A DNA stretch of 64,000 bases from Oculina patagonica (Eukaryota), in assembly GCF_052425735.1 (NCBI RefSeq), contig NC_135759.1, positions 41,664,001-41,728,000 of the forward strand, in the 5' to 3' direction. The number at the start of each line of letters is the position of its first letter. Positions within the stretch are counted from its first letter, which is position 1. Shown here piece by piece: positions 1-64,000 of this stretch. The position numbers and the translations under genes were made by a program. Below the pieces are notes generated by a model that saw only the letters and a list, made by a program, of their open reading frames with translations, was not told where the DNA came from and did not search any database.

Positions 1-95
1 AATCAGGAGTCTGCCCAGAACGCAGCCCACGATCTCCAAGATACTTTAGAAAAATAAGTAAAAAATGTTGGCTACTAAATTGAACACCCACCCAC

Positions 96-3000
96 CTCTT
101 GAAGACCTTCTTCCTCGTCTACCTCTGCCGCCGCGGCCAGCCGCTGCGCCCGTAGTATCAAAAGGTTTGTCCACTCCAGGCACAGCTCTTTTCTCAGGAG
201 CCTCCTCTTCGACCTTTTCCTCTTCCCGGCGTTTGAGACATGCTGCTTTTGGGTTAAGGTTTCGTTCTACGACGAGCCAAGAAAATGGTGTTAGTTAGGT
301 AAACACTGAGGTGAAATAAAGGTGATGATGTGATGTGAGGTAGAAAGACAGAGAGATAATACTCGTAAGGGAAAAGTAGTTCAAAATCACAGGGTCAGCC
401 TTCATTTCACGGAACTGGCAAACTGTCCAGTTTAAACAACCCCCAAGGAACTGGTAACGCAAAGCCAGGCTTACCTCGCACTTGTGATTCTAAACTTGTG
501 ATAACTGATACTGCTTGGTGAAGGATGACAAGCTGTGGAACAAAGAAACGACTTTAAGACAAACAGTTGAAAACTAAAGATGACAAGTAAATATAAGTCC
601 ACCGTGAGAGGTTATTACCAACAGCACTCATAAATGTTATATGTAAAACAAGGTCAAAACGCAGGCACGAATAGGACGTGGACAACAATACCTTGGTGGT
701 ATAATTTATAACGAAAACAGTCTTATAAAATCAGCACAAGGCTAAAAAAAGATTTTGGAAAGGAATGATGAATAAGAGAATAGTCTGACTCTGAAGCAAT
801 GGATTACTCCAAATCTGGTAATCTGAAATTGATTGAACAGAAATAATGCCAGCCACACTTATTAAATAACTGAACGGTAGCTACCTCTACAAATGGAAAA
901 AGAGAACTCAACTTAGACCTGATGTTGTTTTCTGTTTTGTTACCTTCGTTGTTACCTTGGTTTGGGGTTTGTCACTCTCTAAATGCAATTGACACATTCG
1001 ACCCAATTCTTTGAAGGCGCCGTTGATGTCTCGAACTCTCATCCTGTAATAAAGAGTTACGATTATTTGAGTTGTAGGTAGCTTAGTGCCTCACCTTAGT
1101 CTGTTTAGAATTAGAGTTGGATTTGTCACCCAGTAAATGCATCATACACATTCTTCCCAATTCTTTGAAGGCTCCATTTATGTCTCGAACTCTCAACCTG
1201 CAAGGTGCAGAGCACAAATTTGTACTGTTGAATATCAAATCAGGGCTTTTTTTCTTTCTTTTGCAGGGCCTCTGGAAAAATCAAATTACCTTGAGCCTTT
1301 TTAATGGTCGATTAAAGGTTAAACGTTCCTTCTGAATGCTTTAACTATTTTTGTATTAGAGATAACCTTCCTTACCTTATCCTCATCGGGCCCATGAGGA
1401 CTCTTGAGGCCGGTGTATTAGAGACAATGGGCATTTAATTTCAAACTACACCACGGTAATCTCACCCCATTTAACCAACAAAGACGCCCCCACCCTCCCC
1501 CTTCTGCCACACCCAGACAAACAGAATGAACTCTGACATTGGATTACTCACACAAGACAAACGTTGTAACAGTTGGAAGGGCAAAAGAAGACCCAGCACC
1601 AGAAGGAATAAGCATGCAGCAAGCCAAACCACACAAAGACTACAGTCCTTAGTTTACTAAGATCAAGATCTCTGACTACATATTTTAAGCTTCTCACCTT
1701 TCCCTAGCATTATTTGCGTATCTTCTTTCTTGTTCTCTCACAACTCTGACTCTGCCAGTGCCATCGTCAATGCCATCATCCGTTAATTTATCATCATCGT
1801 CTTCTTCACCGTCCACAATTAAGTCCCTACTGTCCATTTCGTCTAGATCCCCGTTGCTCTTCATATCTTGTTTTGAGGATGAGTCTTTGCTGTTTTTAGG
1901 ACCATCACCCCCAGTGTCCATTTTAGAGCCATCTGCAAATTGAATACGAAAATGATTTTCAACAAAAGCCATGTTATAACACTATTCAAGCCGCAGTGGA
2001 CCAATGACCTGTGTGCATTACGTGCATAAACCAGAGGTAAAATCTTCGGGGCAGATTGTGAACATTGTCTTTGTGTTGTGTTCTTGCATAAGACACTTTA
2101 CTCTCACAGTGCCTCTCTCCACTCAAGTGTACAAATGGGTAACAGCAATTTGTTGGAGACAATCTGAGCTGGATGCAATGAGCTAGACACAAACTCGTTC
2201 CCAGGGTCTCTCTCCCACCACCAGAGCGAGAGAAGAGACAGACCCTAGGATCGAGATTAAACTAGAAACCATCGCCTTTAGAGGAAGTAGCCACACATCA
2301 CCCCATTTGCTCTACAAAAAGTAAAGTTACTAGATTTCAACTTTGCAGGGTCTGCTGGTCAACAACAGCAGTTGAAGTGAAACAACATCGGGTAGTACTA
2401 CACTTTCTTACAGTCTAACAACTGCCATTATTTGTCCAAAGAATGACCACCACACTTCCAGCCTACTTATCTAAAATGGTACTAGCCAGATAATTGATGT
2501 ATAGTGAAGAATGAATGAATAACTTTATTAATGCGTCGAGAATGTTTAGCTCATAACAACCTTAGCTCATAACAACCTTAAGTTGAGCAAGAAGATCAAG
2601 GTTGAAATGATAAGTGTACATACATCTTGACTCGCTGGTCTCGGAGTTACTTGGAGACATCTGTGAGCCTGCCCCTCTACTTGACAAGTTACTGGGAGAT
2701 GCCATTCCTGGGTCGTCTTCCATTCCACTATGTCCACCACTCTGAGATCACAAAACAAAAACTCAATCAATACAGCTCCATAAAATCACATCTCAAGCGA
2801 ATATTATGAGGGATGGGACTCTGCCTCGAGGAGTTCCAATCACGAGATGCCATCAACAAAAACTCAATCAATACAGATCCTTAAAAAACAACTCACATCT
2901 AAAGTGAATATTATGAGGGATGAGACTCTGACTCAGGGAATTCGAATGATGAGAGGCCATTGACAAAAGTGAAAAAACAATCAATACAATCCTTAAAAAA

Positions 3001-3203
3001 CAACTTTCATCTCAAGCGAATATTATGAGGTTTGGCACTCTGACTCAAGGAACTCCAATCATGAGAGGCCATCAAAAACTTGAATTTGTGAAGGCTTCAT
3101 TAATCTAATTCAAAATTAGACTACAAGCCCAAGTTTTCTATAAGCGAATAGCCAACAAGGCACAGTCAAAGGGGACTATCGCTTATAGAAACTCGGGCTC
3201 GTG

Positions 3204-3237
<34 letters not shown>

Positions 3238-6200
3238 AAGGCTAGTAAAAATGCAGTTTTGGCTAGTAGGTTTTGGCCTTTCACTAGCCAAAATGGCTAG
3301 TGAAAAAATCAGGCATAAGTGACAAGAAACCGCATTTATTAAAATCGTCTCTTAGAGAATATAACTAAGTAAACTGTTGACATTATAGAATGTAAAGCTT
3401 TAAACAACCTAGTTGACAAAAACGCATGTACATGTACAATTTTTATAGTGAAGAACAAAGCCCAATTCTGTAAGAAAAAAAAAACATGAAGTTTTAAGGA
3501 ATATTTTACGGCTCAAGGTTTAAACATTATCGCACATTGTTTTCACCCTTCACCCTCCCCCCCCCCCCCCCTTAAAAGAAGAACTATGCTTAAAAATTGT
3601 GGCTAGTAGAAAATAAGTTTTGGCTAGTGAAATCAAAGCTGTCACTAGCCACTTGGCTAGTTAGCAAAAAAGTTAGTCTCGAGCCCTGCGTGGTCTAATT
3701 GTTTCAGTAGAAACTCTAAAGGATTGTAGTTCAAATGGTGCGATTATATGTAATTTTGAGCCAAAAATAAAAATAATTGCCCCTTTAAAGAGAAACATGC
3801 ATGTGATCATGTTCTATCAGCAAATAGAAAACAGTGGGAGAACCAATCAGATTTTCGGATTTTCAATAGAACACAGCTGAGTTTCTACTAAAGTGCATTA
3901 CAAAACACTTGGCTCACCATTTGATCCATGGGTTGCACAGCTGAAGGTACACTACTTCCCACAGTTGTTGAATAACCTACAGGCTGAACACCACCACTAC
4001 TACCTGCAGCCGCAGCAGCTGCTGCTGCTGCACTCAGCAGGCTTCCAGCTACAACAGGCGACATCCCAGGAGGGAGACTACCTTCAGCATGGGTACGTAG
4101 AACATGAATAGCATCATCAAGCCTTTCCTCCATTCTGCTTTGCTGTAATGTCAACAGGACAGATGGTTAGGTTAAAGGTTTAGTCACGATTTAAATGACT
4201 ATCAAGAAAAACTGTATATAATACTAACAGTTTACATGTAGTTTCCATAACTTAGTAATAGCCTTAGTTTCAAAACATAGGGAACATAATGCACCTATCA
4301 ATGTTTAGCCATAGGAGGGAGAGGCTGGGCATAGGCCGGGCATTTGAACTTAACCGAGAATTTCTGTTCAAATGCCCAACCCCAGAGCATTTGTGGATGT
4401 TGAAAAGAGTCACTAAACTTCAATAAAATGTTGTTAGAAAGTCCATTAAAATGGTCACAAGTCACCACTACAGGCAAACAATTGCCGCCAAATCCCTTGT
4501 CTGTGCCCCCCCCCCCCCCCCCAGCGGCTTAACATTGATAGGTGCATAACATATTTGTATTACTTACAAGAGAGTGTAAGTGGCTCTCATATGGTGGTGA
4601 TGTTGGTTGATTAGTTCTTCCCCAGCTTGCAGAATGTCCTGATGCTCCTGAGCCAGCTGTTAAAATGATATAATATACCAATATTCACTTATAATTATCA
4701 TAATCATCATGATTCAATGAGTTCATGACCCTTCATCCTCATCGTAACCATCATATCATCGTTGTGTTGTCAACACATAGCATTCTACATGAACTCAGAG
4801 AAAATTGTGTGCACATAAAAACAAAAGATTTTTTTTTGAAAACTAAAATGCACCACTCGGCATTGTTGACTTCCAAAGTGTGTAGTTCCTTCACTGGGCA
4901 CAAATTTAAACTCAAATGTAAACATGTCCTGCTACATTTGGTGAGGATTTGCTTCCTTGTTCCTACTACATGTGGGTAAGTGGTTATTAAATGGTTATAC
5001 CACTGACTTTCTGATTAAATCTCAATCTACATTTCTGACTTCCATCAAGGAAGTGCCACAAGAAACATAGCTTGCATCATTGTGTACAATGTCGGCATGT
5101 TCATCATTCTCCTGGCATCAGCAGCTAGTCAATGATTAGTTATGTCCTACCTGACAAGGGTCTTTCATTAACACTGGCCAAGGGTGGAGGAGAGGCAACT
5201 GGTGTTGAGGGGTTTGACGAGTATGACCCACCATTGTCTGTGGGGTAAATCTGCAAAAATATTTGTTTGGTTAACTGTACTGACTCTACTGGCTCTAGGT
5301 AATCAAGATCTTAAATTACAGTCAAATCCACATATTGGTTGATTACAGTAAGTGGTAACATAACAATGATTCAGGGTATCTTAATATTTGACTTTTTAAG
5401 CCTGCTTGAGTCTCCTTGGCCCTGTAGCTCAGAGGTTAGAGAATCTGACCAGTATATATGTGGCAAAACTGTACATCAGGGACTCCTTGTTCCACGCTCG
5501 TAATAAAAGAAGTTACATATCTCTCAGTGTGTCTGGTTGTTCAGAATACAACACTTACTGATGCCAAGGCTTTGCCAAGCGTGTCTCCAGTCTGTGAGCC
5601 AGATGTTGGGACCCTAGAGCTGTGAGGAGCTACACGGAAAAAAAGAAATAGAAATACAATAAACAACAAGCAATAAATTAATCAACAAGGGAATTTCGAA
5701 GAGGCAGTAAGAAATCATCAGAAATCAGCCTCAGGTTTAATTTGCAAATAGAACAACTTCCAATACTTATAGTATCTGTAGTTTATTATTATGATAATTA
5801 TACAAATATAGCTGAACAGCTTCAAGGCAAAGTTCATACCCATTGGATCACTTCCATTGAGGGGAGGTGAGACAGAAGAATGTAGATAAGGAGATGATTG
5901 TCCATGGTGCATTCCAGACTGCCTAAAGGATGTCATAGGTGGTAATGTTGAAAGTCTATCCATTGGTTCACCATGGGCCAGGTGATGGTATCCCTGTGGA
6001 AAGGTGTGTTAAAACTGATAAGCTGACACAGTGTTACCAAGGAGAGAAATGACAAATCACAATTTGATTAAAAGTAATTCAACTAAGAAGGCACAAATTG
6101 ACTGTCAGAAGGAGGGGTGGGGGTGGCATCTGTATCTTTAACAAATTTGACAAAACCAGGCTTAATGAATCGTTTCTAATTTATCAAAAATTAATCAGTA

Positions 6201-9200
6201 TCAATAGTTGATATGTCCATTGACACTGGCAATCGATAATAATCAAACTAACAGAATTTTTATCAACTATATTGGCTTATCAATTCAGCATGCCTGGGAT
6301 AACACCAACTACTGTTGAGCATGCCCATTCAGCCAAGATCTTACGCTAGGAATCCATCAGAAACATTTTTATCAAATGCGTTGCAACCTTGAATTTTTTG
6401 TGCCCCTATTTTCAGGGCCTTCACTATGCTAGAAAACAGTAGCGAAATAATTTTGTGGGATTTTTTGGACTTAGGTACTTGAGTACATAATCACATTGCA
6501 AACTAATACATGTTGTAAAAGCTTTTACAGTAAAAATTCTTATTAAATAAGTACATCTAAAAAACAGTATACAAGCTGTTATTAATTGAAGGGAAAGATA
6601 TGAAGTCATTAATATTATTATTTATGAAGAAATCAGCAAGCTTATGATGAGTTCCATAAGTTATTACTATTATGCACACAAGAAATCACTAAGGAAAAAC
6701 ATACACAACACCAAAAACAATCATTAATCTTCCACTCTAAACATTCCAAGCTGCAACTTTCAAATGTACAGTCATGATGAGTGAAATCTTTTGTTGGAGA
6801 CTAGATCTCCTAGGAAGGTTAACAAATTGGAGAAAATTCTGTTGTTGTGTTTTTACAAATGGGGGCTTTTACTCCAACATGGTGTGGTAAAGTCCTTATT
6901 GTAACCATTACATCAACAATGGTTAAAAACACTAGAAGTGATTTGCCACAACAACAAAATACCAACTTCAGTAGAAAAAAAAACCCTCTCAGGAATCAAC
7001 TTCTTTGTTTTGATTTGAATACAGTTACAGCTTTTCTTTCTTCAGACATGTTACAAGGTTCCCTCAAGAGTTTTGACAGTCAGCATCAGCCAGTATAAAG
7101 ACAGGATGTCCAGCTTTACAGTAGCACTCTAAAACCCTTAATACCACCAGTATGTTATGCGTATACCCCGTACAGTGATTAGAGCCTTAGCTGAGCTTAT
7201 TCTAAAGTAGTTTAGAAGAAGTGATCAGCACATGGCTGAATGTACAATGTATGTGCATTTAACACCATAAACTGTGCCCACCCTCGACTGGTGAATAGCT
7301 GGACCCTTTGCTAACGCTGAAACAGGAATACCACGAACGTCGCTCTAAAAACAAACAAATAAACAAAACCCCTCATCATAAACATAAAAGCAAAAAACAC
7401 AACCTCCCAGCTAGAAAATACCAAAGCAAAGATGTGACTTGTGCAAACAGCTTTGCATGTTGACTTACCATGCCATCTCTTGGATGCATGCCATAACTGT
7501 TGCCATATGACCCTGCTGAACTGGAGTAAGATCCTGGGCCAAGTTGGCCACCATGCCCCCATGGATCAGGTGAGCCGTGATCTATGAATAAACCAAACAA
7601 TACATGAGAATGTAAGAAACCAAAGAGGACAGTCATCAACCATGGATGACTCAAAGGAAAACTTGTTCCCTTGCATTTGCTTCATTTGGTCAAACCTGCA
7701 ATTTTACCCCAAATTTCTCAAATTCCTTATTTCTCACACCAATTTTTGTTTCCAGAAATTGGGAATCTACCATACATCGATAATGAATACAAGGGTAAAA
7801 TGCTGGTTTCTTATTAAGATTAAAATGTTTCTAATTTAAGACACTGGATATCCATCAAAGTCAAGTTCATTGTATTCAAACAAACTTAAACATAAGTTAT
7901 AAACCTATATTAATTAACAATAGAAAATACCACAAAGCCATAGAGAAATGAATAACCAGAAATAAACAACATTGAAAAAAATTACAAACATGTATATGAA
8001 AATCACATTTTGGTCAGTTGAAGGCAAACAAGTAATCCCGAAAAGCAAACACTAATTACAAAACAGGTAGAACTGGTGGGGAACACTTTCAACAGGCCAT
8101 AAAATAAATGTGTGACATCAATTGGTTAACTTTTGTAAGTTTACTTTAAATTTCTCGGCAGGGTTAAAAAAAATATTAAGAGAAAGTTGATAGTAAGGTC
8201 ACTTCTATTGCCATCAGGAAATGAGCAGATTGACCAAAAATTTAGTGTTGTGACCTGCAAGGAAAAACTACAATGTACTCTAATCCTTTTTGATATTGCT
8301 ATTTTGTGAATTGTTGTTTCTTTTCTTTAACAATACTAAATTTTAAAATTGAAAGGAAATATTCAGTCATAAAAGACTTTCAACTTTACATTTTGTAATG
8401 TAAAAGTTGTGAGTCTTTAATGACTGAGTATTGTTAAAGAAAAGAAACAACAATTCACAAAATAGCGAAGCTACATATTCATTGCAGCCAAATTGTTGCA
8501 GGAAGAATGTACAAATTTAAGATAAAAGCAAAATTTAGAGTATCAATTCAGAATTTATCCAGCAGTTTGCACTGAGAATGGCAGTAAAATATAGGGTGGT
8601 GTAAAGTGTATGAGTATACAAAAACACTGCTAGGAATTCTTGGAATCAGCAACAATCTTAGGTTTATTATCAAAAACAGGAAGTTGGGTCAAATGTGCAA
8701 TTTAAGATTTCCACAATCTCAAAAAACGCAATCAACTTTTCGCTAAGTTGAATCACTGTACTAACTACAGTCGTAACCACAAGTTAACCAGATCTATAAG
8801 CTCTTTCCATTAACAGCAGTTAATTTGAATAGCAGATTAAACATAAAATGATGCATCTATGAAGTGGTGGTTTATCCGTCTCATCTGGTGCAATGATAAT
8901 TTAGAAGCCAGATGCTACAGTGTAAAAACAGATCAACAAGGACATGAAGGTTTTCTTCATGAAACTGTATTTTGCTTCCGTGAATTATAAAAAAAAATTC
9001 TTCACTAAAACCCAATCTACATTCTTGAACCAAACAGCATCCATTCCACAACAGAAATTTAGCCAGCATTTCTACATGCAGAAAGTTGAGAGGGATTGAA
9101 ATGTCAGAAATCCTGGAATGAAATAAGAAAATTGAAGGAAAAAGCGAATACACAAAAAGCTGCTTTCACTGGCACAAGGAAAATCACTGATTCAAAATAC

Positions 9201-12200
9201 ACATTTGGCTGATGACAGAATAATGTTACTTCAGCTGGAAACCACAAATCAAGTGTTTATGGACACAAATGCATATAACAGCCTGTACCACACCACACTA
9301 CCTGAAATTGCCTGCAATGAAAAAGTCATCATGTGTGGATTTAAGCCACTGCAGGTCTTTAACAGACTTGTAATTATTAATAGCCAGTTGAGCTTCTTCA
9401 TCTTAAACACATGTGTTTTAGGGACATGTCCATTGCAACAGCAACAACATTTGTTACATCCCTGCACAGTTATTAATTTTTTCCTAGTTTGTGGATACAA
9501 CAATCTTGCAAATGATGTTTTATCTTTCTTTAGCTGTGTACAAAAGTTGGAAAGCCTAGTTTCCTCAATCATCAACATGTTAAGATCATACAAGAGGGGA
9601 TAGCACTATGAAATCAACTGTTGCTCTTTTTAAGTGCTTCATGGCTGCCTTATCAAGCACAAAGAAACATTGAAGGAATGTCAGGTAAGATTTAGGAACA
9701 GAAAATCAAAATGCTAAAATCATATCCTTGGTGGCTTTAATGTCAAAACACACAGTACATTTTAACTAGTCTGGTAGCAAAACAGACCACAACAAGTTGA
9801 CACACAAGAGAGAGAGGGAAACATACTTCATAGATAGTAGATTGTAACAAGAGACTGAGTTTTACAAAATGGTGGTCAAAGAGCACAAGGCAAGCTGCAA
9901 GATGTGCTGCGTAACATGTTAAGTGCTAATCCTTCTTACCCATGTAGTAAGTATCCGCATAGATTCCTCCTTTTGGAGAGTAATGGGATTGAGTTAGGGC
10001 ATCCCCAGGATGAGGCATCATGTCATCAGCACCAGGCGAATAGACCTATAAAAGAACCAACAATGTTTAATTTTAGCATTCCAAAGAATGAAAAGGATGC
10101 ATATTACATGCCAAAGCACACAAAAAGATAAACTAAGATCAAGAGGCAAATGAAGACAGCAGTCACTTATAAAAGCACTGGCTTGTCATTTCACCACCAA
10201 GCATCCTCTTATATATTTACTCTAATATTTTAAACAATAATTGCAGAGGAAAAGCACATGTAAATTGTCTTTTCGCAGGGGGTCACAGTGGAGTAACAGT
10301 TGTTTCAAGTTACTCAGCATATGGGATCAAGAAACCGCTTTTAAAAGCTCTTGGAAGTTCTGAAATCTCCACAAGGCTTATCTACATCCTGTTATGACTT
10401 ATTTAGGCTCACAATCTTAGCTGAGAGAAATGACACAGGTAATATTTAAGACCTTCTGTTTCATCTCTGAGGACACATCTTGAAGTCAAAGTGATGTGAC
10501 ATCCGTGTAAATAAACCCAATATTCAAACAACACTGCTCAATAGAAATGCCTCAAATATACTCAGAGATATAAATAATACCTTTCCCCTGGCATGATAGG
10601 GAAGTAGGGGCCTTTGATGAGGATATGGGTGCCTCCACATGGAAAAACCTTTTACAAAAATCACTGCACTAAACAACAGGCCAAGTATTGTCTGGCTTAT
10701 TTTATCTGCTCCCTAACAGCGCCTCATGCAGGCAACATTAGGACTATAATCTAATTACTGAAAGATGATCCTTGCATCTAAACAATGATCTTGGTTATGT
10801 GTTTTACCAATCACAAGCACTCAAGTTCTGATTAGGCTATCATGTGACAAAAGGTGACAGTGATCCTTGACAGAGCCATCACTGTTCTCATGTAATTGTA
10901 TCCCAGTAGAAGAAACCACAATTTCCACAGTCAGGGAAAGAATTTGGCAGCCTTTCCTTCCTATTTTAACAGATGTTTCGTATTTCAAGCTTCACAGCTG
11001 TCAATTGGCTTGAAAAAGCAGGGATTTCTACCAAACCAAAACACTTCATAATAGTGCAATTCACAGAAATTCTGGTTTTGCAAGGGATTAATCATTCTCA
11101 GCTGCATGTTTTTAATCCATCAGCACTGCAAAGAATGACAATACTACACAGTGTTTCTTCTTTAGTCTGCTGGTCTGGAAAAACATTTTTGCAAATCTTA
11201 ACATGTCATTAAAATGTCTTTATAAAATCATTGCAACACCACTTTTCAAAGATCTAGCATTATAAAACCACAGCTTAATCAAGCTTTTTACTGTTGAGTG
11301 AATGGGCTTCTGTGACATTCAATTTCTTGCCTCTCCTCCCTTGGTACTGCTTTTTGCTAACTTCTCATATAACATTAGATCATATTCCCAGTTATTCATT
11401 GATAACATTATTTGGTTGAAGACCAGTGGCAGATCAAGGTCAAATTGTGCATTTTCATGTACAGTATGATAAACTGGTCAAAAGGATTGCTACTGCAACA
11501 TTATCATGGCTCTATCATAAAGGTAAGTCCATTTATATAATGTTAGACCAAGAAACACTGAAGAAAGCCTTGATTTTCCCCAGTTTTTATAGGCACCATG
11601 ATGTTGCCTCCTATTCCTTCTTTTCTATACAGTCAACTCTCTCTTAACGGACACCTCTATAAGAGGGACACCTCCATAAGACGAACACCTGGTTATGGTT
11701 CCTGCCGTTTTTCAGTCATTTTACTGTAAGAAAACTCTCTGTAAGACGGACACCTCTCTAAGACGGACAACGGACACTTTGAAACCGCCAACGGACAGGC
11801 ACTAAAAGTTATTTTTTCGTGAATAATACTTCAAAACTTGTTATCGACATATAGCATAGCAGGTCAGCGCCTTTAGAATACCAAATTTACCAAAAACCAT
11901 CGCTAAAACGCATTACTTCTCTGCTTAAACTTGTAGATTTAGTTTTCTACTTACAGTATCACCGTTTCTTATTAACAAACAAGTCGAATCTCTGATATTA
12001 TTTTTGTTCCACTTTATAGGTTTTGCTAACGTAAGCGACTAAAACAGACGTGTATTCGTTGTGCATAGCCGTTTAGCTTTATCGTCTCAAAATTTCTGGT
12101 GTCACGTTACCTCGACTCTCTATAAGGCGGACACCTCTATAAGACGGACAGTTGGGGCCGGTCCCGACGGTGTCCGTCTTAGAGAGAGTTGACTGTATAA

Positions 12201-14770
12201 CATTAGTTCCAATAAATACTGGGATAAGCAGACTTACAGAGATAGAGCTGTTTTTGCTTGACTTGTACTTCCTTCCTCTCCCTGGAAAAAGAGAAAATGA
12301 ATTAATGAACTTTATTAAAGTGTAGCAAATATGTGGTTTATTTGCTAAATAACTTCTATGAAAACTACCAGGGAAAAAGTTATCTAATCAGTTGAGGAAA
12401 ATAAAAGAAGATATTATTGAAGTTTTCCACAAATAATTATTTGTTACAGTCTTAACATAAAGTAGCATAGAAACATTTTTTTATAGTTCAAACCACCAGT
12501 CTCATTTGAGGATCCAAAATAGGTTTGGCGAATGCGGAATGGGGCTCAAAATCAAGGCGGGATGCGGGATGTGAAAAATGTTTGTGGTGGGATACGGGAT
12601 GAAATTGTTTTGGCGGGACCGGGATGTGTTATTTTTTGTAGGCGGAATGTGTGATGTTCTGAAATTTATGGCGAGATGAAGTATCAAACACGATCTTTGT
12701 TGTTTGAGAAACTTTGTTTCGGTGACTGTTGTATTTCTACCATAATAAAAAGTTTTAATTTCTCGACCAATTATAAACAACGTGACTAACTTAGGTATAC
12801 AAAGCAGGAGTTCCCCATGCTTTTTAATATGGTATTTAAAACAGTTTTAATTTCTTTACGGATTAAAAAAACAACGTGACTTTTAACTAAGTACACAAAG
12901 CAGGAGTTTCTGGTGAATTTTGAAAGAGCCGTTAAAACTACAGTTTAATTTGTTGACAGATAATGTCAACAAATGCGACGTGTAGTGTGACCAGCCTCTT
13001 TTCATAAAAAACAAACGTGACTCTGAACTAAGTACACAGAGCAGGAGTTTCTCCTGCATTTCCTGTCGACAGATTAAAAAAACGATGTGACTATCTTAAG
13101 AACACATGTCACGTACATGTGGTCAAACTAAGTACACAGGAGCAGGAGTTTCTCGGGCATCAACAAATTTGATATTTTCATTTTTGAAATAAACCATTCT
13201 CCCAAACAAATCGTTTATATTTTGAGGGTCGTGTAATAACATACAACAGGTATCTCAGTGTGCTGGCATTCATCTTCTGCGGTTTTTCAAAGGTGGGTTT
13301 GCATCTCGTTCGGCTGCAATAACATCTGAGCTTATTTGCCTTATACGCTTGTACTTTGCTAATCAGAATGTAATATGTTAGTTGGTTGCCATTGTGTTTA
13401 TCCACTAAAAGCTTCTGTCCCTTAAATCTGCTGGAAAAATTCCCTTCATCAGGGAAGCTTTAGAGAGATCGCTGTATTTTTGAAACATTTTAATGACCAA
13501 TTCTTGTTATTATGGTGCAGGGGAGTTGTGACTACATAAGTTCGCCGTCAAACATTTAAGAAACCCAGAGATTCGCCGAAGTTGTCAAAATTCTCTCCTT
13601 TGCTGTCGCCATAGTCGCTATTTCAACACAAGTCTTGTCGTTCGTCACAATTTTATTTCTCCTATGTCAATGTTAAAATGCTGCGTCGCTTCTCGGAATT
13701 TATCCTGGCAGGACCTCGGAAAAGAGTCTAAAACCAGCTTGCAAGATCTTCTTAAGTTGTTTAACAATTTTAACTCTTTTAAAGCTCAAACAAACTGTTT
13801 TCACTGCGCAGCAAACCAGTATTTTCTCCAGGTAGAGAAAAATCAACTGTTTCCCGACTAGTGTAACAAGAACAGCAGAATCCCACCCTAGAAGAAAAAC
13901 TGAGCAACTGAATACGACTCGGGCAGTGAAACTTGTGCGCTCGAGGGTGAAGGTTTTGTAGAAGAGGACAGTGAGTGGTTTGGCCATCAGTAAGCTTCTT
14001 ATGCTGTCGACTTTCTAATCGGGATAACATCTCTATTTAGCTGCCCTTTACGGTTTAACAGTCAATTTGTTTTACAAATCCTATGCCTGAAGCACCAAGG
14101 TGAAAAAGTATCAAAATCGCATTAGTGGCATAAGTGGCGTTCACAGCCGTAGCTCAGTAATATGGTTTCCATGTTATGAAGCAACTTGGAGCCCTTCACA
14201 CAGTTTGTCTTCCCTTAGCTTAGGAAAGTAATAGCTACTAAGCTAAACAATTAAGTTAAACGTAAACTTCCCTTTTGCGTATACCTTTTTTATAGTTCAA
14301 ACCACCAGTCTTATTTGGGGTAGGCAAGGGAAAAAATGTATTAGGCTATGTTTTATTGTATAAATCCAAATTAAACATTGTTATCTTCATAGTTTTGATA
14401 AAGGGCACTAATATGAAAATGAAACTTCTAGCATTAGCGTTCTCTGTGAACAGTTGTGTGACAAGCACAAACTAGAGTCCTTTGAAGAAAGAGATTAAAG
14501 GGCATTCCTTGACAGGAAAAGGAAAGTATACTAAATAAATGATTAATTTAATCTGCAGCATAATTCTTTTGTTTGCCAAACGTATGTCTAAAAAGTTTAA
14601 AAATCACAGTTCTTCTGACCCAAACCCAGTACCAGTACTTGCCAAAACTAATCACCCCTAACATTTCCTGTTAATTTGTACTGGTCCTTTTGTGCATCAT
14701 GGAACCATTCAATATTGGTGGCCTAAACTAGAGCACACTGAAGACATTGTTCAATTAATATAACATGATA

Positions 14771-14804
<34 letters not shown>

Positions 14805-17800
14805 CTAGCATAAGTTGCGGCATAAATACATTGTGTTGTTCCATAAAATATCCATACCCCTCCCACGAAAGGTTTTTGGATTGAATCCCCCCACTCCTCT
14901 AGAAATCCCAGTTAAGCCCCATATGTTTCTTTTTTGGGCTTTTGAGTCCCTCCCACCCCCTCGGAATTTTCAGTGACCTTCCATGGGGCTGTTATAGATA
15001 TTTTATGGAATTACATATTGCATACAAAATTTACAAGAGTGTGACATGACCAAATTGGCGAGACATTATTTGTGTTAGCATTACAAAGAAGACTTGAAGG
15101 GCCATAATCAGTACAGTTTTGATTTTGACTTAAGAGGGTCCCCAATAGGTTTTTCAGGATCCAGGATTTGGCTTATTTGAAGACAAGATCCGGGTTTTAG
15201 AGGGAAAAGGGAGCAAGATTCAAGATTGAAATTATGAATGGGTCACATGAATTAATGATTTTAGGAAGTGGGATTCGGGAAATGTTGATCCAAGACCAGG
15301 AAAGTTCGGCGACGAAAAAATAATGTAGTTGTAAAGAAAATCAAGTTGTGATCTTCACAAATATTGCAAAAAGCCAGAGAAAGCATTTACATTGTATAAT
15401 GACTTACACAAGTTACTTGCATTTTCCATGTGGCAGTAACACAGAAAGAAAGAAACAAGATAACAGCTTTTTGTCGGAGAGTAAAGACTTTATAATTAAG
15501 ACCATTGCTGGGAGGGAATATACACCCACTGAAAGGCCTTTTATCATTGAGGCAAGGGATTAAGTAACAATAAATGGTCGGGATCGATCAATATATGCAG
15601 AATAACAGCTTTCGTTTTCTGGAGGCCCCTGACATCAATAGCCCGACAAATGCTGTTACAATTTTTTAAGCAATATAAGCATGTTTCGGAAAATTGTTCG
15701 GAAAGCAGTCAAGCGTCCTACTAAATGGAAATTAATATTTTGCTGAAGTCGTGCATGTGGATATGAAACTTGAAAACAATACCCGTGAATAAAAGGACAC
15801 TCGCTTGTAAACACGAAATCTGCGAGAAAAAATCAGTACATTGGAGGCCCAATTTTATTGCCTTAAATGTCTTCAATGAGCTTGAAACTTTCAAGCCATA
15901 TCAATCGATGACAAACCTTGTGTTTGTCAAATTTTAAAAAAAATTCATCGAGCGGTTTTTAATTTATTATCACTTTTGTTAGCCTGCGAATACAGCCGCC
16001 TCTCATTCGCGTCCCGCAACGAAAAGCGAAACACGAAGAAAGACGTCTGCGATTCACGGCCAGAAATTCCATACTGATGACGTAAATCTGTCCAGAATCC
16101 GGACAGGAGCGCTGATTGGTCAGCTAGTTAATTTACATAATGTATGCGAAATATAACACTTCATGACACGAACGGTAAAAAACCGGATGTTATTGCGGAC
16201 TAAAAGTTGACCGGGGGAAGGATCATGAAACTACACCAAAGCTATACCTTAGAATTTCTATAATATCTATAATTCATATGTAATTGGGAAACAAAAAGAA
16301 ACTGCTTTATAATAAGATGAACGACCTCAAAGATGTACAGAAAGGACGCGCCACAGCGGCCGTTAAAAATAGATCAATTTTGTCACCTAACTTTTATTGT
16401 TGACATAAAGGCAGCCGGCAAAACAAACAAGCAACAAAAATGTGAAATACAGATAACCTGAACGACCTGAACCATCCACAACCAAAGAATAAATGCTATA
16501 GAAAAACAGAATTTTAATTTGACAAACAGCGGGGAAAGAAGAAACGCACTCAGAAGAATTGTTATGATCGTTGCGGTATCGGTATTTACGCCCCAACACC
16601 TCCGAGAGTTGCGCTCAAGTTCCAAAACAATGTCATCTAGTGATTTCGCAGCTTATTTTTCCAAATTTTACTAATGTGCAACTCGTATAGGGATTTCTAA
16701 TTTTCGCAATGAAGTTGTCCGGTGTAAATGACCCCTAAATGTGTCCTTGACTGCCTTGAAAGTATTTGTGATCAAGCAAGTAATGTGCGGCTGAAAACAA
16801 AAAATATAATTATGCAAGACCAACTGCGTGTGGTGTGGGAAATCTAATTAGCGGTTAACGTCATCAGTATGGAATTTCTGGCCGTGAATCGCAGACGTCT
16901 TTCTTCGTGTTTCGCTTTTTGTTGCGGGACGCGAATGAGAGGCGGCTGTATTCGCAGGCTACACTTTTGTAGGCATAGACCAAATTATAAACAAAAATGG
17001 CAACAAGAGCACCTGAATGCACGCTCATCAAATTCTTTTTTCTCGCAATCGACCAAATCAATCCCCACCACTGTTTTACAGACGATTTTAAATGGAATCA
17101 AACTACTATAAGATGAAATTGCAATTCACATGTGCGTCATTTTCTTTAGATATTACCCCATTTTCTTGTTAGTATGTTTTTGACTGTATTTATAGCTCCG
17201 AAAACTTCATCCCCAAATATACAAAGCAAATTTCTGGTCAACATATATACAAAGCAAATTCTTGGCGAACAAGCAAGACAGATATGGCGAGCGAACTGGC
17301 TTTGTGTACATATTTCGTGTGAGAACACACCAAAAGGATTGTAGTCAGGCTGGTCGCTGATTGGGCAGAATAATACAAAGGGAATACAAAAGATTTTTCT
17401 GCCCAATCAGGAGGCGGTATTCAGAGAGCTTTTTGAACTGGTCTGGTAAGACTCTTTCCCCAGGGGCACTTTCAGTCAATACAACTTTTATATGCTGATT
17501 TTTTTCCTCGCAGTTTCGGACTATTTTCTACTCGCATTTTCACGTTTCCCTCGCCCCACTAACTTCCCAGAGATTCCAACCCTCCTGTTTTGGCCGGAAA
17601 CCTCTCATTTTCAGCGATCGTTTCCGGCCTCCCGTTTTTGCTCATTACTCTCAAGTAAGATAACGTTTTCTCTGCTACACTAGCCTTTTTTGCAGGATCC
17701 TTCATCGTTTCTCTATGGTTTCTCGGGCTCCTTTTACCCTAAGGCATCCCGCGGTATTTTGGACGTGGCCTCGACTTCATGCGACGTTTGCCTTCCTTTG

Positions 17801-20800
17801 TGGTTTTGCTTGGTTTTGTATTGTTTTAGTTGGTAAATTCCCATTGACTATGATCTCAAAATACAGGAAATGGCATCCTAGCTAGAGGCCTGTTTTTTTT
17901 TTTTCGGGGGTGCATGCCCACGGACCTCCTAGAGGCTCGCACCTTCTGCGCTCGTGGCCGCGACTAAAATCTCCCATTTTGTCATCTCAAAGGGTTGGAA
18001 TCTCTGAAACAGTCTCCAATCTCCCTTTGCTTTCTTGTGTTGTATTGAAGTTTAAAAAGGAAAATGGCTCAAAATGTTTAAATCCATCTGTGAAGTCATG
18101 TCACAGTTTCCTCTCATACTTCATGTAATGTCAACAGAAAGTCTTGTTAGTTCTTGTACTTCATGTAGTGTACATGGAAAGCCATTTATAATTGGAATAA
18201 ATGCAAATGTGAAATAACCCAGTTCATTTTTAAAGGGATATTTATTGTTCGTGAATATGCCCTAGTTGTTTGTTTAACAGCATAAAAGTGATTTTCCCCT
18301 TTCAGAAAATATTGCAGAATTTGCTGCAAAATAGTCCCTTTTAGCTGTATAATTTGCCATGAAAATATGCCACATAATTTCCCAATTCTTTCTGTACCCT
18401 ATCAGAAGCCCTGAAAAGGGGTGATGAAAGTCATTGTTATAATTTAAGAATGAGATGCAGAGTTGAAGGGTAAAACAACAAATATCCAAATACTTGAACA
18501 TACATGTACATTTTGGAACTTCAAAAGTCAAGAAGGTTCCAATTCAGTCACTGGAATCAAACGAAGTAATAAATGTGACCACAATGGCAGGAGATAAAAA
18601 TCTTACAAATTTTATCACTTGTTTGCATTTAGTGCCACTAAAAGAATTTTAATTATTTTAAACAAAGGAAAAGATGAAATTAATTAGGCTTTCAGCCAAA
18701 TTATACAAATGAATAATTGGTAATATTTCAATACCAACATATTATTATTTATTAAACATCTTTGTGTAGGCTCAGTGTTATTTTCGTTAGTGTTTATTCC
18801 CTGCACAAAACAAAGCACATGCAACCCTAGGTAGAAAAGACAAATAGAGAGTCTCTTTCTTGTTTGCTTGTATATCCATGTTCCTATTAACTAAGTTATA
18901 AACTATGTATTGTTACACGGGAATTTATATTTTGAAATCACTAAACAAAGAAATCATGAAACCATGCAGCACAGAATGCCCTGCAGGTGGTCTGTTTTAA
19001 CGTAGTTGGCAAATACTTCACATAGTTTGGAAAATTTTAATTGCCTACTGCAAATTTTAAATCCATCTTGAAAGTTTGCTTTATAGGGACTTAATTCCTG
19101 ACTAAAAAGAATTTAGAACGGTACTGAGTTACTATACATGTACTTAACGTTGAAAACTTTGACTTGTTTATAACCACTCAGTTATAAACTCGTAAAAAGT
19201 TTACCAACAGCTTCAACCTTAGAGCCAATGCTTTTAACTGCAGGGTGCACTCGCAGGGTGCCTGTTTAGCAGCTACACATGAATGAAAATGGCACCAAAT
19301 AATGTAAACAAATTAAAACCCCTTTTTAGCTCAAACAGTTGTGTAATGCTAGTTTAATGAACTTAACTAAACTCTTGACATAGCAATCTCTAAACATGTT
19401 CACAAAGGATTCTACAAAGGCAACATGGAAATACTTTCGGTGGACTGTCAAATTCAACGGCAAATAAAAATAACCATGGTTAACTAATAAATTAAATAAA
19501 TAATCATGATGGGACAGAAAGGCATTCAACTGAGAAGCTATTCAAATTGGCACAAAATATGCAGGCTGAATGTTAAAGAACTAAAGGTTATTTTAAGTTA
19601 TATTGAGGGACTCTAAACAAATCAGAATTGTTTTTACTTATTGGCATCCATCTTACAAGTAATTTGTCAGTTTTGATTTTGACTCATGTAAAGGTTATTA
19701 AAAACTTATATGAAGCTTGAAGTCCATGCATATTAACATCAATCAATTATGAAGCCCTTGTTGCAATACCACTATTAAATCATTAAGATAGAAATTCCAA
19801 TCAATTTTTCTCTTTGCATTAAAGTGCTTAATAAACAAATAGTTTAAACCAAGGGTTTAATCATTTCTATAAAGTGGTAGATCATTGATTATAATCACTG
19901 CTAAAATGGTATGCCTGATTAACTTAAGTTCATTACAACTCTGATTTTATTTTGTGCACTGAAAAATATGATACAAAAAACCATGTGATTTGGAAGAAAA
20001 ATACCAACCAACTTGAAATAACCATTGTAAAGAAGCATTCCTGATTACCTTTGATTCAAAACAAGGCTTTCTAAAATTAAATTCTTACATTTTTAAAAAA
20101 TACCATTACCAGTAATACTAACAATTTGCTAATACAAGGTCTCGAGGTAAATTAACTCCTTCAATAACTTTCAATCAATCAATCAATTTTACTCCAATTT
20201 GAAAGCAAAAAATTTGAAAAAAAAAATTTCTTTGTGCACCGACGGAACATTCTAGGTGGTTTCTACTGCAATAAGTAAAATTCTTTGAATAGTTTGATAT
20301 TAAGCTAGACATGTACATTCTCTACATGCTTAGTGAAGCAGATGGGCTGAAACAAAAATAACTTTCCATATACAGGAAATTGAAACTTGATGAAATTCAA
20401 AAAGAAATGCATCTTTAATTCATGTTAATTTCATGCAGCATTAATTTCAGTGCCTTTACTCTCCACAGCACTAATTTCTCTTGTAATGGATCTTGTCCCA
20501 ACATGAAGCATCTCGAATTGATATTATTGATCTTTAAATCAGTCTTTAACAAGATCTCAAACTTGTCCCTTTTCCTTTTTCTAACAATTTTTCTTTAACT
20601 TGAACGGTTTTAACCTTGAGTTTCCATGTTAACTTAAAGGACATTTATTTAAGATACACTTGGATTAATTTCCCATTACAAGGTACCTAGTATTTATACA
20701 TGTATATGAACAATTGTACAGTTGAACCCCGGTAACTCGAACTCTGAAGGGAAACGAAAAACAGTTCGAGTTAGCGGGGTTTTCGAGTTAATTAGCTGAG

Positions 20801-23800
20801 TAAAAATGACTGAAAGTGGGTCTAAGGGAAATGGAAGTTAGTTTGAGTTAGCAGCGTTGTTCAAGTTCAATTACTGGAGTTCTACTGTACAACTACACTA
20901 GACTTCTCTATCTTTTTGCTTCCTTTGCAAGAAGCAAACTAAAAAAGACATTTGAAAATTTCTGGAGCAAACTGTTTAAATTCATGTTATGTACTAGCTA
21001 AATCGAGGAACACAAGAAAAACCCAGAATGCTGGACTAGTTAGGGTTAGGATTGGGGTTAGCATGTGGTTGGTGGTTCATTATTAATTAGCAGTTAGTGG
21101 TTATAGTCATCAGTAATTTCTCATTGTAGAAGATTTATAATTAAGGGTGTTCTGGGCTACGCGGTTCAGGCTATTTTGGATTATTTCAGTGTTTCTGCTT
21201 TTGGTACCATGAATTTTTCTTTTCCTGTTAATCAATTCTGTTCAGTATATCCACTTACAATCTGGGCTTGACAAAGAAACATCATGAGAAGACTGCAGAG
21301 GTGGGGGAAGACCAGCCTGTAATTTAACAAAAACAGTGATTAAAAATTAACTCTTAACATGTACATGTCACATCAGTGCTCCTATAATAATTGTGAACAA
21401 AAGATAAATATTCAGTTTTTCAATACTTGTCCTGCATCAGAAGTTAATCAAAATAACTATTAACTTTATAATCAACGGCATGTAGACACGGCGAATTCAG
21501 TTGTCGACCGATGTCAGTGTAAACTGAGGATCTTTTGACCCTTTTTTTTGTAGAAAAGATGCAGCAATCAAAAAATTCTTAAAATGCAATTTATATTACA
21601 CCATCCGGATATTAAATTGTTAGCTTTATAAGTACATACTGTAGATGGGTAGAAACCACAGAAACGTTCAATAAAAACCTTTCTCTTTGAGTCCATCATC
21701 AGTATTAAAAAGTTACGTGTTTTAGCTTTAGCTTATCGACATGCAGGTTGCACGGCTATCCCAAACAACCTTTCTTTTATATATTGCTCGGTTTTGATGT
21801 CATAGGATAACAGGTAGCAGGTGAACACTGTCTAACAAAATTTTCATAACATTTAGAGGAAGTAACGTCTGGTAAACAGGTCCTTCTTTGTCTCAATACA
21901 ATTCTAGAGACTGGAGGAGTCATAGGGGCTCCCCCAGGCTGGTGCTTATCTCTACAGGTGTCTCCAATGCGTCCTGATTACAGCACGGACACCTTAAACC
22001 CCACTAGGTTATAAAATTACCCACGGGAATACACTTATAATTTGTTAATTTAATCAATCTACACATTGAAGGAGTGAAAGGAAGAAAGACACAAGTGATG
22101 CATGGTAGAAAAAAACACATGCAAACAAGATACAAATACTAATAATTATGAAAAAAATCACCGAATTTGTACATGACATTATATGGCCAGTTTGTTCTGT
22201 GAAACATGCCCTCATTGCATCATAGTACGGTAGCTGTAATCAACAACCACCATGATCAGGGCTAAAAAATGTGCTGTCTGGTCGTCCAGGACAAGTATAT
22301 TTTTCTGCCTTGATTTTGAAACATAAATCAAGGTAAAATTGAATATTACAAATGTACATGTCAGGGTTTAAATTTGCTTTTGGTTTGATATTGGTTTGGA
22401 TTGATTCTCATTTTTTTGTCTGATATTGAAACACGAAACAAAGGAAAATAAAAATCTGACTGGTTTGAAAGATTTTGAACCAAAAACAAATTTAAACGGC
22501 AACAAATACATAAATTATACCATTTAAAAATCTTCATTTAAACATAAAAAGAGCATTCCTTTTTCAACTGAACACTGTCTTTGTACACAGGGATGAAACT
22601 AAGATTTTAAACTGGTAGAAAATTCTTTGCAGCTATAGGCGGTTACGTAATCAAGGAAAGGGCTTTCAAACCTACCCATTTTCTTCATTTTCTGAGCTTC
22701 ATAAGTGACAATAATCATGCAACAGACGGGTGTTTTACCCAGCTTCTGGCTTAATCTGCATTCTTGATATACATTAAACAATTTGTGTAAGTCAAAATAA
22801 ACTCACCTGGCTTCCTGACAGTCCTGACTCTCTGTAACCTGCAAAACAAAGTCAGTTCCTGTTATTTCTCATTATTTTCTTTTTTCAATTTAACCGCAAA
22901 GTGTTTGTTCTTAGCTACAGCTGTAAGATGACGAAGGACTGAACTAGCTTATAGTTATATACCATTTTTTTTTTGTAAATTGGCTGTACCCTTGGTCTTT
23001 TTTTAGTTTAGGTACACAACAGTAGCCAACTCAAATTCATCTGCTTCTGTGGCCACTGTACAAAAAAAAGAAAGTTATATCTCTTTCTTCGCAAATTCTT
23101 TTCATAGTTATATAACTTGTGACTAGCACAACAATGTTGGCTTGACTTTTATTTTCAAACTTTATCCTACAGATAGCAGAAACATGCATCCAGAGATTCA
23201 CAGGTGTGAATCGGCAGATAGTTGAATTAATTTGCAGCAAAAATGTTGGTTGCCTGCAGTTTAAGACCCTTTCAGCTTGTGGACCTCTTGGGAACCATAG
23301 ACAAGCATGGGGTATGTTTAAACCACATGGAGAAAAATACTAACTTTTAAAATACTTACAGTATTTTAAAAGGTTTTTGTAGCAGTTCAGAAATTACATA
23401 CAGTATATATTTTCATGTTAACAAAATAAAACATAAGTTCTGTTGGAAGACAAGCTACTGCCCGAAAAAAAAAACTCTTTACATGAGAATAACGTGATGT
23501 AAAGAAAGTGAATTACAAAATGTATCGAGCATGTCATTTTATTAAAGAATATGATTACAATATCATAAAACATGATGCAATAATTTAAATATCACTTGCT
23601 CTTGAAATGATTTTGAATTTTTAAGAAGCTATCCGACCCTGCATGCACCTGTACATGTAGCAACATATTATACTTAAATATGACATGTGTTTAATTCAAC
23701 ATGTTTCGTGTATTTACTGAGACATTTTATACAATTTTCCAACTAAATCAAAGTTAAGAAGGGAACCTATTCATCATAAAACACTTAATGACTGAGTTGG

Positions 23801-26580
23801 TGCTAAGCAAGAAAATCAATGGCACTCATTCACCCTGTAACAACCACACTGCACTCTGTTCACAAGTCACAAACTTAGATCCACGTTTTCCCCTTGTTGC
23901 CCTGTAAGTCAATCAATAAGCACCTTATCTCATCTCAGAGTTGTCTCTTGCTTCTTTTATGTACATGCCCAAAACTGCAAGTCAATTTTTCCAGATACTA
24001 GATTATCTTAATTCAAATTTTTTTAATGATAATTTTCTTTCTTTTTAAGGCGGAAAAAATGAATTGGATTGACAATAATTTGTTTTCACTGTATTTCATA
24101 CCAGTTTATGTAAATTTTGAAAATTCAAATGAAATTATGAAGTTATGAAAGCTGGTAAACCTGTATTTAACTAATGTCACTTTTGAGAGAACCAACTCAA
24201 TTCAAAGTATACACCAAGACACTTCTTGTTTAACTTTTCCAAGATCTTGATGCAGGTTATATCAAAATGCCAAAAGTGTAAATAGCCCATTTATTTTTCA
24301 AGGTGGATAGGAAGAAAAGGAAGAAAAAAGGAAGTTAGAAAAAGCTGCAAAACAACCAGTTAACACAATTACCACTTTTAAAAGAATACCATTTTTGAGG
24401 ATCTAAATATATGCACAGTTAATAAAGTAATATTTTCACCTGGCAAAACATCATCTGCTATGAAAATGGCAATAAAATGTGTGAAAACCTTTTTGATGTA
24501 ACGAGTAAATTTGCGTGGCCGGTGAACCAAGCGAACATGAATAAAGTGAAACTGTCTATAAAGTTAACAAGACACACTGAATTTATTCATTACATGAAGT
24601 CAACCATGTAATGTAGATGTGTTTGAAGCATGCGCTTGTGAACACCTGACGAACAGGAAGATCCATAAATTGCCCTTAATTTTACGGCAGGTATGTATCA
24701 ATGACTTAGTTTAGATGTTGGTCACAAAATTTAAGGTTTTACAGCCGTAAAACTCCCAGGGAGGGTGGGGCTAATGCCAGTAAGCATGTTCACTCGCATT
24801 ATCATATCTTCTATTTGACTTGAACAAAGGCTGAATGGAAACATTTTTCATGACATATAATAAAAATATGCTTTAATCGCTCATTTTAATAAGTCCTACA
24901 CTAAAGTTTGACTTGACGAGAAAACGACTAAAAACGGCGCAAACGTCTATCTAAACAAATTATTCCACCAGCTCAATACTTGAAGTGAACGAAAATAAAA
25001 TACGGTTATTTTATTTACCAAGCATGGCGCGTTAAAATATTAAAATTATCGCAAATTCGAGGGGGAGAATCTAAATCTCTAAAAAACTGTTTTGCGTTAA
25101 TTTCGCCACCGTCTAACCGTCTTAGATTCGTTAAAATCGATCAAGCGAAAAAGAATTTTCGTCTCGGAAAAAGATCTCGTCATGCATCGAAAACTATTAT
25201 AAACAAGGAAAAACAAACCGATCATTTTCTAAAAAAGAATCCATGCAAATTTGAGATTGCTTTCATGCTGTCTCGCCTTTCATGTCGATCAAAGGTTTTT
25301 TACGCATAATTTCAGGAGATTGTAAAAGTAACACGCGCCGATGTTTAGATCAGAAGAGGCCCGATCAAGCGAACAATATCAAGAAAGCAACGAGGTATGG
25401 CTGTGATGCCTGCGACAAAACAACAACAAAGCAAAGACAAGCAGAGCCTTATCTCCGAACCATTAAAGTGCCAAAGAATAATTTTACATTTAAATTCTCG
25501 CCAAAATGTCTTCTCAGTGTTAACAGATCTCTTACCTAAAGTTCCTAGAGAATTTGAACCGAGATACGAATTGGCAAAGCCGGATCCTTTGCGGGAAATA
25601 AAGTCGCTCTCGACATCGTCGATTGTGCTGTATACACCGTGACTATCTGTGTGATATCCCTGAAAAGAACAAAAAAGCGAATATAAAAATAAGTGAAATT
25701 AAAAGGCGATCGGTCATATGTAGTTATATTTATTCAGTCGTTCAGGTTTTGCTCAATGAAGTGTTAAAAATGCTGAGTTGCAAAGAAACATCATTCATCG
25801 GGCACGGCTTCGCTAACATACACGGCTATAAGAGCCACTTGTTAGTAAAATATTTTGCATCTTTATAAAGTAACAAATTATCGCTCAAAAATATAGAGTT
25901 TCCGTTTGGGCACGTGCGGCATTAGTGGTTCTAATTTTGAACAAATGTTCCTGTTGACATGTAAAGCGAGTTTTACGCGACTTTTGTTTTGAACATTTGT
26001 TTTAATTTCCAAGCGCATAAAACATGGCAAATTTAGCTGTATTCACAGCTTACCCGAGCTTCGTAGGCCGACACTGAACTGGCCTGCCACGTGGGTGTCT
26101 CATCCAAAGAACCTACAAAAGAAAAAATAAAACAGAGCCATCAAACTCAACATTTTTACGTCTTGGAAGCAGAGAAGCATATGCGATTGAATCAAGAACC
26201 GGTTCGAGGTACTCTAGTACGAGTAGCAGGTTCTATCAGCTCTATACAGCAAGTTTAATTCATGGCGAACGACAGACAAACAAAACGCAAAGGGCACCTG
26301 TTCGAGATGCGTGCATGGAACTCGATAACCCAGCTTCCGTCAGAGAGCCACTAGATTTACTGCCGACCATGGATCCCGGCGGCGAGAACATCTGAGCAAA
26401 AAAAAATTGCCAACACACAAAGCAAACACGATCGTTAATAAAGTGCAGACAACAGCGCTCGCTAATCGCAACATCAAGTGAAGTTGCGAATGCAAGTGTG
26501 TCAGAAATTTTCCAACTTATACTAACCGCGCTAAAGTCTAGTAGATCGCTCAGTTCCTTATCTCCCGTGTGCGGATTCAT
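96..26580 (-). CDS. TCF12: Class I bHLH E-protein (daughterless / TCF3-TCF4-TCF12 ortholog), multi-exon, 3' end unresolved at window edge
   Basis: Manually spliced GT-AG exons with consistent phases: 26580-26527, 26391-26298, 26112-26054, 25659-25536, 22838-22807, 21316-21259, 12281-12238, 10045-9940, 7581-7469, 5993-5840, 5629-5559, 5250-5151, 4656-4568, 4142-3918, 2741-2624, 1932-1698, [1197-1095 or 1043-956], 532-475, 266-96. Diagnostic motifs: AD1 [48 protein letters not shown]2 [15 protein letters not shown], b[70 protein letters not shown]. The symbol is nominal: invertebrates have a single co-ortholog of TCF3/4/12. Confidence 0.95.
956..1043 (-). CDS. E-protein alternative bHLH helix1-loop exon B (canonical loop)
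   Basis: ttattacAG acceptor, GTAACA donor, 88 nt, phase 2 to 0; encodes (R)[29 protein letters not shown]. Confidence 0.9.
1095..1197 (-). CDS. E-protein alternative bHLH helix1-loop exon A (long loop)
   Basis: ccttgcAG acceptor, GTGAGG donor, 103 nt, phase 2 to 0; encodes (R)[34 protein letters not shown]. Confidence 0.85.
1366..1413 (-). mobile_element. 5'-truncated RTE-like non-LTR retroposon 3' tip
   Basis: Minus-strand hairpin TCCTCAT..ATGAGGA followed by a TAAGG-type tail; flanked by a 14-bp near-perfect direct repeat (1352-1365 / 1414-1427). Confidence 0.45.
1990..2295 (+). mobile_element. Degenerate tRNA-derived SINE (Nin-domain-like) with a small nested inverted-repeat insert at about 2192-2258
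   Basis: TGTGTTGTGTTCTTG..AAGACACTTTACTCTCACAGTGCCTCTCTCCAC..GTGTACAAATGGGTA core; similar to the reverse complement of 44725-45045. Confidence 0.55.
2757..3075. repeat. Three imperfect tandem copies of a ~105-bp unit
   Basis: Repeated CAATCAATACA..CATCTCAAGCGAATATTATGAGG..ACTCTG..CCAATCA.GAGA.GCCAT. Confidence 0.75.
3205..3688. mobile_element. hAT-like MITE (CAGGGCTCGAGACTAAC TIR, 5-bp TSD CGTGG) nested in an older palindromic repeat
   Basis: Perfect 17-bp TIRs; CGTGG at 3200-3204 and 3689-3693; subterminal GGCTAGT/ACTAGCC motifs. Confidence 0.8.
4290..4546. mobile_element. PIF/Harbinger-like MITE (TGCACCTATCAATGTT TIR, TAA TSD)
   Basis: TIRs and TAA on both flanks; a second family member lies at 62423-62705. 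Confidence 0.75.
8298..8466. repeat. Long inverted repeat / fold-back
   Basis: Perfect 40-bp arms 8298-8337 / 8427-8466, plus an imperfect ~30-bp inner stem 8363-8427. Confidence 0.85.
11628..12197. mobile_element. Tc1/mariner-pogo-like MITE (TA-CAGTCAACTCTCTCT TIR)
   Basis: TIRs with TA duplication; repeated subterminal ACGGACACCTCT.TAAG motifs. Confidence 0.85.
15980..16961. mobile_element. Non-autonomous AcademH-type DNA transposon
   Basis: TAG..CTA termini, 104-bp TIRs with 1 mismatch, perfect 9-bp TSD CACTTTTGT (15971-15979 / 16962-16970). Confidence 0.88.
17568..18006. mobile_element. MITE with CAGAGATTCCAACCCT TIRs
   Basis: 16-bp terminal inverted repeats; TSD not evident. Confidence 0.6.
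20717..20889. mobile_element. Short Tc1/pogo-like MITE
   Basis: TACAGTTGAACCCC..GGAGTTCTACTGTA imperfect TIRs; a related end occurs at 61610. Confidence 0.65.
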
Positions 26581-26899
26581 TCGTCAAAGTGTTCCAGTGT
26601 AAAGCGCTCCGTCCGTAGAAGAAATCGCAAAGACCTTCTATGAATGCACGCAGGCTCGAGATGAGTCGATTTTGAATAATAAGCTCAACCACACAAAAAA
26701 TCCTCAAAACTTCAGCTCAATCGCTAACAAAGGCAACGCGCCGAACTTTCCGTCGATCGTTTTACCAAGCTGACAGACCGCACTCAGCCAAAATATTTCT
26801 GGGTTTTTAACGGTTTTCCATGCGCGTTCAGCGCGGGGGGAATTTCCGCGAACACAACTCAACAACTTGCTTTACAAATTTCCTCTAATTCGCGTGGCT

Positions 26900-27130
26900 T
26901 CGTTTTCTCCATATTCCCAAGTTTAACCGGCCCAACTCTCCGGGGAGGGGACTAAAAATAATAATTGACAGCTTATTGTTGCTTTCATCATGGCAATTAT
27001 TAGTCTTGACAGATCCAATTATGTTTCGACCAATCATACGCTTTGTTAGAAAATCAACCCTGCCCACGTGACCACTACACGTGATTATTAAACCCAAACA
27101 AAGTCACAGAGCATTGTGATTGGCTGATTT
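26900..27130 (-). promoter_or_regulatory. Putative proximal promoter of the E-protein gene
   Basis: CpG-richer region 300-550 bp upstream of the ATG, with CCAAT at 27015 and 27030, ATTGG at 27119, and two CACGTG E-boxes (27065, 27078). Confidence 0.45.
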
Positions 27131-29591
27131 AAGACGTTATTGAAGCAAACTTTTTCTCTGTTTAGGATGCAAAATATCAATGGAAGAAAAAATATTCCTT
27201 CCAAGCTGAAAAAAATTATCGCATTTCACTCTCAGAGCTAAAATTTTCATCAACAGCGTTCCCTTTTTGCCGGTATAATAAATTTTGGTTGCAGCGAGGT
27301 TATTCCCATGTTTCGCGGTTTTGTTGTTGTAAATTGTGGCTCAAATACAGGAAATATAAAATATCTTATTTCCGGTTCTCGTTAGCGGTAAAAAATGTAT
27401 ATAGAAACGTCTTCGTTGAAAGCTCCAAACAATGATTCTCCAGCAAAATTATTCTCTCGTCTTCGTTCAATTACTTAAGACAATTGCGTCTTACTCTTTT
27501 GCCCATAATTTTCATTTAAGTGTCACATGTAATCCCATTGTTTAGATCCGCTTACACTTACCCAAGAAGGATTAAGGTTCGATCTTTTAATCTTTCCTTT
27601 CAAGAAAAAAATACTTTTTTGCTAACCTCATTTTTCAGTCATTCACATAATAGCCGTTTGGATGTTATTGAAAATTTGCATATCCACGGTAAACTTCGCT
27701 CAAAATTTGCATAATGTTGACAAGCCACGTATTAGTGAAACGTGAAAGAAATACATTCAAAACCAAGCATTATTTCAAAATCACCGAAATATATTTTCGC
27801 GCTGGAAATTTCTCTTTCTGGACGCTATATTTCTTGTGTCTATTGTAGGGATAAAATTTGCCTCCGCGAAACTTTTACTCAATTACGTGACATCATAACA
27901 ATTGTTTTGTCATGGCATCATTTCTTTGTGAACACAAGTAGCTTTTGATCCGAACCACTTACTAAATGTTCCTCAAGCCCACAAAATATCAACATATCGT
28001 ATGTTTGTTTAAATCTACGGCAAATCACAAGAAGAGCAATTTCAAATCACGAGCTTTATGCCGCCATCGCTGCGTGCGCTAAGATGGGAAATGAAAAACA
28101 TTGAGCACAAAAAAGTTCTCTCACACATGATAAATGCTATACGATGCAAAAAATATGACAAATCTCAACTAGGATGGCTATTATAATAAATAAACTGCGC
28201 GAAGATTTTTAATATTGTCATGTTTGTGCATGTCGTGTGCCCTTCGACTTTTCGTTTTTTCACTCTATTATGTTCCGCTGTAACCCTACAGACAGTCCTT
28301 TCGGCAGGTTACGAAGAAAAGTTTCGTTATTGTAAACCGGGATCACGTTTATTAAATTTTAAATATAAATGCACCTCGAGGATGTCGTATAGACTAATCG
28401 AACTCAAACATTTCCTTTTCTAGAAGTTTTTACCACTAAATAAACTGATAATTCACCAACTTAGCGTTGGCGTTTACTAGACATAAAATTGGTACTTGTT
28501 TTATCGCTAAAACGTGCGCACTTTTAAATTGCAGCGCATTGGATTTAAGTGATACAACGAATTTACGAGATCGATTAAGATTAAAATTTCATGATATGTA
28601 CTCTTGATTTAGACTATTACGTGTAATGCATAGTAAAAAAAAAATAATGCACTGTCTATATTTTTATCTTTTCACAGTTGTGAGAGTAAATGTACGTTGG
28701 AAAAACGCCGGGTCAATTTAAAAAGACGTCACACCGCCTACCGCCTTCTAAACGTTTTTGTAGCAAACGTCACTGCGTGGTTTTCCATTTAAGCGCGAAC
28801 GTGCCAAGGTTCTAACCGAGTCCTAATCAAAAGTAACTTAATTGGCTTTTTGCGAAAAGGAAACGCGCGCTGTGCCTCTGCACGGAAAGTGCGTGGAAAC
28901 TGGAAAGTGGGGATTTTGCGAACACGAATTACGACGTAAAGGTCTTTAAGGGCTTTTCAACCCATCAAGAGCTTTCCGGAACCATGTCAAGGGATAAGCT
29001 ATAGTGTTTAGGTAATTTTAGGAATATGCATTCCCTGTTTAAAGTCAAGTTTACATTATGATCGCTGGTAATCATTCACGATCTTTAAATCACGAAAATT
29101 TTGGAAACCTCGACCCAAATTGAAATTAGTCGATTATATTCGATTTCTAGGCAGTAATGAATGAAATAAAGCATGGGTAGGAGAGAGGTTCAGTTAACGA
29201 GTTTAAGGCAAATCAAACGGCAAAATCAAGCAGTTGCGAGCCACGATGATCACTTCAAAATCGGCCTTAACTGCAGTAAAGACGACTTTATTAAGTCAAT
29301 TTGTGAAATGTTCAGTTCTAGCCTCGAAAGTTAAAATCATTCTTGTACCCCGTATTTCCAAGGATTTTAAACAACGCTATAGCTGTTTGTAAGCAACATC
29401 CGCCTGAGACACGCTTGACAGCCAATCAGATCGAGCATTATTCAGTTAAACGTATAGTTAATATTTCATATTTAATAGTATTTGCCAAAATCTGTCCACT
29501 CAGGCTTACGACGTATCTACGAACACTTCCTTGCTGTAATAACATTGTAGTTAAAACTTTGTTCAACAAAAAAGTTGGATTCTGAAAGGTA

Positions 29592-29963
29592 CACCGTATT
29601 TATTCGATTAAACGCCTCCCTCGAATAAACACCGCCCTCGAATATACGCCGCATTTTAGAGCAGAAATATTAATAAACGCCGCATCACACGATGCGGCGT
29701 TTATTTGTATAATAGACTCAAAAAGCAAATGCGGTAACTATCAAGTTTGAGCGAGCCTAAAATAATTATTTTTTTTGATTGTAACAATGTTTTAAGATAT
29801 TAAAAATGACTTTTGAGACAAGCAAAGTTCAAATGTTCAGTTACCATGCTATCGTTTGCAACAAATAAACTGAATTGTAAATAAACGCCGCCCTCGTATA
29901 AATGCCGCACTGGAATCACCAAAAAATTTAATAAACGCCGCGGCGTTTCGAATAAATACAATA
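29592..29963. mobile_element. MITE with ACCGTATTTATTCGA-type TIRs
   Basis: Imperfect TIRs, repeated ATAAACGCCGC subterminal motifs; related to 49221-49725. Confidence 0.65.
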
Positions 29964-32900
29964 CTGCCAGTCTATAATGTAAATGCTCATTCAATACGAA
30001 CATGAGATATAAAATAGTTAGTGAGGAAAAATGCCTGAACATCTAGCAGTCGGGCACAGCTGCTTTTGTCTCCAGTTGTCAGGATGACGTTGCTACAACC
30101 AGTTGCAAAATAGTTGAGACACTCCCCCCAAATTCAGACAACATTGCTGGGGGGAGGGGACAAAACTGTAAAGGGGAAGAGGGAGAACAGGAGATATCAT
30201 TGTTCAGATGTCTAAAATGACTTCTCCATCTAGAGTGCCTTAACTCTTTTTGAAAATGGTTGTAGCACACCGGTGATAATTTAAGGTTAATACTGGGAAC
30301 ATGATGGGACATGCTGGCAGACTGTGTGGTCCAGCCAAACTGTTTCATTCTCTGTATCAATTTACTTTTATCATTAAACGCTTAACGCTGAATTGTAAAT
30401 TAAGCTGTAAGGGTTTTATTCCTGTATGGTTAACGAAAAACAATAAAATAAACTGCATTTTGCGGTGCAAAAAGTGGTTGAGAAGTCTGTTTGTAAGGCT
30501 AAAATTAATGGCTAACAAGCCGGCGCCCGACACCCTTTTTCACCCTTTTTGAATGTGACGCTAGTCAATCGTAAGTAAACCCTCAGAATTTTTGTTTATT
30601 TTCTCAATCCGATATGCTGGTGTTCTACTGTACTCTCTGAGTTAAGTATTTTGCTTAACAATGCATCGCAAAATCCGCGGCCAGTGCTGAAACCCAAACA
30701 TCTCTAGTCTACCTCACTAACCAATACTGAATAGGCCACCGCGCCTCCAAGTAAAAGGAGGAACTGACTATGAAACTTGATGACTTCGCAAGGCTTTTCT
30801 TAGGAATTCAAGTGCAAGTTAAATACTGTTAAGTTAATGACCTTTCGTTACCTTCGGATCTAGCAGCCGTCTTTTATCATTACTTTCCGAGGGGTCGCTG
30901 CTTTAGCGTAAAAGCAAAAATGTTTTGAATAAAGCTGCGCGGAATTGAAGGAATCAGTTTTTTTTTCCATAGAGAAAAAGAATTTATATAACGGTATGAG
31001 AAGAAAGTAACATTAAAAATGACTTTTTACAAGGCTAAAAATTTGTTCAAAGACTTGTTTGAAGTTGACTAAAAACAAAATTTTAGCCTTGTAAATAGTT
31101 ATTTTAACCTAAAGAGAACATCATGGACAAAGTTACATCGCCTTTTGAATATCTCCATCAACAACAAGCATCACTGATCTGTTAAGTTGGTTAGAGTTTG
31201 CTGTGTGAAGTTTGAGATCGCTACATTCAGAGGATCGCCACTTTCGGGGTATTATATATAGGGGGGCCAAACGAAGATGAGAGTTGACTCTCATGAAAGT
31301 TTTCGCCAACTCCCATCGACTATCATCGACTCGGGCCAACAAAAGAAAATTTATATCTCAGGAAAAAATTTGAGCACGTTCAAAGTCGATGAGAGCGCAT
31401 GAGAGTTGGTGAGAGTGCATGAGATTGTGAAGCCAACCGAGAGAAATTTCAGCCGTCCCTTTGAGTTCTGATTGGCTATTAAAGAGAAAGACAATTTTCA
31501 GGAAACACAGTGCAGAATAAAGGAATGCAGTGCAAACAGGAGCCCAGCTACAACGAAGATTTCCGAATTTAGCCATGGATTGCGAAGATGGCCAGCAAAG
31601 TTCACACGAGACCCCCCCCCCCCTCCCCCCCTATTATCATCGTGGGATTTGAAAGACCTTGAAACTGTTTTGACGGCTTATATCCGAGGCTTACAAAAAC
31701 TGCTTTTTGACGGTAAAAATTGCCCTTTTTTGACGGTTAAATTGCGTGCCGTTTGACGGCTGACGGTTAATCTTATTGAGACACTCCCCTAATGCCTTTC
31801 TGAATGCCAAAGATCATTAGAAGGCTATTCGGAGATTTCCAAAGATCACCCGAAGATTTCCGAGGATCCCCCGAAGGCTTCCGAAGGTAACCCAAATTTT
31901 CGTTTCAAGCGAGTTCCCAGCTTTCAAACTTTCTTATTTCCCTATGTTTGTTTTGTTCTTTTCTTTATCTCCGCTAACTGTAAAATTGATTGTCTTCCAG
32001 GCCCCCGAGTATCTGGCCCTTTCCCCCTCAGATCGTTTTCCCTTTTCTCTGTCTTTCATATATTCTACAGAAATTTCTCCCTTTTTAGTCACCCATCAAG
32101 TAGAAATAGATAAACGAGAGCAAAAAAAAGACCGCCGGGTAGCAAGTGAAAACAAATCTTGACCACAGTTTGCTCTCCGGCGTCCCTTCTCATTCGACAT
32201 ATTCCTTGTTCTCGGCTTTTTAAACTTTTGCAAAACAACTTAGAAAATAAGAGGTAGAAAACAAATTTCGTATACCCTAATCGGTCCCAACACTTTAACG
32301 CCCATTATATTAGCAAGAGGGTTTGAGAAGTGGTATGGAATTCCGGCTGTACATTTTACAATCATCAAAAACATCTTAAATGTAAAAACTCGAAACTCTT
32401 TCCTCGTCTTTTCAACCTGATGAGGATCGTGGGACGACGGCTAAACAGATAATCTTACATACGTTAAAAGATACTAAAATGCCACAAAAATATAAACGAG
32501 TAAACTTACCTCAATCATTAAAAATCTTCATCGGTCTGTGGCTGACACAAACACTGCAAAAACACACTGCTATTGCACAGACTGCATTCTCTGGTCTTGG
32601 CTATCATCTCTTTTTCGTGCCATGTTTGGAGATTCGTCATCTCGCCTCCTTCAGAAAACACGTTTAGCTGAACCTTCATTCAACTTCAGGTTGATAAACA
32701 ACCAAATCCTATTTTACAGTCCCTTTAGTTTTAGTATCAGTATCAGCGAGTGTGAAATAAGCTAAAACTAGTCCTCACTGCTTTGAAATGCCCTCTTTCG
32801 CTCAACTCTTAGGAGTTCATTCACTGGAAACTCTGAACACTACTGAACGCCAAGGTAATCTTCTAAAATAGCTGTGAACTATTAAAATTCGGCTTTCCAT

Positions 32901-34140
32901 TTCTGTTTTTCAAACGGCTTCACGTTAGTTTCTGCCAAAATTTTGTTCTTGAAAGAAGTTCAGCTTCAAGAAGACAAGTCGAGCGGCTGGCGACGACACG
33001 GCCGGCCGAAATGGCGCGAAAATAAACTCATACCCAGTCCCCTTGATAGCCGTCAAAAGATTACACTAACGCTGGGCTTTTATTTGGAAAGGGTTCAGTT
33101 GATTGCTTTGCATTGGCAGTAACCTGAGATCATGCCCTCACTCCCTACTTATAGCCTGCGTAGCATGCACCTGTTTAGATTTTGGGCCCGCACTTGGGAA
33201 ATGCGAAAGGCGACAGACGGCCACGCGAGGGAAAAAGAGAGAATTTCCCTCGCGTGGCCGTCTCGCGCCTTTCGCGTTTCCCAAATGTGCGCTCCAAAAC
33301 AACACGGGCGCCTACTTATCGCTTTCTAAACGCCTGCGGGTTACATTGGTTGGATAGGGGTATACGTCTACCGAATTAAAAAATATTATGTTAGATGCAT
33401 GCAACGCTCTTGTGACCATTGATCTGACTCAAAAAGCCTGGTGTTACTTTTAGTGATTTATGTATGTGTTATAGTTATTAAATTCTCGATTATTGTGGTA
33501 AAAGCGAGATAAAGGTTTTGCCTAATAATATTGTGTACTTTTTCCTAACAAAGTAGTTCCACTGTAACTACAAACGGAGCACCTGGTCGACTCTGGATGT
33601 TTGTCCAAACCAAAGTATTGAAGTGTCCATTGCTAAAGCAAAAAGTCATCGGTGGTGAAAGGGAGGCAAAAAATGACTTGAAATAAAGAACTGTGTGTGA
33701 ATGTGAATGTCAAATTGGACTACCTGAAAAACGTTTAGTCTGTAAAGTCATAAAGGCAATACTTATCAAATCGAGGAATGATAGTTTTGCTTTCCAACAT
33801 TGACGCGATTGAACAGCCTAGCCGATTAAATTTCATTTGTGGAACCGCAAAATGCCGATCATAATCAATCTTGAAGAGGGGGGGGGGGGGGGGACGTGGG
33901 GAGGGCTCTGGGTCATTATATTGTATGAAATTAATTTGGAGAAACGTTGTGCCCGTGAGAGCATTAATTTATTCCGCAAAGTTAGTTTGGGTAGGTCTCC
34001 TTTTATCCTACATGTGAACTCCATTTGACCTCCTTTAATGAAAGTTAGAAATTTCTACTGATTGTTTTAAAGCAGAAATTCGTACGTTTTTCTGTAAATA
34101 ATGCGTGTGAAACAAGGACAGAAAATATATATATGAGAGG

Positions 34141-34325
34141 GGAGGCAGCGTGGCCGAATGGTTCTGGGCCCTGGGATTTCAGGAGGTCCTAGGCTCAACA
34201 CCTCCACCCTGCCACTAGCAGCTGGATACTGTGATTTTCTCGGTGGTCCCGAGCCCGGCGGGGTCCCGAGTTCAAATCCTCGGTCACTCTTTGTGTATAG
34301 CCAACTGGTCTTTTGCTTAACCATT
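34141..34325 (+). mobile_element. tRNA-derived SINE
   Basis: GGAGGCAGCGTGGCCGAATGGTT A-box head, second tRNA-like GGTCCCGAGTTCAAATCC segment, TAGCCAACTGGT body; not a cloverleaf. Confidence 0.6.
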
Positions 34326-35896
34326 TTATGGTCGTTTTAAAATATCTGTTCCTTCTGTTTCAAGACTTTCAGTGGCATGCCTGGAAAACTAGCTATCTCA
34401 ATGGCAAGTGCAAGACCACTTCATAAAGTTTACTTCCTGTTATAACTATGAAATGAAACAACTATAGCTTTAAAAAATATACTTGCAACCTTTTGTTTTA
34501 CTTCTAATTCGCTTATATCTATTGTTTTTAGCCTTCACGATTTTACAAACCTTTTGAGAAAGATTGCTTATACTCGTGTACTTATTAATAACGGACCTGG
34601 AGATATTAAGGTTTAATATATCAAACATGACAAGGCTTTCTAATTAGTAGCTCTTTAGTATTCGTATTCTTTTATACTTGATAAACATTTATCGCAACTT
34701 AAATTAGGTATTTATAATGAAAAACGCCTCCACGTGCAATTAATTATCAATTACACAGTATTCTACACCAGGTGGATTTTTTTAATCTAAATTGTTTTTA
34801 GCGACTCATTATGTCGCAATACACGCAATGAATAATACTAGAACAGAAAAAACCCGAGATCAACTGAAAAAAAATAATTAAAGCGGGTTCGTTCTTTAAA
34901 TGATTTGACATCCTCGAACATATGGGTTCAAACTTCTTGAGAAAACTTCTTTTTGAAAAAGAAGTTTCCTCTCCTCAAATAGAGCTGTGTTTCTGGCTGA
35001 ATTCCACGCCAGGGTATTTTAAATACAGGATATTTTAATTTGAAAGAGTGCTTGAACGTTTTAATAAACATTCTGCCTCCGTGCGGAAGAGATGTAACAC
35101 GCTCTCGGTAAATGGTAGGTAATGGTGTAAAATGATAAAACAATATTGCACAAGGAAAAAGATATATAACAATGAGTTATTTCTCTTCCCGTGATGAAAA
35201 TACACCTTTTAAACAATACTAGTTGTTTGGTTTTGATAATCGGGCACGTGCCGAAATTAAACTACATCCACGCAATTTTCTTGCTGAGCGCGTGAGTCCC
35301 CATTAATTTGCGTGCGGCGTGGATTGTCGTTTTCTTTTCGATAGCCGCAATTTGTAAACCGGTTAATATATCGTGACAGGTGGGAAGTCAAGAAAACTTT
35401 TATTATAACATTTCATGAACTGCATTTTGCTGAAAATTAATTCCTTGTTAGACAGGTGTGAAGTTAATGCAAATTCAGAAAATTACACGGAACTACTACG
35501 CACAAAGGACAAGGCAAATGACTCTATACCAGACACGACTTGCCTTTAAAAGGTTTTAAACTGCAAAATCAACGTCAAAACCGCAACCTCAAATAAAAGA
35601 AATAATCAAGTTAATGCAGTGCCACTCAATGAGATGAATTACTGGTGTTTTTTTTTTTCGTAATGAGAACAACAGTACACCTAGCTTTAGAAAATTAGAC
35701 TAAAATTGCTTTGTTCATTGTACGGGTGGCTTTGTAAGTGACGTCAATTGAAGTCATTCAGTTAAACGGTTTATCGCGTGCCCACGTGTTTTGCACGTGT
35801 TTTTAATAAAAACCGCGTCAAACAGGTGGACTAGAGATTAAATGGATGCTCTTTTAGGACGCTTCCCGCAAATTCTATCACTTTCAGGTCATCGAA

Positions 35897-36230
35897 TACA
35901 GTAAAATGAACCCGAGAGTAAGAACCTATTATTTTTCAGGTTAGCCTAAACAGGTTCTTGGGTTGTTAACAAAAATTTTAGGCTAATTAAGTTCTAAACA
36001 GGTTTCTTTGAAGAAAAAATTTCAATATTGTTATAGAGATTTTAGTGGTATTCGGCCTATTCCGGCCTATAAAATTTGCATACCAAGTAAGTGCTCATGT
36101 AAAAATGAAGCACTTAATGCACAGTAATGCTTTGTCCAAACTTATTTCCCAAAGGTAAACATTTTTAATCAATCTTAGAAACTTTTAGCCTAACAGGTTC
36201 TTAGGTTCTTACTCGCCGGTTTTTACTGTA
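35897..36230. mobile_element. Tc1/pogo-like MITE
   Basis: TACAGTAAAA..GAGTAAGAACCT / AGGTTCTTACTC..TTTTACTGTA termini. Confidence 0.7.
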
Positions 36231-37728
36231 GTTCAGATGGGAAATTATCCCTCATTAAAGCAGTTTTCGTACGACCTTGAAAATTTTTTTCTTCGCTTTG
36301 TTTCATCCTCCAGTAACTGAAAGGATCAAAACAAGCTAGTTCCTGCTAAACTACAGTCAACTCTCGTTATAGCGGACACGCTCGGGGCGTCGTTTAGTGT
36401 CCGTTATAGCGAGAGTCGTGCAAGCGAGTGTCCGCAAGGCGATAGTTGGATGTAAATGAAATATTCCTAATATAGAAAGAATTTTGTTCAATTTCCTATC
36501 AGAATGCTGAAATGCGTCTCCCATCACCTACTGACCACCCTGAAAAACAAGTCAAAGTGAAACAGAGAATAGCTACTCGCAATCCGTATGCACATGCTTT
36601 GCTCTGCGTATTGACGTGTTCGCGAAAACCTAACAAGAAGCCGCGCGCGTTTACATTTCACTTGGCCAATCAAATTGCTCTCTTCTAGTCCATTGCTTGC
36701 GGTTTTGTTTTTCACGCGTAATCATTTCAAGGTCATACGAAATTGCTCTAACCAAAGTTTCGGCAATAACTCTTGTAACAACTACGCACTTACTTAATGA
36801 ATAACCATTCCACGCCGTCGAAACAACAGGCGAAACCTTTGATTATTCTTTTTATTTTATTAAATATGAAAAATTCGTGCCTAGAACGTCTTTAATTGCA
36901 GACTCGAGGCGAAGTAAATTCTGACAGGTAAAGGGATAACTATGATCCTCAATTTTCCGTCTTTTAAGAGGAAAATATACGAGTGATGGCACTTCTAAAT
37001 AGTGCGAATTCTGTCCCAGAACATCAAGCTTACACGGGACAAATCAGTGAAATGGCCTAGAAAACAATACCTGTTTTGCATTTGACATAAATTCGCGAAG
37101 TTCAAAGTTCGCACTTCAATGGTTAATCGGTTAAATGAACCACACGGGATCACGGCAAATGTTGGAAAAAAGCAAAAGGCGTTTGATTTACAAACATGAT
37201 TTACCAACATCCCAAGTCGTTAACTTCACCGTTAGAGTGGTGCTTTTACAAAAGTATCACAATTTCAATCAGGCTGCATCTAACTGCGGCCAGCTGGATA
37301 ATATCAAGGCAGAACTGCTAAGGTAAGACGTTTAGCCCAACAAGTGGTTAGGCCAAGTATTAATGTTCATACTATTAGCGCAGGCCTTAGTTACGAAAAT
37401 TATAAATACAGCGACGCGACCAAAAGAAATGGCAAACACATCTCTTTTACGTTCACAAAGCTACTATCTACTGCAGAGGTGACCACAATCACAGTTGAGG
37501 AAAGTGCGTATGTTGTCAAATCTTGGTAGAATCCCACCAACAATTCTCAAATTAAAATCTAGCGCCATCATTCCACGAGTTGTTACGTTAGCATGTTGTC
37601 ATGGAAACGTTACATTGTAAAGCAACTTCTCCGACGAAACTTAGATCTTCAAACACACAATTCTGCCAGAAAAGAAGGTTTGCAGTTGCCAACTGATCAG
37701 CATTCAATAGTAACAAGATGATTATTTG

Positions 37729-40279
37729 TTACTGCGTGTCACTGTCTTCAGAATCGACCTTTGGGAGCATGGCTCTCCAGCGAGCCCCGCGATTTTTTTC
37801 GGGTTTGGAATTTTTCCTTTTAGCGGAATTCATCGGCGAGTTGTTCTTGCTGAGTTTGCTTGTCTGATTACCAGCCGCGCCTGACTGTTGATCAGCGGTG
37901 TCGTCACCTGGGGCTGGTGTGACGTCAGTGTCTTCTTGCACGCCTTGCAAGGAAGGCTGGGATTCTTCGGCAGAATCGCTCAAGTCCACAACTAGAGATG
38001 ACGATGACGATGGCGATGACGGATTTTCAGCTTGGCCTGTTGTGGTAGAAGGCGTCTCTTGGTTATCTGAAGGCAAATTCGCATCTGTAGCTTTTAAAAC
38101 AGCAGCTTTTCGTGACGGATGTTGGCGAGTGCCCTGCAAAGCAGATATTTTAATTGCAATGCGCTTTGGTGGTGAATAATCGCTTAGGTAAGAATCATCA
38201 TCAGAAGAAAGATCATCCTCGGAGGAAAGAGAAAACTCCGAACTTTCAAGAATTTTACTCCGTTTAGATGCACAAGTGTTGTTCGTTTGTTTGGAACTTA
38301 GCTTCACGGGAGAACCCTTCCTCTTGTTTTTACGCGTGTTATATGGACTGCTATCCGCACCGGGCATTGACAACGATCTTGATGTCTCTTGTAATGACAC
38401 CAGCTGAGAAGCTGCTAAAACAACATCCTCAGCCCCTGAGGGGTCCTCAGGCTGTCTTGATGGAGTCTCCTTCCTTATAGCGGTCCCCTGCCCCACTGTA
38501 CACATCTGCTGGCCAGGAGTGGAAAGCGACGCTGACGAAGCCATTCTCACTGCAGCTAGACCCGGCCGCTTGCGTCTGAAGGGGTCCTTTTCAAGTAGTC
38601 CTGCAGGTTTTCGCTTACGAGTTGCAGAGTTTTTAATGGTATCACCGCCCACTCCTTTAGGCGGAGGGTGCCTTTCAGCAAAGACAGGTCCAATTTGAGA
38701 AGAACCCCTAACAGCAATTTTAGAAAGAAGAGCTGGCCACAATAATAGACTGTTGAATCGTGAAGAAAGCATTTTGTACTCGTACGAATTTCGATATGAA
38801 GTATTGTTTGAACGAATTCCCGGCGCAATTGATGCAGCGTTTTCTTGGCTACCCATTTGATTAAGCGATCTGTTACTGTTATTTTGTTCTTTGCTATTCG
38901 TCGCAGATATGGAAACACCAGCTTGCACACGACTAGAATCTCTACTTGACGATTCTGCTTCTCCTCCGTTGTTTGTCACACGACTAAGAGGTTCTGAAAT
39001 TGGGATCTGTTGTGATCCTGTTTTATCATTTGTCGGCGTTTGAGTACCTTCTATAGCCGGCCGAGACTCATCAATCAATAAACTACCCTCCGAGACATCA
39101 TCAGTAGATGTTTGTAGTTGTTTACCTAATTCCAACACATTACCTTGTTCTGTGTCACGCGAAAGTTCAGATGAAGCCACGTAATCGTTACTTACTATTG
39201 CCCCTAACTTTGTTCCACTATCACTTGATTTATGTACAATATGTTTATCAAGTCCGACATCTTTGTTTGGTCCTATAATCCGTTCAGAGCTTCCTGACGA
39301 TTCTACATCGCCACCACGTGACTCATTTGTCATATCACGTGCCTCGTTTCCACTAACACACGTGACACTTGAAGCCTTGTTACTATGGCTACTGGCTGCG
39401 CTCGCTGTAGAAGACGGCTGACCTGGTAGTGAGCCAGCAGTGCTGCCTGCAGGAGCTGTGTTCAACATGGCAGCTATTTGCTGCAAGTGTGGACGGAGCA
39501 ATAGAAGGGATTTCAACGTTTTAAGCGTTGTAAAGCACGGTGGAAGAGGAGGAATTGCGGGCGCACGTCTGCGCGTTGCCTGGTTTGTTGACGACACAGC
39601 GGCAGTTGTCGGCTTCACTGCACTTGGTTCATTTCCAGTTTCCACTCGGTTCGTGCCTGTAGGGGCATGCGCACTAGCTATGCCACTGGTGTTGGCTTCG
39701 CCCGAGACCTCTGCCCCAATAGTTAGCTCCGTTTCTGTGCTTTTTGCTGCCTCATTTCTATTAATTTCACTGCATTTTGCTTCAATATTAGTCTCGTTAG
39801 CTTCCTTCGCTTTTTCTTGATTCTGTTCCTCGCGGGCTTCGACCACAGCTTTCACGGAGGACTGGGGATTAGGAACGTCACCACTGACAATTGTTTGCTG
39901 GCTCTTCTGGCCTACAGTTTGCACCTGGGACTGTTGATCGCCTACACTATTTTTGTCGCCCCCAGGAGTGTTTCCAACCTCAGCAGTGACTGTAGAGGGG
40001 GGATGGGGAGTGGAGGTGGACGACGCTGGTGACGTCTTTTGAATGGCTTGAAGAACCGTGGGGATATCGATACTGAATGCCTGTGGACAAAAACGGGAAA
40101 AGTATTGTGTTACTAGGCAACAAAGTTATTACGACATTAAGGGAAATTTGCCATCCGAGGTAAATTATTACGAATTTTTACAAACAATCTGATGAACTAC
40201 ACTAACATAATATTGGCGTATCCTTAAAAACAGCGTAGAAAGGAAAAAGGACACAAAAAATGAGATGATAAAGAAAAAA

Positions 40280-40329
<50 letters not shown>

Positions 40330-42449
40330 CTCTTTTTTTCTCTTTTTGGGTTTTTATGGGGTTTTTTTGGGGGGGGGGTTTTTTTTTTTTTTTTTACACT
40401 TAAAACAGAGGAGACAAATTTTTCAAAAAAACATAAGATTGTCAAAAATCCAACTGGCAGGAAGCAAATGAGTGTGATCGAGGAATTAAATAAGAGAAGA
40501 CCGACAACAAATACAGCTAGTGGCAGGGTGGGTGGCTTAAACCTACGACGTCCAATAGACCAGAAAATGCCTGAAGAATCAAAAACGTCCGAAGATTTAC
40601 GAAGATTACCCGGGATCTTCAGAAGACAATCGAACGGTACTGGGGAGAACAAAATAATGTTTCCGATTGTGTAAAAATTGCTGAAAACGCACGCGATTGC
40701 AATCTTGAATTCTATCCGGCTCATCCTATCTTGCAAGATTTCCAATATTTATTCTGTTTACCTGAAGAAGGAGGGAAAATGGTCCTAACGAGCCGGACAC
40801 CGTGACCTGCTTCTCACCACTGGCACTTCTGGTGTGAAGTTTCTCTCGTTTTTCTGCGACTTGTTTTCGTTTGGAGAGCTGTTTGTTGTGCATAAGAACG
40901 CGGTGATGTGGCTGCTGAACTCTACTCCTGTTTCCCTGTAAGGAGACGAAACACGACATAGGGGGTTACACTGATCTGTGGGAGGAAAGGCTCATGAAGA
41001 ATTATTTATTTTACTAATAATTTCGAATTGCTGCTTGTCCTACACTTTTAAATGTTGATTATAACCTGTGTTTAGGAGTTTAGTGTAAGAAAAATGTCTG
41101 AAGTCTCATTCATGGCTTACACAGAACACTGAACGCAAAGGTAGGGGTACAAACCGCTTTCCGGACGCGCAGGCTCTTTTGTGGGGAGCCTTCCTCTCCA
41201 TCATTGCCGTCATCATCACCCTCGTCTTGGCTGCCACCACTCGCCAGCTTTTTACTTGGAGTCGCTTCACTGGAATCTTCCTCAGCATATCCTTTTTCAA
41301 TTGTTCTCCTCAGCTTTGCTCGTTTTTCCGCTCGTTTCTTCGCTCTATATGTGGCCCTGGTCGCTCTACGCCTTGCCCGAGACTCTTCAATTGGAAGCGG
41401 GACACGGCCCTTTCGTTTCCTCTTAAAAAAAAAAGAAAAACAAGACACAGTCGATAAAAAGGTGAATCTCCTACAAAAGGAAACTATTGTCACGCAACGC
41501 TTATCCAAGACAGGATTGTGTGACAACCCTAGAAACGGATACCTGATGTGAAGGAAGCAGTGGCTGAGTCATTTTATTACACCATCTATTGTTTTGTTTA
41601 GAAAGCTACGTGCAATGTTTCTGGAAAATACCTTATTATAGGAAATTAACGCTTCATGAAATTAACGCGAACTTCGAAAATTCGCGTTAATTTAAGTCGC
41701 GTTAATTTTTTTAACGTTAATTTCCGCGCCGTTAATCAAGTGAGGCGTTAATTTCCATGACTTTAATTTCCATTATTTTGGCACAAATTTCTCGATACAG
41801 CGTCAGTCCAGACGTTCTTGACTCCAAGGAAAAGGCACTATTTCATCAGGGTGAAAATCTGTCGGTATCACTGAATCTGTGAAGAACGCTCGAGGTGGTC
41901 AAATCCCTTTTCTTAATCCCCTACGTTTAAGATTATACGTCTAGTGTTAAAATAGACTTCCATTTGTCTCCAGAAGTGTTTTTCATTGTGTACGTCGCGT
42001 TAATTTCCTTTATTTCTAAATGTTAATCTCTTTTTCGCGTTAAACTTCTTTATTGGGAAGTAATTCATCCTTCCATTTGCGTTAATTCAAGTCGCGTTAA
42101 TTTCAAATTCCTTAATTAACACAAGCGTTTATTTCCTGCAATAAGGTAAGCAGCTTTTCTTACCACAACAGGGACATCAGGAATGTCCAGATCCTGAAAA
42201 GATAAAACAAATGTAAGCTTAACGAGGTGGAGACTTTAACTTGTGCATAGGACAGTTAAACAACACTAAAATGGGTACTCTAGCTAAGGGTATTTTAACG
42301 GGGAGGAGTAGTTTATGAGGGAAGGAAAGTGAAGTGTGGTACATTAAAAAAAAAAAAAGAAAAAGGGAGAGAGGGTTCGCCTATGAGAGGATAAAGGGTC
42401 AGTTTGAAAATAGTGTAATAGACATTTTAAGTTTTTTTTTGTTTTGTTG

Positions 42450-42496
<47 letters not shown>

Positions 42497-45400
42497 TTTT
42501 CCCCAGAAAATTGTAGTCAGGGCATGACATAGTTTGTTTACAAGTCCTTGTCACGCGCATGAGTTTCGCGCCACGTTTCTTTTGTTTCAAACTTTATTTT
42601 TAAATTTCGTAGAATGATTCATCCGTCTGTTATTTTTAATTCGTCTCCGTCGCCCCAGAAAAGTTATTTTTTTTACACGTTATTTTTAAAGCGCGCGCTA
42701 ACGTGCTGCTATTTTAAATCGCGTGTGAAAGCTTTGATTTTTTAACTGATGAAGGCTTAAGCAATAGCCGAAACGTCTTGGAAAATGACATCAAAAACAC
42801 AGTCAGCGACAAACCTTCAACAAAAGGGTCAGTTTATTGGCTGAAGAAGGATAGTTAAGGGGTAAATAGGAAAAGGTAAAAGACGGGAACTTTATGAGAA
42901 TGGGGTAGGGAAATACAGGTTTAAGGGATGAGGTGGGACTGTGTTCTTCAGCGTGTGGAGATAAGAGAAGTTTTACAGGGAGAGGCGAAACGTTAAGGGG
43001 AAGCGTAAAATAAGTTTAACCTCAGGTTTAAGTGACGGTCTTTCCTGCCTTCTTCCAGTGAAGTTGGCCACTAGCTCTCTTTTCTTGCGAAGGGTATTTT
43101 GACGATAGTATAAGAACTGAAAAACAGAACGAAACAACCATAAACAAACAAAAACCTTTCATCGGCAATATTGCTAGAGGGAGCGATATCATACCGTAAA
43201 ATTCCCGGCTAAGCACTGGGCTTATACAACTTCGTAAGGGGTTTTGGATGGGGGGGCTTATATCCGGCAGGGCTTATACACGGAATAAAAAAAAAGTTTC
43301 GGAACTGGAGTGTTGATCAAAATACGTTTTAAAGTTAAAAACGTATAATAAAGCAACATTTAGCCCTGTTCAGTACTGTCATCCGGTAGAGGGGGGCTTT
43401 TATCCCGGGGGGGGGGGGGGGGTTCTAAACGGATGTATTTTTTTTTGGTTTCCAGGTAGATGGGCTTATAACCGGAAGAGCTAACAAGCTCAGGGGCTTA
43501 TAACCGGAATTTTACGGTACACCTCTATTTCTACGAGGTCTGTATGCTTGTGACGTCGTGAAATTGAAACAAATAAAATTAATTTTTAATCTGATCTGGC
43601 AAAAATCGACCACTTGGATGTTTATGGGTACCCTTTTCACAAACAATTTTCCAGGACTTTTCAAGAACTCAGGACTCCAAAATTCATTCTCGTCCCCATA
43701 GCCCTTTCGTTTCTCTTAGCCGGCTTGGCACGGCACAAGAAAACGGAGGGCTCTGGGGACATAAGATTTTTGAATTAATTCGAATTTTTTTTTGATTGGC
43801 TGTTTCGAACAAAGAATTCCCAAACGGAAGTAGAAAACGTAACGACTCTCTCATACAATCTTTTGAAACGTCATGACTGCATACATAAAGACCGGAAGTC
43901 CTAGAATCTAGCACTGGAAATCCTGTGTCCCCAGAGCCCTTTGTTTCCTCGTGCCAAGGCTCAGCCGGCTAAGAGAAACGAAAGGGCTATTACATTGTTT
44001 GTAAATTTCTTATAATGTCAGTTCTGAGAATTCAGTTCTTACTCGAGAGTACGCCAGATCTTTCCAGGGCCGGTGATCTTTTTCTAGGACTTTCCAGTTC
44101 AGTCCTGGAAAGTGTCACCATAACTTTTCCAGGACCTGTACGAGCACTAACGTTTGCATGAGCGTGACAACTCCCATCAGTGAGTGAATGATTTAAATGC
44201 AGGACGTTCTTATTTTAAATCCGATGCCCATAACACTTAGTCTTTTTCGCTATTTTGTTCCCCAGTGGTATTATCTTTATTCTTTAAAGAAGGTGTACGA
44301 TTGCACGATTTTTAAGCCTGAAGCAACCTCGAGATTGAGTGCGAAAGACCTGGAATTTCTGTTCCGAAGAGGCTTTTGAGAAGTCAATGAAAGGTCTGAT
44401 TTAAAACGAGGGCAACTTCATAAGCGTGTTTCTTTAGTGTTTTGTTGTTATCTAGAAAATTCACGTTTATTCCATCTAAGAGTATGAGAGAAATTCGTGT
44501 CCGCAGCTTTTTATTTTAACGGTGAAAACTCACCACCTATACTAATTGTAATAAAGAAGTCACTTACTGTAAAATAATGCTAAAACCGTCTCTCAATGAG
44601 ACAAAACTTACATCATCCTTGCGAAGTACAATCCATCGCCGCCAACACTGATTATCAGTTCGATCGCCCAAAGCTCGTGCAATTTTAGACCAATTTCCTG
44701 TAAAAAAAAAGTTGAGTCACTCAAGTCTGCATACGGACCCAGTGGGCCATTAGGCCATAGCTTCCCACACAGTCATTTCAAGGGACAATCGCCCCTAAAA
44801 ACGACTACGTGGGAGGCTAATCAGGCTGGAGCCTATCCCGGTGTACTAGGAGTATTTCCACTCCCCCTGGATGGGATGCTAGTCCGTTTCAGGGATAACC
44901 CCAGTATTTAATTCGCTGGTACCTATTTATACACAAAAAAGTTAACTGCATAAGTTAATTGTCTTGTCCAAGAATACAATGCAGTGCCCCGGTTAGGGCT
45001 TGAACTCGGACTGCTCAATCCAGAGTCCAGCGCTTTAACCATTTGAAAACCTGCTGGTTAGCTTCACCTAAACAAAAAATGGTTCCAATTAAATTGCTAG
45101 GTACTTGGTCAGCCTGAATGGGTGAGTCACAATCCACCAGCCCTCAATAACAACACTTAGCCGCCAAAAATGACGTCAGCGTCGAGTGAATAGCAAGGAT
45201 ATCATCACAGAGAATACGCAATCTTACTTAGAACTGAAAACTTGTCTGTGGGCAAAGGTGAAACAAAAAAAAACTTGAAGTTTAGGGGGAAAATGCTATA
45301 GGTTTCGAATGAAAGAGGAAGTGGAGAATCTTTACTGCATAAAACTCACCTTTTCCAAATGTTTCCACATTTTCCAGTAGCTTCTGATCCTGTTCTTTAG

Positions 45401-48400
45401 TCCATGGTCCTTTGTCTATTTTGGGATCCAAGGCATTGACCCATCTACACAACAAACAATAACAATGCTACCATCAATTCATTTCACCTTGCAGCTGTAT
45501 TTTCAGTGGGTTGGGGGTAGGGAGGGGATTTAAAGGACTTGCAGCTGTATTTTCAGTGGGTTGGGGGTAGGGAGGGGATTTAAAGGACTTGCAGCTGTAT
45601 TTTCAGTGGGTTGGGGGTAGGGAGGGGATTTAAAGGACTTGCAGCTGTATTTTCAGTGGGTTGGGGGTAGGGAGGGGATTTAAAGGACTTGCAGCTGTAT
45701 TTTCAGTGGGTTGGGGGTAGGGAGGGGATTTAAAGGACTTGCAGCTGTATTTTCAGTGGGTTGGGGGTAGGGAGGAGATTTAAAGGACTTGCAGCTGTAT
45801 TTTCAGTGGGTTGGGGGTAGGGAGGGGATTTAAAGGACTTGCAGCTGTATTTTCAGTGGGTTGGGGGTAGGGAGGGGATTTAAAGGACTTGCAGCTGTAT
45901 TTTCAGTGGGTAAGGGGTTGGGAGGAGATTTAAAGGACTTGCAGCTGTATTTTCAGTGGGTTGGGGGTAGGGAGGGGATTTAAAGGACTTGCAGCTGTAT
46001 TTTCAGTGGGTTGGGGGTAGGGAGGGGATTTAAAGGAGGTGGGGTGGTGGGGGACCTGTTCTGAAGTTTTGCTGATGTGCTTCCCAGTTCCTGGAATACC
46101 TTATTACAAAGCAAAGTTTGTGATTTTGGAAACCGTTTTAGACCTGACATACAATTTGTACCTTGTTTCAGATCAGAAGTCTTTCAGGTACTTTATCAAA
46201 TCAAGTGACTTGCCTGCTTCATGGTTTTCATTTGAAGACAAATGTTTGATAGATGAAAAGAAAGCAGCCATGTGCAATGAATGACATACTGCACTTTTGA
46301 GCAAAAAGGCGAAAACTGTAACTCTATTTAAGACTTAAGAAGCTCAAACAGTATGCTGTTGTGTGGAACACATCAGAAACTATGCATGCAATCCTAAATA
46401 CAGTCAAAGCTCTCTACTTGCAACCACTTTGAAACCCTGTTTGAATTGTCACTCAAACTTTGCAATTTTAAAAAGCAATCATAAGCGACCACTCATGTAG
46501 GTGTCCTTGACCACTCTCAGGAGTTACTAACTTGCCATTTCTGTCGCTTTTTTTTCGCTCTCATAATATCCTGTTCCAGGCTCTCGGTAGTTGGGTGAGA
46601 GCAAAAAGCCACGTAGCCTCCCATGGTGTCTTTCTTAGGGGCGATCGTGTTTCACTATGATCGCCCCGGCTAAGAACGACTGCGTAGGGGCTAAAAGCCA
46701 CGAGGAGGAAAGAAAACGAGGGGGAGAGAGAGCCAGTCTCTGTTTCAGCATAGTTAGTTTACTAACTTTTGTTTCAGCGTGTGGCAGTTGGGAGAGTCTG
46801 TTCTTCTTAACAACCAGCTCAAGTTACGACCACTTTTTTGAATTCCTGGGTGTGGTCGCTAACAAGAGCTTTGACTGTCCTGGAGAAGAACAACTTAACA
46901 ATATGGTTTGCAAAATATGAAATGGCAAAATACTCAGGTACTAAACCTGGAAACAGTCCTTTAAGCCACTGACCTTTCTCGACATTGAGGTCCTGATCTT
47001 CCAGGAACCATCTCAGCTATCCTGTACCAGTTACATGCTCCATACTTAGCAACGGCTTTCTTAAGAAGCTAAATAAAACCAACGTACAAAGAAATGTTCT
47101 AGCTGCACATTAATAAAAGAACTTAGCTGCACATTAATAAAAGAACTTGTAAAATTCATTAATTATTCATGAGGGTGCAAACCAATCCCAGTACCATAAT
47201 TTATTCAGATTACATGTACACAACTGTAAACCCCAATACAAATCAAACAATAGAATTAACTTTTGATACAAACTCCTGCTCAGCTAATAAGTATTCATTA
47301 ACTTTTGATACAGATTTGTACTGATTCGCATAACAATACTTTGTATTCAATTTATTGTTTTCATTTCACAAGTAGGGTTCATTGAGGAAATTGCTAAGGG
47401 CAAAGTTGGGATGACCCACCAACCGACCGACCAACTTATTCCATGGTGAATCGAGTTAATCTGCAATTGAATCAAGAAATATCCTGCTCAGGTAATTCGC
47501 TTGCAAAAATGAATATTGTTAATGCTCGAATTAGTGCTCAACTTAAAATAAACGCCCTGCTTCTAATGAGCACCCCTCCTAAGACCAGAATAAGCACATC
47601 CCCCTTTAAGTTCCTGGAATTACAAGGTCATTTTTAAGCTTCCTGCCTCCACTGACTTAAACCACACAAAAAATGCTATTACAGTTTTTTAAACTATTAT
47701 GTTATAGTGTGGGTTCACTAAACGCCCCCCTCTCGCCTTAGCAAATTAAATAAGCCCCTGGGCGTTAATTTGAGCATTGACATTAAGCCATTCACAATGA
47801 GTTGTCAGGCTGTGGAAGACATACCTCATCCTCGTCATCATACCATTTGCCTTTCCTCACTAACTGTAGTGTCTGAGTGTAACGATACATGCACTGATCT
47901 CCTTGCCGGCCCTCTAAGAAACTTGCCACTATGAAGTTAACAAAAATTGCCAAGTTGAAAAAAATTGCTAAGCAAAAGACATTAGGTTTAGCTGCAATGA
48001 AGAGGATTTGAGTGAGACCTATAGCCTAGATTCTGACAGAGATAAGAAAGTGGCTTTAACAATCAGTTTTAATCTTTTCCAATTTAACATCCATACTCCT
48101 TGCAGGTTCCCAAGTAGTTCTTTTGCATTTTTCTTTCATTTCAAATTGTTACGAATTTAGAGCAATTTTCATAAAAAAACTAAAGCAAACACATACAGTT
48201 ATTGCAAGCACTGAGCACAATTAATTTGGGTTTTACATCTGATTAGCGAGTTGTTGACATAAATTTTTTAACCAATCATACAGCATAAGAAAGGCTTAGC
48301 AAGGCCAAAGCAAGTTCGCATTACTCTCAGTACGGAATTTAAAACAACTCCATATTGACAGAGACATGAAACAAATAACACAGCGTTTTATACCTTTTGG

Positions 48401-51400
48401 CCAATTGCCCAGCCCAACAATACGTACAACCTCAAGAAGCTGCTGATCATCTTCCGGGGTCCACTTGCTAGTAGAAGAGCAAAAAACAATTAATTTAACA
48501 GATTCATGGACAAAGCAGTTACCAAAGACATTTTTTGATGAAAACAGCCAGTCTGTTCACAGAGCCTTTATTTTCTCAAGCTCTTTTCTCTTTCTCAACA
48601 AAAGCAGGTGAGTAAACTATGAACTTACTGGCCCATTTTGCCCTATAAGAAAAATTGTATCCTTTGTGCCAGATTATACTCAACAATTATTCCACAAGCG
48701 CACGTTGGATATCAGATGGTAGTAAGGCAAGGATTGTTTTATTAAAAGCATCCAAAGATTTGGAATATTTGAGCTCCCCAGCTGTTTTCGATGACGCGTA
48801 TTGGCTACCGTATTTGTGTTTAATGGTAAGATAAGATAATGGTATATGAGCTCATATACCATTGCCTGTTAACCAATTAAAACGCAGGAATTACAATATT
48901 CCATTGGTAGTTTTTAATAACCTCTATTAACCAAACATGTTTAGTCAAGAAGGCTAGATATTGACCTCCTTATTTCACATCAAAAAAGAACATGAAAATA
49001 TCTACTCATCTCAACCTAATGTTGGCCAATAACCATGTACCCTGTCACAAGCTTTACACATCTGAAGATCATCCCAGGGAATGGTTTTTGCCACCTCACC
49101 TCTTAAGTAGATTCTTGTTAAGGCTTCTCTGGTATCGTTCATAACAGTGAATAGGTGTGCGCTTGGTCTGAGGAGGCAGATACAAAGTTATTTTTTATGA
49201 TTGATGCTGATAGTGAAGAGTACCATATTTATTCGATTAAGTGCCCTGGGCGCTTATTAAATTTTTGGACCTTGAGGGTGGGCGCTTATTCGAGGCTGGG
49301 CGCTTATTAAATTTTTGGACCTTGAGGGTGGGCGCTTATTCGAGGCTGGGCGCTTATTAAATTTTTGGACCTTGAAGGTGGGTGCTTATTAAATTTTTGG
49401 ACCTTGAGGGTGGGCGCTTATTCAAGGCTGGGCGCTTATTAAATTTTCACCATTTTTAGCAAGTAGCTAGTGGGTTTTTTTTGCAAGAAAACAATGTAAT
49501 TAATAACTAAACTTAAAGGTGTACGAAAGCTGAATTTTAAGTGTTCATTGAAAGTTTAAGTAAAAAAACTAAAAAAACTTGATCTTCGGGATAGTCTCTT
49601 AGTAGTACTTAGTCAACTTTGATCTCTACTTCAACAATAATCAAATTTCATTTTGTGCTCTCATTTTAGGCGGGTGGGTGAGGGCGCTTATTCGAGGCTG
49701 GGGGCTTAATCGAATAAATAGGGTATGCAATGAACAGTCACTATATGTTGCCTCTGATCATCCATTGTAACAAAAATCTCGATGATTTGGTAAGTGCAGA
49801 ATGCAATATGGAACAATTGAAAGTATGATGTTTTATATATGTTCGTGTTTATTTGCTTTATTTTACTTTCGGAAAAACTGTTCACAGGCTACTTTCAAGT
49901 GGCGCCCGTTTTATGAGGTCTAAATAGGCGTAGAAATTTCTGTAGAGCTGTACGCTTCTACACATTCCATGATTCCTAATCCATAAGTGGGTAGCTTTGG
50001 AAATCATGCGAGTTTAAAATAAGAGTTAAAAATGAAACATAGAGCCGTTGAAGCGTAGATTTTAAAATGAGAATGTAGAGCTGTACAAGCGTAGAGTTTA
50101 GAATGAAAACGTAGAGCCGTAGAAGCGTAGAGTTTAGAATAAAAACGTAGAGCCGTAGAACCGTAGAGTTTAGAATGAACTGAAAACGTAGAGCCGTAGA
50201 AGGGTAGAGTTAAGTACATAGCGTATAGTACACTTCTACAAGCCTACTTCTGTACGTCAGTGTTTATTCTAAACTCTACGCTTCTACGACTCTTGAAAGC
50301 ATAGAGCTGTAGAAGCGTAGAGTATAAAGTACACAGCGTAAAGGACACTTAAACAAACCTGCGTGTTCATTTTAAACTATACGCTTCTACGGCTATACGT
50401 TTTCTAAACGGTACGCTTATTATTCTCTACCGTACCCAAATTCGCAAGTAGCCAATCAGAAGCGCGATCTACTGTCCTGGTATCCTACGATATCAAGTCA
50501 CTGACCTGATATGCCACCATATCACGGTCACTTTGAAGTTAAGTAGTGTTACTGTACGATGAATTGAAAAGAGGTTTTTACCAATAAAACAGAACTTCGT
50601 AATTTAAATTTAGCGGTCGTGAAAAGAGAAAAACTTTCCCGCCAAAACTAAACTTGAGCGCGCTCGCCAATTTGCACGATGTTTGCCAACGACTACTGAG
50701 ACATTCAGACTGAAAAAAATGGAGTCGGAATTTCCACATTCTTTGCTTAATTTTGATTTGGAAAATTAAGAGAATAAAACTCTAAACAAACGAGTGGAAA
50801 AAAAGGCAGAAGAAGAACTTGGTAAAAGTGTTGAAGACCAAGTCAACACAATTTGCAGTACGTACCTTGCAAGCATGGCTTCAACAAAGCGAAAAATATA
50901 ACCGGATTTTTGGCTGAATTTGGGTACGGTAAATACCTAATCGTACCTTTTTGGTACGCTTCGGCTGCATATCAGGCTCGTTTGGTCTCGCCTGATATGC
51001 TACCGAAGCGTACCAAAAAGGTACGATTAGGTATAAAAACTGTACGCCTAAGGTCCTACGTTTTACTTCTTAATTGTACGCTTCTAAGGCTCTACGTTTT
51101 TAATCTTAAGTATATGCTTCTACTAGTCTACTTTTTTATTGTAAACGAAGCGTAGAGAAGCGTAGAGTTTAGAATGAAAACGTAGAGCTGTAGAACCGTA
51201 GAGTTTAGAATGAAAACGTAGAGCCGTAGAAGCGTAGAGTTTAGAATGAAAACGTAGAGCCATAGAAGTGAACAGTTTAGAATAAAAACGTTGAGCCGTA
51301 GAACTGTACAGTTTAGAATGAAAACGTAAAGCCGTAGAAGCGTAGAGTTTAGAATGAAAACGTAGAGCCGTAGAAGCGTACGGTTTAGAATGAAAGCGTA

Positions 51401-54400
51401 GAGCCGTAGAACTGTAGAGTTTAGAATGAAAACGTAGAGCCGTAGAACCGTAGAATTTAGAATGAAAACGTAAAGCCGTAGAAGAGTAGAGTTTAGAATG
51501 AAAACGTAGAGCCATAGAAGTGAACAGTTTAGAATAAAAACGTTGAGCCGTAGAACTGTGCAGTTTAGAATGAAAACGTAAAGCCGTAGAAGCGTAGAGT
51601 TTAGAGTGAAAACGTAGAGCCGTAGAAGCGTAGAGTTTACAATGAAAGCGTAGAGCCGTAGAACTGTAGAGTTTAGAATGAAAACGTAGAGCCGTAGAAC
51701 CGTAGAGTTTAGAATGAAAACGTAAAGCCGTAGAAGCGTAGAGTTTAGAATGAAAACGTAGAGCCATAGAGCCGTAGAGTTTGGAATGAAAACGTTAGGC
51801 TGTAGAACCGTAGAGTTTAGAATGAAAACGTTAGGCTGTAGAACCGTAGAGTTTAGAATGAAAACGTAGAGCCGTAGAGTTTAGAATGAAAACGTTAGGC
51901 TGTAGAAGCGTAGAGTTTAGAATGAAAACGTAGAGCCGTAGAAGCGTAGAGTTTAGAGTGAAAACGTAGAGCCGTAGAAGCGTAGAGTTTACAATGAAAG
52001 CGTAGAGCCGTAGAACTGTAGAGTTTAGAATGAAAACGTAGAGCCGTAGAACCGTAGAGTTTAGAATGAAAACGTAAAGCCGTAGAAGCGTAGAGTTTAG
52101 AATGAAAACGTAGAGCCATAGAGCCGTAGAGTTTGGAATGAAAACGTTAGGCTGTAGAACCGTAGAGTTTAGAATGAAAACGTTAGGCTGTAGAACCGTA
52201 GAGTTTAGAATGAAAACGTAGAGCCGTAGAGTTTAGAATGAAAACGTTAGGCTGTAGAAGCGTAGAGTTTAGAATGAAAACGTAGAGCCGTAGAAGCGTA
52301 GAGTTTAGAATGAAGACGTAGAGCCGTAGAAGCGTGGAGTTTAGAATGAAAACGTAGAGCCGTAGAAGTGCACAGTTGAGAATAAAAACGTTGAGCCGTA
52401 GAAGTGTACAGTTTAGAATGAAAACGTAAAGCCGTAGAAGCGTAGAGTTTAGAATGAAAACGTAGAGCCGTAGAAGCGTAGAGTTTAGAATGAAAACGTA
52501 GAGCCGTAGAGTTTAGAATGAAAACGTTAGGCTGTAGAAGCGTAGAGTTTAGAATGAAAACGTAGAGCCGTAGAGTTTAGAATGAAAACGTTAGGCTGTA
52601 GAACCGTAGAGTTTAGAATGAAAACGTAAAGCCGTAGAGTTTAGAATGAAAACGTTAGGCTGTAGAAGCGTAAAGTTTAGAATGAAAACGTAGAGCCGTA
52701 GAAGCGTAGAGTTTAGAATGAAGACGTAGAGCCGTAGAAGCGTGGAGTTTAGAATGAAAACGTAGAGCCGTAGAAGTGCACAGTTGAGAATAAAAACGTT
52801 GAGCCGTAGAAGTGTACTGTTTAGAATGAAAACGTAGAGCCGTTGGGCTGTAGAGTTTAGAATGAAAACGTAAAGTCGTAGAAGCGTAGAGTTTAGAATG
52901 AAAACGTAAAGCCGTAGAGCCGTAGAAGCGCACAGTTTAGAATGAAAACGTAGAGCCGTAGAAGCGTAAAGTTTAGAATGAAAACGTAGAGCCGTAGAAG
53001 CGTAGAGTTTAGAATGAAGACGTAGAGCCGTAGAAGCGTGGAGTTTAGAATGAAAACGTAGAGCCGTAGAAGTGCACAGTTGAGAATAAAAACGTTGAGC
53101 CGTAGAAGTGTACAGTTTAGAATGAAAACGTAGAGCCGTTGGGCTGTAGAGTTTAGAATGAAAACGTAAAGTCGTAGAAGCGTAGAGTTTAGAATGAAAA
53201 CGTAGAGCCGTAGAAGTGTAGAGTTTAGAAAGAAAACGTAGAGCCGTAGAACCGTAGAGTTTGAATGAAAACGTAGAGCTTTGAAGTGAAGAGTTTAGAA
53301 AGGAAACGTAAAGCATTGATAACGAAAAGTTTAGAATGAAAACGCCTGTACTAATCTACGGCTATACGAATTTTCAAGAGCTACTGTCTTATCTGTGAGA
53401 ACTGTACTAAGTAGAAGCGTAGAGCTCTACGAAAATCTCTACGCCTATTCGGACCTCATAAAACGTGCCGGGTATAGCTACTTTCCCAGGTGTTTCTTAC
53501 GCTAATCTTTGCAACCGTAACACGACACTTTTGTTCGTTTGTAACAAAATACTTTTGTCTTCCTTGAAAATGCGATAACATGAAACTTTTGTTTTTTGTT
53601 TGTTTTACGGCGGCATCGATGACATTTGTTTAATTTAATTAAGTTACGGTTTAGACTGCACGAAAGACGATTCTCAAAAACTAAAGAAACAAATCTAATC
53701 AAAAAACATATTTTTCGACAGGTTTTTTTAAAACGCAGTACAGCTAGGATATTTGTTTCCTGGTTATCAGGTGTTCACGCCGAAAATCCCGGTGCCAGTT
53801 TTTGCATACCTAATTACGAAAGCGCTGTGAAAGTCTCAAAATCTAATTAATTAATTTGCGGTTTTTACTTGGCGCCAAGAAGTCTGCAGCCTACCGCAAA
53901 CACGCAGTACAAGCGATGTTCATGATAGTTCCAGAAAACAACGTAGACTAATCTGCGCATGCGTTTGGTGTAAATTAAGTTGAGTAGTACCACAAGGGGA
54001 GCAAAGGTTTTACTGAAACAAGGGTGAGGGTGGGCGCTTATTCGAGGTGGGCGCTTATTCGAGGCTGAGCGCTTATTAAATTCTCTCCATTTTTAGCAAG
54101 TAGTACATTTATTTTGCAAGAAAACAATGTATAATAACTAAACGTGAAGATGTACCAAAGCTGAATTTTAACTGTTCATTGAAAGTTTCAGTAAAAAACT
54201 AAACAAACTCGGTCTTTGGGGTCGTCTTTTAGTAGTACGTAGTCAATTTCACTCTCAACTTCAATAATAATCAGTACTCCTCTTGTGCACTTCAGGGGGG
54301 GGGGGGGGGCGCGCTTATTCGAGGCTGGGCGCTTATTAACTTTTCCTACCTTCAGGGTGGGCGCTTATTCGAGGTGGGTGCTTATTTGAGGTTGGGCGCT

Positions 54401-57400
54401 TAATCGAATAAATACGGTATAAAAGTAACGTAGATGTGCTCCACGTTTTACTTGGGGGGTATGGTCAGGTGCTCCCACCCCAACCCCCTCCACAGGAATA
54501 ATTAATTAATTGATATTAATTAATTAATTGACTATTAAAGTTTACACGTTAGCGCACTAGCGGGTTAGCAGACGACAGCCCCAACAAACCATCACAATAG
54601 TGCATTCTGCACTAAAAACTAAGACATGCTGGAGATCACAAAAACTCATTCTAACTTGGTTCTTTTGGACAGAAAATTAATTTTTTACTATTTTTATTAC
54701 TATTTTTTTTTTCAATTTTACAGTAATAAATAAATAAATGCCATTAATGACATGATTTCTTTTGTTTTATAATTTTCCTGGTCCTCAGAGCCACGTTAGA
54801 ATTTTTGAATTCAAAACTACCGGTAACTTATTTATCCACTGGCAACTGGTACTAGTGAATGTGTATGGAATGATGAAATGCACAAGATAATTTTTTAAAA
54901 AAAATGATACAGTCATTATAATATGTATACTGAGTTAGAAAATACATAAATATTTCCTGTGACCACCTTCACAACAAGTATGCACCTCAATTATCAGTAG
55001 ATTGAATCTTGAGAAAGTGCAAGTCATGTGAGCCATGTTAGCCTAAAAACTGTAACAGTCCGGTGAGCCTACAGTAAAATTATTGGCTTAATTTAGCTTA
55101 AATAGTTTCAAAATAGTGTCAAACGGGTCAAAAGTGATTTTTTTAAGGGATTTCTGGCTTGTATGGCTCGCTTGATGGCTCACATGTAGCCTGTGCACAG
55201 CTGCTCACACTCCTCAAGAAACATTGGACTTGCCTGACTCGCTTGCTGGTTAGCTAAAACAGCACACCAGTTAGCAAAGATAGCTTGCAGTTTGCCTTAT
55301 AATACCGGCTGGGAATTCTTGCTAGCATGGCTCACTGACACTGACTTGTACTTTGTCAATACTACTGTCAACAGTAGATCTATACCTGAAGTTTTTGTGC
55401 GATAATATCCCAGGTATTTTGTGGTTCTTTGGCAAGTTTTATTAACATCTTGTCTTCTTCCTTAGTCCATGCTGTTCGGTTGACATCAGGGTGTCCAAAG
55501 TTACACCACTGCAGGCGGCATTGAAAACCTGAACGCTTGGGCACCTAATCAATTTAAAAGAGCAATACCTTAGTCCAAGTTATGTCTTAGTTACAAGTGT
55601 CCATCCTAAGAAACCCAGGGGTTGTTAGTCAGGGTGAGACAAAGAAAACTGGGTGGCTAGATCAACACAACAAACTTCAGGGCTGAAAATAACAGTTGGA
55701 TATCGGACACTGGCCGAGCACAGTTTGCCAGTGTCCGTTGAAATTCCAACTGTGGTTGGCAGGCTTTTAGCCAGGATTTAAAAAGTGGGAGTCCAAGATT
55801 TTTATAAGACCTGACTTTGTCCCCATAGGAGGGCCTGAGGAGTATGAAAGGTGTTTTTCTGCAGTTATGAGTGTGCAAAGGTATCTAAAGATTTCCAAAA
55901 TTTGCTAAAAAACACCTCTGTATACAGTTATTCATATCAATTTTCTCTGAAAAGTGGCCATCCATAGGACTCCTGGACTCCCACCTGGCTAAAATCCTGG
56001 TGGTCAGACAGAATGTCCAGACAATTTCTTTTTTTGCTTTCCAGTGCAAACACCAATGTTCTGCATTGATTACGCATTAGATTAGCAGGTATCCTAGCAT
56101 ATCGAGCAGTACTCAAAGTAAAATGATGTCCAACCTTAACTTTTGTTTTGTCTGATCATAATGGTGAATTAGTCGGATGCATGTCCTTTCAAGGGAAAAA
56201 AAAATATTTGCAGCCATGAACTTTTTTCTTATTTTGCTGCTGGGGTAACTTTCTCACCCAGACTAACTACTGCCTCTGGGTTCCCAAGGATGATTAATTT
56301 TTATGGTATGAAACATATTTGATAATAAATTATGCAGGTATGGTCACAAATGTACACAAATTGCACATTGATGAATGACGCATCAGCTCACATGCTGTCT
56401 TTAACTTTCTCCTTTGACCGACTAACCGACCAACTGATCAACCAGTCAAAAAAGTAAGAAGCAATGGAGCCAGTGTCTTTATTTAAAGAATTATGCCATT
56501 TGTTGAGCACTGTTCTTACAATCACTGTCTTATTTATAACTGAGTTTTCTATCAAGGTATAAGTATATTCTTTAATGACTTTCTCAAGAGCCTGCTTAAA
56601 TAATGGATGAGTGTTATCAAGTGATTTTACTTACATATGTACTGCTTACTCTGTCCCAGTCAATAGCCTCTAGGTCAAGTTCAAGTTTCTCTTTTGGTAG
56701 ATTTCTAAAAATTGAACACAAAAAGCACAAGGCATAATGAACTGTTGTGTCCTGCTGTATTTTGCTAAGGTTCTACAAGTCCTTTGCAAAGCTCAATTTA
56801 GGAGGGACCAATAACCAAAATAGTCTCAAAGACAAACTGTACACTATCTAATGGTGGAATCTTAATTTCTCAAACATCCAAAGGGTTCTACCCTTTTACA
56901 AAATTTTTGTTTTTTTTTTTTTACAGCGAAACAAACATTCATTTGAATTTACTTGAGAAATTCAGTGTTCAAGAAATCAGGGCTAAGATTGCAACATTTG
57001 ACTAAGTGAAGCAGTGTGAACACAAGACATGTCATCCATTGATGTTCTGCAAAAATAAATCATACAACATAATACCTGATCCTTGAACTTTCTGCTTTCA
57101 AATCTTCAAGTTCTTGTTGTTTACGCTCAGTTTTCACCTTCTTAAGCTCTAATTTTTGTATCCTGCAAAACAGAGCAGCAATGGAATAGTCTAAGAAACA
57201 GTGAGAGATGTTTTTACTTTTGTGAAGTTCTCTAGTGGAACATAACTTCTCAAACTCATTAATAATTCATCAGATTAACACAAAGAAAATCATTACGGTG
57301 ACGGTGGTTTGGATACCCGATCTTAATTACCGGTAGCACAGATTACGATTTTATTTCTCTGTTTACTCCTAGTTTTTGTTTCGATGAGAAGAAATCTACA

Positions 57401-60400
57401 CTCGAGACAGTATTTCATCGCTATCCAACACCTTGAATCGTCAAAATACTCCACTGCGCGCCGTATTTTCAACTCTCTTCTCGGTGTTTGGATATCTCGA
57501 TGAAACACTGTCTCTCGTGTTTGATATATTACATAAAGCTCATATTTTATGTTCTTGTGTTGGAGTTAAAACTAATAAATAATTATTTCCAAATACAATT
57601 CATCATAAGTATTTACTCAACATACCTCTGTAGAACTGGAAAGAGTTTGTTCTCCAAATTTTGCATTCTGACGCCCTCAGCTAACTTGTTTTTCTCTTTT
57701 TGTTTCCCTGCGAAGAAAAGAAAAAATAACACTACAAATAAATGACTCAATTGACAGATGTGTACACACTAAACAAGCTATTTATATAAATTATATGACA
57801 TTTTATATTAATACATGTTGTAAAACTAGAAAACCCACAGAAAAAATTCCTGACCTCTTCTATGTCCATTTACTTATTTACTCCTAAAGCAGCTACAACT
57901 GGACTTGAAGGAGCATGGCCCTTAATCTACCACTTGTGACATCCAGAGCTTTAAATAACTTCCGGTCAACAGACAATGTCCATGAATATGACAATTTGTC
58001 CGGACAAAGTTTGGGTTTGCCGTCATTTTGACCAGTCACACAAGGCTTTTAAAATAGTATTTTGATGAACATACTGATACCAATTTTATTTTAAGCAATT
58101 ATTACGTAGTTCTAAAAGAAAACAACATCAGAGATTTCAAATTTGTCTCAGTTATTGACTTGTCACTATCACATCTACATGGCATTAAGAAGCCATTTAT
58201 TCAAGACATGCAACAAAACAGTGAATAAATAGCAGGTCTTTTTCTACCATACAGAGAACAAAATTCAACGAACATCAAAAACAAGTGCAGATTAAAATAC
58301 TATTTTCATTTTTTGACCGGTCAGAAACGACACATGACTGAGCTTAAATCGGTTTGGCCGGTTAACATGACCAGCAACAGTACGAAAATTATTTTGAGCC
58401 CTGACATCATTACTCCTCATGCCAGAAGATATTTTAAAACTACACTGAAATACAACAGACATTTTGGAGTATGGTACTTGGTAAGAGTCTATTGGCGAAG
58501 AGAGCCATCTAGAAATTGGCATTTGTACTGTAAAGCCATTTGGGGAAATGTTACGAAACAGTGGGTTAAAATGTTGGGCCCCTGTTAGCAGCCAGAAATA
58601 TTCCCTTATGCTGCTAGCTTGCTATACCGGTAGTGAACATCTTCAGTGAATGGAACCTTTTCCTGCTTCTTGAGGGTGTCCAGTTACAGGAGCTGTAACT
58701 GTATAAGAAAGTGTTAACACAGTATATTTTTCGCATTAAGCCCGCCTCTCTTTTTTTTTTTTACTTCTTGGGCTGTCTTAGACAATGTTCAGTTTCCCAT
58801 GAAAGGTCAAAGAATAAATTTTTAAAATTTAAAAGCTCAATTATGCACTTACAGAATTTGGAAACCTGGTAACCTCCAACTTGACAACTTTGCCTCTTTA
58901 TCCTGGTATCATCATTATCTGGAGGTCCCTAGAAATGTGATTGATAAGATCAATAATATCAAGGGATGTTTTTCAAACTTACAACTTCAAGCAACATCAT
59001 GATATTAAGTTCTTTGGATGAAAATGTCATGCACTGCTAATGTCAAGTGTCTTCACTTCACTTGTCCCCTGGCGCCAAGTTGGCGCATAGAGCCTCAATG
59101 TCAAGTGTATATAGTTTCAATAAATAAAATGTCATATACAGAAAAGAATCACACACAAGAATGCACAGCTTACCACTGAACTTGTGTCTTTGAAATAAGG
59201 ATTAGCAAACTTGATCAATGTGTGAGGTTCAGGTTTCCTTTCATCTTTGTTTGCTCTCATCTGATGTAATCCATACTAAAATAATTCAATTCAAGAACAA
59301 AATAATTGAATTTTTTTACAGCTTTCACTCATCAATAAAAAAAGTTAGTAAAGTGGAACTAATTAAGGGAACCTTAAAACGAAATTGAGCCATGCTGCTA
59401 AAATGCATAATATTTTCTTACTATTTGATAATCAGCGTTTCAGATAAGAGAGAGGTCCCGGGTCAAAAACCCAACAATGTCAGTTTTCTGACACATCAAA
59501 TTAATAGTCTTAAGAAAACATCTGAAGATTTGGTGGGAGCAGTGGGGATTTGACCTGTTGGAATTCCTTGTTAACATCTTGCCTCTAAATTTTCGCTGTA
59601 ACCCTGATACTTTGGTTTTTAAAATATCCAGCAAACATCCCATTCACTTTAATTTGTACCCAAGAACCCCATCTGAACTATGTTTATCACCATCAGAGCT
59701 GACTATCAAAAGTTAACTAAAGGAACGTCGTATATTAAAGGAATGGGTAGCCATTTCATGTGTTTGTAACTTGAATAATAATATTGAGTGTATATACAAT
59801 ATTTTATTGCAAGCTGATTTCTATTCAGGATATTTTTCATCCTACATAGAGCCTCTGATTGTCAAGTTTATTAATACAGCATAAGCTGTATCCATTTTAG
59901 AAGTAATCAGAAAGCTTAGCATGCATTACAGAGTATTTGACTCATAGGTACAGTGTACAGGCTGGAACAGATATATTCCAGAGTAATTACCTGTTGTTCC
60001 CTGTTCTTTGCTAAAGCCAGTTCTATTCTTTCAAGTTCATCTAATATTGCCAACTGAAAAAAAAAGAGATATATCATGTTTCTAAGGTGATTGGAGTTTA
60101 AAAACATAAAAAAAGACATCAGATATGTTCTCTGAGACACTGATACATGGCTAACATGGTGATTTTATCAACAAGGTCCAGTCACTGTGATAAAATGTTA
60201 GCAACTAAACACACAAAGTGAATTTATAATGTTCAAGGTTTGAAAAAAGTCTGATGCAGTCATCCTGGGCAAGTAGATTTTCCTGTTGGGCAAGCAATAC
60301 CCGGTATATGTTTTATTTTTATATTTTTGTCATTTAGACATTTTTTATTCATTTTTCAACACATTTACAGAACATTTTTACAACACAAAGAGGAAAAAGA

Positions 60401-62254
60401 AATAATGAAGTTACAAAAAATAAATAAATAAATAAATTTACACTCGCACAGGGCTACTTAACAATAATATTGAACTTAATTTTTGCATTAAGCTTGTTCT
60501 GGCTGCAGAACATTTACTAACTTTTCCCATTTTTTAAAGTGAGGAGAGAGCTTATCTCTTTTCCTGGCGATATAAAGTTCAATATTAAACACACGTCGAA
60601 TTTTGGTGAAAAATCCCGAAAAGGAAGGTGTGCTATTCTGGCATTTCATTTAAATGTAATGTTTGCCTAACAATAGTATATGATTGACCAAGAAGAAATC
60701 CTCAATAACATCGAATTTACCAAATATCAGCTCTGTTTCGGTATATGTTTTATGCTCACTTGCCCAGTGGGAATAGGCTAGCCCTGGCACAATCATTAAG
60801 TAAATACATGTACATGGCAAAAATATAGCCCACCTAAAAGGGTACCCTGGGCAAGTAGACAGGGTGCCCAGGAAGGCAGTTTACCCAGGCTGTCTAGCAT
60901 GTACTAAACACTTCAATGCATTTTTGTAAACACACATGAAAAGCTGACTCCCTCAGAGTAGCTTAGTTAGCTGGGTAACTCGCTTAGCCAGGGTGCACTA
61001 TTTCTTCATGTAAACAGGCCAGTGTGAATTGCAACCCTTTTTGAAGGATTTTGAAAATGACAAAAAAATGAGATTTCTGTACAAACTTTGTATAAGTTTA
61101 CCTGGTAATCTCTATTCGAACTCAAGCATTGTTGAATTTCACTGTACATCCCTGGGTCACCATTATTCTCCTCATCGCCATCACTAAACAGATCTTCTTC
61201 CTCTACTTGCTGATTAACGTCATTTTGACCTTGAAAATGATTCAACTCTGTGTGCCAACTGGTATCATTGTATCCTACTTGGCTTGTAGAGGGACCGCAG
61301 GCCGGAGGTATAAAAGCCAGTGGTTGTAATTCAGTTAACACATACTCATCAGACGAAGCATTTCCAGCACTCTGAGATGGCAGTAGATTATTGTCAACTG
61401 GTGACTGAACACTGAGAGGTTCTGGTACATGGTTGCTATCAGGGATAGAAAGAGTTTCATTGTTTCTACTCAATGATGATTGCTCTCCAACACCTTCACC
61501 TTTAAATACTGCCTCTGGACTGGGAATTTTGCTCTTCTGTTTAAGAAATGCACAGATAGAATTGAACATGTAAGTGCACAATGTACATGTACAGTACGAT
61601 AATATAAGACTACAGTTGAACCCTGTTATTTTGAACTGCCAGGGGAAAAATAGTTTTACCAACCTGCTTGCTCTTGCTTGGCCAAGATTTTTAAATAAAC
61701 CCCTCTCATACCCAGGTCTCCAGATACCCAGGTTTTGTAGACACCAGTCCACAAACAGACATTCAAACATGGTCCCATGGTTTGTACCGTACAGCTTGTA
61801 CATGTAAATAATAATAGACCTGCCAACTCTCACGTATTATGCAAAATATCGATCTCACGCATACAGGTCAATTTCTCACGCCTGACTGACAAATTTGGAT
61901 TTTTTACTCTCAAAACCCATTAAATGTCAACTCATCTTAATTTTGGCCACAATATATCCCAAAAATGAGCATTGTTATTCGTGTTTGAGTCAATTTCATG
62001 CACTGCGGCAATGTTTGAAAATCGTCAGATCATCTTTGGTACTTTTCGTCAATGCTTGGAAGTTGTCTGAACATCTTCAGGAATCTCCGGAAATAGTCGG
62101 ACCATCTTCGGAAAATATGGAGATGGAAATCTCACGTCCTTGACTTAGGACGAGTTAGCAGGTATATAGATAAAAAAAAGTGTTTTTTTTTTATCACTTA
62201 CTAGGGCTGAACCACAATTCAGATTCTGATACTGCAAGTTGTTGGAAGTCACAC
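37729..62254 (-). CDS. SNAPC4: snRNA-activating protein complex subunit 4 (SNAP190), Myb-repeat protein; first coding exon not found (probably beyond the window)
   Basis: Phase-consistent exons: 62254-62202, 61536-61102, 60053-59991, 59275-59174, 58928-58853, 57707-57626, 57162-57076, 56704-56635, 55544-55386, 49167-49100, 48467-48394, 47928-47825, 47068-46974, 45444-45350, 44697-44612, 43116-43021, 42193-42164, 41421-41155, 40935-40762, 40080-37729. SNAP190-like motifs: CLSSNRDYQLAILDELERIELALAKNREQQ, FANPYFKD..GPPDNDDT, successive Myb repeats (WTKEEDK, WTPEDD, WYDDED, GRSGPQCRERW, WTKEQD, RTDNQCWRRW), and C-terminal LLLQAFSID and YKMLSSRFNSLLLWPALLS. Confidence 0.9.
41629..42148. mobile_element. 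TA-flanked MITE with TACCTTATT TIRs
   Basis: TACCTTATTATAGGAAATTAACGC / GCGTTTATTTCCTGCAATAAGGTA; many internal CGCGTTAATTT motifs. Confidence 0.7.
42739..42784 (+). ncRNA. Minimal type I hammerhead ribozyme motif (Penelope-like element terminal remnant)
   Basis: CTGATGA (42746-52), stem II GGCT/AGCC, GAAAC-GTC with predicted cleavage after C42777; weak stem I TTTTTAA/TTGGAAA. Confidence 0.6.
43192..43519. mobile_element. TA-flanked MITE with TACCGTAAAATTCC TIRs
   Basis: Terminal inverted repeats and repeated GGGCTTATA motifs. Confidence 0.8.
43693..43990. mobile_element. Inverted-repeat element
   Basis: ATAGCCCTTTCGTTTCTCTTAGCCGGCT..GGGCTCTGGGGACA at the left is mirrored by TGTCCCCAGAGCCC..AGCCGGCTAAGAGAAACGAAAGGGCTAT at the right. 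Confidence 0.7.
44725..45045 (-). mobile_element. tRNA-derived Nin-like SINE with a nested ~62-bp Academ-like mini-element (44758-44819)
   Basis: Minus strand: AATGGTTAAAGCGCTGGACTCTGG..GAGTTCAAGCCC head, GTGTATAAATAGGTACC core, GGACTAGCATCCCATCCAGGGGGAGT..AATACTCCTAGT. Confidence 0.65.
45488..46037 (+). repeat. Minisatellite, 11 x 50 bp, G-quadruplex motif in most units
   Basis: Unit CTTGCAGCTGTATTTTCAGTGGGTTGGGGGTAGGGAGGGGATTTAAAGGA; units 6 and 9 are variant. Confidence 0.97.
46614..46693. mobile_element. 80-bp AcademH-type mini-element
   Basis: TAGCC..GGCTA termini with perfect 9-bp TSD AAAGCCACG. Confidence 0.75.
49221..49725. mobile_element. MITE with TACCGTATTTATTCGATTAAG-type TIRs and GGGCGCTTATT subrepeats
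   Basis: Imperfect TIRs, internal ~50-bp tandem units; a second, left-truncated copy lies at 54022-54418. Confidence 0.8.
49897..53476. mobile_element. Fold-back-like element carrying a 36-bp satellite array
   Basis: 55-bp inverted ends (49907-49961 / 53411-53465, 49/55 identical), possible 9-bp TSD GCTACTTTC, internal inverted satellite copies and palindromes. Confidence 0.6.
51150..53343. repeat. Tandem satellite, 36-bp unit with 28-bp variants, about 2.2 kb
   Basis: CGTAGAGCCGTAGAAGCGTAGAGTTTAGAATGAAAA, built from 8-bp subunits; higher-order duplications with periods of about 352 and 300 bp. Confidence 0.97.
54022..54418. mobile_element. Truncated copy of the 49221-49725 MITE family
   Basis: Shared internal sequence and right TIR GCTTAATCGAATAAATACGGTA. 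Confidence 0.75.
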
Positions 62255-62422
62255 CTATGAACAGAAATGTGTTAGAAATTAAGTTAAAAAAAACTCTGTA
62301 CACATGTAGCATTGAGTAGTATGTGCACTACAAGTTCCCAAATATGTTCTTGAATTTCGACGTGGAAACACAGCGAAGATGCCTTGTACACAAAATGCTG
62401 ATAATAAATATTTTAATGGTAA

Positions 62423-62705
62423 TGCACCTATCAATGTTAAGCCCGAGGGGGGGGGGGTCGGGCAAGGGGTGGGGATTTTGACATTTTCTATAAAAAAAAG
62501 TCAAATTCCCCACCCCCGGGACAAAATAATTGGTCAAAATCCCCACCCGGGAGCAATGAAAGGTGGTCAGATGTCCTTCAAACCTTGTTGCAGGGGATCA
62601 TATACGACCAAAATCCCTACCCTGGGGACCGACCTCACGATCAAAATCCCGTGGTTAGCCCGACCCCCCCCCCCCCCCCACTCGGGCTTAACATTGATAG
62701 GTGCA
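62423..62705. mobile_element. PIF/Harbinger-like MITE (TAA TSD)
   Basis: TGCACCTATCAATGTTAAGCCCGAG TIRs, TAA on both sides. Confidence 0.85.
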
Positions 62706-62778
62706 TAATATGTCGTTATTTAAGAATGGACAGCAGACCACCTCACAAAATTGTAAATGACAGGAACATCCAATTAAG

Positions 62779-64000
62779 TAGCCTGCGTGGCCGGCGTTCG
62801 AAGGGGAGGGAGAAGGGAAGTTCGAGCGCGAAGCGCGAGCGTTTGGGATTGGGAAGGGTATCGCCTGCCTTGGCGCTATTGTTTTTTTCATTCCGCCCCC
62901 TACTTAACATGCGATCTGTTTCATGTCTGGCTGTCAAAATTATCCAATCAATTTTCAAATTTATATTTGAATCATGTGGTGCCAACATTACGCAACGAAC
63001 AAAGGAGGTTAAAAATCCTAAAAATCGAGCTTGAAAGACAGAGCGCTCGATCAAAATAATGCAAGAAGCATAGCCTTTACAACACAGAATGTCTCTCTGA
63101 AACCAACTTTCAGCTTTTTCATAGTAAAGCTGAAACAGTCTCTGGCTAAGTCGGACAAACAGTATTGATTAAAATGCCGGGCCCGGCGTCAATAAAATGC
63201 AAATAGTTTACATTTTCACGGAACATTTCAGATCTTGTCCTTCCAGGGCGAACATTTTGAGAGCCTAAAGCATATCTTGCAAATAGAATTGAGCCAAAAC
63301 AAACTGAACTAGCACAACATGTGGCAGAGTACAGATTTAGAGGTGTCATTCAACTCGACAAACGGAAACCACGCAGCGCGGACTAATGACCTCTAGACAC
63401 TTAGATGGCCACAATCTTACGGCTCTATCGATTCAATACATCAAGCCTCCAAATAATAACAGTACCCTCTGAAAAAGTCAGAAGCAAAAAAGGTCGAAAG
63501 ACCGAACTCAACATAAAACGGCAAAGGTTACAAATGTCACGAACGTAGGAGTCGTGTCGGCCCGTCACCTTTATTTACCATAACCAGAAGACCAGTGAAG
63601 TTCCCGCTTCAAGCAGTTCTTGTCATCAACACAAGAAGTTGGAAAATAAGACTTTTTCCAAAACCAGTCGGAAGGACAGCGAGAAGGTCCTTTCTTCTGT
63701 TCCTCTTTGAGTACAATGTTTCCTCCGTTTTCGCTCAAAGAAGAAAGAGCTTCACCAAGATATCCTTCAAAACACGCATCATCGCAATCGTCCGCCATGT
63801 TGAATGTAAATTGAGAACAGGCCTTGAGTCCCATGAGTCCCTTCTGACCAATCAGAATAATTTATTTTGCCCTTTTGTCCCGCTAACCAATCACGATTTT
63901 TGCGTCCAGAATCTGGACGTAAAAAACGAAAAAAACAATAGCGCCAAGGCAGGCGTCTCCTTTCCCCCTACCCCCGCGATCCCAAACGATCGCGCTTCGC
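62779..64000. mobile_element. Academ(H)-type transposon derivative, right TIR running off the window
   Basis: Starts TAGCCTGCG; 62830-62890 is inversely repeated at 63930-64000; carries a helicase remnant. Confidence 0.75.
63571..63798 (-). pseudogene. Frameshifted RecQ-like SF2 helicase N-terminal fragment (transposon cargo)
   Basis: MADD..LKEEQK, then in a shifted frame KDLLAVLPTGFGKSLIFQLL (helicase motif I / Walker A), followed by a stop. Confidence 0.75.

Follow-up and report, generated by a model that had tools for sequence, protein, structure and literature searches.

Alternative, mutually exclusive helix 1-loop exons in the single E-protein gene of stony corals, an old analogue of the vertebrate E12/E47 switch

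The window, a 64,000-nucleotide stretch of the genome of the stony coral Oculina patagonica, carries on its minus strand, between positions 95 and 26580, part of an E-protein gene. About 17 coding exons were located by tblastn of the Oculina isoform X1 against the window. These exons match the RefSeq proteins of the species exactly, and exact 7-mers from the window cover residues 1-690 of the E-protein. The exon at 266-95 is not the final coding exon; the last 31 residues of the protein fall past the start of the window. The AD1 motif, LSDLLDFS, is encoded in the exon at about 26580-26290 and the ten-residue AD2/loop-helix motif in the exon at about 4142-3918. The other end of the gene specifies a bHLH domain with the E-protein signature RRxANNARER-xRVRDIN, followed after helix 2 by a characteristic stretch of 18 residues. 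The Pfam HLH model scored 40-42 bits for the two isoforms described below (cut-off 20.7), and the best PDB matches of the domain were E2-alpha and TCF4. The bHLH signature, together with the N-terminal AD1 and AD2 activation domains, places the protein among the class I bHLH factors. The gene is the single E-protein gene (TCF3/4/12, daughterless) of this coral, and the segment studied here is its bHLH end. An Rfam scan of positions 1-3000 of the window returned only sub-threshold chance matches.

The bHLH is distributed over exons that flank a tandem pair, all read from the minus strand. A shared upstream exon (1932-1698), 100% identical to the Oculina protein, encodes an acidic stretch and the basic region as far as RRYANNARE, and ends in phase 2 with AG, which the first base of the next exon completes to an Arg codon. 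Exon A (1197-1095) is 103 nt long and runs from phase 2 to phase 0; its 34 residues finish the basic region, make up helix 1 and a loop of 12 residues, and supply the first residue of helix 2. A GT..AG intron of 51 nt and highly conserved sequence (1094-1044) separates it from exon B (1043-956; 88 nt and 29 residues, likewise phase 2 to 0), whose loop counts 7 residues, as in vertebrate E proteins. An alternative donor extends exon B in frame by 12 nt (955-944), adding VTTK to the loop. The shared helix-2 exon follows (532-475; phase 0 to 1, 19 residues), and then another shared exon (266-95), opening with an 18-residue stretch and leading on to a final coding exon that lies outside the window. 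All four exons from 1932-1698 to 532-475 are bounded by an AG acceptor and a GT donor. The coordinates, phases, peptides and splice sites proposed in the first-pass annotation were all borne out on the sequence.

Exons A and B are 83% identical over 77 nt (E = 3e-18). Neither has any other match in the 64-kb window, and their likeness is therefore not due to chance. As the annotation had also stated, they differ mainly at synonymous positions in the helix-1 core (pS 0.47 and pN 0.085 over the first 21 codons), end helix 1 with CMMH and CQLH, respectively, and encode loops of which that of A is longer by 5 residues. Since each exon measures 3n + 1 nt, the reading frame needs exactly one of them. 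The predicted consequences of using both or neither were confirmed: joint inclusion leads to a stop inside exon B and joint skipping to a stop in the helix-2 exon. A and B are neighbours, homologous, matched in phase and furnished with splice sites of their own, as is expected of a mutually exclusive pair.

Transcript data were available as assembled contigs from four RNA runs under three species labels, a format in which rare forms are lost. The first-pass annotation had named the joints that use of exon A would produce, 1698 to 1197 and 1095 to 532, and contigs of all four runs contained them (the upstream joint mapping at 1697/8 to 1195/7). The upstream joint of exon B (1042/3 to 1697/8) was likewise found in four of four runs and its downstream joint (956 to 532) in three; in run X1, exon B was seen only in a contig keeping the downstream intron. 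No joint from A to B, and none from the upstream exon directly to the helix-2 exon, occurred in the contigs of the four runs, from which rare forms would have been lost. The share of exon A in isoform-specific contig depth was 0.72, 0.29, 0.28 and 0.32, to be read as rough ratios. The VTTK donor was used in runs X5 and X6 (joint 532 to 944), with depths of 193 and 133, the main donor reaching 250 and 209; its site is not conserved at coral loci L001 and L002 in a three-species alignment. The joint from 266 to 475 was present in all runs, and a loose contig end at 95 encodes the residues that follow in the Oculina protein. A 65-residue open stretch around exon A, used as a query, matched only short genomic ORFs and no transcripts. 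The automatic RefSeq isoforms of O. patagonica already use either A or B. In mRNA, A and B are each joined to one and the same pair of neighbours, the basic-region exon and the helix-2 exon. They are true, expressed exons and, to judge by these contigs, mutually exclusive, and both forms are abundant.

Comparison with five other coral loci (L001-L006) showed exon A to be the most conserved exon of the region, with 97-99% nucleotide identity as opposed to 72-87% for the upstream exon; it is nearly invariant among corals, synonymous sites included. Mean pS among corals was 0.04 for A and 0.25 for B (binomial p = 0.016), compared with 0.45 for the helix-2 exon, 0.54 for the next exon and 0.62 for the end of the basic-region exon. 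Exon B was conserved in all loci compared. In a three-species coral alignment, the last 55 nt or so of the intron preceding A (1255-1198) hardly vary, and conservation is gone further upstream; this segment is a candidate splicing-control sequence. The spacer between A and B stays within 51-58 nt (51, 53, 51, 52, 57 and 58 nt in the hexacoral loci) while the flanking introns vary several-fold. RNA structure was considered as a cause of the silent-site constraint on exon A, or as a selector between the exons, and dropped: the fold of 940-1260 (minus strand) was no more stable than that of shuffled sequences (z = -1.2). Too little sequence variation exists around the exons for covariation to be analysed. 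An estimate of dN/dS for exon A among corals, which the annotation had called for, is uninformative because dS itself is suppressed. Over the distance between corals and Nematostella it is readable: pN and pS were 0.15 and 0.65 for A (ratio about 0.23) and 0.05 and 0.75 for B. On these values, both exons are under purifying selection across that distance.

The pair is not specific to Oculina; judging from the sequences compared, it is common to stony corals and Nematostella. RefSeq isoforms of A type and B type are both present in Oculina, Acropora and Montipora; the other isoforms retrieved were of both types in Pocillopora verrucosa, of A type in Orbicella and of B type in P. damicornis and Stylophora. 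Nematostella has a 103-nt A, a 58-nt spacer and an 88-nt B, and its RefSeq isoforms use either exon. The duplication, whose date had been left as a question by the annotation, is therefore at least as old as the ancestor that sea anemones share with stony corals. In a tree of the exons (29 usable columns, 19 of 29 forks open, so that only its few supported clades were used), the hexacoral A exons formed one clade (support 90/87). A single exon occupies this place in the octocoral Dendronephthya and the scyphozoan Rhopilema, where it sits between the same introns, and in the sea anemone Actinia. The last of these appears to have lost exon A; isoform A would therefore be dispensable in at least one sea anemone. 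A partial tandem copy was noticed in a hydrozoan contig (P0031).

Choosing A or B exchanges a segment that starts with the last three basic-region residues and runs through helix 1 and the loop to the first residue of helix 2, equivalent to residues 557-585 of E47. The two isoforms have in common the basic region that reads the DNA, helix 2 and every activation domain. Alignment to E2-alpha structures (8ubk, 2ypa) placed the 5 extra residues of A in the loop, which is rich in Ser, Thr and Asn. The isoforms differ at the equivalents of human E47 V557, Q574 and M575. In E47, Gln574 bonds the loop residue Lys581, and His576, which adjoins M575, bonds Glu600 of the partner (PMC8283981). Isoform A has Met in place of the Q574 equivalent (Asp in Nematostella). 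The longer loop, the lack of Gln at this position and the Met before the His are features of A common to corals and Nematostella. By analogy with E12 and E47, the isoforms would likely differ in HLH dimer stability, in partner preference, as the annotation had proposed, or in their hold on DNA.

Exons 18a and 18b of vertebrate TCF3 (E2A), which yield E12 and E47, are a known mutually exclusive pair (PMC6795145, PMC6317319). As in the coral, they are tandem homologous bHLH exons; their products share all activation domains but not the whole of the dimerisation region, and in both systems the conserved His is preceded by Leu in one product and by Met in the other. The annotation was right that the architecture is nonetheless different. 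Each TCF3 exon holds a complete bHLH with the basic region and residues upstream of it (P0016/P0017), whereas in the coral the basic region up to ANNARER and helix 2 except its first residue lie on shared exons, only helix 1, the loop and edge residues being exchanged. The TCF3 exons are more than 1 kb apart and are governed by a distal intronic silencer to which PTBP1 and hnRNP H1 bind (PMC6795145); the coral pair, in contrast, has a 51-nt spacer, changes the length of the loop and is barred by the frame from using both exons or neither. Since only one such exon is present in the octocoral and in the scyphozoan, and since the weakly resolved tree linked the hexacoral A exons neither to E12/E47 nor to any other bilaterian copy, the coral pair does not appear to be orthologous to that of TCF3. 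An origin separate from E12/E47 is the simpler reading; to this extent the annotation's independently evolved switch holds up, short of proof from so short and weak a tree. Its impression that the pair had not been described in cnidarians is right as far as papers go: a full-text search, mostly of literature outside subscription journals, gave no description of alternative bHLH exons in an invertebrate E-protein. It is qualified by the automatic RefSeq annotation, which lists A-type and B-type isoforms in several species.

Database gene models and RefSeq isoforms suggest that arrays of HLH exons are not limited to vertebrates and hexacorals. Oyster RefSeq isoforms each use one of three HLH copies, and two copies occur within merged gene models of Pinctada, Lamellibrachia, Macrostomum, Taenia, Homarus, Amphibalanus, Darwinula and Hyalella; exclusive use was checked in the oysters only. 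We found no publication on these spiralian and crustacean exons. Like the coral exons, they begin directly after ANNARER; unlike them, they hold helix 1, the loop and helix 2 together, with no intron in the loop, and in the exon tree they form clades of their own (support 99/97). Other cnidarian variants lengthen the loop: a cassette exon of 84-96 nt in Nematostella and Actinia, and an alternative donor adding 27 nt in Rhopilema. These share with the A/B pair, and with the 12-nt extension of coral exon B, the loop intron after QTK. They add loop residues only, whereas exon A also alters helix 1 and replaces B.

Three other readings of the pair were weighed. If exon A were a decaying pseudo-exon and its use splicing noise, its absence from Actinia would be accounted for, and we found nothing else in favour of this idea. 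An exon contributing 28-72% of isoform-specific contig depth in four runs, with frame and splice sites intact in every scleractinian examined and in Nematostella, is hardly decaying in the way that the annotation had allowed for; the RNA joints, the conservation in corals, the suppressed pS and the Nematostella ortholog rule the idea out for practical purposes, and we give it next to no credence. A better case can be made that the two proteins are interchangeable, the pair being kept for reasons at the RNA level, such as dosage through unproductive splicing, or by neutral subfunctionalisation of expression. The strongest constraint on exon A is indeed at the nucleotide level, A and B both retain all residues known to be necessary for the HLH fold, and Actinia gets by on B alone. 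However, the loop, the change at Q574 and the Met of isoform A have been kept in corals and Nematostella for more than half a billion years, and the pN/pS of A over that distance points the same way. We regard interchangeability as unlikely.

The third reading is that an HLH exon pair was present in the metazoan ancestor, that it survives in vertebrate TCF3, spiralians and crustaceans, and that octocorals, medusozoans and many bilaterians lost it. Corals and the tandem copies of spiralians and crustaceans have an identical 5' boundary, an intron in phase 2 after ANNARE, and the alternation of Met and Leu before the His parallels E47 and E12. Yet the duplicated unit is not the same, comprising the whole bHLH in vertebrates, helix 1 to helix 2 in spiralians and crustaceans, and helix 1 with the loop in hexacorals; the octocoral and the scyphozoan have single exons; and spiralian, pancrustacean and hexacoral copies fell into separate, unlinked clades, albeit on 29 columns. 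Common ancestry of all these pairs seems to us more improbable still than interchangeability of the isoforms.

We favour the reading that the bHLH of a single E-protein had its helix 1-loop exon duplicated by the time of the ancestor of sea anemones and stony corals, that the copies are spliced exclusively, and that the isoforms have probably diverged in function; taken jointly, we hold this to be about 80% probable. On this reading, tandem duplication of the exon gave rise to A and B, and the short spacer may enforce exclusion. The A-B intron has a candidate branch point (TAAC) about 14 nt before the acceptor and about 37 nt from the donor of exon A, a distance at which both could probably not be engaged simultaneously. 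Exons 2 and 3 of alpha-tropomyosin are kept apart in this manner by an intron that is too short, the upstream donor lying very near the downstream branch point. In the coral, such steric exclusion would be joined by frame incompatibility as a second, independent safeguard, and nonsense-mediated decay would presumably clear away transcripts with both exons or neither. Regulators that decide between the exons could bind at the frozen synonymous sites of exon A and in the conserved flanks of the introns. In isoform A, the change at the Q574 equivalent and the longer loop would alter the stability of the HLH dimer, its partners or its hold on DNA.

E proteins are obligatory partners of tissue-specific bHLH factors (proneural, myogenic, Twist, Hand) and targets of the Id/Emc inhibitors. 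To our knowledge, it is only partly understood why two HLH versions of E2A have been retained in vertebrates, where the existence of three paralogous genes complicates the matter; hexacorals have a single E-protein gene. The coral pair is an old analogue of the E12/E47 switch. Tentatively, and with somewhat more doubt than confidence, we propose that the sole E-protein of hexacorals has carried a two-HLH switch for over 500 million years, that this switch arose separately from E12/E47 and from the spiralian and pancrustacean arrays, and that animals have repeatedly needed two versions of their universal bHLH partner; isoform A, with a re-wired contact between helix 1 and loop, would serve distinct partners or targets, and a splicing code embedded in the exon would have frozen its silent sites. 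Knockout of the Nematostella E-protein abolishes muscle formation (PMC10060217). As the Nematostella gene has the same A/B pair, an exon-specific study there could reveal the purpose of the second HLH flavour. With its almost unchanging synonymous sites, exon A is a compact case in which to study splicing control in an early-branching animal, and the recurrence of exon arrays in oysters, and probably in other spiralians and crustaceans, points to a general pressure on the HLH domain.

The DNA under study belongs to a coral E-protein gene that extends, on the minus strand, from approximately position 26580 of the window to beyond position 1. The AD2 motif and other E-protein blocks are encoded upstream by open stretches of the same strand, and an 18-residue E-protein segment is encoded downstream of the helix-2 exon. 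A tblastn search and an exact 7-mer test located residues 1 to ~690 of the Oculina patagonica "transcription factor 4-like" isoforms in the window with zero mismatches; not covered are the residues of intron-split codons and the last 31, whose coding sequence falls outside the window, past position 1. The exon at 266-95, shared by both isoforms, is not the last coding exon: a loose end at position 95 in all RNA runs encodes these final 31 Oculina residues. Both isoforms passed Pfam HLH, and the closest solved structures were those of E2-alpha and TCF4.

Four exons of the bHLH gene lie between positions 2100 and 400 (minus strand). From the basic exon (1932-1698), which ends in phase 2, come an acidic stretch and the part of the basic region that runs to ...RRYANNARE. 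This exon is followed by two alternative exons, exon A (1197-1095; 103 nt, 34 residues) and exon B (1043-956; 88 nt, 29 residues), the first base of each completing an Arg codon begun in the basic exon and each ending in phase 0 after ...QTK. The helix-2 exon (532-475) provides 19 residues of helix 2. In all four exons, acceptors are AG and donors are GT. Exons A and B are 83% identical over 77 nt (E = 3e-18), with no other match in the 64-kb window, and the differences in their first 21 codons are mainly silent (pS 0.47, pN 0.085), in agreement with the helix-1 homology proposed in the first-pass annotation. The exon coordinates, phases, splice sites, peptides and reading frame put forward there all hold, as does the claim that including both exons or neither shifts the frame. 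Translation of the joined exons meets a stop within exon B when A and B are both included and a stop in the helix-2 exon when both are skipped; the frame is kept only with exactly one of the two 3n+1 exons.

Use of the two exons was analyzed in assembled contigs from four RNA runs (three species labels, four studies) aligned to window positions 1-2100. Junctions of exon A with the basic exon and with the helix-2 exon were present in all four runs (contig depth 127-366), confirming that exon A is expressed; the refuting condition set in the first-pass annotation, a lack of reads using exon A, is therefore not borne out. The junction between the basic exon and exon B was likewise found in every run (69-782), and that between exon B and the helix-2 exon in three of the four (209-782). 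Contig depth, a rough measure, placed the share of isoform A between the two forms at 0.72, 0.29, 0.28 and 0.32. Neither an A-to-B junction nor a direct junction of the basic and helix-2 exons occurred among the contigs of the four runs; as contigs are rough and drop rare variants, these data demonstrate the presence of both forms and not their strict exclusivity. In run X1, where exon A is the dominant form, the sole exon B contig (505-1042, minus strand) retains the 423-nt downstream intron up to the helix-2 exon, and this retention gives a stop after a stretch that ends in an 18-residue segment. In two of the four runs, exon B is also spliced from an alternative donor lying 12 nt further downstream (944-955, minus strand), which extends the loop in frame by VTTK and is used at a depth comparable to that of the main exon B donor; conservation of this donor does not extend to two other coral loci. 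Separately, a piece of ~38 nt in the intron before exon A (1376-1414), with a small hairpin (CCTCATGGGCCCGATGAGG), showed very high depth, and many unrelated contigs break at both its sides in all four runs. This piece resembles a short repeat that occurs in many transcripts; the window contains a single copy, and Rfam gave no match.

Searching with the open stretch that surrounds exon A, together with contig look-ups, yielded six loci of other corals. Exon A followed by exon B was present in every locus long enough to show both. Nucleotide identity to the window was 97-99% for exon A, 91-97% for exon B, 84-93% for the helix-2 exon and 72-87% for the upstream basic exon. Mean pS between corals was 0.04 for exon A and 0.25 for exon B, against 0.45 for the helix-2 exon, 0.54 for the next exon (266-95) and 0.62 for the end part of the basic exon; silent changes numbered 2 in exon A versus 9 in exon B (binomial p = 0.016). 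In the alignment, ~55 nt upstream of exon A and the entire A-B spacer are almost invariant, and conservation ends directly past the exon B donor. Such a pattern is what regulated alternative exons usually show. Since the predicted RNA fold of the A/B region is not more stable than shuffles (z = -1.2), protein-binding splicing signals appear a likelier cause of this constraint than RNA structure.

In Oculina, Acropora and Montipora, the automatic RefSeq isoforms contain either A or B; among those retrieved, Pocillopora verrucosa has both types, Orbicella the A-type, and P. damicornis and Stylophora the B-type, so that both major coral clades are represented. Isoforms of Nematostella vectensis also fall into two classes, with 34- and 29-residue segments, and in its locus an A of 103 nt and a B of 88 nt, separated by a 58-nt spacer, follow the coral order. 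Coral and Nematostella A exons cluster in the exon tree (90/87 support) and have the five extra loop residues in common. The duplication thus goes back at least to the divergence of sea anemones and stony corals. The A-B spacer measures 51, 53, 51, 52, 57 and 58 nt across hexacorals, while the introns flanking the pair vary several-fold. Actinia tenebrosa has a B-type exon only, with no exon A in the ungapped 2.1 kb upstream of it, and exon A appears to have been lost in at least this anemone. One exon is found in the octocoral Dendronephthya and one helix-1 exon in the scyphozoan Rhopilema. Exons A and B (1095-1197 and 956-1043) both encode DINGAF in all stony corals and both encode DINEAF in Nematostella (L007:19565-19813), so that in one lineage the two paralogous exons carry the same Glu-to-Gly change. 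This parallel change points to co-evolution or old gene conversion.

Other variants of the loop and basic region were observed in cnidarians. Sea anemones have an optional cassette exon of 84-96 nt between the helix-1 exon(s) and the helix-2 exon (Nematostella, L007:20556-20639; Actinia, L009:35380-35475), which inserts 28-32 residues into the loop, again ending in PQTK. In Rhopilema, the loop gains VSSVHPQTK through a +27-nt alternative donor (L010:54420-54446), and some isoforms contain a 24-nt micro-exon whose product repeats SANNARE(R) (L010:53408-53431). The Actinia basic-region exon has two alternative ends 150 nt apart (L009:31496-31543 and 31698-31730), the first giving a 14-residue ending and the second ...IKHRRFANNARE; one RefSeq isoform uses the second. 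In a hydrozoan-like genomic ORF (P0031, Logan SRR25569770), no intron follows ARER, so that the basic region is continuous with helix 1, and a partial tandem copy of the helix 1 end and loop follows (...YQELDQMCSPHLKNESPQTK).

In TCF3, the mutually exclusive exons behind E12 and E47 each encode a complete bHLH (PMC6795145, PMC6317319), and merged vertebrate gene models (P0016/P0017) show copies of this type. The coral pair, in contrast, exchanges only helix 1 and the loop, as the first-pass annotation had pointed out, which places it outside the TCF3 system though working like it. A profile-free search with exon A also brought up, unexpectedly, gene models in which two or three HLH segments stand in tandem from directly after ...ANNARER onward; they belong to oyster, pearl oyster, tubeworm, flatworms, lobster, barnacle, ostracod and amphipod. 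Oyster E-protein genes have three tandem helix 1-loop-helix 2 exons, one per RefSeq isoform (P0142, P0272-P0275, P0299-P0313); annelid, flatworm and crustacean models with two serial segments (P0150, P0022, P0277, P0149, P0156, P0018, P0027) probably result from gene predictors having fused alternative exons. In the exon tree, spiralian "QPLTK" copies and pancrustacean "IRIRDINEAL" copies form clades of their own (99/97 support each), and no link of either to the hexacoral A clade was seen over the 29 columns. The simplest reading of these sequences would be that the HLH exons of the E-protein gene were duplicated repeatedly and independently. With a tree resting on 29 columns, a single ancient origin is still a conceivable alternative to independent duplication.

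The best branch-point candidate for exon B, a TAAC ~14 nt before the acceptor, lies ~37 nt from the exon A donor. This distance would be short enough for one exon to exclude the other sterically, an effect of short spacing known from alpha-tropomyosin, and decay of the frameshifted products with both exons or neither could act as a second safeguard. Residues were mapped using human E47 numbering (PMC8283981) and alignment to solved E2-alpha structures. The swapped segment corresponds to E47 residues 557-585, that is, the last three residues of the basic region, helix 1, the loop and the first residue of helix 2. Position 557 is Leu in isoform A and Met in isoform B. Position 574 is Met in A (Asp in Nematostella) and Gln in B; in E47, Gln574 bonds the loop residue Lys581 (PMC8283981). 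Position 575, Met in A and Leu in B, adjoins His576, which bonds Glu600 of the partner chain in E47 (PMC8283981). The loop comprises 12 residues rich in Ser, Thr and Asn in A and 7 in B, its Q-T-K end, which ties it to both helices, being kept in both. The altered helix 1-loop contact and the longer, possibly phosphorylatable loop would be expected to change dimer stability, partner preference or DNA affinity.

In the full-text literature covered, which included few subscription journals, no paper was found that describes alternative bHLH exons for the E-protein of a cnidarian or other invertebrate, or that treats the oyster, annelid, flatworm or crustacean HLH exon arrays; a Nematostella e-protein knockout paper handled the gene as one product (PMC10060217). 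The isoforms already exist as automatic RefSeq predictions, so the sequence fact itself is not new. What appears new is the recognition of the A/B pair, its age, its conservation pattern and its comparative context. The general principle is already known from TCF3; the pair itself is real, with good support from both RNA and evolutionary evidence, and it is ancient, occurs in a model cnidarian and is directly testable.
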